DNA of 64,000 nt from positions 840 through 64,839 of the forward strand of contig CALHLD010000001.1 of NCBI GenBank assembly GCA_938034445.1, given 5' to 3'. The DNA is from an uncultured archaeon. GTDB lineage: Archaea > Thermoproteota > Nitrososphaeria > JACIWG01. Numbering within the stretch: position 1 is the first letter of the stretch; each line of letters begins with the position of its first letter. A program made the position numbers and the translations under genes. Positions 1-64,000 of this stretch are shown in pieces. Under the pieces are notes generated by a model. It was not told the DNA's origin. It made no database searches and was given only the letters and a program-made list of their open reading frames with translations.

Positions 1-2
1 CT

Positions 3-311
3 TTGACATTATTACTTTCGCCATTAACGGTTATCAATATACCTACTTTTGAAAGTCAATCAAACGTTCTTCAAATAGAATTCTTAGGCTACCTTAACTC
101 TGACAAATATACTATAATACTTTTGAAGAACAACAGTTTTCTTGAACATAATATTTCAAAACTTATTTTAAACAATATGGAATATTTTTTGCCTCAACCC
201 TTATGCCTAAAACCATATGAGGCTACTATAATGTTTTTGCCAGCGAATATATCGCAACTATATTATCTAACTTTAGTAAGTGAGTTTGGAGAAAATTTTA
301 GGGTGGTATAG
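3..311 (+). CDS. 3' fragment of an uncharacterised, probably surface-exposed protein (5' end outside window)
   Basis: Frame open from window edge; stop directly abuts next ORF; N/L/I-rich with N-x-S/T sequons; no family recognised. Confidence 0.3.
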   Translation: MTLLLSPLTVINIPTFESQSNVLQIEFLGYLNSDKYTIILLKNNSFLEHNISKLILNNMEYFLPQPLCLKPYEATIMFLPANISQLYYLTLVSEFGENFRVV

Positions 312-716
312 TTGGCTAAAGCATTATCCTCTGCAACAACACCACTGATAATATTAACATTAACTATCATAACATCAACAATACTATACTCAACTTACAC
401 ACAAACGTTTGGCAGCATAACATATTCTCCAGAAACAGTATACAACATTGAAATATTACAAACAGTAAATGGTTCAACATCACAACTTATACTCTACAAC
501 CCAAACCCAGTATCAATAAAAATAACGGAAACCCTACTAGAAAACGACAGCACACCCTTTACCCTAAAATATTCAAACATGAGCATATGCAAAGAAAACA
601 CTATACCACCAAACTCAGTAGCCATACTCGAAATAAGAAAACCAATAGACAAACAAAAAACCATATACCTAAAATCAGACAAAAAAATCATAGCATACTA
701 CACAAAGGGGCAATAA
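312..716 (+). CDS. Putative archaeal type IV pilin-like protein (class III signal peptide)
   Basis: N-terminus MAKA|LSSATTPLIILTLTIITSTILY: short charged leader, K-A-L-S prepilin-peptidase-type site, single hydrophobic helix. Remainder T/N/S-rich with several N-x-S/T sequons. TTG start immediately after preceding stop. Confidence 0.4.
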   Translation: MAKALSSATTPLIILTLTIITSTILYSTYTQTFGSITYSPETVYNIEILQTVNGSTSQLILYNPNPVSIKITETLLENDSTPFTLKYSNMSICKENTIPPNSVAILEIRKPIDKQKTIYLKSDKKIIAYYTKGQ

Positions 717-902
717 ATGACACAAAACATAAACGAAACAATAACACTCTACCTAGGACTACTTACAGCAACAATACTCCTAATAATATACGAAAAAATA
801 AACACTACAACAGCAGCAATCATCACATTCATACTAACCTCAATAACAATACTAAACTACATAAAAATTTTTATATACAACAAAAAAGAGAAAAAAAGAT
901 AA
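717..902 (+). CDS. Small membrane protein (two predicted TM helices)
   Basis: ATG directly follows previous TAA; two hydrophobic stretches (LYLGLLTATILLIIY, AAIITFILTSITILNYI) and a K-rich tail; same G-poor coding strand as 312..716. Confidence 0.35.
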   Translation: MTQNINETITLYLGLLTATILLIIYEKINTTTAAIITFILTSITILNYIKIFIYNKKEKKR

Positions 903-934
903 TTATGGGCAAAATATAGCCCAAAGCGAGAAAA

Positions 935-1008
935 GGGCCTGTAGCTCAGCCAGGTAGAGTATCGGGCTTTTAACCCGAGGGTCCCGGGTCCGAATCCCGG
1001 CAGGCCCG
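935..1008 (+). tRNA. tRNA-Lys (anticodon UUU)
   Basis: Hand-folded cloverleaf: acceptor GGGCCUG/CAGGCCC, D stem GCUC/GAGU, anticodon stem UCGGG/CCCGA with loop CUUUUAA, T stem CCGGG/CCCGG, discriminator G. CCA not encoded. GC-rich island in AT-rich context. Confidence 0.9.
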
Positions 1009-1186
1009 CATCAACATCCAATTTTCATATCACAAGTTATAGGATAAAGGTTGCCATTATGTAATCTTAAAATTTTGTGTCAAACAAACTATATGGCAGA
1101 AAAAAGCTGAACAAGTTTAAAAACTATTTTTCTAGCTTAGATATTAGAATTTTTTTTAAAAAAAAGAAAAGGGGGGTTTTTATAAT

Positions 1187-2632
1187 CTATATTTTTATTC
1201 CAAAGAAGTTATTTAGTACAAATGCTACAAATATTATTGTATAGAAGATAAGTCCAACGACAATAACAAGGATCTCCCACCATTTCATTCTATACTCTTT
1301 TGGAAGTAGCACAAAATTTACTCCAAGAAGTCCAATATAGCAGAAGACGCCAATAAGGTTAGCAAAAGCTCCAGCCAACACAGCCTGCCATGCAGGCTGT
1401 ACTCCAACGAACATCAGAATAATCCATATAACAGAGAGTACAGCTAATATGGTGTAATAGAGTTTCTTAGCGTCACCCTTAAACCTCTTCTCAAGGCTTG
1501 GGAACGCTGTCCACCAAATGTTTGTAAACTCTCTTGGAAGCTGGTCGACAACATTGACTGTGTTTGTAATATACAGTGCAAGTAGCAATATTGTCATTAA
1601 AACAACCAATGCAGGAATTGGCATATAGTTTGCTAATGCTACAGGGAAAGCCCAGCCACTAGGTATTTCCGCACCCCTTGGTACAAGATGATAGGCTAAT
1701 GCTACAGGGAACCATAAGGTTATGAAGCTTCCGAAGAAGAAGACAATCCATAGCTCTAGATGCACATACTTCATCCACCCATTGTATCTCCTAACATTTT
1801 CTGGGTCTGTTTTTGGCAAGTATCCTTTACTCAAAAATGGTACTGCCTTACCTCCAACAACAGCTGGAATGAAACCAGTCTTCTTTGTCATACCCCATTC
1901 TGTATCCCTATAATAGTTGGTCATCATTATAGCATTTGCAGCATAATTTCCAGCATATCCCGCTATTGCAGCAATGATAGCCCAGTTGACACCAGAAGGC
2001 AAGGATCCAAATGCAAAAAATCCTGCAAAAACCTCGAACAGCACATTTGCTGGCACTATTAAGAGTGTAAGTATAACGATTATGCCAACCTCAACAACCA
2101 CGTCCCACCATGAAAGCAATCCTAGCGTCTTCTGTATTTTCTCACCAAACAATAATGGCGCGATTCCTATAAGTAGGCCTACAACACCTAACGCACCAAC
2201 AAGATACTGTTCAGGCGCCTCTGGAGGTCTACCAAGTGCTATATACGCAAATGTCGTTCCTGTTAAAACCATGTAATATGGCCACATTAATCTAACAAAG
2301 TCCGAAATCGTCCAGATTATGGCCCAAGCCTTCTTTCCAATCCAAAGTCTTGAAATACCACTTATTAGTGGTTCTCCTGTGGCCATCGTATATCTTGTTC
2401 CAGCTATACCACTTACTGTTTGGAAAAATATTGAAATTAGTGCAAACCATAGTATTGTAGGTCCATATGACAAGATTGCTAGAGGTCCAGATATAACTTC
2501 TCCTGTTCCTATTCCAACTGAAACGGAAATTATTGCCGGTCCTATAAGAAATCCTATTATGTCTCTGAATCTTGTAACTTTAAAAGGTTCTGGTATATCT
2601 TCTACTCCCCTAAACTCTTTATCGGTGGACAT
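1187..2632 (-). CDS. Nramp-related (APC/LeuT-fold) membrane transporter with non-canonical metal-site motifs
   Basis: 481 aa, about 11-12 hydrophobic segments. N-terminal region GPAIISVSVGIGTGEVISGP...YGPTILWFALISIFFQTVSGIAGTRYTMATGEPL parallels Nramp TM1-TM2 (GPA..S....DPGN....G...GY.LLW....Q....G...G..L), but DPGN is GTGE and no MPH motif is seen. Confidence 0.55.
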   Translation of the reverse strand: MSTDKEFRGVEDIPEPFKVTRFRDIIGFLIGPAIISVSVGIGTGEVISGPLAILSYGPTILWFALISIFFQTVSGIAGTRYTMATGEPLISGISRLWIGKKAWAIIWTISDFVRLMWPYYMVLTGTTFAYIALGRPPEAPEQYLVGALGVVGLLIGIAPLLFGEKIQKTLGLLSWWDVVVEVGIIVILTLLIVPANVLFEVFAGFFAFGSLPSGVNWAIIAAIAGYAGNYAANAIMMTNYYRDTEWGMTKKTGFIPAVVGGKAVPFLSKGYLPKTDPENVRRYNGWMKYVHLELWIVFFFGSFITLWFPVALAYHLVPRGAEIPSGWAFPVALANYMPIPALVVLMTILLLALYITNTVNVVDQLPREFTNIWWTAFPSLEKRFKGDAKKLYYTILAVLSVIWIILMFVGVQPAWQAVLAGAFANLIGVFCYIGLLGVNFVLLPKEYRMKWWEILVIVVGLIFYTIIFVAFVLNNFFGIKI

Positions 2633-2825
2633 TTGTCACCGTATCAAATTTTTACGGAAATCACTATTTAAATTTATTGTTAACATTATTAATTTGTAAA
2701 TTTTTTAATAATTTTAGCAAAGAATTTCTTTTTTATAAAACGTATAAAAGTGGTGTATTCTAAAGTGTGATCATAGCAATAAGTCTTAAAAGCATTATAC
2801 GCTATTATCTTTATCGTGGTAGCGG

Positions 2826-3617
2826 ATGTCATTGGATGTCGAGTTCATTTGTAAAGGTGGTTTTGGTAGTGAAGCTGAAATCGATGTCGAGTTAAGACGT
2901 GTTTTTCCAGGTATTGGTGGAACCATATACACTTACCAGGCTATACCTGTTGCCTTTAGGAGGGAATTTTCTTCTTCACCAAATGTTGGACATAGACTTT
3001 TTCTTAAGCATGCTATAATCAAGAAGCTTGAAGACTATTTTTTTAGGAAGGGTGTCTACCATTACGCTCACGTTACCCGTCCTTTGGGTTCCACGTCAGA
3101 GGGATACATTTATGAGTGGGCTTTTGGTAGTGATGTCTTTCCATGGTACTATTCTGATGATTCTGGAGAAAGTATTCCAGTAGAGCTCGATGATTGGAGA
3201 GCCTTTGTTGAAGCGTTTGAAAGTGCTGGTATCGATTTGAGAAAGGACTGTGCTGACCCAGACAATGGTCGTCTTTCACAGAATATAATTCACCAGTTTC
3301 CCTATGGTGCTAGTGTTAGTAAACCTAAGCTTAATAGGCTTTGGAAGAGGATCGATTTCGGTGACAAGAGTGTTTCAATAGATTTTGACCGTCTCCTCTC
3401 ATTCCTTGAAAGGTATGAGGATGATATGAGGGAAAATCTTAGAATTGGAAGGTTTGATATGATAAAACTTTCATGCAAATATCTTCTTTACGGTGATAGA
3501 ATGGATCCTAAAGAATTTGGTGAGCTCACGATGCTTGTTAGAGACTATAGACTTTCAACTTTATCGCATCTTAATACTAGGGGTGTGGAAAGTTCTGGCG
3601 CTGTTAAACTCTTCTAA
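2826..3617 (+). CDS. Uncharacterised protein with protein-kinase-like motif order
   Basis: 263-aa clean ORF. Motifs GGFGSEAE (G-loop-like), YIYEWAFG (hinge-like), RLSQNIIH (catalytic-loop-like) and KRIDFGD (DFG) occur in the order expected for a kinase-like fold. Confidence 0.5.
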   Translation: MSLDVEFICKGGFGSEAEIDVELRRVFPGIGGTIYTYQAIPVAFRREFSSSPNVGHRLFLKHAIIKKLEDYFFRKGVYHYAHVTRPLGSTSEGYIYEWAFGSDVFPWYYSDDSGESIPVELDDWRAFVEAFESAGIDLRKDCADPDNGRLSQNIIHQFPYGASVSKPKLNRLWKRIDFGDKSVSIDFDRLLSFLERYEDDMRENLRIGRFDMIKLSCKYLLYGDRMDPKEFGELTMLVRDYRLSTLSHLNTRGVESSGAVKLF

Positions 3618-3787
3618 CTTATCACCTACTGTACTGTACATTATAGTCTAATCTGTATAGTTTATTCGGTGTTCTCTGATGTCAATGAAAAGGTTATGGT
3701 AATGTTTAAATAACCGTCATTTTAGGGTTTTTTAGGCGTTTATTATGACAGTTTTTTGTCAAGTAACTGTTATAGAGGTGTTCTTCT

Positions 3788-4045
3788 ATGGATAAGAAGA
3801 CTTCTCAGAAAGAATTTTCTATACTGGACCACTTTCTTGTTCCAAAGCATGAAATTCTTTCTCCAGAGGAAGCTAAAAATGTTTTAGAAACATATCGTGT
3901 TAAGCCGCATCAACTTCCCTACATTTTGTCATCCGATCCTGTAGTTAAGGTGTTAGGTGCTAAGCCGGGTGACATAATAAAGATTACTAGGAAGAGTGAT
4001 GTTGCTGGTGTATCATACTATTACAGGTACGTTATTGAGGGGTGA
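3788..4045 (+). CDS. rpoH: DNA-directed RNA polymerase subunit H (Rpo5/Rpb5 homologue)
   Basis: 85 aa; [56 protein letters not shown] matches the RpoH consensus; directly upstream of and overlapping rpoB. Confidence 0.9.
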
Positions 4046-7000
4046 AAATGGTTTTGGTTGAAAAGAAGGCTTCAGATTTTTGGCCTCTGCTGAAAGCTAT
4101 TATTGAAGAAGAGGGTGTTGCGAGGCAGCATATTAACTCCTATAACGAGTTTGTAAGATATGGTTTACAGGCTATTGTCGACGAAGTTGGGAAGATTGAT
4201 GTTGAAACATTAACGAACCCTTATACGGTGGAATTTGGTAAAATACGTGTAGGCTTCCCCCGTGTTACAGAGCATGATGCTTCAAAAACTCTTGTAACAC
4301 CCATGGAAGCTAGAATGAGAAATCTAACATATTCTGCTCCAATAGAATTGGAGATGAAGATTGTCCAAAATGGTATAGTAACGGACTCGCAATACCTATA
4401 CATTGGAGACCTTCCGGTAATGGTTAAGTCAGACCTATGCTCTCTATCTAAAAAGTCTATAGATGAGCTTATTGAAGAAGGTGAAGACTACCTTGATCCA
4501 GGAGGATATTTTATAATAAATGGTTCTGAACGTGTTATCGTTGGATTAGAAGATCTTGCACCAAACAAAATGCTTGTCGAAGTTAAAAAGCAGGGTGGTG
4601 CAACATTATATAATGTAACAGTCTACTCTTCTGTAATAGGCTACCGTTCTAAGCTTGAAATTTCAATGCACCAGGATGGTGTAATATATGCTCGCTTCTC
4701 TAATCTTCCAACAGACATTCCTGTTGTTGTTCTGATGCGTGCTCTAGGATTGGAATCGGATAGAGAAATAGTTGAAGCTGTCTCACTTAAGCCTGAAATA
4801 CAGGATCTTCTTGGACCCACCTTTGATAAATGTGCTGAAGTTGTTACTGCAAATGATGCGCTAGTATATATTGGAAATAGGGTTGCTCACGGTCTTCAGG
4901 AAGAATATCGTGTTAAACGTGCTGAAAATGTTCTGGATTGGGGTCTATTGCCTCATCTTGGAAAGAATCCTGAAGATAGACTAAGTAAGGCTCTGTTTAT
5001 TGGTGAAGCTGTATGTAAGCTTCTAGAATATAAGCTTGGATGGATTCATGCTGACGATAAAGACCATTATGGAAATAAGGTTATAAGATTGGCTGGACAG
5101 CTTCTCGCAGACCTTTTCAGGACATGCTTTAGGAACCTTGTTAAGGACATGAAGTATCAGCTTGAACATTCTGGCCAAAAGCGTGGTATTGGTGTAGTAA
5201 ATGTAGCCATAAGACCGGGAATTATAACTGATAAGCTGAGGAATGCTATTGCTACGGGAAATTGGGGTAGGGGTAAGGTTGGTATAACACAGCTCTTGGA
5301 TAGGACAAACTATCTTTCTACAATAAGCCATCTTAGAAGAATTCAGTCACCACTTTCAAGAAGTCAGCCTAACTTTGAAGCAAGAGATCTTCATCCTACA
5401 CATTTTGGAAGGGTCTGCCCATGTGAAACTCCTGAAGGTTCAAACTGTGGTCTTGTTAAGAATCTCGCCCTTTCAGCAATAATTTCTGTAGCCTCAGATC
5501 CTAAAGAGATAATGAACATTATTACACAAATTGGATTAATACCCTACAAGGATGCTCCAAGAGAGGTTAAGATGAATGGTGCTAGGGTGTTCTTGGATGG
5601 TGGTGTTGTAGGCTATGTTATAGACCCAGAAGGGTTCTGTAAAGAGTTTAGGAACATGAGAAGGATCGGGCTTATTCCCAGTGATGTAAGCATTTACCTT
5701 AAGGTTCCACCTAACCCGAATGCTGAAACAAGAATATACATTAACACTTACGCTGGAAGGGTTCTTAGGCCTTTGATCATAGTAAAGGATGGTGTTCCAC
5801 AGCTGAGAAAGGAGGATATGGACCTTGTAATAAAGGATAAGATGTCGTGGAGGGAGCTTTTAAAGAGAGGTGAGCTTGAGCTTATTGATGCTAACGAGGA
5901 AGAAAACTGTTATATTGCAACAAGCATTTACGAGCTCACACCAGAACATACCCACTTAGAAATTTCTATGACTGGAATGCTTGGTGCTGTAGCCTCAATA
6001 ATACCTTACGCAGAACATAATCAGTCACCAAGAAACACTTATGAGAGTGCTATGGCTAAGCAGGCTCTTGGTTTTCCAACACCAGTTTACAAACATTTAA
6101 TGAATGTTAGGTCACATCTTCTTTTGTATCCTCAGACTCCGATGGTTACTACAGGCTCTTTTGAAATGCTTAATCTGGATAAGAGGCCTATTGGCCAAAA
6201 TGCCGTTGTAGCAGTTCTCTCCTACGACTGCTATAATATTGAGGATGCTATTGTATTGAATAGGGCTTCTGTGGAAAGAGGGTTTGGTAGAACCTTCTTC
6301 TTCAGACTTTATGAGGCTGAAGCTCAACTTTACCTTGGTGGGATGAAGGATAGGTTTGAAATACCTAACCCCGACTCTAATGTTAAAGGGTATAGGGGTG
6401 ACAAATTCTATAGACTTCTTGAACCTGATGGTGTAGTCTTCCCAGAAGCAAATGTTTCGGGCGGTGATGTTCTGATTGGAAAAGTGAGTCCTCCCAGGTT
6501 TACTGAAGAATATCGTGAAATTGAAGCTGGAGGCCCATACATGCGTGATACTTCTGTAGCGGTCCGTCCATCTGAAACAGGTGTGGTTGACTCCGTCATT
6601 ATGTCAATTAATGTCGAAGGCGGTAAAATGTATAAGGTTAAGGTTAGAGACCTTCGTATACCAGAATTGGGTGACAAGTTTGCTTCAAGACATGGTCAGA
6701 AGGGTGTTGTCGGCTTACTTGCCAACCCAGAGGATCTGCCCTACACCGAAGATGGAATCGTCCCCGACCTAATAATAAACCCACATGCTTTTCCATCAAG
6801 AATGACTGTTGGACAGTTTATAGAATCTATTGCAGGTAAGGTTGGCGCCCTCAGGGGTAAGCCTGTTGACGGAACAACATTCTGTGGAGAAACGGTAGCC
6901 TCACTTGAAAGGCAGCTTGAAGAATTTGGTTTCGTTAAGACTGGTAAGGAAGTAATGTATGATGGCAAAACTGGTGAAAGATATGTTGCCGACATATTCG

Positions 7001-7407
7001 TAGGCGTAGTCTATTATCAGAAGCTACATCATATGGTTGCCGACAAGATTCACGCTAGAGCTAGGGGGCAGGTTCAGATGTTAACTAAACAGCCTACAGA
7101 AGGGCGTTCAAGAGGTGGTGGTCTAAGGTTTGGTGAAATGGAACGTGACTGTCTAATCGCCTATGGAACATCAATGGTTTTAAAGGATAGGCTATTAGAT
7201 GAGTCCGACAAGACTGATGTTCACGTATGTGAAAACTGTGGGCTGATAGCATATTTTGACGCTAAAACTAGAAAGTATACTTGCAGGGTTTGTGGCACTA
7301 ACGCAAAGATAGCCACGGTTTCCATGGCATATGCTTTCAAATTGCTTGTACAGGAAATGATGAGTTTGAACATATTACCTCGCCTGATTTTAAAGGATAA
7401 GATTTGA
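4042..7407 (+). CDS. rpoB: DNA-directed RNA polymerase subunit B (unsplit)
   Basis: 1121 aa with Rpb2 signatures ([42 protein letters not shown]-terminal Zn ribbon CENCG...CRVCG). Start may be the ATG at 4048 rather than the GTG at 4042. Confidence 0.97.
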
Positions 7408-7408
7408 G

Positions 7409-10400
7409 GTGGATATGAAAATGTCTGTTCAAGAAATTCAGAAAAATATTGGTGGAATAAAGTTTTCTGTCTTCTCTCCACAACTTATTAGGGCTTATAG
7501 TGTTGTAGAAATCACAGCTCCAGAAACTTACGATAGAGATGGTTTACCTGTTCCTGGAGGATTAATGGACCCGAGGCTTGGAACACTTGAACCTGGGCAA
7601 AAGTGTGCTACATGCGGTAATACTTCAGCAAAATGTCCAGGCCACTTTGGGCACATTGAGTTAGCGGAGCCTATAATACATGTGGCGTTTGTAGACGACA
7701 TCTACGCCATACTGCAGTCTACTTGTAGGGTTTGTCATAAGCTAATATTAAGTGATGAAGCTATTAACGAATATAAAAAGATTTTAGAAGACAGAAAATA
7801 TGTTACCCCTGAAGTTTATGAAAATATTTCTAGAGAAATTAAGTCTAAAGCTAAAAAGGTTAGACAATGTCCACATTGTGGTAGTGTAAAATATGAGATT
7901 CAGCTTGTCAAGCCTACTACATTCTATGAAATAAGGGAAGAGGGTCCATCACGTCTTCTCGCGAGCTCGATTAGAGCATGGCTTGAGGATATAAACGATA
8001 AAAATCTCATATTGTTAGGATATGATCTTGAAAGGGTGAGGCCTGAATGGTTTGTTTTACAAGTTCTGCCTGTACCGCCTGTTACAGTACGTCCTTCAAT
8101 CATACTTGAGACTGGAATACGTTCTGAAGATGATTTAACACACAAGCTTGTCGACATTCTTAGAACTAATCAAAGGGTTAAGGAGAGTAAGGAGTCGGGT
8201 TCACCCCCTCTTATAGTCCAAGACCTTGTAGACCTTGTGCAGTACCATGTTACAACATATTTTGATAATGAGGTAAGTGGTATTCCACAAGCTCACCACC
8301 GTTCAGGTCGTCCTCTAAGAACTTTAAGCCAGAGGCTTAAGGGTAAAGAGGGTAGGTTTAGAGGAAACCTTTCAGGAAAGCGTGTTGACTTTTCAAGTAG
8401 GACTGTCATCTCTCCTGACCCGAACCTTGACATAAATGAAGTGGGCATTCCTATAGAGGTTGCTAAAAAGCTTACAATTCCAGAGAAGGTTACAAACTGG
8501 AACATTGAAAGGCTAAGACAACTTGTTATTAATGGTGACAATTATCCTGGTGCAAACTATATCATAAGACCTGATGGTGTAAAGATTAGATTAGATTATG
8601 TTCAAGATAGGAAGGCTGTTGCCGCCGCATTAGCCCCAGGATATATTGTCGAAAGACACCTTGTTGACGGTGACATAGTACTATTTAACAGACAACCTTC
8701 ACTTCATAGAATGTCGATTATGGCTCATCATGCTAAAGTTTTACCTGGTAGAACGTTCAGACTTCATCCTGCAGTTTGTCCACCATATAATGCTGACTTC
8801 GATGGCGATGAAATGAACCTTCACGTTCCACAGGGTGAGGAAGCTAGATGTGAAGCTGAACTCTTAATGAGGGTTCAAGATCAGATTCTCTCGCCAAGAT
8901 ATGGTGGACCAATTATTGGTGCAATAAGAGATTTCCTTACAGGAGCATACCTTCTAACAAAAGATGATACATATCTTACAAAAGAAGAGTTTACTAATCT
9001 TGCAAACATCGGAGGATTTACTGGTCCACTACCTGAGCCTGCAATAAAGGAGCCAAAAGAACTTTATCTAGGAAAACAACTCTTCTCACTGTTTCTTTCA
9101 AAAGGTTTCAATTACACCCTTAGAGCAAGCTGGCGTGGAAAACAGGTTGTTATAAAGGATGGTGTGCTTGTTTCCGGTGTTATCGACAAGGCATCAATTG
9201 GCGCAGAAAAGCCTGACAGTATCCTTCATAGGATTGTCAAAGAATATGGTAGTGACGTTGCAAGAAACTTTTTGAACTCAATCTTTAGGGTTATTAAGGC
9301 ATATATTACATCAAAAGGTTTCACCATAGGATATGATGACTTTTGGCTTCCACCAAGTGCTAGAAAGGCTGTAAACCAAGCAATTGCTGAAGCCTACGAT
9401 CGCATAAAGGAACTTCAGAGGCAGTATGAAGAGGGTACCTTACCTCTAATGAGAGGTCTTTCTCCCGAAGAAGCTTTGGAGCTTTACATAGTTAACGAAC
9501 TTTCTAAAGCTCGTGATGACGCTGGAAAGGTTGCTGAAAAACACTTGAGTGACGATAATAGTGCTGTTATAATGGCTAGAACGGGTGCAAGAGGCTCACC
9601 ACTTAATATCGGCCATATGGCTGCAGCTTTAGGACAACAGTCTATACGTGGAAAACGAATAATGAGAGGATATGAAAACAGGGTCTTATGCCACTTTAAA
9701 CCAAATGACCCTAATCCCGATGCAAGAGGCTTTATAAAATCAAATTATAGGGACGGCCTTAATCCACTAGAATTCTTTTTCCACGCCATGGGTGGCAGGG
9801 AAGGTCTAGTCGATACGGCTGTAAGGACTCAACAAAGTGGGTATATGCAGAGGCGTTTGGTTAACGCTATGGAACATCTTAGAGTTGAATATGACCGGAC
9901 TGTCAGAGATCCAGAGGGTGCAATAATACAATTCCTTTATGGTGAAGATGGTGTGGATCCATCTAAGAGTGACCATGGTAAAGCTGTTAATGTTCAAAGA
10001 CTTATTGAAGCAGAACAGCTTGTTGCACAAGGAAAGCCGATTGAACCTGATGAGCTTGAAAACCTACTTAAAGAGTATGCTCATAAGCTCAATCCTAAAC
10101 TGGTTCAGGAATTGAAGACTTCTTTGAGTAAATCGAAGCTTCCTAAACCTAATGTAGAGAATGTGCTAAAGAGGACTGTAGAACTTTTTGAACAAGCTTT
10201 AATTGAACCTGGTGAAGCTGTAGGTGTTGTCGCAGCCCAATCTATAGGTGAGCCAAGTACTCAGATGACTTTAAGAACCTTCCACTTTGCAGGTGTTAGA
10301 GAAAGAGATATCACTTTAGGTCTACCAAGACTTATTGAGCTTGTAGACGCTAGAAGGCAACCATCTACACCTGCAATGGACATATACTTGCTCCCAGAAT

Positions 10401-11203
10401 TTGCTGAAGACCTTAACTTTGCAAGAAAGATTGCTGCAGAAATCAGGTTCTCAAAGATTGGAGATGTTGTGAAAAGTAGTGAAATCGACCCAAGTGGTCA
10501 GATAACATTTGTGCTGGATAAGGAGGCTATGGAAGAACTTGTTGTCACCCCAGAATATGTTGCCTCACAAATAGAAACTGGTAAAAGAAAACCAGAGATA
10601 GTTAACGAGGACACTATAATATTAATGGTTGAAGGAGCCGACCCTGTCTCACTCCAGAGAATGAGGAACAAGATTTTGAACAGCCGACTTAAGGGTATTC
10701 CGGGAATCACTGAAGCCACGGTTGTTAAAGAAGGTTCAGAGTGGGTTATTCAAACAAAAGGCTCAAATCTTTCAAAAGTTTTAAGGATCGAAGGTGTTGA
10801 TCCAACAAGAACCATAACTAACGATATATACGAAATATGGACCACACTTGGGATCGAAGCTGCTAGAGCTGCTCTTGTTAGGGAAATAAGTAAAACGATG
10901 GAAGAGCAAGGTTTGGAGGTAGATATGCGACACATATATTTGGTAGCGGACTTAATGACTGTAACAGGAACGCTAAAGCAGGTCGGCCGCCATGGTGTTG
11001 TCGGAGGGAAGGCGAGTGTTCTAGCAAGAGCTGCATTCGAAATAACAGTTCCCACATTGGCTGAAGCTGCAGTAAAAGGTGAAATTGAGCAGTTAAAGGG
11101 TGTAACCGAAAGTGTTATAGTAGGCCTTCCCATTCCTGTTGGTACTGGAATGGTTGACCTGTTCATAACACAAGGTGAGAATGTTGAACAGAAGCCAAAT
11201 TGA
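7409..11203 (+). CDS. rpoA: DNA-directed RNA polymerase subunit A, with A' and A'' fused in one ORF
   Basis: 1264 aa. A' part has [17 protein letters not shown] and [10 protein letters not shown]; A'' part has [31 protein letters not shown]. No stop or frame change across the expected A'/A'' junction (about 10020-10100). Confidence 0.95.
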   Translation: [1264 protein letters not shown]

Positions 11204-11495
11204 AGCACTACTTGAGCAAGTCACAAAAAAGGGTAAAATAGTGTATGGTGCTAATGAAGTTATGGAAGAGCTTAGGGGTTCAAAGGCTGTTATAGTCTCT
11301 AAATCTGTTAAGCCAGAAGTTAGGCAGAAGCTCTTAAGAGACTGTAAAAAGAACTCTATACCTGTAATCGAATACGATGGTTCATCAATAGATTTAGCTA
11401 GGGCGTTGGGAAAAAACTTTAGAATCTCCGTCCTTTCAATAAAATCTACTGGAGGATTAGATTTAAAACAAATTTTGTCGGAAACTAAAAGTTGA
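11175..11495 (+). CDS. rpl30e: 50S ribosomal protein L30e
   Basis: 106 aa; KGKIVYGANEVMEELRGSKAVIVSKSV...IPVIEYDGSSIDLARALGKNFRISVLSI matches L30e; conserved position after rpoA; start may be the ATG at 11181. Confidence 0.9.
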   Translation: MRMLNRSQIEALLEQVTKKGKIVYGANEVMEELRGSKAVIVSKSVKPEVRQKLLRDCKKNSIPVIEYDGSSIDLARALGKNFRISVLSIKSTGGLDLKQILSETKS

Positions 11496-11950
11496 TTATC
11501 ATGCCTGACAAAATAACATGGTCAACACAAGAACTTGAACTTCTTTCACTTTTCCAAAAAATTAGTGGTGTAACCGCAAGGGATTGTGTTATAGACAATA
11601 AAATGAATCGTGTAATTTTCCTAGTAAACCCTAGCGAAATCGGTCTCGCAATAGGGAGGAAAGGCTCTTGTGTTAAAGCGTTAGAAAACATTATCAAGAA
11701 ACCTGTTGAAATTGTAGCCTACTCAGATGATCCCATACAACTTATAAAAAACACGCTTAACCCAAAATATATTAGCGAAATACGTTTAAGTGAAAGAATG
11801 GATGGAAGTAAAATTGCTGTAGTGGTTTTAACAAGCCCCAAGTTTCAAGGTGCAGTTGTAGGCCTTGGTGGAAAGCATGCAGAAAAAGCACGTCTTCTTG
11901 TAAGAAGATACTTTGACATAGCGGACGTAAGAATTGTTGCCCAAACATAA
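11492..11950 (+). CDS. nusA: Archaeal NusA-like transcription factor (tandem KH domains)
   Basis: 152 aa; KH-type GxxG motifs (IGRKGSCVKAL, VGLGGKHAEKA); conserved position between rpl30e and rps12; likely start ATG at 11501. Confidence 0.85.
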   Translation: MIIMPDKITWSTQELELLSLFQKISGVTARDCVIDNKMNRVIFLVNPSEIGLAIGRKGSCVKALENIIKKPVEIVAYSDDPIQLIKNTLNPKYISEIRLSERMDGSKIAVVVLTSPKFQGAVVGLGGKHAEKARLLVRRYFDIADVRIVAQT

Positions 11951-11998
11951 AAAGAAATAGTTATATAAGAGCAATAAGTCCGCCTTCTTGCTGATAGT

Positions 11999-13963
11999 AT
12001 GGGGAAAAAATCGCCTGTAGGAGAATTTGCAGCACGCAAACTGATAGAGAAAAGACAAAAGTTTAGATGGTCTAGTAAAAGGTATATTAAACGTGCACTA
12101 AGGATAAAAGAAAGATTCGATCCACTCGAAGGCGCTCCTCAAGCAAGAGGCATAGTGCTGGAAAAGGTTGGTGTAGAATCAAAGCAGCCTAACTCAGCTA
12201 TAAGAAAATGTGTTGCACCCGACACAAAAATAATGTTGGAAGACGGTGTACTACGGATAAAAGATCTGTCTAATAAATGGTCTGATACGAGAATACTTTC
12301 ATATAATTATCATGACAAAAAGATTGAGCCGACGAATTTAGTTGACTATTTTTCTATAAAGGATTGGGAAGTTGAGGAGCTTGGTTTGTATGAACTTATT
12401 ACAGAAACTGGTAGAAGGCTGATTGGAAGCGGAGACCATCCAATTTATACAGCTAGAGGTATAGTAAATTTAAGGGAAGTTAAAGTAGGTGATAAAGTTA
12501 TAGTTTTACCTTCCGAGCCGCCATTTAAAGAAGAAAGGGATGATGTGATTTTAAATGAAGAGGATATATTGAATGTTGCACCGGAAAAAAGCAATAAAGA
12601 TAGAATTTTAGCTGTGCTTAAAGAAAAAGGTCTTATACCATTAAAATACAGTAATCCAAATATTACAAAGATAGTGAAACTTGTTGGCCACCTCTTCGGT
12701 GACGGTTCACTAAGCCACTCTAAATCAGGCACAGGAATGAGTGGAAAGGTTGTCGTCTCAGGAAATTTTGAAGACTTAGATGATATTAAAAGTGATATTG
12801 AATCCTTAGGTTTTCACTGCTCGCCCATCTATAGAGGATACTCAGAAAGTGTTGTTGACTATGGTTCAGGGCAGCTTCTTATTCGAGGAAATTATCATGC
12901 AGTCCAATGTAACTCTATAGCCCTTTTCACGTTCTTTAAGGCCTTAGGCGTGCCGGTTGGCTCAAAAAGTGATGTAGAGTATAGTTTACCTAAATGGGTC
13001 GTGAATGCTCCACTTTGGATAAAAAGAGAATTTTTAGCATCCTTCTTTGGAAGTGAACTGGAGTCACCCAGAGTTAATGTATCAACATTTTATCCACCAT
13101 CTTTTGCTATAAGTAAAAGGTCTGAGCTACTAGATAGTGGGTTAAGGTTTGTTAACGAATTAAAAGAATTGCTTAAAGAATTTGATGTAAAAGTTTCAAG
13201 TATTAAGGTCTTAAATGGAGTTAAAAGGAGTGATGGTTCATCAACTTACAAGATTATAGTATATATTGCATCGAATATAGACAATCTTATTAATTTGTAC
13301 GGGAAGATAGGATATGAGTATAATAGTATGAGGAAGGTTAGAGCCCGTTATGCCTACCAATATTTAAGGTTGAGAAAACAAAGGATAGAAGCAACAAAAG
13401 AAGCATATAATATTGCATTAAGGTTAAAATCTAACGGCCTATCTTTAGCGAAAATAGCTGAAACTTTACAGACTCAAGGCTATACTTGGATAAATAAGGG
13501 CATTGTACAATATTGGTTATCGAGGAATGTTGATTTAAATAAACTAAATACTACACAACGTTTTATACCATTTGATAAGTGGGTTAAAGAGAGCACGTTA
13601 GGCCTTTCCTCAGGCCTTGTATGGGAGCAAGTTAGATCAGTTAATCCGCTAAAGCTTAATATTGAACTTTATGATGTGACAACAGCGAGCGAAGCTCACA
13701 ATTTCTTTGCCAACAATATTTTGACTGGAAACTGTGTTCGTGTGCAGCTTATTAAAAATAATAAGCAGATTACAGCCTTCTTGCCTGGCGATGGTGCCTT
13801 AAACTATGTGGACGAACATGATGAAGTTCATGTTGAGGGTATTGGCGGTACTTTAGGCCGTTCGATGGGAGACATTCCAGGTGTAAGGTATAAAGTTTTT
13901 AAAGTAAACGGTATTTCTCTTCAGATGCTTGTTCTTGGTCGTAAGGAGAAGCCTAGGAGGTAG
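11999..13963 (+). CDS. rps12: 30S ribosomal protein S12 precursor interrupted by an intein
   Basis: 654-aa ORF. Residues 1-70 (..[20 protein letters not shown]) plus 579-654 ([32 protein letters not shown]..) together give a normal 146-aa archaeal S12. Confidence 0.95.
12209..13732 (+). mobile_element. Intein (508 aa) with LAGLIDADG homing-endonuclease domain inside rps12
   Basis: Cys1 block A ([13 protein letters not shown]), block B (GSGDHPIYT), two LAGLIDADG motifs ([11 protein letters not shown]; [13 protein letters not shown]), HTH-like [11 protein letters not shown], block F/G ([22 protein letters not shown]), then Cys+1. Confidence 0.9.
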
Positions 13964-13971
13964 CCTGTAGG

Positions 13972-14580
13972 ATGTCGTCTAAGCCAGAGTATCAGCATCT
14001 GCTTCTATTCGGTAAATGGAGTTTTAAGGATGTTAAGGTGAATGATATCGGTTTAAAAAGTGTTATAGACCTTAAACCTGTACTTTTGCCCCATTCTTTT
14101 GGAAGACATGAGCATCAAAAGTTCGCGAAATCTAAAGTGAATGTTGTTGAACGTTTAGCTAACGACCTTATGCATTTTGGTAAAAAGTATGCAAAGAATA
14201 CTGGTAGAATGGGTGGTAAGAAATATCATGCCCTAAAAATTGTGAGATCAGCTTTCGAAATAATACAATTGAGGACTGGAATGAATCCTATTCAAGTGCT
14301 CGTTAGAGCGTTAGAGAATGCTGCACCAAACGAGGACACTACAAGAATAATGTATGGTGGTGTAGTGTATCATGTTGCAGTCGACATTTCACCTCAAAGG
14401 CGCTTGGACCTCGCATTAAGGTTCATTTCAGAAGGTGTGAGGGAAGCGACCTTTAATAAAATGATTTCTGTTGAAGAAGCATTGGCTGAAGAATTAATTC
14501 TTGCAGCTAACAATGACCAAAACAGTTATGCAATCAAAAAGAAGAATGAGCAGGAACGTATAGCTTTATCCTCAAGATAA
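13972..14580 (+). CDS. rps7: 30S ribosomal protein S7
   Basis: 202 aa; typical archaeal S7 sequence (..VERLANDLMHFGKKYAKNTGRMGGKK..IQVLVRALENAAPNEDTTRI..); conserved position after rps12. Confidence 0.95.
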   Translation: MSSKPEYQHLLLFGKWSFKDVKVNDIGLKSVIDLKPVLLPHSFGRHEHQKFAKSKVNVVERLANDLMHFGKKYAKNTGRMGGKKYHALKIVRSAFEIIQLRTGMNPIQVLVRALENAAPNEDTTRIMYGGVVYHVAVDISPQRRLDLALRFISEGVREATFNKMISVEEALAEELILAANNDQNSYAIKKKNEQERIALSSR

Positions 14581-14598
14581 AAATTTAAAAACCCTAAA

Positions 14599-14613
14599 CC
14601 TTATATAATAAGG
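14599..14613 (+). promoter_or_regulatory. Candidate TATA box / internal promoter for the EF-1alpha gene
   Basis: CCTTATATAATAAGG lies about 35-45 nt upstream of the ATG at 14646; AAGGTG Shine-Dalgarno-like motif at 14635-14640. Confidence 0.35.
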
Positions 14614-14645
14614 TTGAAGTTCAAAATTGGTGCAAGGTGTAGAAA

Positions 14646-15944
14646 ATGTCTACTAAACCTCATCTCAACCTAGTAGTAACAGGACACGTAGACCATGGAA
14701 AGTCGACTACAATGGGCCACTTCCTAGTACAGATTGGCGCAATCGACCAACGTACTATAGAAGAGTATGCAAAAGAATCTGAAAAGTTTGGTGCAGGAGA
14801 CACGTTCAAATATGCTTGGGTTCTCGATAGGTTAAAGGATGAACGTGAACGTGGTGTAACCATAGACCTTGCCTTCCAAAAGTTCGAAACCAAAAAATAC
14901 TATTATACACTGATAGATGCTCCAGGACATAGAGACTTTGTTAAAAACATGATTACTGGTGCAAGCCAAGCCGACGTCGCAATAATAGTCCTATCAGCAA
15001 AACCTGGTGAAACCGAAGTTGGTGTAGGATTTGGAGGCCAGACGAGAGAACATGCTTTCCTACTAAGAACACTTGGTGTAACACAGGTGATTCCAGTAAT
15101 AAATAAAATGGATGATCCGACAGTGAAATATTCTGAAGAAAGGTATAAGGCTGTAAAGGCTGAGTTCGAGAAGCTTCTTAGAATGGTAGGCTATGATGTA
15201 ACAAAAATACCGTTCATTCCAGTATCCGGTTGGGCTGGCGACAATCTGACAACAAGGTCTCCGAACATGCCATGGTATAAGGGTCCAACTTTAATTGAAG
15301 CTCTTGACATGGTTTCAGAGCCTCCGAAGCCAATCGATAAACCATTCCGTCTTCCTGTACAGGATGTTTACTCTATCACAGGTGTTGGCACAGTTCCAGT
15401 TGGAAGGGTTGAAACAGGTGTTGTTAAGGTCGGTGACAAGGTAGTAATAGCTCCAGCTAACCTTAAAGCTGAAGTTAAATCTATTGAAATGCATCATACG
15501 CCTATAGAGAAGGCTATTCCAGGAGACAACATTGGCATAAACCTTAGGGGTGTCTCGAAACAGGATATCAAAAGAGGTTATGTGATAGGTCCAGCTGACA
15601 ATCCGCCAACAGTAGCAAAGGAGTTCATAGCACAAATAATAGTAATATATCATCCATCCGCAATATCCGCTGGATATACACCAGTACTCCATGCGCACAC
15701 TGCACAGGTTGCAACAACATTCAAGGAGCTTATCGCAAAAATTGATCCAAGAAGTGGTCAAATAGTTGAAGAAAAGCCTAAGTCTCTAAAGACAGGCGAT
15801 AGCGCGCTTGTTAGACTCGCTCCATTAAGACCCCTTTGTATAGAGCCGTATAGTGTAATTCCACAGTTAGGACGGTTTGCAATTCGTGATATGGGTACAA
15901 CAATAGGCGCTGGAATAGTTAAGGAGGTAACCGTAAAAGGCTAA
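14646..15944 (+). CDS. tuf: Translation elongation factor EF-1alpha (aEF-1A)
   Basis: 432 aa; GTPase motifs GHVDHGKST, DAPGHRDF, NKMD; full-length similarity to aEF-1alpha. Confidence 0.97.
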   Translation: MSTKPHLNLVVTGHVDHGKSTTMGHFLVQIGAIDQRTIEEYAKESEKFGAGDTFKYAWVLDRLKDERERGVTIDLAFQKFETKKYYYTLIDAPGHRDFVKNMITGASQADVAIIVLSAKPGETEVGVGFGGQTREHAFLLRTLGVTQVIPVINKMDDPTVKYSEERYKAVKAEFEKLLRMVGYDVTKIPFIPVSGWAGDNLTTRSPNMPWYKGPTLIEALDMVSEPPKPIDKPFRLPVQDVYSITGVGTVPVGRVETGVVKVGDKVVIAPANLKAEVKSIEMHHTPIEKAIPGDNIGINLRGVSKQDIKRGYVIGPADNPPTVAKEFIAQIIVIYHPSAISAGYTPVLHAHTAQVATTFKELIAKIDPRSGQIVEEKPKSLKTGDSALVRLAPLRPLCIEPYSVIPQLGRFAIRDMGTTIGAGIVKEVTVKG

Positions 15945-15981
15945 AAATAGGATGACGAAACCCTAAGCTGGTGTACCTTGA

Positions 15982-16290
15982 TTGGCAAAAAAGGCCAAAA
16001 TAATACTAACGAGCACCAATTTAAAACTGTTGGAAGACGTATGCAATCAGATAAAGGAAATTACTGAAAAGACTGGAGTAAAAATGAAGGGCCCCGTCCC
16101 ATTACCGACTAAGAAAAGAAGAGTGGTTACAAGAAAGTCTCCATGTGGTGAAGGAACACACACATTTGACAAATGGGAACTAAGGATACATAGAAGATAT
16201 GTTGAAATAGACCAGGATGAAAGAACGTTGAGACAGTTTATGCGTTTAAAGATGCCTGAGGAAGTACAGTTAAGGGTTTCCTTAACATAA
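15982..16290 (+). CDS. rps10: 30S ribosomal protein S10
   Basis: 102 aa; KGPVPLPTKKRRVVTRKSPCGEGTHTFDKWELRIHRR matches S10; conserved position after EF-1alpha; TTG start. Confidence 0.95.
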   Translation: MAKKAKIILTSTNLKLLEDVCNQIKEITEKTGVKMKGPVPLPTKKRRVVTRKSPCGEGTHTFDKWELRIHRRYVEIDQDERTLRQFMRLKMPEEVQLRVSLT

Positions 16291-16350
16291 CCCCAAAAAA
16301 TTTTTTATTACATAAAATTTTTAATAAAATGGCTTAAAATAATATAAGTT

Positions 16351-16632
16351 ATGGTTAAGCTTGTTAGCGTTAACATTTACGTTAGTGGAATAGTTCAAGG
16401 TGTATTCTTCAGAGCATATACTAGAAGTAAGGCTAGATCTCTTGGATTAACTGGATGGGTTAAAAATTTACCTGACGGTAGGGTTCAAATTTTTGCAGAA
16501 GGTGAAGAAGATTCTATTAAAAAGCTTATTGAATGGTGTAAAGTAGGTCCTCCCTATGCTGTTGTAGAAGATGTTAAAGTTGAATGGCTCGAATACTGTG
16601 GCAAATATAAGACCTTTGATATAATATATTAG
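16351..16632 (+). CDS. acyP: Acylphosphatase
   Basis: 93 aa; VSGIVQGVFFRAYTRSKARSLGLTGWVKNLPDGRVQIFAEGEE matches the acylphosphatase signature (V.G.VQGV.FR / G.V.N..DG.V). Confidence 0.85.
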   Translation: MVKLVSVNIYVSGIVQGVFFRAYTRSKARSLGLTGWVKNLPDGRVQIFAEGEEDSIKKLIEWCKVGPPYAVVEDVKVEWLEYCGKYKTFDIIY

Positions 16633-16689
16633 CCTTGATAAGAAAATTTTTTAGAAATATTTATTAACCTTAAAAAATAATCTAGATTT

Positions 16690-17226
16690 ATGTCAAGTAA
16701 GCAAGTTTGGATTACAAGAGACTTTTTAAGATGCAGTGGCTGCCGCCTATGCGAAATCTCTTGCTCCCTCTATCACGAAGGTAAGATTTGGCCTGAAGCT
16801 TCTAGGATAAGAGTTTTCATGTACGCTCCGGGTATAGAATTTCCACACTTGTGTGCACAGTGCCATGATCATCCGTGTGTTGATGCCTGTCCAACCGAAC
16901 CTAAAGCCTTGTCTGTTGACGAAAGAACAGGCGCTATAATCGTTGACAGAGAAAAATGTATTTCATGCGGTAACTGTATACGTGCTTGTCCAGGGCATGT
17001 GCCCTTCCTACATCCTAAAGACAACAAGGCAACAATATGTGACCTATGCAATGGTGACCCTCAGTGCGTAAAAGTATGTAGGGAAGCAGGATTTAATTGT
17101 CTAAACGTTATAGAATATGATAAGGGACAGGGTGAAGCATTAAACTATAGAGTATACGCTAGGCATCCTAAGGATATTGCAGAAGGTCTTACTGAACTTG
17201 TGTTTGGAGAAAAGATGGAGGTGTAG
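16690..17226 (+). CDS. 4Fe-4S dicluster (polyferredoxin-type) protein, probable AOR electron-transfer partner
   Basis: 178 aa with several Cys clusters (CSGCRLCEISC, CAQCHDHPCVDACP, CISCGNCIRACP, CDLCNGDPQCVKVC); 5 nt upstream of the AOR gene. Confidence 0.8.
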   Translation: MSSKQVWITRDFLRCSGCRLCEISCSLYHEGKIWPEASRIRVFMYAPGIEFPHLCAQCHDHPCVDACPTEPKALSVDERTGAIIVDREKCISCGNCIRACPGHVPFLHPKDNKATICDLCNGDPQCVKVCREAGFNCLNVIEYDKGQGEALNYRVYARHPKDIAEGLTELVFGEKMEV

Positions 17227-17231
17227 TGTGA

Positions 17232-19094
17232 ATGAGAGGCTATGCTGGAAAATTTGCAGAAATAAACTTGACTGAAGAAAAAGTTACAGAAGTAAGATTC
17301 GATGAATCAACTTTGAGAAGCTATATTGGCGGCCGAGGTCTTGCTGCAAAAATACTTTGGGATAGGCTTGGAGAAAGATGGGATGAAGTTGACCCACTCG
17401 GTCCAGAAAACATACTATTACTTCTAAGTGGTCCAATGACCGGCTTCTACCCAGGAGGGCGACTGTGTATTTCTGGAAAATCTCCCCAAAGTAATGGTAT
17501 AACTGGTAGTACTGTGGCTGGAGAGTTCCCTGTTGAACTAAAGTGTGCTGGATGGGATGGCTTAATAATAACTGGTAAGGCAAAGAGGCCATCGTATATT
17601 CTTGTGAAAGATTCGTCAATAGAGATTAGGGATGCAACACATGTTTGGGGAAAGGATGGCAAGCGAACCCTTCTAACACTCTCTAAAGAGGTTAGAGAAG
17701 AATTTGACAAAAAATATAGGGGTAGACTATGGCGTGAGCCCGCGATGGTGTACATTGGTCCTGCTGGAGAAAACAAGTGTAGAGTTGCTGGAGTTCAGTC
17801 TAAGTGGGCTCATGGAGCCGGATATGGTGGATATGGTGCAGTAATGGGTTCAAAGAATCTTAAAGCCGTTTTAGTTAAGGGAACAGGTCCTCTTCCAGAA
17901 GTTTATGATCAAACTAGGATGCTTGAACTCCTAGATCAGGTTAGGAAGGCTTCAATAGCAAATGATGTGTGGAGGAGGTGGGGTACAGGCTACCTAGGCT
18001 ATTATGTCGGTAATGTCCAAAGTTCTGAGCCTGTCAAAAATTGGCAGGAGGAGTGGCATGATGAAAAATCTTTTGCTGTAGACCAGTTCGAGAGTAGGGT
18101 GTGGGTTAAAAGGTATTGGGCTGACTTTGGCTGTCCAATAGCTTGTGAAAAGCTTTCTGTAGTAAGGTGTGGTGACTTCAAGGGTGCTATAACAGATAAC
18201 CCCGATTATGAGACTCAAGCCTACATGGGCACAAACCTTGCCGTATTTACTCCAGAAGCGAACGTTTACCTTAACTCTGTGATAGAAGATCTTGGCTTCT
18301 GTGGTATACAGGTTGGTAACATTCTAGGTTTTGCTGCAGAACTATATCAGAGAGGCATCATTACTAAAGAGGAACTTGATGGTGTAGAATTGAAGTGGGG
18401 TGATGCAAAAGCTTTTGCTAAGGTTGCTGAAATGATTGCGTACAGGAAAGGTTTAGGCGACATACTTGCTGAAGGAACGTATCGTGCCGCCTTAAAGCTT
18501 GGTAAAATCAAGAACATGAACCTACTCGAGTATGCAGTTCAGGCAAAGGGCATTGGTATAGGCGCGCATGGTATTAGAAGTGGACTAGACTATCCACAAC
18601 TACATTCATACGCGTGTGGTGCTCAAGGAGGCGATCACACCTCCGTAGCATATATTCCAATAACACATCCAAGCAGCGAGCATACAACAATGTTAATGGA
18701 TTCTGGAGTATACTGTATGTTTAACAGCTTCTCTGTAACACCACAGTTCCAGATAGACTTTTTGAACGCCGTTACAGGATTCAATATTTCGTTTGAAGAA
18801 TGGTATAATGAGACTGCAAACAGGATTATAGCCATACAGAGGGCTGCGCTTCTAATAGGCGGTCCTGATGCAAAATGGTTTGAGTCGGATGTTAATCCGC
18901 CACGCTTCTATGAACCGTTACCTACAGGTCCATGTAAGGGTAAGGCTCCAAAGCTAGAAGATGTTGAGAAGATGAAAAGCGAATACTATAAGGCTGTTGG
19001 CTGGGACGAAAGGGGTGTGCCAACAAGCGAGACACTTAAGAAGCTTGGCCTTTCTAATGTCGATGCTGTATTAAAGAAGAAGCTTGGTCTATAA
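17232..19094 (+). CDS. aor: Aldehyde:ferredoxin oxidoreductase family tungstoenzyme
   Basis: 620 aa; N-terminal GYAGKFAEINLTEEKV...YIGGRGLAAKILWD and full-length AOR-family similarity. Confidence 0.9.
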   Translation: MRGYAGKFAEINLTEEKVTEVRFDESTLRSYIGGRGLAAKILWDRLGERWDEVDPLGPENILLLLSGPMTGFYPGGRLCISGKSPQSNGITGSTVAGEFPVELKCAGWDGLIITGKAKRPSYILVKDSSIEIRDATHVWGKDGKRTLLTLSKEVREEFDKKYRGRLWREPAMVYIGPAGENKCRVAGVQSKWAHGAGYGGYGAVMGSKNLKAVLVKGTGPLPEVYDQTRMLELLDQVRKASIANDVWRRWGTGYLGYYVGNVQSSEPVKNWQEEWHDEKSFAVDQFESRVWVKRYWADFGCPIACEKLSVVRCGDFKGAITDNPDYETQAYMGTNLAVFTPEANVYLNSVIEDLGFCGIQVGNILGFAAELYQRGIITKEELDGVELKWGDAKAFAKVAEMIAYRKGLGDILAEGTYRAALKLGKIKNMNLLEYAVQAKGIGIGAHGIRSGLDYPQLHSYACGAQGGDHTSVAYIPITHPSSEHTTMLMDSGVYCMFNSFSVTPQFQIDFLNAVTGFNISFEEWYNETANRIIAIQRAALLIGGPDAKWFESDVNPPRFYEPLPTGPCKGKAPKLEDVEKMKSEYYKAVGWDERGVPTSETLKKLGLSNVDAVLKKKLGL

Positions 19095-19108
19095 ACTAAT
19101 TTTTCCCT

Positions 19109-19321
19109 CTATTTTTTTCTTAAAAGCATATAAAGTAAAAATATTGCTAAAATTATTGTAATTGTAAAAATTTCGGCAAGTCCAGAAATTGTTCTAAAAA
19201 TTAGTCCAGCAATAAGGCATAAGAATATTAATGCTATTGCTATTGTAACTCTTCTAATTCTAACTGCAAACAAGAGCACTATCAGTGCTAAGATTATAAA
19301 GAATGTGGTCGCAAACCCCAT
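19109..19321 (-). CDS. Small hydrophobic membrane protein
   Basis: 70 aa, almost entirely hydrophobic with 2-3 TM segments; downstream of the aldo/keto reductase gene on the same strand. Confidence 0.4.
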   Translation of the reverse strand: MGFATTFFIILALIVLLFAVRIRRVTIAIALIFLCLIAGLIFRTISGLAEIFTITIILAIFLLYMLLRKK

Positions 19322-19341
19322 CTAAAAATCCTCCATTTCCT

Positions 19342-20154
19342 TCACAGACTTCTTCTTATCGTCTCCAGATCTTTTTCCTCAAGTTTCCATCCCAGTGATC
19401 CAAGATTTTCTATCATATGCTCTCTTTTTTCAGCCTTCGGTATTGGAATAGTCTCCATTGAAATTAGATAATTTAAGGCTATCTGGTTTACTGTTTTACC
19501 GTATTTTTTCGCCATCTCCTCTAATACTGTTGTCCTGTAAATTTTTCCCCTCTCTAAAGGTGTATAGGCTATTATCCTAACATTATTCCTTCTAGCAAAT
19601 GGTAACAGTTCGTCTTCAACTCTCCTGTCAAAGACACTATATTTTACCTCATTAGCTACAATATCGTATTTTTTTGTAGCCTCCATTGCCTCCTTTAACT
19701 GTTGGGCTGAAAAGTTGCTTACACCAATGTATCTGATTTTCCCTAAGTCAACAAGCCTTTCTAGTGCAGAAATGGTTTCATTTATAGGAATATCTGGATT
19801 CGGCCAATGTATGAGGTATAAGTCTATACATTTTAAACCAAGTCTTTTTAGGCTACCCTCTGCTGCCTTAAGTGTGTCATCGTAATGTAAGTTTGTTGGC
19901 CAAACCTTTGAAATTATAAAAAATTCTTTTCTATCAAAATCCTTTAATGCTCTGCCAACAAGCTCCTCTGTGTGTCCTCCACCATAATATTCTGCTGTAT
20001 CAATCAGCCTGTACCCTAATTCAAATGCTGTCTTCAAGACTTTAACATAGTAATCGTCCTTCGAGTAGTCTGGGCTACTGTTTCCACCAATAAGCCATGT
20101 ACCATATCCTAGTGCGTCAACCTCCTCATTATTACCAATAGTTAATTTTCTCAT
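19342..20154 (-). CDS. Aldo/keto reductase
   Basis: 270 aa; AKR signatures (LGYGTW, IDTAEYYGG, LDLYLIHWP, IGVSNF). Confidence 0.9.
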   Translation of the reverse strand: MRKLTIGNNEEVDALGYGTWLIGGNSSPDYSKDDYYVKVLKTAFELGYRLIDTAEYYGGGHTEELVGRALKDFDRKEFFIISKVWPTNLHYDDTLKAAEGSLKRLGLKCIDLYLIHWPNPDIPINETISALERLVDLGKIRYIGVSNFSAQQLKEAMEATKKYDIVANEVKYSVFDRRVEDELLPFARRNNVRIIAYTPLERGKIYRTTVLEEMAKKYGKTVNQIALNYLISMETIPIPKAEKREHMIENLGSLGWKLEEKDLETIRRSL

Positions 20155-20246
20155 ATCTGGTTCAAAATATTCGAATCTGTCTTAATAAAGTTTAGTATTT
20201 TATAATCGTCAATAATTAATTTATTTAGCCCTATACCTATCTCCTT

Positions 20247-22133
20247 TTGGAGGATATGGTCTTGAATTCAGAAATATATTACCCAAGTGAAAGTGTTCTA
20301 GAAAAGGTCTACTTAAGAGACTATGATAGTTTGTATAAGAATTCTTTAAATGATGTTGAAGGTTTCTGGTCTCAGGCTGCACGTGAACTTGAATGGTTTA
20401 AGGTCTGGGATCGTGTTCTTGAATGGAATTATCCTTATGCAAGATGGTTTATTAATGGAAAATGTAATATTGTGCATAATGCTCTTGACAGGCATGCTTC
20501 TTCATGGAGAAAAAATAAGGTTGCAGTTTATTGGGAGGGTGAGCCTGGGGAAAGAGAAGTTTTAACTTACGGTCAACTTTATAGGCAGGTTAACAAGCTC
20601 TCAAACACCTTAAAGAAGCTTGGTGTCCGTAAAGGTGATTTTGTAACAGTATACATGCCAATTCTCCCTGAGCTTATAATTTCTATGCTAGCGTGTGCAA
20701 AAATTGGTGCTGTACACAATGTAGTATATTATGGGTATGGTGGTAGGGTTTTAAGGGAGAGGCTTATAGAAACTTCATCGAAGGTCCTTATCACATCTAA
20801 TGCAGCATATTATGGTGGCACACTTACACCTGTTTCGGGAATTATACCATATGCAAGCCAATGTCCATCCTTAAAGTATGTTCTAATAAAGAAGAGGATA
20901 GATCTTCCAGTTTTTTCTGCACTGCCTAAACTTTCTAAAGAATTTCCAAAATTTGTATACTGGGATGAGGTTGTCAACAATGCCCCTGATGTTTCCGAAT
21001 GTGAGCCGATGGACTCCAGTGACCCACTCTTCATAATATATACTTCAGGTACAGCTGGAAAACCTAAGGGTATTATACATTCCCATGGCGGGTATATGGT
21101 GGGCGCCTACCTGACAACAAAGCTTGTTTTCGACATAAAAGATGATGACGTTTACTGGTGTACTGCTTCTCCAGGATGGATTACTGGCCACACGTACGTG
21201 GTCTATGGTCCCCTTCTTAACGGTGGGACAATATTAATTTATGAAGGTGATCTAGGTTATCCTATTCCAACAAGATGGGCTAAGCTAATAGATGAATATC
21301 GTGTAACAATATTTTACACAATTCCAACATACATTAGAAGCTTCATGTCAGCAGAAAGAGAGCTTAAAAACTATTCCCTAGAATCTTTAAGACTTTTGGC
21401 TACAGTTGGAGAGCCCATTGACCCATCAACTTGGAAATGGTTTTATGAAAAGGTTGGAAGAAGCCGCTGTCCCTTACTTGACACGTGGTGGCAGACTGAA
21501 ACTGGAATAATCCTCATAACAAACTTTCCATCTATGCCACTTAAACCTGGTTCTGCCGGTAAACCTTTTCCAACAGTAAAGGCTGCCATACTTTCTCCTA
21601 CAGGTGAAATTTTGAAGGAAAATGAGAAGGGTATGCTTGCAATAGGTGGACCTTGGCCTGGAATGATGGATACAGTTTATCAGGATCCAAGAAAATATGT
21701 TGATTACTGGGATATTGTTGAAGGCTGGTACATTACTGGCGATATAGCGTCTGTTGACGAAGACGGGTACTTTTGGATTAAAGGTAGGTCTGATGATGTG
21801 ATTAAAGTTGCGGGTTATAGAATAGGAACCGCTGAAATTGAAAGGGCTGTGCTCTCTCATCCAGCGGTTCTCGATGCTGCAGCTATTGGTAAGCCTTCTC
21901 CTTCTGGTAGTGATGTCATAAAAGTTTTTGTTGTATTGAGAGAAGGATGGGTTTTCGATGACATTCTTGTAGAGGAAATTAAAAGGAGGATTATAGAGGA
22001 TGTTGGACAAATGGCTGTGCCCTCGGAAGTTGTAGCTCTCACATCTTTGCCTAAGACTAGAAGTGGAAAGATTTTGAGAAGGTTGTTGCGTGAGCTAGAA
22101 CTTGGTAAAGGTGTATCTGGAGTGGAGAGCTAA
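20247..22133 (+). CDS. acs: Acetyl-CoA synthetase (AMP-forming)
   Basis: 628 aa; AMP-binding motif YTSGTAGKPKG, WWQTETG, C-terminal PKTRSGKILRR with the conserved regulatory/catalytic Lys at 22068-22070; the ATG at 20256 is an alternative start. Confidence 0.9.
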   Translation: MEDMVLNSEIYYPSESVLEKVYLRDYDSLYKNSLNDVEGFWSQAARELEWFKVWDRVLEWNYPYARWFINGKCNIVHNALDRHASSWRKNKVAVYWEGEPGEREVLTYGQLYRQVNKLSNTLKKLGVRKGDFVTVYMPILPELIISMLACAKIGAVHNVVYYGYGGRVLRERLIETSSKVLITSNAAYYGGTLTPVSGIIPYASQCPSLKYVLIKKRIDLPVFSALPKLSKEFPKFVYWDEVVNNAPDVSECEPMDSSDPLFIIYTSGTAGKPKGIIHSHGGYMVGAYLTTKLVFDIKDDDVYWCTASPGWITGHTYVVYGPLLNGGTILIYEGDLGYPIPTRWAKLIDEYRVTIFYTIPTYIRSFMSAERELKNYSLESLRLLATVGEPIDPSTWKWFYEKVGRSRCPLLDTWWQTETGIILITNFPSMPLKPGSAGKPFPTVKAAILSPTGEILKENEKGMLAIGGPWPGMMDTVYQDPRKYVDYWDIVEGWYITGDIASVDEDGYFWIKGRSDDVIKVAGYRIGTAEIERAVLSHPAVLDAAAIGKPSPSGSDVIKVFVVLREGWVFDDILVEEIKRRIIEDVGQMAVPSEVVALTSLPKTRSGKILRRLLRELELGKGVSGVES

Positions 22134-22170
22134 TGCTGATACGATAAGATATAATGTGATAAAAATAAAT

Positions 22171-22902
22171 ATGTTGTATTGTAAAGACTTTGCTGGGGAA
22201 GACTGGTTGGCCAAAAATATTGTTTTTAAAGCTTTATCTGAGGGAAGAACTATTTTATTGGAACCTGAAGCATACAATCTTCTTTCAGCCTATAATATAC
22301 CTGTGTGTAGGCATAAAATGGTGTCATCGTTGGAAGACGCTTTGAATGCTGCAAAGGAGATAGGCTACCCTGTTGTTTTAAAGATTGTTTCCCCTGACAT
22401 TATACATAAAAGTGATGTCGGTGGTGTTAAGGTTAACATTTTAAATGATAATCATTTAAGGGAGGCATATGAAACTTTAATGAACGATGTTAAAAGGAAC
22501 GCTCCAAACGCTCGAATTTTAGGTGTACTTGTTGTAGAAATGGCTCCAAAATCTGTTGAAGTTGTTGTTGGAATGTTACGTGATCCAACATTTGGTCCGA
22601 CGATAATGTTTGGGCTTGGAGGTGTTTTTGTAGAGTTGATGAAAGATGTTGTATTTAGAATTGCGCCTATAACTAAAGAAGAGGCGTTAGAGATGATAAA
22701 AAAGATTAAAGGATATCCTCTTCTCTCTGGTTTTAGAGGCTCAAAGCCTTTGGACATAAATTCTCTTGCAGAGCTTATATCGAATGTTTCAAAGATAGGT
22801 GTAGAAATTCCAGAAGTAGACCAGATGGACTTAAATCCTGTAATAGTTTATGAAACTGGTTTTCTTATAGTCGATGCAAGGGTTATTCTTAAAGCACATT
22901 AA
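22171..22902 (+). CDS. acdB: ADP-forming acetyl-CoA synthetase, beta subunit (ATP-grasp)
   Basis: EPEAYNLLSAYNIPV...GYPVVLKIVSPDIIHKSDVGGVKVNI...LDLNPV matches ACD beta. I prefer the in-frame ATG at 22171 over the track start at 22102, which overlaps acs. Confidence 0.8.
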   Translation: MLYCKDFAGEDWLAKNIVFKALSEGRTILLEPEAYNLLSAYNIPVCRHKMVSSLEDALNAAKEIGYPVVLKIVSPDIIHKSDVGGVKVNILNDNHLREAYETLMNDVKRNAPNARILGVLVVEMAPKSVEVVVGMLRDPTFGPTIMFGLGGVFVELMKDVVFRIAPITKEEALEMIKKIKGYPLLSGFRGSKPLDINSLAELISNVSKIGVEIPEVDQMDLNPVIVYETGFLIVDARVILKAH

Positions 22903-23417
22903 AGTATTAAATCGAATCTACTTATGCCATAAGATTGTGACTTTAATTTGAACCCAAGCTTTTTAGCCACATGAATCATGACTGCATTATCACTTAAAAC
23001 GTAAATGTAATATTCTCTAATACCCTTTTCTCTACCAATGTTTATTAGATGCTGAAGCATTGCCGTCCCAAGACCCTTTAGCTGCCACTTGTCTTGTACA
23101 ACAATAGCTATTTCAGCTCCTGTTTTATCTTCAACATAGTATCTTGCATCACCTATAATCTTTAGCTCTGTCTCCTGTAATGGTGTTGCTACCAGAGCAA
23201 ATTCTTCATCAAAGTTTATTGAAGTCATCTTCTCAACTTCTTCTATCGTGAAAGGTCTTCTAAGTTTAAAAAATCGGTTATATACTGTTTCAGGAGATAA
23301 GGTTGTGAACATTTTTAATAAATCTTCTGCATCGTTAGCCCTAACAGGCCTTATCAGTACCCTGGAACCATCCTTTAACATTACAATTTTATCATATTGT
23401 TCCAAATTTTCAATCAT
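22899..23417 (-). CDS. pat: Pat-type GNAT protein acetyltransferase (stand-alone)
   Basis: 172 aa; IRPVRANDAEDLLKMFTTLSPETVYNRFFKLRRPFTIEEVEKMTSINFDEEFALVA...QDKWQLKGLGTAMLQHL matches the GNAT domain of bacterial Pat and Sulfolobus Pat; 8 nt downstream of acdA. Confidence 0.75.
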   Translation of the reverse strand: MIENLEQYDKIVMLKDGSRVLIRPVRANDAEDLLKMFTTLSPETVYNRFFKLRRPFTIEEVEKMTSINFDEEFALVATPLQETELKIIGDARYYVEDKTGAEIAIVVQDKWQLKGLGTAMLQHLINIGREKGIREYYIYVLSDNAVMIHVAKKLGFKLKSQSYGISRFDLIL

Positions 23418-23425
23418 ATTAGAGC

Positions 23426-24871
23426 TTACACATCCTCTACTAAATGCTCTTTTAAAAACCTTCCATAGTATGCAAGCGCATACATTGCTCTAGCAGCCCT
23501 TTCTGGTGCATTAAAAGCTGGTACCCTAAACTTTTCAAATCTAGCCCTAATCTCTTGCGCCATTTCTGTAGCCCCAATATCTACAGCAATCACAGGCTTC
23601 CTCTTCTCATACGCTGGAGCCGCGATTTTTCTTACAACATCATCCATCACGAACGGTGTATGATGTAATGTTATAACTATGATGCCGTTAACTTTAGGGT
23701 CGTCTAATAGGATCTTAAGCGCCTCCTGAAAAGCGTCACTTGTTACCTGTGCTGACAAGTCTACTGGATTGCTGTAGGTCATTATTGGTGGAAAGATTCC
23801 CTTTCTTATACCTTCTTCAAAAGCCTTCTTTGTAGTCTCTGAAAGTTCCACAAGCTCTAAACCTGATGCCTCACAAGCGTCCGCTGCCAATATTCCAGGT
23901 CCGCCTGCGTTAGTTAGTACAGCAACACCTGTACCCAATGCTGGCGGTTGATATGTTAATGCCCTTCCCATGTCAAAAAGTTCTTCTAATGTGTTTGCCC
24001 TAACAACTCCACATTCTTCAAACGCTGCTTGATAAATCTGATCTAATCCTGCAAGAGATCCTGTATGTGATGCTGCTCCCCTTGCACCAGCTTTAGATCT
24101 TCCAACTTTTAAAGCTACTATCGGCTTTTTCATGCTTGTCTTTTTTGCCGCCTCAAGAAATCTTCTACCTTCCGCTACCGCCTCAATATATAATAGAATA
24201 ACTTTAGTCATTCTATCATTCATAAAATATTCTAACAATTCTGATTCGTCTACATCAACTCTATTTCCTAGGCTTACAAAGCATCTTAAGCCCATGTTTA
24301 TTCCAGCCATATAATCTAATGCTGCAGCGCCAAGAGCGCCACTTTGACTTATTAGAACAATAGAACCTGGTAATGGTCTTGGTGTTGCAAGAACCTCCTT
24401 TCCAGTGGAAAGCTGTTTAAATTCGGGTAAGAATAGTGTGTCCACTCCAGTGAATGGGTCAAATACTCCTAAACAGTTTGGACCTATAATTCTTATACCA
24501 TACTTTTTAGCAACATTCTCTACTTCATCTTGTAGTTGAGTGTTTCCAACTTCTTTAAACCCGGAGGAAATTATTATACATGCTTTTACTCCAATTTCTC
24601 CCGCCTCCATTATAACTTGTGGCACTAATGGGGCTGGTATTGCTATAACAATAAGGTCAATTTTTTCTCCTACTTCACTTAATGTTTTATAGCATTTTAC
24701 TCCAAAAATGGTATCATATTTTGGGTTTATGGGGAAAACTTTTGCTTTTAAAACCCCCTTCTGCATATTAGTTATTAGCGTGTGTGCGATAACTCCACCT
24801 ACCTTGTTTGTCAAGGGGGATGCTCCAACTACAGCTATCGATGATGGCTCAAAAAAGTATTTTAGGGACAT
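23426..24871 (-). CDS. acdA: ADP-forming acetyl-CoA synthetase, alpha subunit
   Basis: 481 aa; CoA-binding N-terminus (FFEPSSIAVVGAS) and phosphohistidine loop GAASHTGSLAG present. Confidence 0.9.
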   Translation of the reverse strand: MSLKYFFEPSSIAVVGASPLTNKVGGVIAHTLITNMQKGVLKAKVFPINPKYDTIFGVKCYKTLSEVGEKIDLIVIAIPAPLVPQVIMEAGEIGVKACIIISSGFKEVGNTQLQDEVENVAKKYGIRIIGPNCLGVFDPFTGVDTLFLPEFKQLSTGKEVLATPRPLPGSIVLISQSGALGAAALDYMAGINMGLRCFVSLGNRVDVDESELLEYFMNDRMTKVILLYIEAVAEGRRFLEAAKKTSMKKPIVALKVGRSKAGARGAASHTGSLAGLDQIYQAAFEECGVVRANTLEELFDMGRALTYQPPALGTGVAVLTNAGGPGILAADACEASGLELVELSETTKKAFEEGIRKGIFPPIMTYSNPVDLSAQVTSDAFQEALKILLDDPKVNGIIVITLHHTPFVMDDVVRKIAAPAYEKRKPVIAVDIGATEMAQEIRARFEKFRVPAFNAPERAARAMYALAYYGRFLKEHLVEDV

Positions 24872-24938
24872 TTATCTTCCATAAACCATACTTTTATGTT
24901 CTTTAAAAACTTAAGTAAAAAATTTTGATCCTCCAAAG

Positions 24939-25997
24939 CTATAGTAAAATTTTAATCTTTTCCCATGCATTGTCCTTGTAAATGTTTTCGTCGTCAAAAA
25001 GGATTATCCCATTAGAGCCTCCTGTCAAAGCCTCTTTTAGAGCCTCATCCCACAAATACTTTTTATCCAAACCTCTTCCACTGTATCCAATAATAGAAAC
25101 TATCAAAATACTTGTTTCCTTAAATATGCTAAAAATTTTTCTTAGCATTTTACTGACTTCTTTAAAATTGTATTCGTTAACGAAGTCTGTTAGAAGGTAG
25201 TCGAAAAGTCTTCTTCTTGCCATATCCCTTAAACCGGATTCCAGTTTCCTAGGCCACCCTGCCTCTCTTTTGGCAAGTACCGCTATAGGTATATTGCCAA
25301 AACGTTCTCTCACACTCTTTCTTAAATATTCCATTATTTCCTGTACCATAATATTTTTCCACTCTAGATAATGTGAATGATATTTCCTTCCCTCAAATAC
25401 ATCGTTTGGCCACAGGAAAAAGGATATGTCATATTTTTCTTTTAGAAACTTTGCAAAATTCCTGTACGCTCCTTCTGAAAAATCGTATGGACTTATTTTT
25501 GGATATCCAAATGTTTCTTCCAATATTATACCGTCTGCTTCACAGTCTTCTAAAATTTCAGAAACTGTTCTAAAAACAATTTCACCAACCTCCTCATAGG
25601 CTGCTGAGAGAAAATAGTTTGCTTGTTCTTCTGTACGTTCGATTAAAGCACTATTGTCTACGTCTTTAATAAGATATTTGGTGTATGGTTCCACATCCCT
25701 TTTTGCTACCTTAAATGGGTTTACTTGTACCCAAGAATTTAGTCCAAATGTGTGTGCACGTTTTACTGCATGTTTTAGTGGACTTTTTCCTAATAAATTG
25801 TAAAGGCTTTTATTCATTTCCCTCATCTTACTCTCAAATAGCATGTAACCTTTTTCATCTACTGCATTGTATATTGTTGTCTTCAATCCATTGCTGAGGA
25901 AATGGTTTAGTCTGGTATCAAGTGTATGAATTTCTTCTTTAACTGTATAGTTTTTTATATTAACATATACTCCGTAAACATACCTTTGTTCAAACAA
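24939..25997 (-). CDS. Uncharacterised protein (possibly glycoside-hydrolase-like TIM barrel)
   Basis: 352-aa clean ORF; alternating beta/alpha-like pattern; only vague resemblance to GHL10/DUF187-type proteins. Confidence 0.4.
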   Translation of the reverse strand: MFEQRYVYGVYVNIKNYTVKEEIHTLDTRLNHFLSNGLKTTIYNAVDEKGYMLFESKMREMNKSLYNLLGKSPLKHAVKRAHTFGLNSWVQVNPFKVAKRDVEPYTKYLIKDVDNSALIERTEEQANYFLSAAYEEVGEIVFRTVSEILEDCEADGIILEETFGYPKISPYDFSEGAYRNFAKFLKEKYDISFFLWPNDVFEGRKYHSHYLEWKNIMVQEIMEYLRKSVRERFGNIPIAVLAKREAGWPRKLESGLRDMARRRLFDYLLTDFVNEYNFKEVSKMLRKIFSIFKETSILIVSIIGYSGRGLDKKYLWDEALKEALTGGSNGIILFDDENIYKDNAWEKIKILL

Positions 25998-26066
25998 GTT
26001 CTTTCACTTGACAAAAATTTTTAGTTTATAATAAAATTTTAAGGCTTATATAATTTACTTTTTGTC

Positions 26067-26720
26067 TTGGTGAATATGGGTTTTGCATCAATTGATGTCA
26101 GAAAATTTTCTTTGGCGATAACGTTTTCTTCACTCTATGTTGTATTATCTTTTATGCCAATAGGCACTACTCTTGTTGGTGGAACTGGTTTTTTTTCTCT
26201 ATCTATCATACTGCCACCTACTGTAGGCTGGCTCCTCGGCCCATTTTATGGTTCATTATCGATGTTAATTGGTTCAACCATATACTTTTTCTTTAATCCC
26301 GTATCGTTTTTTGGTATACTTACTCCTCTAGTGCCTTTATCAGGCGCCTTGTTCGCTGGTTTAAACCGTAGGAGGCTATCCTTCTTATCCTTCTCATTTA
26401 TCCTTTCTTTTGTTATCTTTTTTACTATAAATTATATTAAAGTTTGGTGGTTTATTATACCCCATATTCTAGCCGCTTTCTCTTCTCTCTTGTATTATTT
26501 GGTTGGAGAAAGATTTAGAATTTTTTTGAGTTCTTTTTCTTCAACATTTGTGCAGCATTCTACTGGAACATTGTTTGCAATACTATTGTATCATTTGGCG
26601 GATGAGCGGTTGCTGGTAATTTTTCCTCAAATGCTTTATGAGCGTTCTATCGCAACTTTTGGCTCATTTCTTCTTATCATGGCTTTAGAAAAGTATGTTG
26701 GGCATAGGCTGTCTTTTTAA
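26067..26720 (+). CDS. Polytopic membrane protein, ECF S-component-like
   Basis: 217 aa, about 6 TM segments; N-terminal pattern SLAITFSSLYVVLSF...GWLLGPFYGSLSMLIGS resembles vitamin-uptake S components. Confidence 0.45.
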   Translation: MVNMGFASIDVRKFSLAITFSSLYVVLSFMPIGTTLVGGTGFFSLSIILPPTVGWLLGPFYGSLSMLIGSTIYFFFNPVSFFGILTPLVPLSGALFAGLNRRRLSFLSFSFILSFVIFFTINYIKVWWFIIPHILAAFSSLLYYLVGERFRIFLSSFSSTFVQHSTGTLFAILLYHLADERLLVIFPQMLYERSIATFGSFLLIMALEKYVGHRLSF

Positions 26721-26766
26721 ACAAAAATGTTATATATGCTCTATAGCATGTTATATGTGAGAATCC

Positions 26767-27318
26767 TTGAGTGAAGAGGAAATTAAAAAGGTTGCTGAAA
26801 CAAAACTTTGGATTGAAGAAAGAATAAAGTCTCTAGAAAGGGAAATTGAAGCGTTGCGTGAAACTCTTGCTGTTATAGACAGTTTCCTTTTACAGAAGGG
26901 GTTTAAGCCGGCTGAAGAAATTAAGCATGCTGTTGAAGTTAAGGAGGAAGTTAAAGAAACTGTTGCAGAAGAAGTTTTGCCTTTAAAGGCTAAGGATGGT
27001 AGGATTTTGGCTACAGCATACGTTTCTGCAAAGAATGTTACAATTGTTCCTGTGTCTTCGATAAAGTTGAAGACTTCGACTCCGCCGTTTGCTTCTTATC
27101 TTGTTGGTAAAAAGCTTCCTCAGATGGTTGAAGTGGATAAGGCTCAAGTTAAAAGTGGTGTGTTAAAGGATGAGGAGGTCCTAAAGTTTCTGGTCGATGA
27201 AGACTCTGATGGTACGATTAGAAAGATTCTCATCGAAAATTATAGAACAAAGAGTAGGTTGAAGGAAATATTGAATCTTGTTACCTGGACTTTTGAAAAG
27301 ATGCTTGAAAAGGCTTAA
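26767..27318 (+). CDS. Uncharacterised protein with N-terminal coiled coil
   Basis: 183 aa; heptad-like EERIKSLEREIEALRETLAVIDS, E/K/V-rich linker, C-terminal mixed domain; TTG start. Confidence 0.5.
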   Translation: MSEEEIKKVAETKLWIEERIKSLEREIEALRETLAVIDSFLLQKGFKPAEEIKHAVEVKEEVKETVAEEVLPLKAKDGRILATAYVSAKNVTIVPVSSIKLKTSTPPFASYLVGKKLPQMVEVDKAQVKSGVLKDEEVLKFLVDEDSDGTIRKILIENYRTKSRLKEILNLVTWTFEKMLEKA

Positions 27319-27368
27319 GCAAAAGAGTTAATTACCACATAAATATCTAATAATGTGGCAAGGGGGTA

Positions 27369-28817
27369 GTGTCCTTGCCATACAACTTTTATAAAAAATT
27401 GGTTGAAGCAACTAATGTCTTTACTTTTAAAGACTTTATAATCTTACCCCGTAAGTCTGAGGTCGAGCCTTCTCAAATAGATTTGAGATCATATTTTACT
27501 AAAAATATTAGTGTTTCTCTGCCTTTTGTTTCAAGTCCAATGGATACTGTTACTGGCAGTGATATGGCTATTGCGATTGCCCGTCTTGGTGGTATTGGTG
27601 TTATACATCGTAATATGACTGTCGAAGAGCAGGTTGAAGAGGTTAAGAGGGTTAAGAGGGCAGAATCTTTTATAATTAAAGATGTTTACACAATAGGGCT
27701 TGAGTCTACTGTTGGCGAAGCAATTTCTATCATGAAAAGGTATAATATTTCTGGCCTGCCTGTTGTCGAAGGCGATAAGCTTGTTGGTATACTTACTAAA
27801 AGGGATGTTGCTTTCGCTGACCCAAATTGTAGTGTTAAGGATGTTATGACAAAAGATGTTGTAACAGCTTCTCCAGATGTGACTGTTGAGGAGGCTAAAA
27901 AGATTATGCACGACCACAGGATTGAAAAGCTTCCTGTAGTTGATAAGGGGAGACGTCTTATGGGTTTAATAACTATAAAAGACATTTATTCGAGGGAAAA
28001 GTATGTTAATGCGACTCGAGATTCTGAGGGAAGGTTAAGGGTTGCGGCTGCAATTTCTCCATTTGATTTTGATAGAGCTAAGGCTTTGGACAGACATGTG
28101 GACGCGCTTGTATGTGATGTAGCACACTTTCATAATGCCAATATTTTGAATGCAACTAAAAGGCTTGTTAAGGAGGTTTCAGCTGACTTTGTTATCGGAA
28201 ACATTGGTACAGGTGAAGCTTTAAAGGATTCCGTTGAAGTTGTTGAAAGGTTTGAGGGTGTCCGTGTAGGTATCGGTTCCGGTTCAACGTGTATTACCTC
28301 ATTGGTCACTAAAGCTGCCGCTCCAACACTTTTTGCAGTATCTGAAGTTGCTGACGCGCTTGATGAACTTAATTTAAATGTCCCAATTATTGCTGATGGA
28401 GGTGTTAGGAGTCCTGGTGACGCAATGTTGGCTCTTGCTGCAGGCGCGTCAACTGTGATGATGGGTATGGTCTTTGCTGGATGTAGTGAGTCTCCAGGTG
28501 AGCTTATCAAGATTGGTGGAAAATATTATAAGCCATTGCGTGGCATGGGAAGTCTTTCAGCTAGACAGAAGCGTTTTGTTGTTGACAGGTATGCTACTAT
28601 GGCTAAGGGTATTGCTGAAGGTGTTGAAGGCTATGTACCATATCGTGGTGATGCACAAATTGTTATCGAAGAATTTTCTTTAGGTTTAAAGGCTTCGTTT
28701 GGCTATGCTGGGGCAAGAAATATTAAGGACTTGTGGGAGAAGGCTAGATTCGGTCTTGTAACATTTTCTGGAATGGAGGAGCTTAAGCCCCACGATATCA
28801 TCTTGCCGGGAGAATAG
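27369..28817 (+). CDS. guaB: Inosine-5'-monophosphate dehydrogenase (with CBS pair)
   Basis: 482 aa; FVSSPMDTVT, CBS insert, catalytic loop GIGSGSTCIT, GGVRSPGD. Confidence 0.95.
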   Translation: MSLPYNFYKKLVEATNVFTFKDFIILPRKSEVEPSQIDLRSYFTKNISVSLPFVSSPMDTVTGSDMAIAIARLGGIGVIHRNMTVEEQVEEVKRVKRAESFIIKDVYTIGLESTVGEAISIMKRYNISGLPVVEGDKLVGILTKRDVAFADPNCSVKDVMTKDVVTASPDVTVEEAKKIMHDHRIEKLPVVDKGRRLMGLITIKDIYSREKYVNATRDSEGRLRVAAAISPFDFDRAKALDRHVDALVCDVAHFHNANILNATKRLVKEVSADFVIGNIGTGEALKDSVEVVERFEGVRVGIGSGSTCITSLVTKAAAPTLFAVSEVADALDELNLNVPIIADGGVRSPGDAMLALAAGASTVMMGMVFAGCSESPGELIKIGGKYYKPLRGMGSLSARQKRFVVDRYATMAKGIAEGVEGYVPYRGDAQIVIEEFSLGLKASFGYAGARNIKDLWEKARFGLVTFSGMEELKPHDIILPGE

Positions 28818-28840
28818 GTTTTAAGTGCCTTTTCCCCCTC

Positions 28841-30190
28841 TCAACTTTTTTCAATAATCTTCTTATACTCTTGGAATATTTTTTCTATTTTTTCAACCCA
28901 AGATGGGAACATGTTATAGTCTGGATACTTTAGATACTCTTGCCTAACAATCTTCATGTACTTTGCTGTATCAGCCAAATGCTTTAGCATTGTCGGTCTT
29001 GTTATTCCTCTAATTATTATCAAAGCCTTCTCTCTTACCGTAAAATCTGCTTTACCATAGCCTATATCTGTTATATCTTCGTCATTAACAAGCCCCTTAC
29101 TCATACCAAACTCTATCTCATCATTTGTAAGACTTTGTAAGAATATTCTAAAAATGTCTAGTCCAGCTGCTTTTGCACCGTAGGCGTTCACATACCTTTT
29201 ATTCACCTGCCAAAGTTTCTCTTTCTCTCTATCAGGGTCCTCTAATGCGTCTGCTACTGCCTCTCCACACAATTTTCCAGAAAGCATGGAAGGCCCTATT
29301 CCCCCTCCATGTATTGGGTTTGCCGTGCAAGCCGCGTCTCCGGCGAAAAGCACATTTCCTACTAAAAGCGTGTATAAGCTTCTTCTTGTTGGAACTATTC
29401 CTCCTCCCTGTTCCAAAACTTCAGAATTTTTTAATGCCTCATTTTCCTCTATTATCTTGTAAAAGTTCTTTTTTGGGTTCACGTTTTTCCCCCCTTGAAC
29501 ACCGACACCTATGTTAACTGTTGTCCTGTCCTGTGGAAAATACCACCAATAACCTCCAGGTGCAACCTGTTCATCTAAAAATATTTTTGCAACACATAAA
29601 TCTTCAACCTTCTCCACCCTCCTAATCTCCCTATATGTTACGCTTAAATCCTCTAACGGTATCTCCTTTTCTAAACCTAATGTTTCTGGAACCTGTCTCC
29701 TTAAAAGGCCATAGAACCCTGAAGCATCAATAAAGTATCTTCCACTAACATAATACTTGTTCCCACTCTTCTGCTCGACTACCCTTAACTCTTTTGCTCT
29801 ACCATTCTCAAAGTTTAGAACTTCTGCTCTAGTGTTATCCCATAGTTCTACACCCTTGTCTAGTGCTAATTTTAGAAGCCACTGTCCAAAAGCATGCCTA
29901 TTTAATGCAAGGCCTTCACCTTCAACCTTTACCGAATACTTTTTTGACGGAGAATATACTCGAACTGCATCAAATTTACCCTTATAAGTTTCCTTTGGTG
30001 GAAACGGTATTCCTACACTACTTATATGATGTGCACCTAAAGCGTCTCCACAAACTTTTTTTCCAATTAAATCTTTAGTTTTGGAATCAATTAAAAGTAC
30101 TTTGGCTCCCTTCTCAGCTAAAGTTAGTGAAGCAAGTGCTCCGGCTGTACCTGCACCTACGACTACAGTATCATATTTTTCCGAATTCAT
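28841..30190 (-). CDS. Geranylgeranyl reductase family flavoprotein (digeranylgeranylglycerophospholipid reductase type)
   Basis: 449 aa; FAD fold YDTVVVGAGTAGALASLTLAEKGAKVLLID, GDAACTANPIHGGGI. Confidence 0.85.
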   Translation of the reverse strand: MNSEKYDTVVVGAGTAGALASLTLAEKGAKVLLIDSKTKDLIGKKVCGDALGAHHISSVGIPFPPKETYKGKFDAVRVYSPSKKYSVKVEGEGLALNRHAFGQWLLKLALDKGVELWDNTRAEVLNFENGRAKELRVVEQKSGNKYYVSGRYFIDASGFYGLLRRQVPETLGLEKEIPLEDLSVTYREIRRVEKVEDLCVAKIFLDEQVAPGGYWWYFPQDRTTVNIGVGVQGGKNVNPKKNFYKIIEENEALKNSEVLEQGGGIVPTRRSLYTLLVGNVLFAGDAACTANPIHGGGIGPSMLSGKLCGEAVADALEDPDREKEKLWQVNKRYVNAYGAKAAGLDIFRIFLQSLTNDEIEFGMSKGLVNDEDITDIGYGKADFTVREKALIIIRGITRPTMLKHLADTAKYMKIVRQEYLKYPDYNMFPSWVEKIEKIFQEYKKIIEKS

Positions 30191-30268
30191 CCTTACTTGA
30201 TCATAAACTTGCTCTTAAAAAATTTTCTAAACTAATAAATTTTTAAAAAAATTGGGAAAGGAGGAGAT

Positions 30269-31927
30269 TTACTCCATCGGCGGCATTTCTCCGCCTTCTC
30301 CGCCTCTTCCTCTAGGCGGTTCCTTCATTCTACTTGCAGCTATAATATCGTCTATTCTTAATATCATTGTCGCAGCCTCTGTTGCAGCTGAAAGCACCTG
30401 TTCCTTAACAATCAAAGGCTCATATACTTCAAACTTTGTTGCATCCTCTATCTTTCCTTCAAGCGCATTCACTCCAACTGTTTTCTCTCCCTTACTATGT
30501 CTTGCTCTTAACTCTACTAAGGTGTCTATTGGATCCATGCCAGCGTTTTCTGCTAGGGCTAATGGTATTGATTCTACCGCTTCAGCAAACTTTTGTACTG
30601 CCAACTGTTCTCTTCCAGACAATGTTTGTGCCCAATCGAATAGTTTTGCAGCTACTTCTGCCTCTGGTGCACCTGCTCCTACTACAATGAATGGCTTGTG
30701 CATAACATCTCTAACCACACATAATGCATCATGCACTGACCTTTCACATTCATCAACTATTCTCTGTGTTCCACCTCTTAAGAATATTGTTACTGCCTTG
30801 GGATTCTTACATCCTTCAACAAAAACCCACTTGTCTTCCTCTATCCTTCTTTCTTCTACGAGTTCAGCGTATCCTAGGTCGCTTGGGCTAAGTTCTTCTA
30901 GGCTTGTTACAACTCTTCCTCCTGTTGCCTTTGCAAGTTTTGTCATGTCGCTTTCTTTTGCTCTCCTCACTGCAAGTATTCCTGCCTTGGCTAGATAATG
31001 TTGCGCTATATCATCTATACCCTTCTGGCATATGACAACGTTGGCTCCAGTTGAAGCAATTTTGTCAACCATTTCCTTTAACATCCTGTTTTCTTCTTCA
31101 AGGAACATTTTGATCTGCTCTGGGTTGTTAATGTTTATCTTTGCATCAAACTCAGTCTTCTCAATTTCAAGCGGAGAATTGAGTAGAGCAATCTTAGCGT
31201 TGGTAACCCTCTTGGGCATACCACTGTGAACAACCTCCTTATCTAGAACTATTCCCTGTATTAGTTTACTGTCTGTTATGCTTCCCCCCGGCTTCTTCTC
31301 GACTTTAACATCATCAATTTCAACTTTAAGTTTTCCATTCTGTTCTTCCGCTACCAAAAGTAGTGCATCAACTACTAGTGTTGCCAAATATTTTCCTTCT
31401 GATGCTACGAGCTTTGTAGCCATGCTTGTTCTGGCAATTTTATTTAACCACTCCTTATCCTTTGGATCAACTTTTATAGCTATTGATGAAAGGACTTCTT
31501 TTGCCTTCTCGGCCGCTTTCTTGTAGCCGTCGACAATTACCGTTGGATGTACATCCTTGTCTAAAAGTTCTTCAGCCTTCTCTAAAAGTGATGATGCTAG
31601 CACGACAGCGGATGTTGTTCCGTCTCCAACCTCATTGTCAGTAGCCTTGGAGATTTCAACCATAGCCTTTGCAGCCGGATGTTGAACGTCAATTTCTTTC
31701 AATATAGTCGCACCGTCATTTGTGACTGTCACATCTCCTAGGCTGTCGACAAGCATTTTGTCCATCCCACGAGGTCCTAGTGATGTTCTAACAATTTCTC
31801 CGACAAGTTTTGCTGCAAGAATATTATTTCTTTGTGCTTCTCTTCCTCTTGTCTGGGCTGTACCCTCTTTTAGTATGAGTACAGGTTGGCCAGACGAGGT
31901 TACTGCTGGTATTGCTGTTGTTGACAT
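30269..31927 (-). CDS. ths: Thermosome subunit (group II chaperonin)
   Basis: 552 aa; [46 protein letters not shown]; C-terminal G/E/P-rich tail. Confidence 0.97.
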
Positions 31928-31968
31928 AATTTTTTCACCTAAAATCCAGAAACCCTATAAAGCTCATG

Positions 31969-31980
31969 TTTATAAATTTT
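31969..31980 (-). promoter_or_regulatory. Candidate TATA box for the thermosome gene
   Basis: Minus-strand AAAATTTATAAA about 45 nt upstream of the start at 31927; GGTGA Shine-Dalgarno-like motif (31935-31939) in the short leader. Confidence 0.35.
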
Positions 31981-31988
31981 CTTTAAAC

Positions 31989-32840
31989 TTAATTTTTTAA
32001 AGCTTTCAGCTTAATATCTAATACTATTTGATCTATTTTTGGACCCACTTCTCTTACAACTCTTCCCTTTATATCTTCTAAAATAAACCTTTCTCCAAAA
32101 TCGAGTTTGGGTAAAACTTCATCAATCACCTCTTTTATTGGCTTACTTTTTACGTGAAGATACATGTGTATTGTTCCACCTTGATCTTTTAATGCTTTCA
32201 GTGCAAAAGGAAAATATTCTATTGCAATTTCAGGATAAGGCATTAGAACTCTATCAGCACACCCTGATAACTGGTACTCTATTATTCTTCCAGCATCCCC
32301 TAAATACGCTTTTACCCTATCATCAACTTTATTCAAGAACACGTTTTTTAAAATAAGCTGGTATGCGTCTGGGTTTATGTCTATTACATGATGTTTTGTT
32401 GTCTTACGTTTTTTGGCTATAATTATAGAAAATGTTCCCACTCCAGCAAACATGTTAACAATCACCTCATTATCTTTTACTAGATTTGTGATGCGTAATC
32501 TTTCCCCAGACAATCTTGGAGAAAAGTAGACTTTTGCAATATCAACATAGAACCTACATCCACTTTCCCTATATTCCGTGTACGTTCTATCCTCGCCTGC
32601 TAAATGTTCAAGCTCCATAATTCTATATTCGCCAGAGATTGGGGAAGCCTGTCTAAACACACATCTTATGCTCTTAACATTTTCTAGTAATGTTTTAGCT
32701 ATCAAATATTTTTTTGGTAAAAGCTTGTCTGGAATTTTCAAGATTGCAATATCTCCTATAACATCAAAGCCTGAAATAACATCGTTCAACTCTTCTGGGG
32801 AAAGTTTATCTGCCAAAATTTTTTTAATGAGTCGACTCAA
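31989..32840 (-). CDS. trm5: tRNA (guanine37-N1)-methyltransferase Trm5/Taw22 family
   Basis: 283 aa; [14 protein letters not shown] motif [19 protein letters not shown]. Confidence 0.8.
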
Positions 32841-33161
32841 CTAATTTTACACTTTAGCTTTTCGAGCAAATTTAATGTTTATAAAGTTTTGTATAAACTT
32901 ATATCATGGATATCAAGAAAGCCTAGAACCTCAGCTCTTGGATAAATGGGCAATTTTTAGATATGTTAAAAATTGGATACATTCTTGGAACGTGTCCAAT
33001 ATAGATGGATGAGTTTCATCCGAATTTGATCCACGATTAGCCTATACCTTAAAGAAAGGTATGAGATAAAATAGATGTGAACTCCTCAAGCCAGCAAATG
33101 AGGGGAATTAGTGTAAAATTTACCCTGAACGCTGGAGGCCCAAACTTAAGCTGTGAAGAGG

Positions 33162-34961
33162 TCATTCTTTTTCCTCCAATCTTGTAAGATAATAGTATCT
33201 TCCCTCCTCTTTCTGTTGTCTGTCCAGTTTACTGCCTGGTTTGTTTATCCTAGGCCTGCCCGTTGTAAGGTCTCTTCTATAGGTTATTCTTAGGTCCTTG
33301 AGAAATTTGTTCATTCCATCCTCTTTGTTTGATGGGCTTTCTGCGTGGCCTGAAAGGGATGGTTCTCCTCTAAATATTATCATTCGATCCGATATTATGT
33401 CAATTAATTGAACGTCATGGTCTACAACTATTGCCGTCTTATTTTTTAAACGAATATATCTTTGTATAATTTTTGCAAGTTCAACTCTGTCTTCTGCGTC
33501 AATGAATGCTGATGGTTCATCTAAAGCGTAAACGTCTGCCTCTTGTAAAAGTGCTGCGACTACAGCCACTTTCTGAAGTTCCCCTCCACTTAATTTTGAA
33601 ATCTCTTTCTCAAAAAGTTTGTCTACATGTAAGGGTACTATTATTTCATTGAATTCGGGGACTGATGTTACATCGTTTCCGCATACGCGGTCTAAAAGTT
33701 CCTTAACATACTGAAATCCTTTTGGAGGCGATATGTATTGAGGCTTATACGAGATTTTTGAAGAAGAGGAAATTGTTCCATTATCCGGCTTTTCCACTCC
33801 AGCTAACATTTTTATAAATGTCGTCTTTCCTAAAGCATTCGCTCCAACAACACCTACAACCTCGCCTAACCTTAGTTTTCCTTTAGAAACAGTTAATCTA
33901 AACCTTCCATAATTTTTTTCTAGTTCACTGTATTCGAGTAGAGTTTCACTTTCTATACTCTCCTGTTTTGGTGCGTATACATCAAAGTTTATCTTCTTTT
34001 CTCTAAATCTAACATTTTCTTCTGGAAGATATCCGTCTAAAAATGCATTTATTCCAGCCCTTGTAGACATGACACCCGATACTATACCATATACTCCAGG
34101 CTCTCCATATAGTATGTGAACTTGGTCACATAGGTAGTCTAGAATCGTTAAGTCATGTTCTACAACGAAAACACATTTTCCAGTCCTCGCAACATCCATT
34201 ATAACTTCAGCGACTGCGAGCCTTTGGTAAACGTCATTATATGATGAGGGTTCATCGAAAAAGTATATGTCAGCATCTTTTACGGCTGCGACAGCGATGG
34301 CAAGTCTTTGAAGTTCTCCTCCACTTAATTGTGAAACAGGTTTATTTATCGAATTTTCTAGACCCAGTTTTGAAACCAGTTCTCTCATTATTCCACGTTG
34401 GTCCATCATGTGCAAAAGTGTTAAGCCGTCACCTGACCAGACATTTACTAGATTGTATACTGCCTGAGGTTTAACACTCACCTTAAGTTCATTTGCTACA
34501 ACCTTTTCGAAATGTTCCTTTAACGCTGTTCCCTTAAAATATTCTATTACCTCATCCCATGAGGGTTCCTGTGTTCGTCCTAGATTTGGTTTAAGTAAAC
34601 CTGATAATATGTTTATGACTGTTGATTTACCAACTCCATTTCTTCCTAATAGGCCTATAACCGTTTTCTCTCTAGGTACTGGTAAACGATAGAGGCGATA
34701 ACTGTTTGGACCATACTGGTGAATCTTTTCTTCTGACAACTCTTCAGCCAAGTTCACTATAGATATTGCTTGAAAGGGACATCTTTTAACACATATTCCA
34801 CATCCTGTGCACAGAATTTCACTGATAACTGGAAAACCGTCATCTCCCTTTTTAACCGTCTCTTTACGCATCCTATTTATTGGGCACACATTTACACAAA
34901 TGAAAGGACATTTTTTTGGATTACATAATTCCTTATCTATTACCGCTATTCTATGAACCAT
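33162..34961 (-). CDS. abcE1: ABCE1 / RNase L inhibitor (ribosome recycling ATPase)
   Basis: 599 aa; N-terminal FeS domain (CNPKKCPFICVNVCP, CTGCGICVKRCP) plus two ABC cassettes (GRNGVGKST, GANALGKTT, two LSGGELQ). Confidence 0.95.
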   Translation of the reverse strand: MVHRIAVIDKELCNPKKCPFICVNVCPINRMRKETVKKGDDGFPVISEILCTGCGICVKRCPFQAISIVNLAEELSEEKIHQYGPNSYRLYRLPVPREKTVIGLLGRNGVGKSTVINILSGLLKPNLGRTQEPSWDEVIEYFKGTALKEHFEKVVANELKVSVKPQAVYNLVNVWSGDGLTLLHMMDQRGIMRELVSKLGLENSINKPVSQLSGGELQRLAIAVAAVKDADIYFFDEPSSYNDVYQRLAVAEVIMDVARTGKCVFVVEHDLTILDYLCDQVHILYGEPGVYGIVSGVMSTRAGINAFLDGYLPEENVRFREKKINFDVYAPKQESIESETLLEYSELEKNYGRFRLTVSKGKLRLGEVVGVVGANALGKTTFIKMLAGVEKPDNGTISSSSKISYKPQYISPPKGFQYVKELLDRVCGNDVTSVPEFNEIIVPLHVDKLFEKEISKLSGGELQKVAVVAALLQEADVYALDEPSAFIDAEDRVELAKIIQRYIRLKNKTAIVVDHDVQLIDIISDRMIIFRGEPSLSGHAESPSNKEDGMNKFLKDLRITYRRDLTTGRPRINKPGSKLDRQQKEEGRYYYLTRLEEKE

Positions 34962-34978
34962 TTTCTATTCACCAACTA

Positions 34979-35479
34979 TTACTCTTCTATCAAGTGTGCT
35001 GGAATTGGGCAATGGTCGCATATTTTACCATTGTCGTAGACCCCGAACTGTTGTGCCGTATAAACATTTTTTAACTTATCCCACACCTCCTTCTCTGTAA
35101 AATTTGCTTCCAAATGTATGCTTTCGTGATCTATTATCATCTTCCTAAACTTGCAATTGTAGCATTCTTTCCTTATAAAAATGATACCCATAACATATGT
35201 GTTAAACAATATTAGTGTACCAAATGATCCTATGTAGATGAAAAAGATTATGTAAGAAAATATCCATAAATATTTCATAAACAAAGTTCCTAAAAATATC
35301 CATAATCCGATAAAAAGGATTCCAAATAATCCCATTATATTGTCTCTTGTTAAAGAAAATGCTAGGTTCCTTTTATCAATATAATGTACTAAAAGCTGTG
35401 GTAAGAGTGCTAGGACTAAAGGATTTATAACAACCACCTTATATCTTCCACTTCTCCTACCCAAATTGGACACTCTCAC
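34979..35479 (-). CDS. Membrane protein with C-terminal Cys4 (zinc-ribbon-like) domain
   Basis: 166 aa; 3 TM segments then CYNC...CDHC; GTG start overlaps the upstream radical SAM stop (GTGA). Confidence 0.45.
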   Translation of the reverse strand: MRVSNLGRRSGRYKVVVINPLVLALLPQLLVHYIDKRNLAFSLTRDNIMGLFGILFIGLWIFLGTLFMKYLWIFSYIIFFIYIGSFGTLILFNTYVMGIIFIRKECYNCKFRKMIIDHESIHLEANFTEKEVWDKLKNVYTAQQFGVYDNGKICDHCPIPAHLIEE

Positions 35480-36279
35480 GTGAATGCGGGTTCAACTTTA
35501 ACATTATATTCTCTACCCAATTTAATAACCTTATAATATACTTTCCTAAAATCGTCTTCCATCATATGTCTTCTAATTTTTTCAAAATCTTCTCCCAAAT
35601 ACTTCTCCATCCTTTTGGAAAGAATAGGTTTAAGTCTCAGTTTATCGTACATTAAATAACTTCCAGTCCTTTTTGCTAAAGACACTATATTTTTAACAGT
35701 TTCATCGTCATCATTAAACCCACATATTATTGGCCCATAAAATATCCATGTTTTCACTTTCTTTTCAGAAAAGGTTTCTAGAGCCTGTACTCTCTCTTCT
35801 GGAGGTGATGAATGTGGTTCAAATTTTCTAGCGAACTCTCTATCCAGTGATGTTATAGTTAATCCAACATCCACCATATCCCCTTCTATTATGTCTATAT
35901 CCCTAAGAATTAGCGATGATTTCGTCTGAAACGAAATCCTAAAATTGTGTTGCAATAGTATCTCAATAATTTTCCTAGCAAAACACATTCTCTCCTCGTA
36001 AGGTTGGTACGGGTCTGTTATAGTACTGTATCCTACAACTCCAGGTTTTATGCGCCTAACTTCCTTTAAAAGAGTTTCAACAAAATTTTCTTTTGCATAC
36101 ACTAACTCCCCCCAATTGTTTAGAAACTCTTTTTTCCTTATCACGTCTGGAACGTAACAGTATATGCATCCATGCTCACATCCAATGTATGGGTTTATAG
36201 TATAATCTAGTCCTGGAAGGTTACTTTTGGAAATTGCACTTCTACATTTTACTATACCATAGTTTGGGCTCAATTGCAA
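35476..36279 (-). CDS. Radical SAM protein, SplB-like (COG1533-type, 'DNA repair photolyase' family)
   Basis: 267 aa; CxxxCxxC at C34/C38/C41 (GCEHGCIYCYV); length and layout match SplB-like radical SAM enzymes. Confidence 0.7.
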   Translation of the reverse strand: MQLSPNYGIVKCRSAISKSNLPGLDYTINPYIGCEHGCIYCYVPDVIRKKEFLNNWGELVYAKENFVETLLKEVRRIKPGVVGYSTITDPYQPYEERMCFARKIIEILLQHNFRISFQTKSSLILRDIDIIEGDMVDVGLTITSLDREFARKFEPHSSPPEERVQALETFSEKKVKTWIFYGPIICGFNDDDETVKNIVSLAKRTGSYLMYDKLRLKPILSKRMEKYLGEDFEKIRRHMMEDDFRKVYYKVIKLGREYNVKVEPAFT

Positions 36280-36439
36280 GCAAATTTTTTTTGCATAAAT
36301 TTAAAAATTTTCTTTTTTAAGCAAGTTTACAACAGTTTATTTGCCCATTATATTCTTGTTATAATGCTACTATTCTCTTTTATTTTAATGGAAGTATCTA
36401 AACACTTTTTATCATGTACTTCTTTAGAAAAAGATTCGG

Positions 36440-37738
36440 CTAATATTCTGTTATCCTTTTCTGGAAAAGGTTTTCTCTTAAAATTTCGCTCTTCTCTATC
36501 CAACTTTTTAATGGAACAGTTAATATGTTTGGAAGCCATTCCATTGCACTTTTTAAGTCTTCAAAAACTTTAGGTTTTTGTGCAAACATTCTTCTTACAC
36601 ATTCTCTAACAAACCATACTCCGAGGGGTAGAGGGAATTCTGGATGTATTTCTCTTAAAACTAGTGCTGTCGCCTGCCTTCTTATCCTCTCCAAGAATTC
36701 GGCAGTAGCTAGTCTTGAAGCAAAATAGCATCCCCCAATGCTTGGGTAAGTTGTTCTTCCCCAGTATCCTTCAAAGTCTCCTCCAACGTCTACTTGGAGT
36801 GTGTTTTGGTTCCAAAATGTACCTGGAAACCATGCCTCCATCCACTCGAAACTCCATTTTTGTGGAAAAAGTAGTGATACAAATATGTTATTCATGTAAT
36901 TATAATTATAAACCAAATACTTGTCTACAGTATTATAATTCTTAATCCTTTCTATCAACTGTGCTGAAATTATACTATCTACTGCTGTTATGCTCCATCT
37001 TGTTGGAACCAGTCTTCTATTCTTTTTTAAACCGAACATGCCTACACTAAACGCTCTCTGGATTTTACTTACCTCTACACCAGACTGATATAGTTCCCAG
37101 ACAGCCTTATATGAGAGTAGGTCAGTATCATAATAGAACTTTTCTATCTTCCTATTTGATGAAGGGATACTGTATACTTTAAACCTTTTCATTGGCGCAC
37201 TTGGTCCAAAGGGTTGAGAGTTGTCGTCCAAGTAAATGTTTCCCGAAGGCGGCTTCTCAAACTCAACTTCTGCATCAACTGACTTTTCGCTCAATGTAAG
37301 CTCATGCAACGATTCTATTAGACGGCTCCCTTTCCATGCTTCGTCTACAGGAACTAAACTCTTTCCTCTGAGAAGTGTATACCTATATTCTACAATCTTT
37401 TCTACTGGCATCCCTATCCATGCTTCAGGCAAGTCCATTACTGTTGTGTCTCCTAAAAATGGTGGAACCATTGGGCCAACATAAACTTTAGGGTATCCGA
37501 ATCTTCCAACGAAAACGGATGGTGGAGATGATCCATAAATATTTTGTATCTTTATAGGTTTAGAAATTTTAAGGAGCGCTATAGCCTTTAATGTTATTGG
37601 ACAGACCGCTTTCCCACATAAGTTTCTCCCTCCCCTACAGTATATGCAGATTGAAGAAAACTTTCCTCTAAAAGATATTCCACTATCCTCCAACTCTCTT
37701 CTGATCCTATGTGGTGATATTATATCATTTTTTTCCAT
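36440..37738 (-). CDS. Nre-family protein (archaeal DNA-repair factor NreA-like, DUF650/DUF651)
   Basis: 432 aa; N-terminal Cys cluster CIYCRGGRNLCGKAVCP, SSPPSVFVGRFGYPKVYVGPM and WSITAVD motifs as I recall for Nre proteins; C-terminal QKRITEY resembles a terminal PIP box. Confidence 0.55.
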   Translation of the reverse strand: MEKNDIISPHRIRRELEDSGISFRGKFSSICIYCRGGRNLCGKAVCPITLKAIALLKISKPIKIQNIYGSSPPSVFVGRFGYPKVYVGPMVPPFLGDTTVMDLPEAWIGMPVEKIVEYRYTLLRGKSLVPVDEAWKGSRLIESLHELTLSEKSVDAEVEFEKPPSGNIYLDDNSQPFGPSAPMKRFKVYSIPSSNRKIEKFYYDTDLLSYKAVWELYQSGVEVSKIQRAFSVGMFGLKKNRRLVPTRWSITAVDSIISAQLIERIKNYNTVDKYLVYNYNYMNNIFVSLLFPQKWSFEWMEAWFPGTFWNQNTLQVDVGGDFEGYWGRTTYPSIGGCYFASRLATAEFLERIRRQATALVLREIHPEFPLPLGVWFVRECVRRMFAQKPKVFEDLKSAMEWLPNILTVPLKSWIEKSEILRENLFQKRITEY

Positions 37739-37831
37739 GATTACGACCGTAGGCCAAAATGCTTATTCTAATCTTCTTAAATTAAGTTTAAAAGTTTAAC
37801 TATTTAAAAATATTTGGTTTGATGTGAAAAT

Positions 37832-38536
37832 ATGCGCCAACTTGATTATCCGTGGAAAAAGTGGAAGCACGTGACAAAGCTTGACCCAGACAAAAATAAT
37901 TCTGAAGAGATAGTTAAGGCGGTGCTCCAAAATGGCACTGACGCTATATTGGTTGGCGGTACACAGGGTATAACTTTAGATAAGGTTAGGCGTCTTAAAA
38001 GTATGCTTAAGGATGCAAATGTTCCGATAGTGCTCGAGCCATCAAAATCTGAGGCTGTTGACTTCTCATTTGATTACTTTTTTGTTCCACTAATATTGAA
38101 TACTCAAGAAAGGTGGTGGTCTGGTGGCGCACATATTGCTTGGATTAATAGTATGAAAAATGTATTTGGTGATTTCGACAAAATTCCTTGGGAAAAGATT
38201 GTTATAGAAGCTTATATTGTCCTTAATCCAGAATGCGCTGTCGCAAAATTAACAAAAAGTATTACTGACTTGACTTTAGAACAAATTGTATCCCATGCTG
38301 TTTTTGCCGATAGAATTATGCATGCGCCAATAGTCTATATTGAATATAGTGGAAAATTTGGAGACCCTAATGTTGTTAGGGCAGTTAAAGAGAATATGGT
38401 AAACTCACACCTGTTCTATGGTGGCGGAATAGATAGTAGGGAGAAGGCTGAAATTATGGGCAAGTATGCGACGATTGTTGTAGGAAACATCGTTTACGAT
38501 GACATCGAAAAATATAAGCAAACAATATTAACTTAA
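37832..38536 (+). CDS. Geranylgeranylglyceryl phosphate synthase (PcrB/GGGPS family)
   Basis: 234 aa; WKHVTKLDPDK, AILVGGTQGIT, YGGGIDSREKA. Confidence 0.85.
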   Translation: MRQLDYPWKKWKHVTKLDPDKNNSEEIVKAVLQNGTDAILVGGTQGITLDKVRRLKSMLKDANVPIVLEPSKSEAVDFSFDYFFVPLILNTQERWWSGGAHIAWINSMKNVFGDFDKIPWEKIVIEAYIVLNPECAVAKLTKSITDLTLEQIVSHAVFADRIMHAPIVYIEYSGKFGDPNVVRAVKENMVNSHLFYGGGIDSREKAEIMGKYATIVVGNIVYDDIEKYKQTILT

Positions 38537-39369
38537 GTTTTTCCTAACGCTTTTGCTGCACCTATTGCTGTAGCATATTCTGCATTTTTTGGTATACTCG
38601 CTGTTCCACCAAGAATAGATAATGTATCCAATAATCTTTTTGAAAAGATTTCTTGAGAGGGCAGTTTTCCAACAAATATTATATTTTCCTCTAATTTCTT
38701 CTGTTTTGCAGCAAAATATGCTACTGTCGCAACAACTTCAGCAATCATAGTGATCAGTCCTAAAGCGATATCCTCTGGCCTGGTATCGTCTCCCACTTTT
38801 CCAAAATTGGATGCTGTTGCCTCTGCTGGAATCCTTCCTATTGGTCCACCGACTATATCTTTAACCTGCAAATTAACTCTTGAAAGCTCTCCCCCTAAAG
38901 CCTCTTTAAATATGCTTGAAGGGTACTCCTTTTTGAGTAGAAGTTTTCCCAAACCTGCTATAGTTCCTCCACCAACTCCTGTTCCACCTAAATGTTCAAC
39001 ATAATGTTCATTTGTGTTTCTTCTAGCATATACTATTGCTGTACCTGTTCCAACACTTACAACTATCGCCTCCTTTTTTCCTGAAAGATACAGCCCACCT
39101 AATCCTATAGCCTCGATTTCATCAACAATCTTATAGTCTACCTCAATCATGTCCAATTTTAATCTTCTTGTTACCGAGCCCGTTAGTGCTACTCTACTTA
39201 AGTCTCTAATTTTCATGCCCCTATCAGCCAACAATCTTCCAAGACATCCTAATGCTGATGTTATTGGATCTGAAGCCTGAACCTCTGAGTATGCTAAAAT
39301 ATTCTCGCTTTCCATAAGAACTCCTTTTGTAACACTTCCACCAATATCTAGTCCCGCTACAAGCATCAA
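38533..39369 (-). CDS. Type II pantothenate kinase-like ASKHA protein
   Basis: 278 aa; GLDIGGSVTK, VGTGTAIVY, GGTGVGGGTIAGLGKLL, IPAEATASNFGKV and AIGAAKAL line up with Staphylococcus type II PanK (recalled sequence). Confidence 0.7.
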   Translation of the reverse strand: MMLVAGLDIGGSVTKGVLMESENILAYSEVQASDPITSALGCLGRLLADRGMKIRDLSRVALTGSVTRRLKLDMIEVDYKIVDEIEAIGLGGLYLSGKKEAIVVSVGTGTAIVYARRNTNEHYVEHLGGTGVGGGTIAGLGKLLLKKEYPSSIFKEALGGELSRVNLQVKDIVGGPIGRIPAEATASNFGKVGDDTRPEDIALGLITMIAEVVATVAYFAAKQKKLEENIIFVGKLPSQEIFSKRLLDTLSILGGTASIPKNAEYATAIGAAKALGKT

Positions 39370-39905
39370 ATTATTTCCCCTGCTCTTCCCTTTATTGCCT
39401 TAACTAACGGTGGTACTAATAGATATAGGAAGGGTATTTCAGAAACAAAGGTCCAGAGTGAAATAGAAAATATTGCCTCGAGCGCTAAGGGTGTTATGTT
39501 TGTAGTAAAGGGTAGGGGGAAGGCTTGACTCCACAAGAATAGTCCCAAACCTATTATAATTGAACCAACCAATAACCCTAAAGTTGCTGAAACAATATAT
39601 CTTTTCAAACTGTATCTTCTACAAAATCTTCCTATAATATAGAATGCTATAAAATTTGATGGTACACCCACAGTTAGACTTAATATGACTATTCCATGTG
39701 AGAGAACGTCTGAGACAAATATTCCTAAGGCTGCTGAAGCTCCTCCAACCTTTCCACCAAATAGGACTGCGGCTGTAGCCGGAATAACAACTGCAGGCCA
39801 AAATCTTACTCCATAAAAATTTATTCCAAAGAAGGTAAAGTATCCTACAACAGCATAGAGTGTTCCAAAAACTATTATCAAGGACATTTCAAAAAACTTT
39901 TTCAA
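39366..39905 (-). CDS. Membrane protein, ECF S-component/QueT-like (possible vitamin transporter)
   Basis: 179 aa, 5-6 TM segments; its stop overlaps the PanK-like start by 4 nt. Confidence 0.45.
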   Translation of the reverse strand: MKKFFEMSLIIVFGTLYAVVGYFTFFGINFYGVRFWPAVVIPATAAVLFGGKVGGASAALGIFVSDVLSHGIVILSLTVGVPSNFIAFYIIGRFCRRYSLKRYIVSATLGLLVGSIIIGLGLFLWSQAFPLPFTTNITPLALEAIFSISLWTFVSEIPFLYLLVPPLVKAIKGRAGEII

Positions 39906-39938
39906 AACCCCTATTGCACTCTCACACTTGTACGGGTA

Positions 39939-41150
39939 CTATATTTCATAAACGATCTTTGGCTCAACTTCCCTTAGCCTAGCAATCTTCTTTAAAACCT
40001 GATCCCTTATACTCTTTGTATCCTCAAATTCTGTAACTACCTTTCCATTAACAATAGCATCTTCAAGTAATGGTGTAAATTTTTCTGAAGGCGGCCTACC
40101 CCCTTTTAATGTAACATAGTCTGTGAAAGTGTCCCAGTCTCTGAAAACGTTTTTTGCACCACCAATATCCCCTCTTTTAGCTATAGGCTTCATTTTCCCA
40201 TCAACTTCAACTGCAACAATTTTTGCACTAAAATCTACTGGTGGTGCTGCACTCACCGACGCGCCTATACCAAAACCGTCTACTAAATCACTAAGTTCCT
40301 TAATCATTTTTTCATCTATGCTTCCGCTAACAAATATCCTAACATTTTTTCCTCCTCGAACATTTAACTCCCACCTAACTTCCTCAATTATCTTTCGCCA
40401 TTCTCCCCTTCTAGAGCGTGGTGTGTCCAGTCTTACACCAGAAAGTTTTTCACCTAATGTTTCTAAAGCCATTATTGCCTCAGCCTTCTCATCATAAAAG
40501 GTGTCTATTAAGGCTATTCGTGGTACATCATTTGATAATGTGGAGTCAAATGCTTTCCACGCCCTTTTCTGGTCCTCAAAAACCTGTATTAGTGCATGAG
40601 GCATTGTTCCAACAGGTTTTATTCCAATCAATTTTGCTGCAAGCATATTTGAGACACCATCAAAACCTGCAATATATATTGCCCTTTCTGAAGCTGGTGC
40701 TAGAACTGGATGTATACGTCTTGAGCCGAAACTGAACAGTATCTTATTCCCTGCTATAAGCCTATATCTTGCTGCTTTAGATGCTATACCTGTATTTTGC
40801 GCTAGAAAACCTAGTAGAGGGTTCTCGTATAGGCAGAAATCATCGTAATAACATTCAATTTGCATAACAGGCTCATATACAATAGACTTTGGATTCACTT
40901 GAAATATTTCTCCCTCGCGCAAGCTTTTAACGCTGACAGGTAGCCCCTCCAACAATTTTATACAATCATGAACGCCTAAAAGTACACCCCAGTTTCCTTC
41001 AAATGGCAAGTTTCTTGCATAAACTTCCATTATAACTCTCCTATGTAATCCATACCTTTCCAAAACCTTTTTTGTGTAAGAAAAATAGACGTCTGTCGTT
41101 TCAGCATTTTTGATTTCATCTTCTTTTGCAATCCAGAACCTCCTATCCAA
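39939..41150 (-). CDS. pncB: Nicotinate phosphoribosyltransferase
   Basis: 403 aa; TDVYFSYTKKVL..., GTMPHALIQ, RLDTPRSRRG typical of archaeal NAPRTase. Confidence 0.85.
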   Translation of the reverse strand: MDRRFWIAKEDEIKNAETTDVYFSYTKKVLERYGLHRRVIMEVYARNLPFEGNWGVLLGVHDCIKLLEGLPVSVKSLREGEIFQVNPKSIVYEPVMQIECYYDDFCLYENPLLGFLAQNTGIASKAARYRLIAGNKILFSFGSRRIHPVLAPASERAIYIAGFDGVSNMLAAKLIGIKPVGTMPHALIQVFEDQKRAWKAFDSTLSNDVPRIALIDTFYDEKAEAIMALETLGEKLSGVRLDTPRSRRGEWRKIIEEVRWELNVRGGKNVRIFVSGSIDEKMIKELSDLVDGFGIGASVSAAPPVDFSAKIVAVEVDGKMKPIAKRGDIGGAKNVFRDWDTFTDYVTLKGGRPPSEKFTPLLEDAIVNGKVVTEFEDTKSIRDQVLKKIARLREVEPKIVYEI

Positions 41151-41195
41151 ATTAGACGCACCCTTTTCCCAGATAATCTATTGAATAAAAGTTTT

Positions 41196-41609
41196 TTAAA
41201 CATTAGTGTTTTTGTGTTTAAAATTTGCTTGTATCCTATTAATTTTCTCTTTTCTTGCTTGAGCAAAGAGCTCTGCTAGAATATTTCTACCGTTCCTAAG
41301 CTCGTTTAAAGCCTCCCTTAATTTCCCATCCTCTATGAGTGATAATGCTTTGTCAACACACTCTTCTGCCACAAATATGTTATAGTCGATGTAGCTTTGG
41401 TCGAACAAAAGCTTTGAATCATCAAATTCGTCAACAGATTCTATTTCTATCTTTATTAAAAATATTGCTGCTTCACAGTTTTTGTATGCTTCCCATATTA
41501 GGTTATCAAATTCCAACAAAGAATTTCTTGAAATGACATTCTTTTCCAAACTTTTTATAGCCTCTAGTGCACTATTTATGTGCGCCATAATTTTTTGTAT
41601 TCTTTGCAT
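41196..41609 (-). CDS. Uncharacterised all-helical protein
   Basis: 137 aa; predicted helical bundle; C-terminal KALSLIEDGKLREALNELRNGRNIL is MIT/TPR-like; no family assigned. Confidence 0.45.
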   Translation of the reverse strand: MQRIQKIMAHINSALEAIKSLEKNVISRNSLLEFDNLIWEAYKNCEAAIFLIKIEIESVDEFDDSKLLFDQSYIDYNIFVAEECVDKALSLIEDGKLREALNELRNGRNILAELFAQARKEKINRIQANFKHKNTNV

Positions 41610-41670
41610 GTCCCGAATTCTGTGTTTAATGCCGTTTAAAATTTTTTATTAGGTTATACAAGGGGATTTA

Positions 41671-42336
41671 GTGGCTAATATGGTCCTTGAGCTGTATTCG
41701 ATCAAAGATTTTGCAAGGCTGGTTTGTGCTTTTGAGCATGTTCCACAGCCAGTATTCGCATTTAATAAGGGTGGATACTGGCATGTTTTTGTCCAATATC
41801 AGGTTAATGAGAAAAAAATTGACTATATGTACGCTGCTACAGAAAAGGTTGGCCCATATCTTGGATACAAAAACATATATGGTACAGAGATTGTTGAATT
41901 TTTCTCCACGATCCAGAATGCATCATACATATATGCTCCAATAATTTTTTTGAAGAATCCTCCAGCAGACTGGTTCAAGCATAAAACTTTTCCTTTTAAG
42001 AGAAACTCTTTTATAGAGTTAGAGGATATTGGTAGTATTGTTAGGGTTGCAACCTACAAAATGTTTTATGAAGAATCAGTTTTGCCACTATTTCACATTT
42101 ATAATGGCAAACTGGGTGCACTTTTCACAATTTTAAGTTATGGTGAAGGTTTTCCTATAAAAGTATATTATGTTAAAACAAAATCTATTGACAAAAATTT
42201 TATAAAATATTCTTCAGAAAAAAATTTTCTAGACTACACAAATAATGTTGATGAATCTGGATTCGTTTATGCAAAGATTATAAAGGTGAAATATGAGGTT
42301 GGAAGTGGTAGAAGATGGCCTTTCCTGAAAGAATAA
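41671..42336 (+). CDS. Uncharacterised protein with apparent internal tandem duplication
   Basis: 221 aa; the two halves share LELYSI..ARLV/IELEDI..VRVA, P[VL]F..[NY].G and S[YF][IV]YA.II..K blocks; 3' end overlaps pyrF by 22 nt. Confidence 0.55.
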   Translation: MANMVLELYSIKDFARLVCAFEHVPQPVFAFNKGGYWHVFVQYQVNEKKIDYMYAATEKVGPYLGYKNIYGTEIVEFFSTIQNASYIYAPIIFLKNPPADWFKHKTFPFKRNSFIELEDIGSIVRVATYKMFYEESVLPLFHIYNGKLGALFTILSYGEGFPIKVYYVKTKSIDKNFIKYSSEKNFLDYTNNVDESGFVYAKIIKVKYEVGSGRRWPFLKE

Positions 42337-43055
42337 AAAAAGCTAGTTTAGAAAAAGGGAGTCGCATTGTTTTAGGCCTTGACCTTAAACCTGATCAGCC
42401 TGAAAATCTACTTACTAGAGCGTTGAAGATAATAGATGAAGTTAAAGACGAAGTTTGTGGTATAAAGGTAAATCTTCATCTCATAATACCACTAGGGTTT
42501 AGGGAATTAAAGGCTATAGTTGATAGAGCTCACGATTTCGGACTTTTATCTATAGCTGACTTAAAGTTGAATGATATTTATTCAACAAATATTACTGCTA
42601 CTGACATATTATGGAATATTGGTTTTGATGCTGTAATATGTAACCCATTTGTAGGTTTTGAAGAAGCTTTGGGTCCGTGTATTGAAAGTGCTCATTTACT
42701 TGGCAGAGGTGTAATTACTTTAACTTACATGAGCCATAGGGGTGCGGTTGAAGGCTACGGCTTGGATGTTTTAATTGAAGGTAAACCCCTAAAAATGTAT
42801 GACATTTTCGTTGAAAGGGCTGTGAGATGGAATGTTGATGGTCTTGTTGTTGGTGCAACTAACCCTGCAATCATAAAGTATGTTAAGAATAAAGTTAAGA
42901 CGATTCCAATATTTTCTCCTGGTGTTTTTGTACAAGGTGGTGATCCTAAGGAAGCTGTTCGTGCTGGCTCAGATTACCTTATTGTAGCAAGGGCCATAAT
43001 AGAATCAAACGACATTAAGAAAAAAGCTAAAGAAATCAAAGCCATTACATGGTGA
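42315..43055 (+). CDS. pyrF: Orotidine 5'-phosphate decarboxylase
   Basis: 246 aa; SRIVLGLDLKP, IADLKLNDIYSTN, LIVARAI. Confidence 0.85.
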   Translation: MAFPERIKKASLEKGSRIVLGLDLKPDQPENLLTRALKIIDEVKDEVCGIKVNLHLIIPLGFRELKAIVDRAHDFGLLSIADLKLNDIYSTNITATDILWNIGFDAVICNPFVGFEEALGPCIESAHLLGRGVITLTYMSHRGAVEGYGLDVLIEGKPLKMYDIFVERAVRWNVDGLVVGATNPAIIKYVKNKVKTIPIFSPGVFVQGGDPKEAVRAGSDYLIVARAIIESNDIKKKAKEIKAITW

Positions 43056-43156
43056 ACTCAAATTTTATTGCACAAAAATTATTCTATCTTATTAACATAA
43101 TTTTTATAAAAACAAATTTTTTATAGAAGCACTTTTCTCACTTTAGATGATGTAAT

Positions 43157-44617
43157 TTGGAGCATATTAAGTATACGAGAAGTCTTTGCCCAGTATGTTA
43201 TAAGGTGATTCCAGCAGAAATATACGTCGAAAATAATGTTGTTTACATGAGGAAAAGTTGTGGGGAGCATGGTGATTTTAAGGACATTTACATGTCAGAT
43301 TATAGATGGTATAAGCGTGCCCAACAGTATGAAAGGCTTGGGAACGGTTTGGAAAATCCTAGAACAAAAAGAACTATCGGATGTCCATTTGATTGTGGAA
43401 TATGCAATGAACATAAAAGTCATACCGTATTGGGTATAGTGGACGTTACAAACGCATGTAATCTTCGCTGTCCAATATGTTTTGCGAACGCTGCCGCGGT
43501 CGGATACCTTTATCAACCTTCTCTTGAAAAGGTGAAAGAAATGTTAGATAATATGTATAACAATAAGCCTGTTCCCACTTATGCTGTACAATTGAGTGGC
43601 GGTGAACCAACTTTAAGAGACGATCTTCCTGAAATTGTAAGGTATGCTAAAAAGATTGGAATAAAACATGTTGAAGTGAATACCAATGGTGTGCGTATAG
43701 CGAGGGACATAGACTATTTGAAGGAATTGATTAAGGCAGGTGTCAGCACCTTCTACCTATCATTTGATAGTCTAACCAGAGAAGCGTATATTAAGATGAA
43801 GGGTGCTGACTTGCTCGACCTTAAGCTTAAGGCTATAGAAAATCTGAGGTCTCTTGGGCATGAAAGTCTTGTTCTTGTTCCAACTGTGGTTAAAGGTATA
43901 AATGATAACGAGATCGGGGCACTTATAGAGTTTGGTGTAAGAAACAGTGATGTTGTTAGATGTGTAAACTTTCAGCCAGTATCATTCGCTGGTAGAATAG
44001 ATACCTCAAAGCTTCTCGAATATAGGATTACCACATCTGACGTAATCAATAATGCCGAAAAGCAAACTAATGGTAAGATAAAAATGGAGGACTGGTACCC
44101 TATCCCGTTTGTAGCGCCTATCTCTGACTTTCTAGCTGGCTTAAAGGGTTCGCCTCAGCCAACTTTTACTATGCATCAAAACTGTGGTGCCGCAACATTT
44201 CTTGTAATTGATAAGGAAAAGAACGATTATGCTCCAATAACTAAGCATGCTGACGTTGAAAAGTTTGTTCAAGCCTTGTCTAATGCTGCTGAAACAATGT
44301 CTTCTGGAAAGAAGACTAGGGGTAAGCTTAAGGCTGCAGCTGCTTTAAGGTATGTGGGTTTAGGTACATTATCGTCTTTGGTTAGCACTTTCCTTTCAAA
44401 TGGCTCATATCATTCGCTTGGCAAGTTTATGAGAAAAATTGTTATGGTTGGCGATATGCATTTTATGGACCCATATAATTTTGACCTTGAAAGGGTTGAA
44501 AGATGTGGAATACACTATGCTACCCCAGACGGTAGAATAATTCCCTTCTGTAGCATGAACACACTTCATAGGCCGAAAATTGAGGAGACTTTTTCTATTC
44601 CACTTAAAAGTGCATAA
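43157..44617 (+). CDS. tes: Radical SAM enzyme of the tetraether lipid synthase (Tes/GDGT-MAS, COG1964) family
   Basis: 486 aa; N-terminal CPVC...CGEHG, GCPFDCGICNEHKSHT, radical SAM VTNACNLRCPICFA, QLSGGEPTLRDDLPEIV, NFQPVSFAGR; matches my recollection of MJ0619-type proteins; TTG start. Confidence 0.6.
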   Translation: MEHIKYTRSLCPVCYKVIPAEIYVENNVVYMRKSCGEHGDFKDIYMSDYRWYKRAQQYERLGNGLENPRTKRTIGCPFDCGICNEHKSHTVLGIVDVTNACNLRCPICFANAAAVGYLYQPSLEKVKEMLDNMYNNKPVPTYAVQLSGGEPTLRDDLPEIVRYAKKIGIKHVEVNTNGVRIARDIDYLKELIKAGVSTFYLSFDSLTREAYIKMKGADLLDLKLKAIENLRSLGHESLVLVPTVVKGINDNEIGALIEFGVRNSDVVRCVNFQPVSFAGRIDTSKLLEYRITTSDVINNAEKQTNGKIKMEDWYPIPFVAPISDFLAGLKGSPQPTFTMHQNCGAATFLVIDKEKNDYAPITKHADVEKFVQALSNAAETMSSGKKTRGKLKAAAALRYVGLGTLSSLVSTFLSNGSYHSLGKFMRKIVMVGDMHFMDPYNFDLERVERCGIHYATPDGRIIPFCSMNTLHRPKIEETFSIPLKSA

Positions 44618-44619
44618 GT

Positions 44620-47280
44620 TTATCTTTTTCTAACAATTCCTATCGCTATCTTTCCAGCTACCATTATTATAATTGCTATTAGAAGAGGTATAATATACCT
44701 TGAAAGTAAATCGTCTGAAACTCTTAATTTAATAGTTTGCGGCCCTGTCCTAAGAACCTCTCCCTTATAATTGAATAGTATCTCTGAAGTGCTCATAGTA
44801 TACTCTCTTGCACTACTGCTTAACATTTTTAAAACTATAGCTTCCCTTCCACCTTCCAGAGCTCCGATTGCAATTTCTATAATGTTATCCTCAACTTTTG
44901 CTTTGGACGGTGAAAGGTTTTCTATAATTTTAATTTGTGCTGGTACTGTAATATTAAATTTTATTCCCTCAATTTTTATTGGTGTATTGTTTTCCACAAC
45001 TATCTTAAATTCAAAGGTTTTACCTTCAACAGTCTCTCCTTCTGTTGAAAAGACTATTTTTGGAAGCTGGTACACGTTAATGTAAGCTTTGGTCGAGTTA
45101 GCCGTATACTGTTTTCCTCCAAAGAAATATCTTGTTTTCACGAAAATGCTGTTGTTTAAGCCCACTTGTCTTCCATTTACTTTAAAGTCTACCCTTTCTT
45201 GTGAACCAGATTTTATTACAGTCCTATTTAATGAGCTTGCTGTTGTAATGTTTAATAGGGGACTGTAAACGAGTTCGGATGAAACCATGTATATGTTCTT
45301 GTCTCCAAAATTATTTATACTATAATATCCGCTTAAATTATAGTTTTGGAAGATATTGTTTTCTTCTAAAAATAATATTATCTTTAATCCTATTGGAATT
45401 CCATTTAATGTGCTTAAACTAACATATTTTTGGTTGCCTACAATATATTCCGCATATGCTGGTTCTAGAACATAATTTTTACCGTAATCTTCCACCTCAA
45501 GAAGGTTTGTGTACGCTTTCGAGCTATTTGCAGCAATCTTTTCCTCAAAATGATACATTCTATCATCTTTTAAAGTGAAGGTTCCGTTAACATATTTTAA
45601 TCCTTTTGGCACCTTATCTACGATAGTAATATTGTACACATCTTTCGCTCCATAACTTTTAACATTCAATGTTAAATTCAATAAAATCCTGTTGTCTAAA
45701 GAAATTTGTTTAATATCCCTTTCCAGGCTTAAGGTTGTGATTCCCAATTTACCGTAAGCGTTTGTTAACATTATATTATTTGATACTGAACTTTTTATTT
45801 CTTTTCCATCACCCCATTGGCATTGGATAACTTCTTCTTTGAATGGTTGGCTTACATTATCTAGATTAAACCTAACTATCATTCGTATTTTTTCTTGTGG
45901 AGGTAAATTTGCTATCTTTTCTCCACCTACCATTATGTCGAAGGCTGTTAAACTGCCTCCATTCTTTATCTCAAGAACGGTTTCTCTATCGGTTCCAAAG
46001 TTTGTTTGGGAAGAACCTGTTGTAGCGAGAACATATACTGATGCTCCATCTTTGTTCAAGAGAATATATGCGTCATTGGAGTAAGATCTAAAGCCTACCT
46101 TTTCCCCTCCAACATTCCAAAAGTACACCACTTCTAATGGTTTCAAATGTATGCTATCAGCATTTTTGGATTGAACTTTTAACCTATATACTGTGGTGTA
46201 GTTTTCTCCTGGGTTCAGCCTACTTATCTGATCATAATATTTTCCAATCATAAACTCGAATTTTCCGCTTTCGATCCACCATTCGTCCTCGAATTTTATG
46301 TCTTCTGCACTATATGCTCCAATATTTCTTAATTTTACCTGTACCTCAAATTCGTCATCAAATTTTAAGGCCGTTTTCGAAATTTCTCTTTGCACTATAA
46401 TGCTTGGTGTAGCTGTAGCCAATGTTATGTTTGGAAAGTGTAAAACACTGTTTCCTGAAACAGTTAATGTGAGTTCGGAAACCTTTTTGACAGTTTCTCG
46501 TCTAATATATCCTGCGTCACTATTTTCAATAACCTGTCCATAAGATATTATCTTTAAGCTGCTTAACTTGGAGTAGGTTGAACTATTTACTCTAGTTGTG
46601 TGGAATAGGTCTAATCCACTTCTAAGCATGTTTCCTGAATAAATGTTTGTCTTTAGGGTGTCAATTACTATATCTTGGTAGAGTCTTCCATTTACAATTT
46701 TTCCTATAATACCGAATTCCTTTATTTTTGAGGATAGTATGTCCTTTTTGTTTAATATGTTTGTGAAGCCGCCGTAAGAGGCTGGAACCTTTTTCCATAC
46801 AAAATTTTCTAGAACCTCCTCAAATGAGGCTGGTGAAATAAATAAAAACATTTCCCCATCCTTTCCATAGGGAATGAAGGAAAGTCCTGTAAGGCTCTCA
46901 ATTTCTTCTGCAAACCCACTTGCTTCCTTTAATGTTTTTGAGTGTATATATAATGTTGCAAGTTTCGGGGTCATGCTATTACATAAGAGTATATTGTATC
47001 CTAGCTCATTAAAGTATGCGATTTCTGTTGGAAGTGTGTCGAATTGGCTTATATAAAGTCTAAAATAATCTATGCCAGAAAATTTTTCTCTTAAAATTTG
47101 TGAATCTATTATCCCAATATCTGTTCCAGTAAAATTGTATCTTATGAGAACATTTTTTCCAACAACATATAATGTAATATTCTCATAATATTCTGTAGAT
47201 TCTGTTGCGTGTGATGATAATGATAATGTTGATAGTACTAGTGTAGCAAGTATGATTAAAGCTATAGCCTTTCTTACCAT
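44620..47280 (-). CDS. Large cell-surface protein: signal peptide, beta-rich ectodomain with CARDB/DUF11-like repeats, C-terminal TM anchor
   Basis: 886 aa; N-terminal MVRKAIALIILATLVLSTLSLSS, C-terminal IIPLLIAIIIMVAGKIAIGIV-RKR, many N-x-S/T sequons; repeat-like segments FEVQVKLRNIGAYSAEDIKFED and LNVKSYGAKDVYNITIVDKVPKGLKYVNG. Confidence 0.6.
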   Translation of the reverse strand: MVRKAIALIILATLVLSTLSLSSHATESTEYYENITLYVVGKNVLIRYNFTGTDIGIIDSQILREKFSGIDYFRLYISQFDTLPTEIAYFNELGYNILLCNSMTPKLATLYIHSKTLKEASGFAEEIESLTGLSFIPYGKDGEMFLFISPASFEEVLENFVWKKVPASYGGFTNILNKKDILSSKIKEFGIIGKIVNGRLYQDIVIDTLKTNIYSGNMLRSGLDLFHTTRVNSSTYSKLSSLKIISYGQVIENSDAGYIRRETVKKVSELTLTVSGNSVLHFPNITLATATPSIIVQREISKTALKFDDEFEVQVKLRNIGAYSAEDIKFEDEWWIESGKFEFMIGKYYDQISRLNPGENYTTVYRLKVQSKNADSIHLKPLEVVYFWNVGGEKVGFRSYSNDAYILLNKDGASVYVLATTGSSQTNFGTDRETVLEIKNGGSLTAFDIMVGGEKIANLPPQEKIRMIVRFNLDNVSQPFKEEVIQCQWGDGKEIKSSVSNNIMLTNAYGKLGITTLSLERDIKQISLDNRILLNLTLNVKSYGAKDVYNITIVDKVPKGLKYVNGTFTLKDDRMYHFEEKIAANSSKAYTNLLEVEDYGKNYVLEPAYAEYIVGNQKYVSLSTLNGIPIGLKIILFLEENNIFQNYNLSGYYSINNFGDKNIYMVSSELVYSPLLNITTASSLNRTVIKSGSQERVDFKVNGRQVGLNNSIFVKTRYFFGGKQYTANSTKAYINVYQLPKIVFSTEGETVEGKTFEFKIVVENNTPIKIEGIKFNITVPAQIKIIENLSPSKAKVEDNIIEIAIGALEGGREAIVLKMLSSSAREYTMSTSEILFNYKGEVLRTGPQTIKLRVSDDLLSRYIIPLLIAIIIMVAGKIAIGIVRKR

Positions 47281-47328
47281 ACCATAACCTACATAAGATA
47301 TTCTATATATACAATTTACTTTGTTAAA

Positions 47329-48333
47329 CTATTTTTTAGTGTTTTCTTCTGGATCTCCTATCCCTGCATCTGTTAGTGTGAATATTGCGTCAGCTTCCGC
47401 ATGATATGGGCTATCCACTATTCTCGCTATCCTATTCTTTCCAGATTTTCTCAAATATATCCTGTATGTGCTTGCGTGTGCCATAACGTGTCCTCCTGAA
47501 GCTTTAGTTGGGTCTCCGAAGAAAACATCTGGTGCCGCCTGGACTTGGTTTGTTATAACAACTGCAACCTTATAAATTTCTGCAAGTCTTAATAGTGTAT
47601 GTAGATATCTATTAAGTTTCTGCTGCCTTTCTGACAGCATTGACCTTCCAACATATTCTGCCCTAAAGTGTGTCATCGCCGAATCAACTATTACAAGCCT
47701 ACAATTTTCTCTCTCAATATAGTTTGGAATTTCTCTTGTTAATAGTTCTTGGTGGCTCGCGTTATACACTTTTCCAACAAATATTCTTTTTAAAACGTTT
47801 TCTGGATTTAATCCCCTAAACTTTGCTATACTCTCTATTCTTTCTGGCCTAAAAGTATTTTCTGTATCAATGTATACTGCTCCAGCATCAAGTCCCTTTT
47901 TCTCTCTTGGAAGCTGTACTGTAACACAGAGTGTGTGGCATATTTGTGTCTTCCCACTTCCAAATTCTCCATAAAATTCTGTTAACGCTCCAACTTCTAT
48001 GCCCCCTCCAAGTAGATTGTCTAGGTTGTTTGAGCCTGTTGTTATCCTGTCTATCGTAAGCCTCCTTTTCAGCACCTCACTCGCTACTGAAAATGAGCTT
48101 TCCATTAAACCGAGTTCTGTCAACTTTTTTCTAGCTTTGTTCGAAATCTCTACGGCCTTATCATAGCTTATTCCCAAAATTTCAACTAAGTCTTGGGGGC
48201 TGAATGTGAGAATTTGTCTTATGTCGTAGATTCCTGCTGCATAAAATTTGTCTCTAGTTGCGGGTCCGACTCCCTCTATATTTTCTACATCCAGTTCATC
48301 CTCTAATTCTTCTTCCTTAACCAACTTGACCAT
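47329..48333 (-). CDS. radA: DNA repair and recombination protein RadA
   Basis: 334 aa; N-terminal HhH domain (IEGVGPATRDKFYAAGIY), Walker A GEFGSGKTQ, Walker B LVIVDS. Confidence 0.95.
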   Translation of the reverse strand: MVKLVKEEELEDELDVENIEGVGPATRDKFYAAGIYDIRQILTFSPQDLVEILGISYDKAVEISNKARKKLTELGLMESSFSVASEVLKRRLTIDRITTGSNNLDNLLGGGIEVGALTEFYGEFGSGKTQICHTLCVTVQLPREKKGLDAGAVYIDTENTFRPERIESIAKFRGLNPENVLKRIFVGKVYNASHQELLTREIPNYIERENCRLVIVDSAMTHFRAEYVGRSMLSERQQKLNRYLHTLLRLAEIYKVAVVITNQVQAAPDVFFGDPTKASGGHVMAHASTYRIYLRKSGKNRIARIVDSPYHAEADAIFTLTDAGIGDPEENTKK

Positions 48334-48371
48334 ATATGGGTATGTTATGGGTTGCTTTTAAACCTCTACTT

Positions 48372-49685
48372 TTATGGGTTGAGACGTGTTAATGTTCTTG
48401 GAAAGAGTGATGCAGCTCTAATATGCTTTAATCCAGCAATCCATCTAACGGTTCTCTCAACCCCTAACCCGAAACCCGAATGGGGTGGCATCCCATATTT
48501 TCTCAGTTCAAGGTACCATTCAAAACTTTCTCTTGGAAGTTCTTGTTGCATTACACGTTTCTCAAGTTCTTTGTAGTCACTTAACCTTTGTCCACCTGTA
48601 GTTATTTCACCGTAGCCTTCTGGTGCTATTAAATCGGATGATAGTGTTACCTTATCATTATCTGGTTTTGTCATGTGATAGAAGCTTCTTGCAGAAAGTG
48701 GAAACTCTTTTATAAAAACTGGTTTATCAAATTCGTTAGAAATGATCTTTTCTCCTTCTGTTGGAATATCCTCTCCCCACTCAAAGTATACTCCCTTCTT
48801 CATTATTAATTCTCTTGCCTCATCATATGTTATCCTATGGAAGGGTGGTTCTGGAGGTTTAAATTTTCGTCCTAAAATGTTTAATTCATTTGCACATTCT
48901 TGGGCAACCCTGTTTGTAATTTCAACAACCAGCTCCTCTTCTAGATTCATGATATCATCGTGTGTTGCGAAGGCCACTTCTGCCTCTATCATCCAAAATT
49001 CTGTAAGATGTTTTGATGTTTTCGATTTTTCAGCTCTAAAACATGGTTCCACTGTCCAAACTCTCTCTAAAGCTGCTATCGCCGCCTCCTCATACAGTTG
49101 CGCGCTTTGTGTTAAAAATGCTTTTTCACCAAAATAGTTTACTTCAAACAAAGTTGCTCCACCTTCGCATGCTGATTGTACAATGGTTGGTGCACTTATT
49201 AGATAAAATCCGTTTTTGAAAAAGTAGTCTGCAGCTGCCTCTATAACCTTAGACCTAATCTTTATCACCGATGATGCTTTTTTCCCTCTTATTGAAAGGT
49301 GTCTAATATCGTATAGGAAAGAAGGGGATTTAACAGCACTTTTGACTATGGGCCATGGTTCAGCTTTTGCTATTGTCTCAAAATCTTTTCCAACAATTTC
49401 TAATCCTCCAGGTGCTCTTTTATCCTGCTTTGTTCTACCAACAATTTTAACTGCTGACTCGACTGTAGCCTCCTTCACTTTATCAAAAACTTCGCTTGAA
49501 ACATTATCTTTTTTGAATGTAGTCTGAATGTATCCTGAACCATCTCTTATTGTTAAAAATATAACGCCACCGACCCTGCTCTTGTTCTGTATCCATCCAA
49601 GTATGCATGTGTCTAACTCACTATTTTCATTAAACAGTTCCCTTATTGTGTGGGTTCTACCTCCAACCTTAAATCTTGTGCTCAA
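48372..49685 (-). CDS. asnS: Asparaginyl-tRNA synthetase (class IIb; Asp specificity not excluded)
   Basis: 437 aa; OB-fold N-terminus; motif 2 FRAEKSKTSKHLTEFWMIEAEVAF (the E.E form favours AsnRS over archaeal AspRS D.E); motif 3 GFGLGVERTV. Confidence 0.7.
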   Translation of the reverse strand: MSTRFKVGGRTHTIRELFNENSELDTCILGWIQNKSRVGGVIFLTIRDGSGYIQTTFKKDNVSSEVFDKVKEATVESAVKIVGRTKQDKRAPGGLEIVGKDFETIAKAEPWPIVKSAVKSPSFLYDIRHLSIRGKKASSVIKIRSKVIEAAADYFFKNGFYLISAPTIVQSACEGGATLFEVNYFGEKAFLTQSAQLYEEAAIAALERVWTVEPCFRAEKSKTSKHLTEFWMIEAEVAFATHDDIMNLEEELVVEITNRVAQECANELNILGRKFKPPEPPFHRITYDEARELIMKKGVYFEWGEDIPTEGEKIISNEFDKPVFIKEFPLSARSFYHMTKPDNDKVTLSSDLIAPEGYGEITTGGQRLSDYKELEKRVMQQELPRESFEWYLELRKYGMPPHSGFGLGVERTVRWIAGLKHIRAASLFPRTLTRLNP

Positions 49686-49806
49686 TTCGCAATCTATCCA
49701 ATTTATATCAATTTAAAAATTTTGTGGTGTTTTATTCAAAGTTTTTCCCTAAAATCTTCCTCAAAACACTCGTTTTCTTTCCTTCTACCATTTGCTCTTA
49801 AGCTCG

Positions 49807-49843
49807 TTTTCTAATCTTATTAGTGAGGAAGAAGATTAGAAAA
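49807..49843. other. Perfect 12-bp inverted repeat (hairpin, 13-nt loop)
   Basis: TTTTCTAATCTT (49807-49818) / AAGATTAGAAAA (49832-49843), flanked by complementary AGCTC (49801-49805) and GAGCT (49856-49860). Confidence 0.6.
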
Positions 49844-49855
49844 TCTTTTGTTAAT

Positions 49856-50139
49856 GAGCTACAAATCCAGAGTTCAAAACCTCAACCCATATAATTTGAG
49901 CAAGAGGTGCTCCAGATGTGGGATGGTAAATGCCCCGAAAGGAGGATCTAAGAATGTAGTTGTGAGTTGGGGATAGATAGACAGGTAAACGCTTCAATAA
50001 ACCTGTACCTTCAGATGAAGGACTTCCCCCATCTCCGAAACTCTTTAATGAGCTTATGAAGGGGTGGAGTGAGTTCACCCAGGGGATAAGGCTGATGAAT
50101 CCCAAGAGCTACATATGTCTATCAAGGACTATGTAGCTC
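49856..50139. ncRNA. Candidate structured non-coding RNA (identity and strand unresolved)
   Basis: 519-nt gap with no convincing ORF. About 45-47% G+C in two lines I counted, against an AT-rich background. Ends can pair (GAGCTACAAATCC / GGACTATGTAGCTC). Several internal hairpins. Confidence 0.3.
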
Positions 50140-50204
50140 AGAACCCTCTATAAAATTTCTGTACGATTTCAAGAATCTTCAAAAATTTGATGTTATGCTA
50201 TTAT

Positions 50205-50819
50205 TTATTTTTTTAAATTTTTTCTGACAACCTCACCTTTTTTCTTCTCCTCCCATATCAGGCATTGAAACTTGTAAATTTTAACATCCTTTCTCAGCCA
50301 TGAATCTGGTGTTATACCAGCCTTGAGACAAAGGTTTTCAAGAAATTCTCTAGCATTCCATCCATATTCTACTGCAACCTGTGGGAGGAGTAGTCCTGAA
50401 CCCCAAACCCATTTAAGCATTAATCCATCTTCTCCAACCTTTATCTTCTCAGGATATTGTAGTGGTGAATCAACCTTTATTAGTTGAAGTGGAGTAAGAA
50501 CGCTTACTTCAACTAAAATTTCATCGAGTTCCCTTTTGCTTAATGGTTCGAATCTCGGGTCCTCTGTCGCCGCCGCTATCGCCGCCTCTACTACTGCCTC
50601 ATGTAATGGTAAAATTGCTTCTGGAAAGCCAATGCATCCCCTTAGCTCCTTTTCCCCTCCTATAACACGGTTTATGGTCACAAAGACTCCTGCTTTCTCA
50701 GAAAACCTTTTTTTAACATCTTCTGGAGGATCATATTTTCTCCTGTTTACGACATACTCTTCTATAGCTTTTCGAGCGAGCTCCACCAACAATCTTCCAT
50801 CTTCATCGGTTAAATTCAA
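50205..50819 (-). CDS. AMMECR1-domain protein
   Basis: 204 aa; GVFVTI...LRGCIG motif and full-length AMMECR1 pattern. Confidence 0.9.
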   Translation of the reverse strand: MNLTDEDGRLLVELARKAIEEYVVNRRKYDPPEDVKKRFSEKAGVFVTINRVIGGEKELRGCIGFPEAILPLHEAVVEAAIAAATEDPRFEPLSKRELDEILVEVSVLTPLQLIKVDSPLQYPEKIKVGEDGLMLKWVWGSGLLLPQVAVEYGWNAREFLENLCLKAGITPDSWLRKDVKIYKFQCLIWEEKKKGEVVRKNLKK

Positions 50820-51333
50820 TTTTCTCCCCTTCTTTTAATTCTTTTAATCTCTTCTTAAGTGTTTTCTCAAACTCTCTAATCTTTTTCCAGTGTGAACCGT
50901 ACCAGTAAACTTTTCCGCATCCATTGCACTTATAGAATACTCTTTTTTTCTTCAAAACCTTTTCGGGGATATTTTGTATTTCTTTTTTGTCGACTATAGT
51001 TAATGGGCTGTTACAGTTTGGGCAACGAGACCTTTTTGGGTCTATTTCAGGCGAAATTCTTAGTGCACTAAATATTTCAATCATTCTCGGCAGGTCATCA
51101 TCAGGAGATACCCTTATTACTTGCAAATTTTCTGCTTTTGCCCTATTAACCAGTTCCTCATCCGATGTTATAATTGTTCTACCTTCCTCTTTTGCAATCT
51201 CAATAATCCTGTTATCGTCTAATGTTATATCATATTTTGTATCGAAACCATATATCCTCATTTTTCTAGCAAGTTTTCCATGCATACAGTCGACAATGAA
51301 TCTAATGTTTGATAACCTTTCCTCTTCTCTCAT
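50803..51333 (-). CDS. Mut7-C/DUF82 protein (PIN-like nuclease domain plus zinc ribbon)
   Basis: 176 aa; FIVDCMHGKLARKMRIYGFDT, CPNCNSPL...CNGCGKVYWYGSHW. Confidence 0.8.
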   Translation of the reverse strand: MREEERLSNIRFIVDCMHGKLARKMRIYGFDTKYDITLDDNRIIEIAKEEGRTIITSDEELVNRAKAENLQVIRVSPDDDLPRMIEIFSALRISPEIDPKRSRCPNCNSPLTIVDKKEIQNIPEKVLKKKRVFYKCNGCGKVYWYGSHWKKIREFEKTLKKRLKELKEGEKIEFNR

Positions 51334-52603
51334 CGATTACACCTATTTTTTTCTCGTAAACTGTTTCCCCTCTTACGATTGTTCTTGCTACTACTACCTC
51401 AGCCTTAAACCCCTCAAATGGTGTGAACTTTGCTTTTGAGTAAAATTTTGAGCCACTGATCCCATATTCTGGTACAAATTTTATGAAGGTTAGGTTTGAA
51501 ATATTACCTTTATCTATTGTGCCGTATCCCTTAAGGTTAAATATTCTTGCTGGATTGGATGTTAAACTTTCAATCAGTTTTGAAAATGGTATGAATCCCT
51601 TTTTAGCTAGCGTAAACAAGATTGGTACAGTTGTTTCAAGGCTTGGAAATCCGGATGCAGGTTTGTCACAAAGTTTCTCCTCTAATGTATGTGGTGCATG
51701 GTCTGTTCCAACAATATCTATCACTCCATCCCAAAACATGTTCCTTAGAAATATTACATTGTCTTTTCCTCTTAGAGGAGGCTCAACTACACATATTTTC
51801 CCGCATTTTTGTAGGATGCTTTCATCTAATGTTAGGTGTGCTGGTGTCACTTCTACGAAATAATTTAAGCTATATTTTTTTTCCTCGGCAACAATTTTTA
51901 TCCCCTCTGCTGTTGAAATGTGACAAAATCTTATCTTCGAATGATATTTTTTAGCTGTACTAAGTATTCTTTTTATCATACTAACTTCTGCTTCTATAGA
52001 ATGTGCTTTTGCGTGTTCTATTGCATCATATTTTTCTCCTAAATGCTCTATCTTTGAAGGGTCTTCTGCGTGAATAGAAAGAATTAGTCCAGTCTTCTCT
52101 ATAGTCTTCAAAATCAATTCTATCATTTCATCTTCAAAAAAATTAATGTTCTCAAAACTTTTGTGTGTAAAAATCTTGAATCCAATACATCCTGCCTTTA
52201 CTAAGTCACATATCTTATCCGCATACAATGGCATTGCATAAAATCCTACGTCACATAATATCTTTTTTTCAGCTGAAGATATTCTATCCTTTAATCTCTC
52301 TGGGCTTGTTATGGGTGGTTCGGTGTTAGGCATATCTAAAACAGCTGTAAACCCTCCTGCTACAGCAGCTGATGTTCCACTAACGAAATCTTCTTTATAA
52401 GAAATCTTTGAATCCCTTAAATGAGTGTGAGCATCTATTAGTCCAGGTAATATCAGGGCTCCTTCGGCGTCTAAAATTCTGTCAACTTGAACTTTTTGAC
52501 TTTTTCTTATCAAATCTACTATCTTATCATCTTCGATAAGAATATCTTTTTCTAGTATATTTCCACCCTTCCATATTCTTCCATTAACTATCCGAGTAAG
52601 CAA
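51302..52603 (-). CDS. pyrC: Dihydroorotase (cyclic amidohydrolase family)
   Basis: 433 aa; LPGLIDAHTHLRD, HAED, GTDHAPH metal ligands; pyrF is nearby. Confidence 0.75.
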   Translation of the reverse strand: MLTRIVNGRIWKGGNILEKDILIEDDKIVDLIRKSQKVQVDRILDAEGALILPGLIDAHTHLRDSKISYKEDFVSGTSAAVAGGFTAVLDMPNTEPPITSPERLKDRISSAEKKILCDVGFYAMPLYADKICDLVKAGCIGFKIFTHKSFENINFFEDEMIELILKTIEKTGLILSIHAEDPSKIEHLGEKYDAIEHAKAHSIEAEVSMIKRILSTAKKYHSKIRFCHISTAEGIKIVAEEKKYSLNYFVEVTPAHLTLDESILQKCGKICVVEPPLRGKDNVIFLRNMFWDGVIDIVGTDHAPHTLEEKLCDKPASGFPSLETTVPILFTLAKKGFIPFSKLIESLTSNPARIFNLKGYGTIDKGNISNLTFIKFVPEYGISGSKFYSKAKFTPFEGFKAEVVVARTIVRGETVYEKKIGVIDERRGKVIKH

Positions 52604-52609
52604 CCTGGA

Positions 52610-53416
52610 CTACCTGTAAAGTTGGTTGAACAACTCTCTTCTTCTTATAACTCCAAAAAATTTATCGTCTTCTATAACTGGATAGATTACAAGATTTGTG
52701 TTAGAGAAAAGTTTTGCTGCACGCTGTACTGGATCATTAGGCCTTAATATCTCATTTACAAATGTTAGTATATCGTTTACAACATAATTTTGTAATGCGT
52801 TCCTCATATTCACTATATTATCGTCAGAAAGGTAATTGAATAGGAAAATTGCAAGTTCTTTTTCGCCTACAATACCTAGAGGTCTACTATCGTGGACGAC
52901 AACAAATTCTCTCATGTCTACATCCTTTAGTATTTCATTTGATAATGTTGCAAGGCTAGTTCCCTCTAGAATCCTGTACCCTGTTCTTACAACATACTCT
53001 ATAACATTGCCCTTTAATTCATTCGATAACAAGTTCAATATATGGTTTTTTGTCACCATTCCAAGCACATTATTTTTACTATCTAAAACTGGGAGGCCGC
53101 TTACATTCTTTTCAATCATGATTTTTATTGCATTATCTATTGTTTCGTTTTCTGACGCATAGACTAGTTTCTCGCTCATAAAGGAAGCTATGCTTAGAGA
53201 CTTTGGAGAAATGTTACTAAACTTTTTGGAAGCAAGTTTTGTAAAAACATCTCTTAAAGTTACTACACCCACAAGTTTCTCTCCATCCTTAACTATCACC
53301 CTATCTAGTTTAGTCCTCTTCAATTCATAAAACATCATAGGCATTTTATCTGACTTTGAAACTATTCCAACCTTTTGTAATGGTATTGATTTTAGTTTAT
53401 TATTTCTCTGAAGCAA
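52610..53416 (-). CDS. CBS-domain protein
   Basis: 268 aa; repeated CBS-type segments (GVVTLRDVF, GMVTKNHIL, GIVGEKELA, GVIRRRELF). Confidence 0.8.
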   Translation of the reverse strand: MLQRNNKLKSIPLQKVGIVSKSDKMPMMFYELKRTKLDRVIVKDGEKLVGVVTLRDVFTKLASKKFSNISPKSLSIASFMSEKLVYASENETIDNAIKIMIEKNVSGLPVLDSKNNVLGMVTKNHILNLLSNELKGNVIEYVVRTGYRILEGTSLATLSNEILKDVDMREFVVVHDSRPLGIVGEKELAIFLFNYLSDDNIVNMRNALQNYVVNDILTFVNEILRPNDPVQRAAKLFSNTNLVIYPVIEDDKFFGVIRRRELFNQLYR

Positions 53417-54242
53417 TCTTCAAAACCTCCTTTTTGGATAAAATTCCACTAACATTTCCTTCTATATTAAGAACTGGCAACGCGCCTATATCCCTTTCCA
53501 CCATTATTGAAGTAGCAAATTTTACACTATCATCTTCATGTACTATAATTAGTGGTGTTGTCATCACGTCTTCGGCTGTTGCTATTGCAACATAACTTAT
53601 TTTCTTGTGTGTGGCTTCTCCCCCTCTTATGGTTGAACGTTTGGAGGTTACTGGTTTGAATGGAGTAAATTTTACGAAGGTGAGATTTGATGGCGTAATT
53701 ATGCCTATTGGCTTCTTTTCTGCATCCAATACTATTACCCTGTTTGCGGGTGTTCTGAATATGAGGTCTGCAACATGACTTATGCTGTGAAATTGTGAAA
53801 CAAACGCTACATTCTTACACATGTAATCTTTTACGGGTACATCGTCTAAAGGTAGTTGTGCAACATATTTTGTAATGTCATGTGTTGTTATTATTCCAAC
53901 TAACTTTTTTCCACTTGTAACCGGTAATCCTCCTATATTGTTCTCAAGCATGCTCTTGGCTGCCTCATTTATTTCTGATGTTTGCTGTATTGTTAAAATC
54001 TGTTTTTTCATAAAATGTGCTACTAGAAGTTGGTCTATTGGTCTCGTTTTTATTGAAGGTTTGGATGATAGGATTGCTTTTGCAACATCTTCTCTTGTTA
54101 TTATACCAACGACTGTATCATCTTCAACTACTACTAGTCTTCCAATCTTTTTAGAGAGCATCAAATTTTTTGCACGAGCTAAAGTGTCGGTGGGTTTAAC
54201 AACAAAAACTTCTTTTGACATATAATCTTTTACGGTAGGCAA
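53400..54242 (-). CDS. CBS-domain protein (four CBS motifs)
   Basis: 280 aa; GIITREDV, GIITTHDI, GIITPSNL, GILSKKEV repeats. Confidence 0.85.
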   Translation of the reverse strand: MPTVKDYMSKEVFVVKPTDTLARAKNLMLSKKIGRLVVVEDDTVVGIITREDVAKAILSSKPSIKTRPIDQLLVAHFMKKQILTIQQTSEINEAAKSMLENNIGGLPVTSGKKLVGIITTHDITKYVAQLPLDDVPVKDYMCKNVAFVSQFHSISHVADLIFRTPANRVIVLDAEKKPIGIITPSNLTFVKFTPFKPVTSKRSTIRGGEATHKKISYVAIATAEDVMTTPLIIVHEDDSVKFATSIMVERDIGALPVLNIEGNVSGILSKKEVLKIASEK

Positions 54243-54303
54243 ATTTTCACTAGCATAACTTTTATAAAAACTTGTTAAAAATCTTTTTGTTCAACTTATC
54301 TAA

Positions 54304-54873
54304 TTAATCACTTCTACATTCTTCACAAATATATTTTCCATCAGTTTCAACTAGTAGGTCTGACCATCTTGAACAGACATCACAGTATCCTGCAAAATAT
54401 ACTGACTCCTTTTGAGACTGTAATATTGATGATTGAATATTAAGTTTTTCTGAGAATATTTCAACTATCTCGGGGGTTACTGATATTATGTCCCAAATTG
54501 ATAGTATTCCCTCAATTCTACCCTTATATGTTACACCAACACGTTTAACCCTATTTTTTCTCATATACCTTGCAGCTTCAACTATAGTTGCCTCAGAGTC
54601 TACTGTCAATATTGGCGTACTCATTATATCCCTAGCTTTAACTTCATCAGGGTTTAATCCTTTAGTTACTACTCTATCGATTATATCACCATCTGTAACC
54701 ATGCCTACTGGTTTTCCATCCTCTACAATTACTATGCTTCCTACCTCGTTTTCTGTCATCTTTTTAGCTATTTCTCTCACAGTTTCATCAGGTTTTCCAG
54801 TAATAACTGGACTATTCATTACCTGTCTTACCATTAAATTTGCAGGATTTGTACCCTTTGTTTCTACAGCCAT
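54304..54873 (-). CDS. CBS-pair protein with C-terminal zinc ribbon
   Basis: 189 aa; two CBS motifs (GMVTDGDI, GILSIWDI) then CDVC...CEEC. Confidence 0.85.
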   Translation of the reverse strand: MAVETKGTNPANLMVRQVMNSPVITGKPDETVREIAKKMTENEVGSIVIVEDGKPVGMVTDGDIIDRVVTKGLNPDEVKARDIMSTPILTVDSEATIVEAARYMRKNRVKRVGVTYKGRIEGILSIWDIISVTPEIVEIFSEKLNIQSSILQSQKESVYFAGYCDVCSRWSDLLVETDGKYICEECRSD

Positions 54874-54968
54874 TCTATCGTTATCTGGTTAAAAGATAGA
54901 AGTAAAAAAATATTTCCATTGAGTCTACTGCTAATATTTGTTAAATCATGAAAAAATTCTAAGCTCTC

Positions 54969-56891
54969 TCATACATTTAATTTCAAGCTCTTTAATTTAC
55001 ATCCTCCTGGAGGTAATGCTTGAATAAATTCCTCGAAAGGTATATCCTTTACCACCTCACCAATTCTATCATAAAAATATCTAACAATCTTTTTAGCAAT
55101 AGAGTTTTTATCCTCATTTCCTGGTATAATAACTAAATAGTTTTCGCAATACTTCTTTAAAGCCTCTACAGGCCCACATACTACTGAATAATGTTCTTTT
55201 ACTTTAACAACTCCTAAAGCAAGTTCTATGGGCACATTTCTAATATAATTTCTTTTTCCACTAATCATGAACGCCCCCTTACCCATATATTGGCCGGAGG
55301 GTGCCTGTTTTGAAATCTGATGCTTATACACCCAATATGCTTCTCCAGCTGATGCGCCCATCTTCCAAAAGTTGCTGAATGAGACTGCTGCAATAGCAAC
55401 TTCTTTTAAGCTACTTTCTCCAGCCTTTATACCATTCTTTAGTATAAAGAATGGTGCGCCAACTATTTCAGCATGAAATACAATATCTTCATCTTCTAAA
55501 TATTTTTTGATTATTGCCTCATTAGAAGATGCGTCTCTTCCTCCTACTGCAAGCATATTTTCTGAGGTATAAAACCATCTGTATTTTTCAAACCATTCTC
55601 TTTCACGGGCCTTTTTACATTCTCTTGAAATTGTTTTTTCCTTTACTATAATCTTCTTCTCAATCTTCCCAATTTCTTTTTGCATCCCATTTATTGATTC
55701 CCCTATCTTCTTTGCATCCTCTACTAACCTTTTTGCAACATCATATATTTCTGAGCATGTTTTTAGCGGCTTATTTTTATCAAATTCGAAACCATATCTT
55801 TTGTAAACAATCTTTTCCAATCCATCTTCATCTTTTTCAATTTTTGCTGGTAAAAGTGTCTTTTTAAACTCTCCATAATCTTGGTATAATAGTTGTAGAT
55901 TTTCTTTTATCTTGTCCGCTAACTTGGTTAAAAAATTTTTGTCTTCTAACATCTCGTCTCTTTTATTAATGAGTTCGTCTATTGCTTTTCTTTTTTTCTC
56001 CTTTTCTCTAATTAGAGGATATAATGCTTCTTTCTCCTTTTCATGTAAAACTATTTTAGTAAAGATTTTGTCTAATGCTTCATTCAGATTTTGTATACTT
56101 TGGTGCACTAGCCCATTAACAGGTATTGGAGTTATGGAGAAATCAACTACCTCGTTGTCTGATAAATAAATTACTGGACTGATGTTTTCTTCTCTAAAAA
56201 ATTCTTTTATTTTCTCTAACATTTTTAAAATTTTTTCCTCGTCTAATTCGTTTCCCTTGGTTCCTTCTTTTACTTCTAACATTTTTGGTAGAATATCAAT
56301 ATACTTTTTTGGTAAGGCTAAATTTTTTCCAATCCATCTTCTAAAATCATCTTCATATTTTAGTAATGGTCTAAGATGTATAAAATCAACTTTAAGAGGA
56401 TCTAATCCTCTTTCAGGAGGTGTTAAATATTCTTTTCCAACCGCAATTGTTCTATGTCTTGTTTGGTAATATTCTAATGCTGTTAAAATGACGTTTTTTT
56501 CGTCAACTAAGATAATGTTTCCTCTACTAAAAAATTCTGCTATAAGATGTTTGGCTAAGCTTCCAATAAACTCGATATCAATTATCCTTTCTGTGCCAAG
56601 TTGTGTTATTTTAGAAATCTTTCCTCTAGCAAGAAAGTTTCTAAACTGTCTCAGTAGGGGGTCTGACCCTTCTTCCTCTAACTTTATTTCAGTAACCCAA
56701 ATTGCTCTACCATTATCTATAACCAGTCTTTTTTCAGGATACATTGGATGATGAAGTCTTATGACAAGTGTTCTATTCACTATTGCCCAGTAAACATTAT
56801 TAACATAATAATCTTTAAGATTGCCGTTTAACCATCTTGATTGGTGAAATAGTTCTATGTTGTTCAATGTCCGCTCTTCCATGGAGGTCAA
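54969..56891 (-). CDS. NFACT-family protein (Rqc2/NEMF/FbpA homologue, ribosome quality control)
   Basis: 640 aa; NFACT-N-like N-terminus, long coiled coil, DUF814/NFACT-R segment (WFYTSENMLAVGGRDASSNEAII); likely start ATG at 56882. Confidence 0.85.
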   Translation of the reverse strand: MTSMEERTLNNIELFHQSRWLNGNLKDYYVNNVYWAIVNRTLVIRLHHPMYPEKRLVIDNGRAIWVTEIKLEEEGSDPLLRQFRNFLARGKISKITQLGTERIIDIEFIGSLAKHLIAEFFSRGNIILVDEKNVILTALEYYQTRHRTIAVGKEYLTPPERGLDPLKVDFIHLRPLLKYEDDFRRWIGKNLALPKKYIDILPKMLEVKEGTKGNELDEEKILKMLEKIKEFFREENISPVIYLSDNEVVDFSITPIPVNGLVHQSIQNLNEALDKIFTKIVLHEKEKEALYPLIREKEKKRKAIDELINKRDEMLEDKNFLTKLADKIKENLQLLYQDYGEFKKTLLPAKIEKDEDGLEKIVYKRYGFEFDKNKPLKTCSEIYDVAKRLVEDAKKIGESINGMQKEIGKIEKKIIVKEKTISRECKKAREREWFEKYRWFYTSENMLAVGGRDASSNEAIIKKYLEDEDIVFHAEIVGAPFFILKNGIKAGESSLKEVAIAAVSFSNFWKMGASAGEAYWVYKHQISKQAPSGQYMGKGAFMISGKRNYIRNVPIELALGVVKVKEHYSVVCGPVEALKKYCENYLVIIPGNEDKNSIAKKIVRYFYDRIGEVVKDIPFEEFIQALPPGGCKLKSLKLNV

Positions 56892-56897
56892 CCAGAT

Positions 56898-57182
56898 ATG
56901 TTGACAGACACAAATAAACTCTTTTGGTTAAGGGTTGTTTTTGCAATTTTTGCAGGCCTATTTTCTGGGATAATGAATTTTAGTAACGAATCCGCATTGT
57001 TTGGTGTACTTACCATCATACTATTCTACTTATTATCCTATCTCATAGGAAAATATTATATATTTTCTGAAAAAAATGTAAGCAACTCCTCACTTTTCAC
57101 AACAGGGATAGGAACTTATATAATGCTATCACTGTTTATCTGGATCTTTTACTATACTCTTCACGTAAGCGGTTTCCTGTAA
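56898..57182 (+). CDS. Small three-TM membrane protein, EMC6/Rab5ip-like by eye
   Basis: 94 aa; AGLFSGIMNF, LFGVLTIILFYLLSYLIG and LFTTGIGTYIMLSLFIWIFYYTLHV parallel recalled human EMC6 segments. Confidence 0.4.
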   Translation: MLTDTNKLFWLRVVFAIFAGLFSGIMNFSNESALFGVLTIILFYLLSYLIGKYYIFSEKNVSNSSLFTTGIGTYIMLSLFIWIFYYTLHVSGFL

Positions 57183-57452
57183 CCTTTTTTCCTGTCGTTC
57201 AAAGTATGCGAATAACACTGTAAAATAGTCTATGTCAATCTCCTGTAACCAGTGACCTTCAACTAGTTTTAAAAAATTTTCTTTTAAACGTCTTATTTTC
57301 TCAATCTCCTTTTCAATTTCCCTATTTTTTTGTAAATATTTTATTGCATTTATTGCAAACGTTGCTCCAATAGAATTTTTTGCCATATTTTTTGCTTCAT
57401 CCCATTCTTCCTTTTCTAAACAATCTATTATATTTTCTAAATTTTCTATCAA
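57129..57452 (-). CDS. Uncharacterised small helical protein coupled to the RadA paralogue
   Basis: 107 aa; TTG start overlaps the stop of 57449..58348; E/K-rich helical; 3' end overlaps the convergent 56898..57182 ORF by 54 nt. Confidence 0.4.
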   Translation of the reverse strand: MIENLENIIDCLEKEEWDEAKNMAKNSIGATFAINAIKYLQKNREIEKEIEKIRRLKENFLKLVEGHWLQEIDIDYFTVLFAYFERQEKRLQETAYVKSIVKDPDKQ

Positions 57453-58348
57453 ATTACATCACTTATACCATAATCTGATACGCTTATCCTAAACTCCTCT
57501 ATCTTATCTCCTATTATAATTTTGGTTTTTACAAGTTTATCTTCTTCTATTAAAAATATTCTAGTTCCAATTATGTTTTCTGTAATAGAATTGTACTCTG
57601 ATTCATATGTGTCTGTTTCTATTTTCTTTATTAGGCTATTTAAAAGTAGGGTAATAATGTTATGTTTTATTGAAAGCTGGTTTATCCTTAACATAAAGTT
57701 TTCAAGCATGCGGTAATTATAGTATATTATGTTCTTTTTCTTTGAATTTGGTTTAAAAAAGTTTCCAATTTCATCAATTACGAAAAGTTTTTTGGAATGG
57801 TTGTCAAAATTTTTTTCTATTTCCTCAAGTATTTCTATTTGGTGTTTAATTGTATATGGTTTAAAAACTATAATTTTATCTAGGAACGAGTACTCTTTTA
57901 TTCCCCTATATTTTGCTAGTTCACATAATTTTTCAGGCCTAAAAATCTGGTTTGAATCATTATATATTATTAAATGGTTTTCGAAAGTTTTGATAAAGTT
58001 TAGTATCAAATTATATGAAAACAGAGTTCTCAAGTATCTTTTTTCACTACATACTTCAGTTATTTGGCCTGAACTTATTCCCCCTATCCTATCATCTAAT
58101 TCGCTTACCAGAGTGGGAACTGCTATTATCTCATGTTCAATTTTCCTAAACCTGTATATGCCCTTAAAGAGTTCTTCAAGTTTTGGGAAAATTTCTTCCT
58201 CTTCCTCTTCATTAAAATATTTTTTTATAATGTCATATGGTGCAAATAGTAGTTGGAGACATGTACGGATATTTTCTTTTTTCAACCCTTCAATTTTCTC
58301 TTGTGGAATTAAGCCACTATCCTCTAAGCTCATGTCATAATTGTTCAT
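57449..58348 (-). CDS. Full-length RadA/Rad51 paralogue with degenerate Walker A (predicted ATPase-dead)
   Basis: 299 aa, collinear with the radA in this window. [21 protein letters not shown] vs [43 protein letters not shown] vs TENTFRPERIESIAKFRGL; LFVIDE vs LVIVDS. Confidence 0.7.
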   Translation of the reverse strand: [299 protein letters not shown]

Positions 58349-58394
58349 ATCATTTGCTTATCTAATTGGAGGCGTTATAAAAGCTTATAGTATG

Positions 58395-60293
58395 CTATAT
58401 CCTTTTATGAGCCTCTATTCCAAGTAATTCCATAAGTGTTTTGAGCGCCTTTGTAAAGGAGTAAACAAGCAGTATTCTCTGCTCCCGTTTTGACTCATCC
58501 TTCTCATGTATTACTGGATGTTTTTCGTAAAATGTGTTAAAGTATAAGCACAGTTTATGTGCATATTCAGCAATCTTATTTGGTTGCAGTTTGATGGTTG
58601 CCTCCTCTATTTTTTCACCAATCTTTGATAGTTCAATTAAAAGGGTGTACTCTTCATCTTCGACCAGTTTATCGAGCACCTCAACCTTTTCTGGGATTTT
58701 TCCATACTTTTCTATAATATTGTATGCCCTTGCATAAGTATATTGTAGGTATGGTCCTGTATCACCTTCCAGTTTCAAAGCCTCTTTTAAATCAAAGACT
58801 AAAATCTTTCCTAAATCTTGTCTAATTAAACTGTATCTTATGGCTGAAACAGCTATCGAATGGGCTACATCTTTTAACCATTTCTCGTCAGCTTCAGGGT
58901 TTCTTTTCCTCGTTTCCTCATATGAGAGTTTATACAATTTTTCTAAAACTGTGTCCGCATTAATGTACATTCCACTTCTACCTGACATGTGGACAAATTC
59001 TTTATCTCCAACCTCTAAACCTATTTCTTTAGCAGTGTCCCTGCTTAAAGAGACAACCTCATATCCTAAATGAATATACTTTTTATCTGATTCTTTGCCG
59101 ACAAATTTTCTTAAAATTTCTGAAATTATATTCTGTAACCATGCTTGTCTAATGTCTATAACATTTATTGCCATTTCTGCGTTATTGAATATTGGATGAT
59201 CCTTTTCTCCCTCAGAAGTTGTTGTCCTCCATAACATTTTACCATTTTTTTGCACAAAAAACTTTTCGTAATTGAAGAAGTCTTCAACTAGTCCAAGTTT
59301 CCATGCAGCATACAATATGTCTTTTGCAATATAGGTTGCTGTGCCATCACTTCTTATGATAACTTTTTCTTGGCCGCTTTCATCTTTATAAACCCAGCAT
59401 CCAACGTTTTTTCCTTCACTTGCATATGATATTAGATTTTTTTCTCTTAATTGTTCAAAAATTTTTTTCCATGTGTTAGAAAATATAATGTGCGATTCAA
59501 AGTTTAAGCAGTCATAGTATGCGTTAACTTCGGAGCAGGTTTTCAATTGTTCAATTAAAACCTTTTCTATCATATTTCTTGCGAACTTGTAAATTTCAGA
59601 TTCAGGATTTTCTAACTCTTTTAAAACAACTCTTCTATAGCTTTCCGTTCTCGGGTCTTGTGAATAAGTTTGGTTTACTTTGACATAAACATAATCTCCA
59701 CAGTATTGGTCAAATTTTATGTTAGGTTCTGGCGGATTTACTGGAAATCCGAGGAATTTAAATCCTACGATTATATCTGCAACCTGTGCTCCTGAATCAT
59801 CGATATAATTTAAAACTATTACTTCATGGTTAGTGTACTTTAGTAGACGATGTATTACATCCCCTATTACAACGTTCCTAAGATGTCCAATGTGTAGTGC
59901 CTTGTTTGGGTTAACGCTTGTATGTTCAACGATAACCCTCTTACCTTTACCTATATCCGTGTAACCGGGTTTTTCATTAAGTAAATGATGTATTGTAGTT
60001 TTAAAGTATCTATACTCATCTATTCTAAAATTTAAGTATCCTGGCTGTGCCACTGAAACTTCTTTCACAAGATTTTTTTCAAACAACATTATTTTTGAAG
60101 CAATTTCTGAGGCTATTTCATAAGGGTTTTTTCCCATTTTTTTAGCGGTTTCGAATGCAATGTTGGATGAAAGTTCACCGAATTCTAATGATGGTGGTTC
60201 CTGGATTAGAAAATCTACTGTAGGATAGCCTAGCTCCTTCAACGCTTTTTCAATCAATTCTCTTACTTCTTTCTTCAGCGCTCTAAAGGGCAT
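58395..60293 (-). CDS. argS: Arginyl-tRNA synthetase
   Basis: 632 aa; class I HIGH motif (NKALHIGHLRN), full-length ArgRS pattern, DALR-type anticodon-binding C-terminus. Confidence 0.95.
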   Translation of the reverse strand: MPFRALKKEVRELIEKALKELGYPTVDFLIQEPPSLEFGELSSNIAFETAKKMGKNPYEIASEIASKIMLFEKNLVKEVSVAQPGYLNFRIDEYRYFKTTIHHLLNEKPGYTDIGKGKRVIVEHTSVNPNKALHIGHLRNVVIGDVIHRLLKYTNHEVIVLNYIDDSGAQVADIIVGFKFLGFPVNPPEPNIKFDQYCGDYVYVKVNQTYSQDPRTESYRRVVLKELENPESEIYKFARNMIEKVLIEQLKTCSEVNAYYDCLNFESHIIFSNTWKKIFEQLREKNLISYASEGKNVGCWVYKDESGQEKVIIRSDGTATYIAKDILYAAWKLGLVEDFFNYEKFFVQKNGKMLWRTTTSEGEKDHPIFNNAEMAINVIDIRQAWLQNIISEILRKFVGKESDKKYIHLGYEVVSLSRDTAKEIGLEVGDKEFVHMSGRSGMYINADTVLEKLYKLSYEETRKRNPEADEKWLKDVAHSIAVSAIRYSLIRQDLGKILVFDLKEALKLEGDTGPYLQYTYARAYNIIEKYGKIPEKVEVLDKLVEDEEYTLLIELSKIGEKIEEATIKLQPNKIAEYAHKLCLYFNTFYEKHPVIHEKDESKREQRILLVYSFTKALKTLMELLGIEAHKRI

Positions 60294-60338
60294 GTACCAT
60301 TTCCTTATTCTATCCTTTCTGGTTTAAAAATCTAACAT

Positions 60339-60581
60339 TCAAACTTTAAATTTTTTCTTCTCTACTACAGTTAAAACTCCCATTTTTGACATAATCCTAT
60401 AGTCTTTTTCCCCAATCTTGTGAAGAAACTTTTTAATTAGAAGTCTTGCGTCATCTCTATCAAGGTTATCGAAATTTATAGTTTCACCGTCAACATGCCC
60501 CTCAATGTTCCTTTTTTCTTTAACGAATGCATTGAATTCAGCTACTTTTTCCTTTATTTTTTCGAATTTAATTGCCACCAT
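60339..60581 (-). CDS. Small basic protein, eL22-like by eye
   Basis: 80 aa; VAEFNAFVKEKRNIEGH and ARLLIKKFLHKIGEKDYRI parallel recalled human eL22 segments AANFEQFLQERIKVNGK and [22 protein letters not shown]. Confidence 0.4.
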   Translation of the reverse strand: MVAIKFEKIKEKVAEFNAFVKEKRNIEGHVDGETINFDNLDRDDARLLIKKFLHKIGEKDYRIMSKMGVLTVVEKKKFKV

Positions 60582-60665
60582 TTTATCATCATGGAACCCT
60601 ATTGTTTTGCTACTTTTAATTTTTAAACCTTATATTTGTAACTAGATAGAAAATAGTAACGTATA

Positions 60666-61893
60666 ATGCGCTCTTCAAAAGTTTTTAGAATAATAGTTAT
60701 AGTTGTGATAATTTTAATATTAACGCCTTTCATATTATATTATGGGTATCCAGAATATTTTAGTAAGCCTGTCGCTATTAAAATTGCCTTTTTATCGCAT
60801 TACCTTGCACCAGATTTTATTTTATTTAAAAGCTTGGTTAATAAATGGAATTCATATTTTCAAAAAATGGGTTTCTGTGTAAGTGTGTTGGATATTGATA
60901 AGGAGTCTGCACTACAGTTTCTTTTATCATCAGAGAACTCTAGTGTGGATATTGTTGTCGTATCGAATTTTAATTTTAAAAAAATGTTTCCATATCTTGT
61001 CCCTTTAAACTTTTTAACAGAACGATTTTATGAAAAGGCAGTTGAACCATTTTATGAAAATGGACAAATTTATGCTGTACCATTTCATGCATCATTCCCT
61101 CTTCTATTCTATGATAAAACCTACATTATTTCCCCTCCAAAATCGTTTGACCAACTATTAACCTTTGCAAAAAATTTTTCTAGGAAACATAATCAAGAAT
61201 CTTTTACAGAATATGGTCTTGCAATATATTCCCTACAAGGTAGACATTCTGCTCTCATATTTCAATCTCTTTATGAAACACTTGGTGGACAGGTTCTGGT
61301 TTCTAATTCGACAGTAAAACTTCTGTCAAACCAAACGCTAGGAAATCTAATAAGTATTTACCGTTTTCTGGTTGAAGAAGAAATTTCTCCCCCTGAAACC
61401 TTATATTTTGAGTTTTCCGTCTTAAACGACTTGTTTGTTAAGGATAAGTTTCCACTTATGATACAATGGAATTATGCGATACCTCTTCTATCAGAAAACT
61501 TTACAATAAATAATTTTGGAGTATCACCTATACCATCTAATTCCCTATCCTCAACTTCAATTGGATATATCCCTAGCTTTCGGTATATCAAAGTTTTCAA
61601 AGAATAAAGATTATTCTATAAAATTTTTAGAATCATTTTACTTGAACGAGTTTATAAAAGAGTTAGTTAGAATTGGATTCTTTCCACCAATAAAGAATAT
61701 ATCATACATTTCTGATAACCTTCTACTAGTAAATGAGGAAGAAGTATTCCGTGAATGTTACAAAAATTGTGTATATGAAAGATATTCTAACGACTTTTAC
61801 GAAACTTTCTCTAAATATCTAGCTTGGTGTCTAGAAAATAGGATATTGGAGAAAGATTTTATAAACCTTCTAGAAAACCTTCAGTATTCATGA
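60666..61893 (+). pseudogene. ABC-transporter solute-binding protein (family 1) interrupted by a +1 frameshift
   Basis: Two overlapping ORFs (60666..61607 and 61516..61893, frames differ by one) together read as one SBP: signal anchor, AVPFHASFPLLFYDKTYI, then LAFGISKFSKNKDYSIKFLESF. Frame switch near the ATATAT run at about 61563-61573. Confidence 0.6.
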
Positions 61894-61924
61894 TGTAAAA
61901 AATTTATAAGCCTTTATTTTATGA

Positions 61925-63010
61925 ATGGACTGTATGGTTAGCGTTAGAGCTGTCGATATTTCTAAACGTTTTGGAGATTTCTTGGCTGTCAACCACGTTA
62001 ATATTGAAGCAAGAGATAGAGAGCTTATAACATTACTTGGACCTAGTGGTTGTGGGAAGACAACAACATTAAGAATAATTTCTGGACTAGTTAAACCCGA
62101 CACTGGAGAAGTCTATTTTGGAGAAAAGAATGTAACTAATGTTCCACCACATAAAAGGAACATTGGTTTTGTCTTCCAGAAGGTTGCACTTTTTCCACAC
62201 ATGAATGTCTACAAAAACGTTTCTTTTGGACTTAAAATGAAAAAGTTTCCAAAAAATGAAATTGACAAGAGGGTTAAGGAAGTTCTTAAAATTGTACGCA
62301 TGGAAGGATTTGAAGAAAGAATGCCTTCCCAGTTAAGTGGAGGCCAAGTTCAGCGTATTGATATTGCAAGGGTTTTAGCAATAGACCCTGAAGTTCTCCT
62401 TTTCGACGAACCTTTAGGTCATCTTGATGCAAAATTGAGGGATGATCTAAAATATGAAATTAGACGTATTCAAAAGGAGACTGGTAAAACTGCAATTTAT
62501 GTTACACATGATCAGGCTGAAGCCTTTGCAATCTCAGATAGGGTGTATGTTATGAATCATGGGCAAGTGCAGCAAGTTGGAACTCCTATTGAACTCTATC
62601 TTAATCCTAAATCTGATTTTGTAGCAGACTTTATTGGCACCTCAAATTTTCTAGAAGGAACCATATCAGAAATATATGAAAATAGGCTAAAAATTAAAGT
62701 TAACGATGGACTTATTTTGGTTTCCGAGGTTATGCCTAATGTTCAAGAATATAAGGTTAATGATAACGTTATTGTTAGCATTAGACCAGAAGACATCGAA
62801 CTTTTAGGGAATTTGACGATTAAGGAAAATTCCTTTGAAGCAAAAGTTGAACGGTCAACGTTTTTAGGAACTAACACGAGACTATTAATTGCTCTCGGTA
62901 ATAGAATTCTTAAAGTTGACTTGTATGGTCCTGAAAGATTTAAGATAATTGATACCGCCGTTTCCACCAATTTCCATGTAAGACGTTTTACAATAATTAA
63001 GAAAACCTAA
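61925..63010 (+). CDS. ABC transporter ATP-binding protein (PotA/MalK type)
   Basis: 361 aa; Walker A GPSGCGKTT, signature LSGGQVQR, Walker B LLFDEP, C-terminal regulatory (TOBE-like) domain. Confidence 0.9.
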   Translation: MDCMVSVRAVDISKRFGDFLAVNHVNIEARDRELITLLGPSGCGKTTTLRIISGLVKPDTGEVYFGEKNVTNVPPHKRNIGFVFQKVALFPHMNVYKNVSFGLKMKKFPKNEIDKRVKEVLKIVRMEGFEERMPSQLSGGQVQRIDIARVLAIDPEVLLFDEPLGHLDAKLRDDLKYEIRRIQKETGKTAIYVTHDQAEAFAISDRVYVMNHGQVQQVGTPIELYLNPKSDFVADFIGTSNFLEGTISEIYENRLKIKVNDGLILVSEVMPNVQEYKVNDNVIVSIRPEDIELLGNLTIKENSFEAKVERSTFLGTNTRLLIALGNRILKVDLYGPERFKIIDTAVSTNFHVRRFTIIKKT

Positions 63011-63167
63011 TCTCATAAAAAGTTTATCCTCAACATTTTTACCATAATCATAATTTTATTATTTTATATAAGAATTTTGTTTCAATTTTAATTTTTTTCA
63101 TTAGCTAGCCTAAAGTAAAGAAAAATTTAAATAACATTCTTATTAATATTCTTTGACGGTGAATTAT

Positions 63168-64000
63168 ATGAATTGGAAAAACCTCTTCCTTGTTTCAACA
63201 CTTTTGGCATTAATTTTTCTTGGAAGCACTGTCTACTTGCTTACTTCACCAGCAGCTGGTGTAACAACTGTAACTAAGACTGTTACGCAAGCTGGTGGAG
63301 CGCCATGGCCATATGAAGGTAAAGTCTGGATTCCAATATTAAACAAGTATATGACATATGAAGAAGTTGTAGCAGAAATAAAGAAGGAAGGGTCTATAAC
63401 AATTGCTGACTGGACATACTGGGGCCTGGTGGACACCTACTTTATACCATCGTTTAAGAATTATGTAAAAAGTAAGTATGGTGTCGATATTGAAGTAAAG
63501 TTCGTTGGAACCCAAGAAGCTAAAGGTGGTTTCATGTACCAGCTCTATTCTGCATATCAAGCTGGACTGCCAGCACCCTATGATGCAATGCATATTGAAA
63601 TCAATTTCTTTGAAGAAGCTAAGGCTAAGGATGTTGCTGAACCATTTTTGCCCTCCCCCCTCGTCCCCAACCTAGCCTTTGTTGACCCTGTTTTCATATT
63701 TGCACCATATGGTGTTCAATTCCAGCAACATGCGATGGTAACACCTGTATTTAATCTTGAGAAAACAGATTTTGTTAAAAGTTGGCTTGACTTAGCCGAT
63801 CCAAGACTTAAAGGGAAGATTACATTATGGTCTCTGTCAGACAATGGTTTCTGGGCCTTCTTGGCCACGGTTGCAACTGCATTAGGTTACGATTACAAGA
63901 ATCCTGATCAGATGAAGAAGGCTATAGAATGGGTTGCTAAGAATATTCATCCCAACGTTCTAAAGTATACAAGTGATGAGGCTGAAATTATAGAATTGTC
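63168..64000 (+). CDS. ABC-transporter solute-binding protein, 5' part (continues past window end); not in supplied ORF track
   Basis: My translation from the ATG at 63168 has no stop to the window end. It reads MNWKNLFLVSTLLALIFLGSTVYLLTSPAAGVTTVTK... (signal anchor plus T-rich linker), then ITIADWTYWG...PFLPSPLVPN...GKITLWSLSDNGFWAFLAT, typical of PotD/Fe3+-type SBPs. Confidence 0.7.
   Translation, partial: MNWKNLFLVSTLLALIFLGSTVYLLTSPAAGVTTVTKTVTQAGGAPWPYEGKVWIPILNKYMTYEEVVAEIKKEGSITIADWTYWGLVDTYFIPSFKNYVKSKYGVDIEVKFVGTQEAKGGFMYQLYSAYQAGLPAPYDAMHIEINFFEEAKAKDVAEPFLPSPLVPNLAFVDPVFIFAPYGVQFQQHAMVTPVFNLEKTDFVKSWLDLADPRLKGKITLWSLSDNGFWAFLATVATALGYDYKNPDQMKKAIEWVAKNIHPNVLKYTSDEAEIIEL

Follow-up and report, generated by a model that had tools for sequence, protein, structure and literature searches.

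An unsplit rpoA gene as a known lineage marker in an uncultivated family of the Nitrososphaeria

The RNA polymerase operon

The window, a 64,000-nucleotide stretch of DNA from an uncultured archaeon, carries an RNA polymerase operon in the conserved order rpoH-rpoB-rpoA-rpl30e-nusA-rps12-rps7-tuf-rps10 (Table 1). Within it, rpoA is a single open reading frame of 1264 codons with zero stops, a length far in excess of that expected by chance for a stop-free frame in DNA of 40% G+C. The neighbouring rpoB is also unsplit, as the original prediction had held. No second or split copy of rpoA was found elsewhere in the genome (95% complete, 56 contigs), which returned one match.

The GTG at which the open reading frame begins lies inside a Shine-Dalgarno-like GAGGTG, and the alignments of RpoA from relatives begin at query residue 3-5, so the true start is probably the ATG at 7415 or at 7421, giving a protein of 1262 or 1260 aa, respectively. 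As this GAGGTG overlaps the rpoB stop codon (TGA, 7405-7407), translation of rpoA is probably coupled to that of rpoB.

Further along the operon, rps12 is split by an intein, an observation on a neighbouring gene that is separate from the rpoA finding; a literature search for an intein in ribosomal protein S12 yielded nothing relevant.

Table 1. Features of the RNA polymerase operon and of rpoA, in window coordinates; residues are those of the protein encoded by the feature.
Feature	Position (nt)	Strand	Basis and remarks
rpoH (Rpo5), first gene of the RNA polymerase operon	3788..4045	+	Pfam RNA_pol_Rpb5_C, E 5.5e-32; end overlaps rpoB start
rpoB (Rpo2), unsplit, 1121 aa	4042..7407	+	NF006335, 1631 bits, residues 7-1121; Pfam Rpb2 domains 1-7
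Shine-Dalgarno-like GAGGTG	7406..7411	+	Read from sequence; overlaps rpoB stop
Unsplit rpoA (Rpo1)	7409..11203	+	1264 codons from GTG; ORF and domain models
A'-equivalent part: clamp, Zn motif, NADFDGD, bridge helix	7409..10030	+	Residues 1-874; NCBIfam A' models
Zn motif	7604..7654	+	Residues 66-82
Catalytic Mg-binding NADFDGD loop motif (10 residues)	8789..8818	+	Residues 461-470
Bridge helix	9773..9880	+	Motif location in RpoA
Junction string quoted in the original prediction (39 residues)	10001..10117	+	Residues 865-903
A'/A'' junction	10010..10054	+	Residues 868-882; alignment with split pairs
A''-equivalent part: trigger loop, jaw, cleft	10031..11200	+	Residues 875-1264; TIGR02389, PDB A'' chains
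Trigger-loop string (22 residues)	10232..10297	+	Residues 942-963
rpl30e (L7Ae/L30e family)	11175..11495	+	Pfam PF01248, E 1.4e-12; listed ORF overlaps rpoA end
Archaeal nusA (KH domains)	11492..11950	+	Pfam KH_2 and KH_5
rps12, split by intein	11999..13963	+	Pfam Ribosom_S12_S23 in two stretches; Intein_splicing, residues 78-576

Domain content and the A'/A'' junction

The 1264-aa RpoA matches all of the Pfam Rpb1 domains 1-5. The A' model NF006336 of NCBIfam scored 1292 bits (cut-off 819) over residues 8-868, and a further A' model, TIGR02390, scored 1271 bits (cut-off 1042.55); the A'' model TIGR02389 matched residues 894-1253 in the same frame as A', with 441.2 bits (cut-off 420.65). The Zn motif, NADFDGD, bridge helix and trigger loop, the catalytic elements of the subunit, are all intact, and the motif strings quoted in the original prediction are all present in RpoA (Table 1). 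Judged from the reading frame, one chain of ~1260 aa (~140 kDa) would be made, holding everything that A' and A'' divide between them.

An alignment with seven split A'/A'' pairs, of the kind suggested alongside the original prediction, places the canonical archaeal break between Q874 and G875 (nt 10028-10033); there is no inserted or linker domain at the junction, and the fused and split forms are colinear. In agreement with this position, the A' chains in the PDB end at query residue 867, and the A'' chains begin at 882 and cover the protein to 1253. The stretch by which the two parts are joined is short, variable and of archaeal size, and lies where other archaea carry a stop, spacer and start. 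Its length and register in the window are those of other fused forms, and RpoA, being full length and colinear with A' plus A'', lacks the junction deletion of the DPANN-type fusion.

Distribution and phylogeny

In a sample of 201 Nitrososphaeria genomes, 199 had an rpoA match, and the gene was spanned in 150 of 150 among the matches listed, none of which revealed a split rpoA in this class. Seventeen matches flagged as containing a stop were fetched and checked by sequence, which showed the reported open-frame length to be unreliable for such matches. Nine of the ten from Nitrososphaeria carry a stop solely at an end of the match. In a Nitrososphaeria genome, G167, the bridge helix is interrupted by a TAG, away from the canonical split site; this stop is taken to be erroneous, polymorphic or the mark of a pseudogene. 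In six genomes of the phylum that belong to other classes (G235, G228, G221, G263, G272 and G251) the in-frame stop is a real A'/A'' boundary, with A' and A'' sharing one frame and little beyond the stop between them (2 codons in G251). A 2398-aa open frame in G188 was considered as an rpoB-rpoA fusion and rejected: rpoB is read in a different frame and has its own TGA stop, and the length of the open frame reflects a fortuitous lack of stops where the two overlap in GC-rich DNA.

A FastTree phylogeny of 73 RpoA sequences, with no Korarchaeia among them and with an arbitrary root placed on Methanosarcinales and Woesearchaeota, gathered all 65 fused sequences into one clade with a support of 100, such that a single change accounts for the fused and split states. 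The clade comprises Nitrososphaeria, Aigarchaeota, Bathyarchaeia and Geothermarchaeota. The window RpoA sits inside a 32-member Nitrososphaeria clade within it, and its nearest named relatives are Nitrososphaeria MAGs. It is 61-68% identical to RpoA of Nitrosopumilus, Nitrososphaera and Nitrosocaldus, and 53-59% identical to that of Bathyarchaeia, with its uncultivated family branching outside the clade of ammonia oxidisers. The amoA gene was not found in the window's family, nor in 14 control genomes, and the search was repeated on two relatives from the class as positive controls.

Publications from about 2008-2011 onwards describe an unsplit rpoA (PMC3082918, PMC4084955, PMC5484517, PMC5875737), and this A-type RpoA is known from Thaumarchaeota, Aigarchaeota (Caldiarchaeum), Bathyarchaeota and Korarchaeota (Nunoura 2011, PMC3082918; Zhalnina 2014, PMC4084955; Da Cunha 2017/2018, PMC5484517, PMC5875737). 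The statement in the original prediction that it occurs in Thaumarchaeota is therefore borne out by the literature. The novelty that the prediction implied falls away, as the contig falls in the tree within a clade for which fusion is the known norm, the second of the two refuting outcomes that the prediction itself had named. The gene is almost certainly the ordinary, vertically inherited, single-gene (A-type) Rpo1 of a Nitrososphaeria (Thaumarchaeota) archaeon. Because the contig is thaumarchaeal and the unsplit form is the published norm there, the unsplit rpoA is a lineage marker, an already known trait and no discovery. Textbooks list it as a signature of Thaumarchaeota and their relatives, and it has served as a phylogenetic character since that same period; in the present case its use is to assign the contig quickly to a taxon and to check the quality of the assembly.

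Alternative explanations and the origin of the unsplit state

Were the organism truly split, an indel or a miscalled base in the contig could mask the stop, and the window does come from a metagenome-assembled genome in which the contigs, rather than raw reads, were inspected. The rpoA frame is, however, free of stops and indels in eight independently assembled genomes, four of the same genus (94-98% identity) and four of the same family (85-86%), and the contigs of two other studies that extend across the junction show 55 and 42 substitutions but no gap. Differences between contigs fall at codon position 3 in 37 of the 40 listed, and this bias persists through the junction: against L001 and L002, differences are again dominated by third positions, with zero indels over residues 840-920. 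Together these comparisons, which draw on assembled contigs and could let rare variants escape, rule out that the junction conceals a stop or an indel, and with the unsplit state being common to the whole class, the probability of an artefact is negligible. The claim that A' and A'' lie in one unsplit gene, with no stop or frame change, is thus confirmed by the open reading frame, by both the A' and A'' models and by the contigs of relatives. It is equally far-fetched that the window records an independent, lineage-specific fusion, a new eukaryote-like occurrence in a normally split lineage. Such an event might be entertained for a deep branch of Nitrososphaeria in which the search found no amoA and whose RpoA identity to cultivated ammonia oxidisers is only 61-68%, but the tree requires one change only, the window is nested in the fused clade with sister lineages that are all fused, the junction matches other fused forms in register and length, and fusion is given in the literature as the norm for the phylum.

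How the clade came to be unsplit is a more evenly balanced matter, on which we lean towards a derived fusion over an ancestral unsplit state. The fused gene may have arisen when the stop codon parting two genes in one frame was lost, in an ancestor that Bathyarchaeia share with Nitrososphaeria (including Aigarchaeota). The six split genomes described above, in which A' and A'' are in frame and barely more than a stop apart, speak for this origin. The contrary reading, a credible one that we nevertheless consider somewhat the less probable, is that the unsplit gene is ancestral, shared with Bacteria and Eukarya, and was kept in Thaumarchaeota, Bathyarchaeia, Aigarchaeota and Korarchaeota, with the genes of other archaea deriving from one later split. 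It requires the archaeal root to be on or near the thaumarchaeal branch. RNA polymerase trees recover such a root, from which an ancestral unsplit state followed by a single split was proposed (Da Cunha et al. 2017, PMC5484517); the view of an ancestral feature is repeated elsewhere (PMC4084955 and PMC3852633), and bacterial beta' is colinear across the archaeal split site. Against it, Euryarchaeota, Hadarchaeota, Asgard, DPANN and Culexarchaeia all share an identical split site, and the fused forms make up one derived clade in the RpoA tree, albeit under an arbitrary root. Most current rootings, moreover, put the root of the Archaea elsewhere than at Thaumarchaeota. Fusion is also mutationally trivial where A' and A'' are in frame, and a secondary fusion of RpoA has been documented in Pacearchaeota (PMC5484517).

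Whether the state is ancestral or re-fused bears on the rooting of the archaeal tree, which one gene is insufficient to settle. There is a slim chance that rpoA of this deep-branching family, taken with the in-frame split relatives, could help to show that the unsplit gene of Thaumarchaeota and Bathyarchaeia is no ancestral trait and came about late, when A' and A'' were re-fused by simple stop loss; were that true, unsplit rpoA would drop out of arguments about the archaeal root.

Comparison with known RNA polymerase subunits

In split archaea there are two genes and two polypeptides, with a stop, a spacer of 0-50 nt and a new start at the site that aligns with residues 874/875 of the window RpoA. 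Split Rpo1N/Rpo1C structures from Saccharolobus/Sulfolobus (2PMZ, 3HKZ, 2WAQ), Thermococcus (4QIW) and Pyrococcus (8CRO) were compared with the window RpoA, which is colinear with split A'/A'' along its full length, with the catalytic elements all conserved. Residues 3-873 of the 880 in Sulfolobus A' align to query 11-867, and residues 12-389 of A'' to query 882-1252.

Yeast Rpb1 (1I3Q chain A) is likewise a single polypeptide with a bridge helix and trigger loop. Query residues 14-852 align to Rpb1 14-876, and 906-998 to Rpb1 1032-1124; between these blocks lie about 156 residues (the foot region) in yeast, against about 54 in the window. RpoA ends at residue 1264, 11 residues past the A'' homology, and its sequence was found to hold no heptad repeats (YSPTSPS-like), no linker and no CTD. 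The description of the gene as Rpb1-like hence stands for the one-polypeptide state and not for the expanded foot domain or the CTD; the likeness is limited to the unsplit state only.

The secondary fusion of DPANN (Pacearchaeota, PMC5484517) also unites A' and A'' in one ORF, in a clade different from that of the window. From the known A-type RpoA there is no structural difference, the window being set apart by its origin in a family that is uncultivated and in which the search for amoA gave no match; the known proteins are encoded by one ORF of 1250-1300 aa, with the same junction register and length and in the same operon as in the window.

An unsplit rpoA gene

The window rpoA forms a single open reading frame of 1264 codons without a stop, along which Pfam matches the Rpb1 domains 1–5 in order. 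The curated NCBIfam models for archaeal subunits A' and A'' both score above cut-off on this one protein, at residues 8–868 and 894–1253, respectively (counted from GTG 7409). This confirms the original prediction that A' and A'' are encoded as one uninterrupted frame; the Zn, catalytic, junction and trigger-loop strings it quoted were each located in the translation, and rpoB is likewise unsplit. The gene is present as a single copy in the 95%-complete genome. As GTG 7409 falls within a Shine-Dalgarno-like GAGGTG, which overlaps the rpoB stop, and relatives align only from residue 3–5, the true start is probably ATG 7415 or 7421.

Features of the window (residues refer to rpoA)
Feature	Position	Strand	Remarks
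ORF	1187–2632	-	481 aa, without Pfam family; just upstream of RNA polymerase operon
ORF	2826–3617	+	263 aa, without Pfam family; just upstream of RNA polymerase operon
rpoB	4042–7407		1121 aa
rpoA	7409–11203	+	
Zn motif	residues 66–82	+	string located in translation
Catalytic motif	residues 461–470	+	string located in translation
Junction string	residues 865–903, nt 10001–10117	+	string located in translation
Trigger-loop string	residues 942–963	+	string located in translation
rps12	11999–13963	+	
4Fe-4S protein	16690–17226	+	adjoins aldehyde:ferredoxin oxidoreductase gene
Aldehyde:ferredoxin oxidoreductase	17232–19094	+	

The surrounding operon has the conserved order rpoH-rpoB-rpoA-rpl30e-nusA-rps12-rps7-tuf-rps10. 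Its genes are tightly packed or overlapping which, together with the Shine-Dalgarno-like motif at the rpoB/rpoA boundary, suggests that translation of rpoB and rpoA may be coupled. The rps12 gene is interrupted by an intein of ~500 residues (Pfam Intein_splicing, residues 78–576, with an S12 stretch on each side), which, by ORF spacing, seems to be missing from L001, the locus of an 86%-identical relative.

The same stop-free rpoA frame was found in four genomes of the same genus (94–98% identity) and in another four from the same family (85–86%). Assembled contigs from two further studies span the junction without gaps, differing by 55 and 42 substitutions; 37 of the 40 differences listed, and all six at nt 10033–10087, fall at codon position 3 of the rpoA frame. 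Residues 840–920 contain no indels relative to L001 and a second compared locus, L002, and 52 of the 89–91 nucleotide differences are at position 3. This stretch varies more than the rest of rpoA, with 22–26 of 81 residues differing. Two loci from MFD long-read MAGs, L019 and L057, carry rpoA and rpoB in several overlapping frames, probably owing to assembly indel errors; their close relatives are intact.

Junction, distribution and phylogeny

The window protein was aligned with seven split A'/A'' pairs from Hadarchaeota, Hodarchaeota, Methanosarcinales, Woesearchaeota and Culexarchaeia. The A' C-terminal residue falls at window residue 874/875 (nt ~10028–10033), except in the Woesearchaeota pair, where it falls at residue 869. 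In the DNA of the split genes, this point is occupied by a stop, a spacer of 0–50 nt and then a start codon. The fused protein is colinear with A' plus A'', with no extra linker domain.

The closest named relatives of the window RpoA are from Nitrososphaeria MAGs (86% and 85% identity), followed by Nitrososphaerales, Nitrosopumilales and Nitrosocaldus (61–68%), and Bathyarchaeia (53–59%). In a scan of 80 loci, all those of Nitrososphaeria, Aigarchaeota, Geothermarchaeota and Bathyarchaeia with a complete gene had one ORF of 1250–1330 aa, and those of Hadarchaeota, Hodarchaeota, Methanosarcinales, Woesearchaeota and Culexarchaeia had ~880 + ~390 aa. Of 201 genomes sampled from the window's GTDB class, an rpoA match was found in 199, the whole gene being spanned in all 150 of the matches listed (58 further match rows lay outside these). 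Ten class rows flagged with one stop were retrieved, and in nine the stop was only at the match end. The tenth, from a Nitrosopumilus-like genome (L090; G167:C34:6568-10544), carries a TAG where a conserved bridge-helix Q is expected; the stop lies outside the canonical split site, cuts the ORF into 822 + 448 aa and may reflect a sequencing error, a polymorphism or a pseudogene.

Both states occur at the phylum level (roughly 64 fused and 37 split among 101 genomes). In six split genomes from other classes of the phylum (L092–L096 and L098, from G235, G228, G221, G263, G272 and G251), A' and A'' share a reading frame, with one stop codon between them (two codons in G251); in such genomes the open-frame length from the genome search counts across these stops.

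A FastTree phylogeny of 73 RpoA sequences, rooted arbitrarily on Methanosarcinales and Woesearchaeota, recovered every one of the 65 fused forms within a single clade (support 100), requiring one change between fused and split. The window, L001 and L002 fall inside a 32-row Nitrososphaeria clade, and outside that of Nitrosocaldus, Nitrososphaerales and Nitrosopumilales. One fused rpoA labelled Methanocella sp. (L072, JBLNCY010000047.1) is nested within Bathyarchaeia, its contig probably being mis-binned.

amoA (PF12942) was not found in the window's genome or three same-family genomes (94–95% complete), and was found in two class relatives serving as positive controls; the family looks like a non-ammonia-oxidising lineage of Nitrososphaeria. 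A marine metagenome contains DNA near-identical to that of the window, and hot-spring metagenomes contain related DNA.

Origin of the unsplit state

Since nothing but an in-frame stop divides A' from A'' in several split relatives, a single stop-to-sense change would suffice to fuse them. We lean towards Bathyarchaeia and Nitrososphaeria having inherited such a re-fusion from their common ancestor, because the split site is identical across distant phyla and the fused forms make a single derived clade, albeit under an arbitrary root. These same observations weigh against the view argued in PMC5484517, in which the unsplit gene is ancestral, was later split once, and the root lies near Thaumarchaeota; we consider this a serious, if less favoured, possibility.

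Comparison with known polymerases

The novelty implied by the original prediction does not hold, as the unsplit rpoA is the published norm of the clade containing the window. Spang et al. 2013 listed an unsplit subunit A gene as a thaumarchaeal feature (PMC3852633; worded 'DNA polymerase subunit A', RNA polymerase evidently being meant), and in Table 1 of Nunoura et al. 2011 (PMC3082918) Caldiarchaeum, Thaumarchaeota and Korarchaeota are scored as 'fusion' for RpoA, with Cren- and Euryarchaeota scored as 'split'. Da Cunha et al. 2017 defined A-type and A'A''-type polymerases, discussed a single split event, and mentioned a secondary fusion in Pacearchaeota (PMC5484517); the trait is also covered by Zhalnina et al. 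(PMC4084955) and Da Cunha et al. (PMC5875737).

The description 'Rpb1-like' is true of the unsplit state only. Yeast Rpb1 residues 14–876 and 1032–1124 align with window residues 14–852 and 906–998, but between these blocks yeast has ~156 residues (the foot region, a eukaryotic expansion) and the window protein ~54. The latter also has no heptad repeats, terminating 11 residues past the A'' homology. In comparisons with solved structures, residues 3–873 of 880 in Sulfolobus A' match 11–867 of the window protein, and 12–389 of 395 in A'' match 882–1252. The structural interpretation is supported: by homology, the A' part of the one polypeptide would provide the clamp, active-site Mg loop and bridge helix, and the A'' part the trigger loop, jaw and cleft, whereas in most archaea these elements come from two chains that need assembly.

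Follow-up and report, generated by a model that had tools for sequence, protein, structure and literature searches.

A probable class-1 intein with a LAGLIDADG homing endonuclease in ribosomal protein uS12 of an uncultured archaeon

In an uncultured archaeon of the Nitrososphaeria, residues 71-578 encoded by the presumably single-copy rps12 gene very probably form a splicing class-1 intein with a LAGLIDADG homing endonuclease, which separates Lys70 from Cys579 of ribosomal protein uS12 without disturbing the reading frame; the probability of this reading is put at about 0.88. It is carried by features observed in the DNA analyzed here, a stretch of 64,000 nucleotides referred to as the window, and in its relatives, namely the architecture of the element, the exact junction, the conservation of catalytic residues, the fold, presence/absence polymorphism and purifying selection. 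The uS12 intein is real but already known at database level. An earlier reading of the window made from the sequence alone (the sequence-only reading) had hinted that S12 might be an undescribed intein host. This does not hold, since RefSeq and GenBank contain entries for an 'intein-containing 30S ribosomal protein S12', cultured archaea are among the carriers and at least 120 protein clusters are involved. A literature search, with the supplementary tables of Novikova et al. outside its scope, found no paper on a uS12 intein. Because the element is already annotated in public databases, the value of the present analysis lies in confirmation and context, not in discovery.

Results

The list of open reading frames of the window gives rps12 (uS12) as 11999..13963 on the plus strand, with the 654 aa and the sequence quoted previously, and the reading frame is open across all 654 codons. 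The gene resides within a canonical rpoB-rpoA-L30e-NusA-S12-S7-EF1alpha cluster and harbors the sole intein detectable in the 64-kb window. The limits proposed for the insert, 12209-13732, are exact: nucleotide 12209 is the first of codon 71 (Cys), and nucleotide 13732 is the last of codon 578 (Asn). The following features were assigned:

11999..12208 (+), N-extein of uS12, residues 1-70, ending KQPNSAIRK (phmmer; first piece of PF00164 and TIGR00982)
12209..13732 (+), intein of 508 aa, residues 71-578, with a LAGLIDADG endonuclease dividing its class-1 splicing domain (PF14890, TIGR01445, TIGR01443, NF038162, AF2, Foldseek)
12209..12541 (+), N-terminal splicing region, about residues 71-181 (conservation of C71, S/T144, D146 and H147; TIGR01445)
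12209-12211 (+), block A Cys71
12428-12439 (+), block B S144-G-D-H147
12644..13318 (+), LAGLIDADG endonuclease core, about residues 216-440 (D235/E353 conservation, AF2 pattern, Foldseek, pN/pS)
12680-12712 (+), LAGLIDADG motif 1 with Asp235, residues 228-238
13031-13069 (+), LAGLIDADG motif 2 with Glu353, residues 345-357
13325..13594 (+), helical accessory module, residues 443-532 (AF2 helices)
13667..13732 (+), C-terminal blocks F and G, residues 557-578, Gly577 followed by terminal Asn578 (invariant residues; TIGR01443)
13733..13963 (+), C-extein of uS12, residues 579-654 and stop codon, Cys579 as +1 nucleophile (phmmer; C579 in 120/120)

Residues 1-70 and 579-654 together make up a normal S12, as had been claimed, and align to archaeal uS12 without gaps. 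In phmmer searches of PDB sequences, residues 2-72 correspond to residues 3-73 and residues 579-654 to residues 72-147 of Thermococcus and Pyrococcus uS12 in collinear order (E about 1e-55 to 1e-57). The Pfam family Ribosom_S12_S23 (PF00164) matches the open reading frame as two pieces (3.7e-41), and the NCBIfam model TIGR00982 matches it likewise, its first piece being the N-extein. Judged by their scores, the matches of exteins and intein are far beyond chance. The insertion had been placed shortly after the PNSA loop; the intein indeed starts three residues past PNSA, at a site that we take to abut the decoding loop.

Alignment with intein-free S12 confirmed the junction exactly, and a survey of relatives revealed both empty and occupied alleles. 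In L005 and L006, the closest relatives that lack the intein, the site reads PNSAIRK|CVRVQL, which equals the window sequence minus residues 71-578 and is exactly what precise excision of an intein predicts. At the DNA level the L006-type empty site is TCAAAGCAGCCTAACTCAGCCATTAGAAAA^TGTGTTCGTGTTCAGCTTATAAAAAACAAC, and the differences between L005 or L006 and the reconstituted site of the window are confined to third codon positions. Removal of the insert restores an uninterrupted, conserved uS12, a property by which class-1 inteins are recognized, and most empty alleles natively carry the Cys of position +1.

Profile searches of the insert support an intein: PF14890 (Intein_splicing) spans residues 78-576 with a score above the gathering score (3.4e-12), TIGR01445 (intein_Nterm) matches residues 71-151 (1.1e-09) and TIGR01443 (intein_Cterm) residues 557-579. 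All motifs quoted in the sequence-only reading are present (residues 71-80, GSGDHPIYT at 143-151, 228-238, 345-357 and 557-578, followed by C579), and its assignment to class 1 is borne out by Cys1, S-x-x-H in block B, Asp and His in block F, the terminal Asn and Cys+1. The last two of these features led us to reject a bacterial-intein-like or Hedgehog-type domain. Residue conservation was taken from a family alignment of 120 homologues, whose inteins have a median identity of 44%. Position 1 of the intein, Cys71, is Cys in 118/118 aligned residues, while block B retains S/T144 and H147 in 120/120 and D146 in 119/120 sequences. In blocks F and G the residues D559, T561, H567, N568, F569, A571, N572 and N578 are invariant among the 120 homologues, each of which also contains the extein +1 residue Cys579.

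The penultimate His (G:6), a common but non-obligatory feature of class-1 inteins, is absent from the window copy, which carries Gly577 instead. This Gly had been noticed correctly; it is not peculiar to the window copy, since no family member has His at this position (G in 69, S in 40, K in 9, L in 1 and R in 1 of the 120 homologues). We read the penultimate Gly as a family trait (mainly G/S/K) and not as a defect. As about 5% of functional inteins lack a penultimate His (review, PMC4031507, in which Chen, Benner and Perler, 2000, is reference 74), Gly577 is compatible with class-1 membership.

An AlphaFold2 (AF2) model gave the intein high confidence, with pLDDT values mostly above 90 along its length and above 90 in the splicing regions. 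It exhibits a HINT fold, for which Foldseek retrieved the DnaB, RecA and gp41-1 mini-inteins (TM (target) 0.54-0.60, rmsd 1.9-3 A). When the intein alone was compared with PDB sequences, no match was obtained at E up to 0.01, so that the link to solved inteins is provided by fold comparison only.

Both LAGLIDADG motifs claimed for the insert are present together with their acidic residues. In motif 1, LVGHLFGD235G, the acid D235 is kept in 113/121 and in motif 2, FLASFFGSE353L, the acid E353 is kept in 116/121 sequences, corresponding to 93-96% of members with the window copy included. In the AF2 model, the alpha-beta-beta-alpha-beta-beta-alpha pattern appears duplicated in one chain, and structural matches of the core comprise I-AniI, I-SceI, I-DmoI, I-OnuI variants and bI3 maturase (E 2e-6 to 3e-4, TM target 0.42-0.66) as well as WhiA. 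The search with LAGLIDADG profiles that had been proposed along with the sequence-only reading was negative: Pfam LAGLIDADG_1/2/3 matched neither the whole intein at E up to 1 nor residues 208-444 at E up to 10. As these profiles fail to match, the endonuclease assignment draws on the motifs and the fold.

The HTH-like segment suggested earlier is borne out only in part, as a confidently modeled helical module at residues 443-532 whose helices (443-478, 483-492, 500-508 and 525-532) reach pLDDT values of roughly 90 and above; a Pfam scan of the module found no family and no HTH, and the module is deleted in some relatives. It probably serves as a DNA-binding add-on of the endonuclease. Residues ~458-522 are missing from P0114, P0106 and P0111, which retain all splicing residues, and some relatives combine dead endonuclease motifs or deletions with intact splicing residues. 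Endonuclease loss beside intact splicing residues corresponds to that phase of the homing cycle in which the endonuclease decays.

The same intein occupies this uS12 site in 120 or more protein clusters and in at least 31 GTDB species representatives, with carriers spanning Nitrososphaeria, Bathyarchaeia, Thermoproteales, several DPANN phyla and Methanosarcinales. The profile scan returned at least 600 matches, and occupancy is given as lower bounds. A K|C...N|C junction after PNSA-x-R-K is common to all 31 GTDB matches and all 120 clusters. The distribution is patchy: the occupied representatives in several phyla stand against at least 120 empty sites, which a pattern scan detected over all archaeal groups.

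Purifying selection on the intein is apparent from comparison with L231, a syntenic relative with the same gene arrangement, which yielded pN 0.18 and pS 0.73; since synonymous sites are saturated, dN/dS values are rough and only the finding that pN is far below pS is relied on. The endonuclease core (pN 0.17, pS 0.73) is constrained to the same degree as the splicing parts. This argues against an intein that has become fixed and immobile, that is one that still splices with an endonuclease that is inactive or devoid of targets in the population, and that persists solely because its imprecise deletion from an essential ribosomal gene would be lethal. The window copy moreover keeps both motifs and acids, and related Nitrososphaeria have empty alleles with near-identical DNA, so that targets for homing are available. 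Immobility would, on the other hand, agree with a nonsynonymous divergence of the intein that is about six times that of neighboring genes, with the loss of catalytic acids or of the helical module in several relatives, with the failure of the Pfam LAGLIDADG models to recognize the domain and with a co-variation of intein and extein identities (Spearman 0.76) that suggests long vertical residence. Taken together, an immobile intein is a possible, though clearly the less likely, state of the element. Because the identities co-vary, much of the spread of the uS12 intein may be vertical rather than the result of recent homing; the comparison of intein and extein identities gave no clear transfer outliers, its power being limited by flank co-conversion and the slow evolution of uS12.

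Discussion

From the conserved residues, and from the presence of the element in cultured Caldivirga and Vulcanisaeta, we infer that splicing takes place, presumably by the standard mechanism, and we expect cleavage as well. The 654-aa precursor would be translated first. Cys71 would then undergo an N-S acyl shift aided by Ser144 and His147 of block B, and attack by Cys579 would lead to a branched intermediate. Asn578 is proposed to cyclize with the help of Asp559 and His567 of block F, which would act in place of the penultimate His, and an S-N shift would finally yield a 146-aa uS12 with a native junction, the excised intein (about 58 kDa) being set free. The endonuclease of the free intein is predicted to cut intein-less rps12 at the highly conserved ...AAYTCNGCNATHMGNAAR^TGYGTNMGNGTNCAR..., whereupon repair from the occupied allele would copy the intein into the cut allele (homing).

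It is a sound expectation that every small ribosomal subunit in carriers depends on protein splicing. A co-opted role as a conditional splicing switch, in which redox state, temperature or some other stress would govern the supply of functional uS12 and new 30S subunits, possibly via a disulfide between Cys71 and Cys579 or another redox trap, appears unlikely. In its favor, both nucleophiles are invariant Cys residues, but Cys1 plus Cys+1 are the commonest intein nucleophiles. General knowledge of uS12 also speaks for it, since this protein limits the rate at which ribosomes are assembled and the insertion lies beside the decoding loop. The intein has been retained over wide phylogenetic distances, and a section of the review PMC4031507 is devoted to conditional protein splicing; however, the sequence carries nothing specific to regulation, most archaea, close relatives included, manage without the intein, and conservation of the endonuclease is what a selfish element would lead one to expect. 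Slightly less credible still is the more specific proposal that the uS12 intein is more than a tolerated parasite and forms a post-translational gate on ribosome biogenesis, with splicing, which relies on two Cys nucleophiles and an active site without the usual penultimate His, slowed by oxidative or thermal stress. If it were true, the supply of uS12 and with it the assembly of new decoding-competent 30S subunits would track the conditions of the cell, which would explain retention of the intein across distant archaeal phyla. An assembly chimera, which the sequence-only reading had named as a formal alternative, or a pseudogenized rps12 with an unused product is effectively refuted, no supporting point having been found, by the same architecture in at least 120 independent clusters from NCBI, JGI, ENA and Logan, including complete cultured genomes, and by the open frame, the conserved catalytic residues, the canonical operon and the same arrangement in the syntenic relative.

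Inteins are concentrated in proteins of replication, repair and nucleotide metabolism. The clade to which the uS12 intein belongs, with relatives of 30-38% identity in RtcB, RNA polymerase A' and B, Pus10, thioredoxin and a radical-SAM protein, offers a convenient natural system for questions such as splicing without a penultimate His, moves between unrelated hosts and splicing as a limit on ribosome assembly. Complete genomes of the cultured archaea Caldivirga maquilingensis and Vulcanisaeta souniana carry the uS12 intein, so that culturable organisms live with it and are available for experiments. Their proteins (WP_012185390.1, GenBank ABW01170.1, for C. maquilingensis; WP_188602501.1 and WP_054843451.1 for V. 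souniana) resemble the window copy in host, K|C insertion point, blocks and the missing penultimate His. They comprise 661-662 aa as compared to 654, show about 50% overall identity at 100% coverage and stem from Thermoproteales, whereas the window copy belongs to a different class, the Nitrososphaeria. In the 596-aa variant P0114 from a Caldivirga sp. MAG, both endonuclease acids and the helical module are lost, while the window copy is intact.

Inteins of RNA polymerase A' and B (P0126, P0128, P0136, P0127 and the ANME-1 locus L004) belong to the same intein clade (31-38% identity), start with CVAPDT and end with ANGFLT[GK]N|C. Their hosts, too, are core information-processing proteins, and the insertion immediately precedes a functional Cys, but host and site are different, the sites being RLNPSV|C.PYNADFDGDE in A' and ETPEGPN|CGLVKNLA in B. 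The RpolA' intein of M. jannaschii is reportedly among those that Chen, Benner and Perler (2000) studied for the missing penultimate His.

Top Foldseek matches of the uS12 intein are solved endonuclease-inteins, namely TliVMA (2.8e-17) and PhoVMA (7qss, 7qst), PI-PfuI (1dq3), PI-TkoII (2cw7) and PI-SceI (1vde, 1lws), with E values from 2.8e-17 to 1e-8. The common architecture is a HINT domain interrupted by a two-motif LAGLIDADG endonuclease. Identity to the uS12 intein is only 9-16%, and global TM-scores are low (0.2-0.4), owing to differences in domain orientation and in accessory domains. The hosts are the VMA ATPase, ribonucleotide reductase or DNA polymerase and not uS12.

Among curated models, NF038162 for RtcB inteins scores best for the insert (342 bits, intein residues only). 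RtcB inteins share 30-36% identity and the same domain order with the uS12 intein, and many of them end in S-N|C and not in H-N|C. They differ in their host, the tRNA ligase RtcB, and in their sites, GFDIN|CGVRL and GYGF|CIGGVAA. An identity as RtcB was rejected: the score is far under the cut-off of 1150 because the RtcB extein is absent, only model positions 94-587 are covered, and the exteins are those of uS12. As NF038162 is the best-scoring model for the insert, JGI annotation often mislabels S12-intein proteins as RtcB.

The uS12 gene and its insertion site

The protein quoted in the sequence-only reading is exactly that of a 654-aa ORF at 11999..13963 (+), and the bounds given there for the insert are exact as well, the codon for Cys71 starting at nt 12209 and that for Asn578 ending at nt 13732. 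The gene is part of the canonical archaeal cluster:

4042-7407: rpoB
7409-11203 (+): rpoA, unsplit, a single 1264-aa ORF
11175-11495: L30e
11492-11950: NusA, preceding S12
11999..13963 (+): uS12-intein ORF, 654 aa
13972-14580: S7, following S12
14646-15944: EF-1alpha, following S7

A single rpoA ORF instead of separate A' and A'' genes is typical of Nitrososphaerota (Thaumarchaeota) and here fits the taxonomy assigned to the closest relatives. The G+C content of the insert (0.32-0.39) lies slightly below that of its flanks (~0.40), a drop that is not diagnostic. Elsewhere in the window, ORFs of 481 and 263 aa at 1187-2632 (-) and 2826-3617 (+), beside tRNA-Lys (935-1009), match no Pfam family at E <= 1e-5, and an 886-aa ORF at 44620-47280 (-), with weak DUF11 and TRAP-beta-like matches only, may encode a surface or secreted repeat protein.

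Pfam Ribosom_S12_S23 matches the 654-aa ORF in two pieces (3.7e-41), as do the NCBIfam uS12 equivalogs NF003254 and TIGR00982, above their cut-offs. Residues 2-72 and 579-654 are collinear with residues 3-73 and 72-147 of Thermococcus/Pyrococcus uS12 (PDB sequences; E ~1e-55 to 1e-57), and residues 1-70 joined to 579-654 form a protein of 146 aa. The 76 intein-free alleles taken from GTDB species representatives have PNSA[IVL]RK/[CA]VRVQL at this junction (the slash marks the insertion point). Among intein-free relatives, the Nitrososphaeria MAGs L005 and L006 come nearest to the window, with 72-78% nucleotide identity in the flanks. Their empty junction, PNSAIRK/[12 protein letters not shown], is identical to that of the window minus residues 71-578, and the window's reconstituted DNA site differs from the empty site of L006 at third codon positions only. 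Because the empty alleles match the window without its intein, the +1 Cys is a native uS12 residue. Alignment and empty alleles thus bear out the proposal that the exteins join into a normal S12. The insertion point lies three residues past the PNSA loop, which reaches the decoding centre, and Lys62 is the counterpart of the lysine in E. coli S12 that is classically linked to streptomycin resistance.

A class-1 intein with a homing endonuclease

Pfam Intein_splicing (PF14890) spans residues 78-576 (3.4e-12, above the gathering score), and NCBIfam intein_Nterm (residues 71-151) and intein_Cterm (557-579) both score above their cut-offs. In an AlphaFold2 model of the precursor, built on a 56-sequence alignment, pLDDT is mostly >90 over residues 70-570. 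Foldseek against the PDB places the endonuclease-inteins TliVMA (E 2.8e-17), PhoVMA, PI-PfuI, PI-TkoII and PI-SceI at the top, followed by the free-standing LAGLIDADG enzymes I-AniI, I-SceI and I-DmoI, bI3 maturase and WhiA, and then by the mini-inteins DnaB, RecA and gp41-1 (rmsd 1.9-3 A). Both extein halves of the model have pLDDT <50, which could reflect either a uS12 fold unable to form before splicing or a mere modelling limitation; we draw no conclusion from it. Pfam LAGLIDADG profiles gave no match in the intein and phmmer found no relative of it among PDB sequences, so that the endonuclease assignment rests on two motifs and the fold. Taken together, intein HMMs, fold, motifs and conserved residues support the proposal that residues 71-578 of the uS12 precursor are a class-1 intein carrying a homing endonuclease of the LAGLIDADG type. 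The intein is very likely competent to splice, and endonuclease activity of the window copy is predicted as likely.

Conservation, decay and selection

A search of 5.8 billion proteins yielded a family of at least 120 uS12-intein clusters (583-720 aa, 42-100% identity). Median intein identity in the family alignment is only 44%, and the invariant positions are Cys1, the block B S/T-x-x-H, Asp559/Thr561/His567-Asn-Phe of block F, Asn578 and Cys+1. The penultimate residue is Gly in 69 sequences, Ser in 40, Lys in 9 and Leu and Arg in one each. The Gly pointed out earlier in place of the usual His is therefore present but no oddity of this copy; since His occupies that position in no family member, its absence is a lineage trait.

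The LAGLIDADG acids are widely kept (Asp235 in 113/121 sequences, Glu353 in 116/121), both of them in the window. One or both acids are missing from six full-length members, and three lack residues ~458-522, a helical module; all retain every splicing residue, the pattern expected of endonuclease decay late in a homing cycle. The HTH-like segment of the sequence-only reading corresponds to this module, which would be dispensable for splicing, given that its deletion leaves the splicing residues intact.

Of the full-length relatives with DNA retrieved, the closest is L231, a contig from a JGI metagenome on which the genes come in the same order as in the window. Identity to it is 92-96% for neighbour proteins (L30e 78%) and 99% for the exteins as against 69% for the intein. 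Intein pN is 0.18 versus a pS of 0.73, corresponding to nonsynonymous change about six times faster than in the neighbours (dS is saturated and the ratios are approximate). Neither pN nor pS differs much between the two splicing parts and the endonuclease core; the whole intein including the endonuclease is under purifying selection.

Distribution and existing annotation

Relatives were surveyed for both alleles. A degenerate DNA pattern over the C-terminal junction, listed completely for GTDB species representatives, identified 31 occupied genomes, all verified as uS12 with the same intein at the same site and labelled Nitrososphaerales/Thaumarchaeota, Bathyarchaeota, Iainarchaeum, Aenigmatarchaeota, Woesearchaeota, Micrarchaeota or Methanosarcinales; protein matches add Thermoproteales (Caldivirga, Vulcanisaeta) and Hadarchaeaceae. 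The empty-site pattern gave at least 120 matches, in haloarchaea, methanogens, Sulfolobales, Asgard lineages, DPANN and Nitrososphaeria, so that the intein-bearing alleles are in the minority and scattered. Intein identity rises with extein identity (Spearman 0.76). To a large extent the intein seems to have spread by vertical inheritance or among related lineages, and the comparison demonstrated no specific recent transfer. The nearest fetched genome, L103 (Nitrososphaeria MAG-19, JACIWG010000053; 81.9% nucleotide identity over 8 kb), has the same intein end as the window. In the relative at locus L232:6001-10571 (JGI 3300045887, Ga0495965_000076; intein 69% identical), S12-S7-EF1alpha is separated from rpoA, L30e and NusA, with a dihydroorotase-like amidohydrolase gene upstream and an additional 98-aa ORF between S7 and EF-1alpha. 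The uS12-intein frames of locus L083:1582-4110 and protein P0124 (812 aa) begin ~150-190 residues ahead of the usual S12 start, and the extensions could be read-through of upstream sequence free of stop codons, gene-calling artefacts or real fusions.

The suggestion that S12 was an undescribed intein host does not hold. RefSeq uses the name 'intein-containing 30S ribosomal protein S12' for WP_012185390.1 of Caldivirga maquilingensis (GenBank ABW01170.1, on a 2,077,567-bp contig) and for WP_188602501.1 and WP_054843451.1 of Vulcanisaeta souniana, cultured organisms, and in JGI the name is 'ribosomal protein S12/intein/homing endonuclease'. NCBI/ENA already has a protein identical to the 654-aa product; with the same allele catalogued and named in public databases, the finding is already known. 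A full-text literature search found no paper describing or testing the uS12 intein. The residual interest is modest and lies in the unusual host, the clade-wide missing penultimate His, the cultured carriers and this lack of an experimental study in the literature. The survey of Novikova et al. [quoted passage not shown]

The uS12 intein may have a regulatory role through conditional splicing, but nothing in the present data points to it. The recurrence of the arrangement in many independent assemblies and in genomes of cultured strains, together with the pattern of conservation, excludes both an assembly chimera and a pseudogene.

Relatives in other host proteins

With the intein alone as query, an exhaustive phmmer run over 1.84 billion representatives gave 934 matches at E <= 1e-3, 158 of them at E <= 1e-30. 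After about ten uS12 clusters follow relatives, 30-38% identical, that reside in other hosts:

RtcB, site 1: GFDIN/CGVRL
RtcB, site 2: GYGF/CIGGVAA
RNA polymerase A': RLNPSV/C.PYNADFDGDE
RNA polymerase B: ETPEGPN/CGLVKNLA
Pus10 (tRNA pseudouridine synthase; P0129, P0132, P0133, P0135): FHG/[CS]GREDID
Radical-SAM protein (P0125): CNFSCPW/CQN, inside the CxxxCxxC iron-sulfur motif
Thioredoxin: W/CGPC

In some Pus10 inteins the +1 residue is Ser, not Cys. Four proteins (P0175, P0205, P0209, P0232) carry same-clade inteins at the redox active site FWA.W/CGPCK of apparently thioredoxin-like hosts, as judged from the motif only, where the first Cys of CGPC would be the +1 nucleophile. Among the nearest relatives, 128 of which have a complete C-terminal junction, SNC occurs 48 times, GNC 7, KNC 4 and HNC 54; many of the nearest relatives thus resemble the uS12 intein in lacking the penultimate His.

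As the nearest relatives include RtcB inteins, the curated model that the insert matches best is the RtcB-intein model NF038162 (342 bits, intein part only). The same resemblance accounts for the label 'tRNA-splicing ligase RtcB' that JGI attaches to many uS12-intein proteins (P0028, P0036, P0039, P0051, P0063 and others), which looks like an annotation error. In an ANME-1 Methanophagaceae genome (L004:1660-6171, PQXB01000001.1), the RNA polymerase A' intein (33% identity) ends in LLTGN/C just upstream of the catalytic NADFDGD motif and carries, close to its N-terminus, a low-complexity insert rich in Gly and Glu; its host protein contains Ala/Gly/Glu/Ser-rich and Lys/Glu/Arg-rich low-complexity stretches.

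Follow-up and report, generated by a model that had tools for sequence, protein, structure and literature searches.

A conserved ATPase-dead RadA paralog and a small helical protein hold the ancestral radA operon position in an uncultured Nitrososphaeria archaeon

Within the 64,000-nucleotide stretch of archaeal DNA analyzed here (the window), a 299-aa gene encodes a pseudo-ATPase that belongs to the RadA/Rad51 family and is conserved in related genomes. Its product retains the N-terminal helical domain, the linker, and the RecA core. The P-loop has lost its glycines and lysine, the catalytic Glu is missing, and the L2 DNA-binding loop is no longer normal. The small helical protein encoded immediately downstream belongs to a family whose ancestral place, across Thermoproteota, is in the operon of canonical radA. 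We favor, with a probability of roughly 0.55, a scenario in which the paralog is an accessory second RadA derived by duplication that, in complex with the small protein, acts on filaments of the working RadA without ATP. The features on which this reading draws are collected in Table 1.

Table 1. Features of the paralog locus and of the working radA gene (positions are those of the window)
Feature	Position	Strand	Basis or remark
Canonical working RadA, 334 aa	47329..48333	-	NCBIfam RadA, 433 bits (cut-off, 259 bits)
NFACT/Rqc2-family gene, outer member of the block	54969..56891	-	Pfam NFACT-R_1, 101 bits; NFACT_N, 97 bits
Convergent membrane protein, 94 aa, three TM	56898..57182	+	Member of the block
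Small helical partner protein, 107 aa	57129..57452	-	ORF; AF2
TTGA start/stop overlap of the two ORFs	57449..57452	-	Sequence
Shine-Dalgarno-like GTGAT	57458..57462	-	5 nt 5' of the small-ORF TTG
RadA paralog, full-length, ATPase-dead	57449..58348	-	299 aa plus stop
L2-loop equivalent, residues about 238-256	57581..57637	-	Alignments, AF2
Walker-B-like LFVIDE, residues 188-193	57770..57787	-	Aligned to RadA LVIVDS
FRPE block of the paralog	57926..57958	-	Ortholog alignments
Degenerate P-loop CSEKRYLRT, residues 100-108	58025..58051	-	Replaces RadA GEFGSGKTQ
Linker FKGIYRF, residues 61-67	58148..58168	-	HMMER alignment to DMC1
N-terminal helical domain, RadA/Rad51 NTD-like, residues 1-60	58169..58348	-	Alignment, AF2, DMC1/RAD51 profile
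TATA-like TTTTATAA	58375..58382	-	About 30 nt 5' of the paralog ATG, within the gap to argS (46 nt)

Both ORFs lie where an earlier note, made from the sequence alone, had placed them, and the profile and fold searches that the note had proposed as a check agree that the larger one encodes a full-length RecA/Rad51 homolog. The paralog matches Pfam Rad51 (PF08423) with 59.2 bits (E = 4.8e-16) against a cut-off of 22 bits. Its score with the NCBIfam RadA equivalog model NF003301 is 65.3 bits, below the cut-off of 259, and with the RadB model TIGR02237 it is 45.7 bits, under the cut-off of 172.4. The KaiC-type profile (PF06745, aRadC/KaiC-like proteins) gave no match at E values up to 1. Alignment with the working RadA of the window extends over 218 residues at 21% identity (E = 7e-12) and contains the shared blocks FRPE[KR] and AK[YF]RG[IL] reported earlier. 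A profile of the paralog family aligns to full-length DMC1/RAD51 (positions 13-300, E = 2.8e-26), and the AlphaFold2 (AF2) model (pLDDT 85.8, pTM 0.78) retrieves full-length Rad51/Dmc1/RadA chains in Foldseek over about 310 columns (E = 6e-21, TM 0.68-0.70). The same profile alignment and model searches substantiate the N-terminal domain, in which the model places helices at residues 8-60. As a separate observation, the genome holds four or five KaiC/aRadC-like genes elsewhere.

The ATP site is gone in a specific and conserved manner. Alignment places CSEKRYLRT at the position of the RadA P-loop, as first read from the sequence, and orthologs share this replacement as CSE[KRQ][RH][YHF]xR, with the P-loop glycines and lysine lost. 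In the AF2 model, a helix begins at residue 104 directly after the strand formed by residues 96-101, so that the model has no P-loop. The Glu of RadA YIDTENTFRPE is catalytic in RecA-family ATPases; its position is occupied by N, S, or Y in the paralogs and never by E. Within the adjoining FRPE block, D131, F136, R137, P138, E139, and L141 are invariant, and the paralog retains YxDxxxxFRPExL, the most RadA-typical surface block. The Walker-B-like LFVIDE that had been pointed out is still present and pairs with the RadA Walker B LVIVDS; its D192 is invariant, and E193 is replaced by G in most other genera. Relative to DMC1, the L2 equivalent is shorter by 6 residues; it is without the GG and His, and its predicted structure is ordered.

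The N-terminal domain and linker have diverged as well. The domain is about 9 residues shorter than that of RadA, and the alignment gap falls on the second helix-hairpin-helix of RadA, which the paralog lacks and where it carries an acidic stretch. The FKGIYRF linker aligns to the RadA/Rad51 polymerization motif (GFxxA) and may serve as its equivalent. Its F61 is shared within this genus but replaced by V in the others, and the equivalent of RAD51 A192, a residue that we take to line the Phe pocket, is Gly in this RadA and an invariant Phe in the paralog. Given both substitutions, docking of the paralog in the manner of RadA is not assured.

Loss of catalytic motifs, together with the lowest G+C content among the 54 ORFs of the window (28.2%), might indicate a decaying pseudogene or an AT-rich foreign gene acquired lately. 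This explanation is contradicted by the conservation data, and we give it practically no credence. The paralog and the small ORF are both kept in 9 of the 10 genomes of the order, representing 5 genera; the paralog is intact in all 9, so that it is no decaying pseudogene in these relatives. Synteny is maintained on both flanks, and the degenerate P-loop is itself conserved. The dN/dS ratios are 0.15 for the paralog, 0.10 for the small protein, and 0.025 for canonical RadA; both genes are thus under purifying selection, the paralog changing about 6 times faster than RadA at nonsynonymous sites. Among 1.84 billion proteins, no more than 3 cluster representatives had E values below 1e-30, which describes a narrow but real family. 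None of the conclusions drawn here depends on the unpublished genome G117. As for base composition, the AT-rich patch reported earlier is real, with a G+C content of 27.1% at positions 57001-58000 versus 37.0% for the whole window. However, the GC3 of the paralog (26.1%) departs from the mean (29.6 ± 3.5) by no more than one standard deviation, so that the patch reflects amino acid composition. In other genera, the G+C content of the paralog tracks that of its locus. The patch is not a foreign island.

The small ORF begins on the stop codon of the paralog, as the earlier note had seen. Its TTG start (57452..57450) overlaps the TGA stop (57451..57449), and the resulting TTGATA junction is conserved across all genera of the paralog's family. 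The Shine-Dalgarno-like site upstream of it has counterparts in other genera, where the corresponding position reads GGTGA or GGGGA. The overlap couples the two ORFs translationally, and the TATA-like element upstream of the paralog is a candidate for a promoter of its own, with a short leader or none.

According to its AF2 model (pLDDT 88), the small protein folds into five helices, and it resembles little that has been named. A conserved G[YF]F[SA]A motif of the partner takes the form DYF[TS][VL] in the family of the dead paralog. Versions from six lineages matched no Pfam family. Foldseek against the PDB yielded nothing informative (best E = 3.8), a wide fold search with VIA reached at best Z = 5.8, mostly with generic helical hairpins, and in a PDB profile search AimR alone was matched, weakly and in a TPR-like manner (E = 0.002). 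In the ESM Atlas, the protein of the window retrieved nothing, and a Bathyarchaeia version retrieved only unnamed "hypothetical protein" clusters. This small helical protein of the RadA operon seems to have had no earlier description.

A first, narrow profile of the small protein detected almost nothing in the phylum, and its distribution emerged with a widened profile, which found the family in 149 of 301 sampled Thermoproteota genomes (67 of 124 genera). No member was found in 101 sampled Asgard genomes, in 20 sampled genomes of one family, possibly Sulfolobaceae, or in 61 sampled genomes of another (f5), probably Nitrosopumilaceae, to which one of the two ammonia-oxidizer loci described below belongs. 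A RadA-family gene lies directly 5' of the small protein in 27 of the 30 best-scoring loci, and the stop overlap or a near-overlap recurs there. All 26 of the RadA genes at these loci that fall outside the dead-paralog family have the canonical GE[YF]G[ST]GKSQ and an hhhhDS Walker B. Since the partner family stands behind canonical radA elsewhere, the dead paralog holds the ancestral radA operon position. The suggestion of a two-protein module therefore stands in part: the small ORF adjoins the paralog wherever the paralog is found, but the pairing did not originate with the dead copy, since the partner is ancestral to the canonical radA operon.

The surrounding block is likewise old in Thermoproteota. 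It opens with a divergent fumarase gene, continues with radA and the gene for the small helical protein, and closes with a convergent gene for a small membrane protein and with NFACT. The flanks on either side, fumarase on one and the membrane protein and NFACT on the other, are common to canonical radA loci and to the paralog's locus; argS takes the place of the fumarase in this genus. The membrane protein, found in 25 of the 30 best-scoring loci, shows a weak match to Pfam EMC6 (E = 0.0063, below the cut-off), and the last 54 nt of its gene overlap the end of the small ORF; NFACT is found in 22 of the 30.

This neighborhood raises the alternative that the pair works outside recombination, with the RadA fold reused as a scaffold and the small protein tied to the membrane protein and NFACT. 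In 3 of the 30 loci, all from one family (f18), the small protein indeed accompanies the membrane protein and NFACT where radA is absent, which makes its tie to RadA strong rather than exclusive, and the paralog has neither the ATP site nor the L2 loop. Nevertheless, the overlap or near-overlap with the RadA stop is seen in 27 of the 30 loci, the membrane-protein gene is convergent, one genome (G294) has the small gene with radA where the membrane protein and NFACT are missing, and the paralog has preserved YxDxxxxFRPExL. We regard this alternative as quite unlikely.

A quick tree and synteny point to a link between the dead paralog and the poorly known second RadA of Nitrososphaeria and relatives. 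In this tree, the dead clade and the second-RadA group stand apart from canonical RadA (SH-aLRT support, 97), as sisters with support of 86 and on a very long stem of 2.2 changes per site; the position of the dead clade was unresolved in two earlier taxon sets. A sister relationship of the dead clade to P0142, a protein that resembles a eukaryotic Rad51 paralog, appeared in FastTree and was dropped as long-branch attraction. A scan for second RadAs with intact Walker motifs, whose patterns canonical RadA shares, returned almost only canonical RadA and a single true match, in Methylarchaceae (L131). At that locus, a second RadA with an intact ATP site is accompanied by a homologous small ORF (hhalign probability against the partner in the window, 88.8%; E = 2.5e-6), the membrane protein, and NFACT. 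The dead paralog thus shares with the Methylarchaceae second RadA its locus and a homologous partner, but the other members seen have a Walker A of the GxSGxGKTQxCFQL type. In other Nitrososphaeria families as well, the copy at this locus is a divergent paralog with Walker A intact. Because full-length second RadAs with Walker A exist in related lineages, the derived trait is the loss of the ATP site and not the retention of the N-terminal domain. The second RadA of ammonia oxidizers is about 230 aa long and is without the N-terminal domain; two ammonia-oxidizer loci were read, and neither showed a partner. The second-RadA group probably corresponds to the RecA subfamily that Wu et al. 2011 (PMC3060911) call "Unknown 2."

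A published module that joins an inactive RadA homolog (iRadA), a small helical protein (PPB2), and PolB2 (PMC11791011) suggests a further alternative, in which the pair might be a variant of this mutasome serving an orphan 625-aa family B polymerase that lacks the exonuclease. Such a stand-alone 625-aa PolB is encoded elsewhere in the genome; its DTD motif is intact, and its C terminus is PIP-like. The 9 of 10 genomes that have the pair are also those that have this polymerase, whose N-terminal region is confined to the family. The two systems are alike in their inactive ATPase site and in the small helical protein encoded alongside, but the paralog's locus has no adjacent PolB. Moreover, iRadA lacks the N-terminal domain that the paralog has, and hhalign detected no similarity, with a probability of 0.25% for the paralog family against an iRadA and of 0.8% for the partner against a PPB2. 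The partner family sits in the canonical radA operon of 26 other genomes, the 625-aa PolB resembles PolB1 (37% identity) and not PolB2, and joint occurrence among the close relatives of a single family says little. After comparison with the paper, with the three PolB genes of the genome, and with a real iRadA-PPB2-PolB2 operon (L229), we rejected this reading, which we consider very improbable.

With canonical archaeal RadA (NF003301; PDB 1pzn, 2bke, 1t4g) it shares the two-domain architecture and fold, YxDxxxxFRPExL and the Walker B Asp, and the operon position with its downstream partner, and it differs in the absence of the P-loop and the catalytic Glu and in the shortened L2. According to a review (PMC4080772), RadB and aRadC have no N-terminal domain but still possess the ATP-binding domain. 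RadB and the aRadC/KaiC-like proteins are, like the paralog, archaeal RecA-superfamily members with an accessory role, but the paralog shows the reverse arrangement, with the N-terminal domain kept and the ATP site lost; the contrast drawn in the earlier note agrees with that review. As a working analogy, the Shu complex Csm2-Psy3 and the XRCC3-RAD51C-RAD51D-XRCC2 assembly consist of Rad51-fold helpers or caps that are not recombinases (PMC7618403). The eukaryotic complexes differ in their independent origin, and the archaeal paralog has a full N-terminal domain and a small helical partner that forms a family of its own.

How may such a protein act? In the scenario that we favor, radA would have been duplicated in the Nitrososphaeria lineage, and the copy in the operon would have become an accessory second RadA. 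In the hot-spring family to which this archaeon belongs, this copy would then have given up ATP, catalysis being taken over by the other copy. In 7 genomes from 4 genera, canonical RadA and the paralog share a strand and are about 9-11 kb apart. Most likely, the paralog and the small protein associate in a stoichiometric complex, which would act on the working RadA through protomer contacts of the RadA type. The pair could help, stabilize, or cap RadA filaments without ATP, as eukaryotic noncatalytic Rad51 paralogs do, and ATP-independent capping by Rad51 paralogs has precedent (PMC7618403). By this analogy, the paralog would be a noncatalytic scaffold. We advance more tentatively, as somewhat short of an even chance, that the small protein is an unrecognized RadA cofactor and that the dead copy arose independently in archaea as a noncatalytic mediator or cap with this cofactor kept.

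The complex might instead be a brake, poisoning or capping filaments or titrating RadA as an antirecombinase or decoy. A RadA-shaped protein unable to bind ATP at its own interface, as the alignment and AF2 model depict it, would suit such a role, and a passage of PMC4080772 (its ref. 82) mentions an archaeal RadA paralog with antirecombinase activity. The sequence does not separate positive from negative action; however, the partner goes with the sole, working RadA in most Thermoproteota, which is a better fit for a cofactor. We thus think a brake unlikely.

Little is known about the accessory factors of recombination in archaea, and the organisms in which RadB and aRadC have been studied lack this operon or have not been examined for it. 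If an ATP-independent accessory complex is the correct reading, many Thermoproteota would own a partner of RadA that research has so far overlooked, and its role would be open to direct testing with recombinant proteins. The dead paralog would then represent a natural experiment, a partner-bound RadA stripped of its ATPase and DNA-loop functions that isolates the contact between partner and RadA, and it would provide a prokaryotic parallel to the origin of noncatalytic Rad51 paralogs.

The 299-aa RadA paralogue has the RadA fold over its full length but no ATP site. Profile and fold searches found RecA/Rad51 homology along the whole protein, N-terminal helical domain included. Its match to Pfam Rad51 exceeds the gathering score (E 4.8e-16), and it does not reach the NCBIfam cut-offs for RadA (65 versus 259 bits) or RadB (46 versus 172 bits); the window's working RadA, to which it is 21% identical, scores 433 bits against the former. 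A profile of 12 orthologues aligned with DMC1/RAD51 at full length (positions 13 to 300, E 2.8e-26), with archaeal RadA at about 1e-20 and with RadB at 1.7e-14. In the AlphaFold2 model (pLDDT 85.8, pTM 0.78), a predicted N-terminal helical domain (helices 8-60) is followed by a linker and a RecA core, and Foldseek aligned this model with Rad51, Dmc1, and RadA chains over about 310 columns (E 6e-21, TM 0.68-0.70).

Sequence and alignment bear out the details that the earlier note had read, namely, that CSEKRYLRT replaces GEFGSGKTQ, that LFVIDE occupies the Walker B position, and that the FRPE[KR] and AK[YF]RG[IL] blocks are common to the paralogue and RadA. The degenerate P-loop is itself conserved among orthologues (CSE[KRQ][RH][YHF]xR), and the catalytic-Glu position (YIDTENTFRPE in RadA) is N, S, or Y in all of them. 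The L2 loop is six residues shorter than that of DMC1 and has neither the GG nor the His residues, while Walker B Asp192 and the YxDxxxxFRPExL block are retained. In the model, the post-P-loop helix starts at residue 104, directly after strand 96-101, so the phosphate-binding loop is absent.

Locations of the features discussed (window positions unless a genome or locus is named)
Feature	Location	Strand	Source
Paralogue (299 aa, ATG start)	57449..58348	-	ORF call
Degenerate P-loop of the paralogue	58025..58051	-	
Small ORF, the partner (107 aa, TTG start)	57129..57452	-	ORF call
Overlap of small ORF and membrane-protein gene	57129-57182		
Working RadA	47329..48333	-	
Window part of the conserved block	54969-58348		
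625-aa family-B polymerase	G000:C5:96071-97942 (source genome, outside window); L214:7069-8946 (to which the strand refers)	-	genome search
Stand-alone small-protein copy of genus g119	G294:C1:1504198-1504503 (L283)		

The paralogue is a real gene under selection. When disruption or absence in relatives was checked, whole-genome searches recovered an intact copy in 9/10 genomes of the order, which consists of one family with five genera; the sole genome without it is 68% complete. Between the window and a congener (dS about 0.5), dN/dS is 0.15 for the paralogue, 0.10 for the small ORF, and 0.025 for RadA; ArgRS, compared with a more distant congener (dS 2.2), gave 0.044. Hot-spring Nitrososphaeria metagenome-assembled genomes hold seven paralogue protein clusters with 52-91% identity. 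The family is narrow, since just 3 of all 1.84 billion cluster representatives fell below E 1e-30. The AT-rich patch described earlier is present: none of the other ORFs among the 54 is as poor in G+C as the paralogue (28.2%, compared with 36.8 +/- 3.6). At third codon positions its value is unremarkable (26.1 versus 29.6 +/- 3.5), and in other genera its G+C tracks the local value. The patch stems from a fast-evolving protein rich in I, K, N, E, F, and Y, not from foreign DNA.

As the earlier note had proposed, the small ORF begins on the stop codon of the paralogue. Its TTG start overlaps the TGA stop as TTGA, the TTGATA junction is kept across genera, and a conserved Shine-Dalgarno-like GGTGA or GTGAT lies a few bases 5' of the TTG. 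A check of its conservation beside the paralogue found it in every genus of the family. At the junction in two genomes of one species group (L084/L001; G006 and G003), a 1-nt indel just before TTGA moves the paralogue stop, adding seven residues (…DAVDRKFG) and producing a 29-nt overlap, with the TTG start of the partner retained. AlphaFold2 confidently predicts a five-helix protein (pLDDT 88), for which there was no informative match in the PDB (by fold or profile), Pfam, or the ESM Atlas. The small ORF also shares a 3' overlap with the convergent gene for a 94-aa membrane protein, of 54 nt in this genus versus 8-18 nt in other genera, and both overlapping frames are conserved between species.

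The partner is not confined to this family. A Methylarchaceae contig (L131) carries a divergent extra RadA of the Nitrososphaeria (here, second RadA) whose Walker A is intact. Behind it come a 111-aa ORF, which hhalign matched to the small-ORF profile (probability 88.8%, E 2.5e-6), then a small membrane protein in convergent orientation, and NFACT. Once widened stepwise from this family's small ORF, the partner profile detected the family in 149/301 sampled Thermoproteota genomes, representing 67/124 genera, and in 0/101 sampled Asgard genomes. Among the 30 best-scoring loci, the partner lies directly behind a same-strand RadA-family gene in 27 (overlapping, or with the stop-to-stop frames no more than 12 nt apart), with the convergent membrane protein in 25 and NFACT in 22. 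Outside this family, the upstream RadA carries the canonical GE[YF]G[ST]GKSQ and hhhhDS motifs in 26/26 cases; across the 27 RadA-family loci compared, a dead copy occurs in this family alone. On the 5' side, the other genera of the family have a divergent class-I fumarase gene before the dead paralogue, as do Bathyarchaeia and G294, a genome of genus g119, before canonical radA. Given the shared partner, 3' block, and 5' fumarase, the dead paralogue is the positional counterpart of the ancestral radA. Seven genomes from 4 genera have the working RadA 9-11 kb from it, with both genes on one strand. The literature searched yielded no paper on the partner or the paralogue, and the radA-partner operon is conserved but apparently undescribed.

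The block of fumarase, radA, small helical protein, convergent small three-TM protein, and NFACT/Rqc2 recurs across many Thermoproteota families (L240-L269); its part in the window includes this ribosome-quality-control gene. In genus g119 the small helical protein is present twice, once behind radA and once alone among unrelated genes.

In three other Nitrososphaeria lineages examined, families f3 and f9 and the Methylarchaceae, the locus is occupied by a divergent paralogue whose Walker A is intact, and the canonical RadA is located elsewhere in the genome. The second RadA of ammonia oxidisers is about 230 aa long, adjoins an LSm gene, and has no N-terminal domain; the partner gene was not found at the two such loci examined, and a sample of 61 genomes from family f5 gave no member of the partner family. 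A divergently oriented Sm/LSm neighbour accompanies the second RadA in 3/3 loci from ammonia oxidisers and Methylarchaceae (L111, L121, and L131). With two taxon sets, the dead clade settled in the tree with neither canonical RadA nor the second-RadA group. When a third set omitted eukaryotes and the longest rows, it grouped with the second RadAs (SH-aLRT 97 for the two together and 86 for their being sisters), separate from canonical RadA (96). Because the stem of the dead clade is very long, we take this grouping as support, not proof. The second-RadA group is probably "Unknown 2," a GOS-only RecA subfamily so named by Wu et al. (2011; PMC3060911), to which RadA-like proteins from Cenarchaeum and Nitrosopumilus belong.

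Some members of the family (G001, G008, G009, and G003; L090, L096, L098, and L100) encode another type of full-length canonical RadA, with MSVTVFDMEL... at the N-terminus and G[ED][FY]GSGK[ST] as Walker A; it is absent from the source genome and could be contamination in G003. A separate full-length RadA-like protein of a high-G+C archaeon (P0115) has a dead site, GEAGSGMMQ, and Walker B VVNS; thus, ATPase activity was lost more than once among full-length RadA paralogues.

Another reading made the two proteins part of a PolB2 mutasome, a module of the inactive RadA homologue iRadA, small helical PPB2, and PolB2 (2025; PMC11791011). The source genome does encode a stand-alone 625-aa family-B polymerase, found in the same 9/10 genomes as the paralogue. 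No exonuclease domain is recognisable in it (PolB1 profiles match only from about residue 190), and its N-terminal 190 residues have strong matches in this family only (61-genome class sample), plus one weak match in family f9 (E 1e-7). It retains an intact DTD motif (YGDTDS) and a PIP-like C terminus (HAMLSNWF) and shares 37% identity with PolB1 of this genome. The proteins of a genuine iRadA-PPB2-PolB2 operon (L229; also L231) show no profile similarity to the paralogue or partner, and iRadA is without the N-terminal domain that the paralogue has. The polymerase, moreover, is PolB1-like, and the partner family belongs to the radA operon. On these four grounds we rejected the mutasome reading.

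Beyond the architecture, lost motifs, conservation, coupling, and ancestral operon position, which the data show, we infer that the small protein binds to the RadA-family product of the adjoining upstream gene. Its conserved motif G[YF]F[SA]A resembles the FxxA recombinase-binding motif, a lead from sequence, and reads DYF[TS][VL] precisely in those loci with a dead RadA upstream. Against an exclusive tie to RadA, the small protein of one family lies with the genes for the membrane protein and NFACT where radA is missing. The RadA copy left in the operon by the duplication would have become an accessory subunit that, in this family, would need neither ATP nor the L2 loop. It may use RadA-type contacts to influence the working RadA, serving as its mediator, stabiliser, or end cap. 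The case for such docking is weakened by the polymerisation-motif position, which is hydrophobic throughout, with F here and V in other genera, so that the Phe is kept in only some genera. It is also weakened by a pocket residue, which, by RAD51 numbering, is presumably replaced by an invariant Phe. The nearest working analogy would be the eukaryotic Rad51 paralogue complexes, among them the XRCC3 complex, which caps ends (PMC7618403). The observation is confirmed and its first reading supported, with the important widening that the partner belongs to the radA operon: the paralogue is a recombinase paralogue and pseudo-ATPase in a conserved radA-partner operon.
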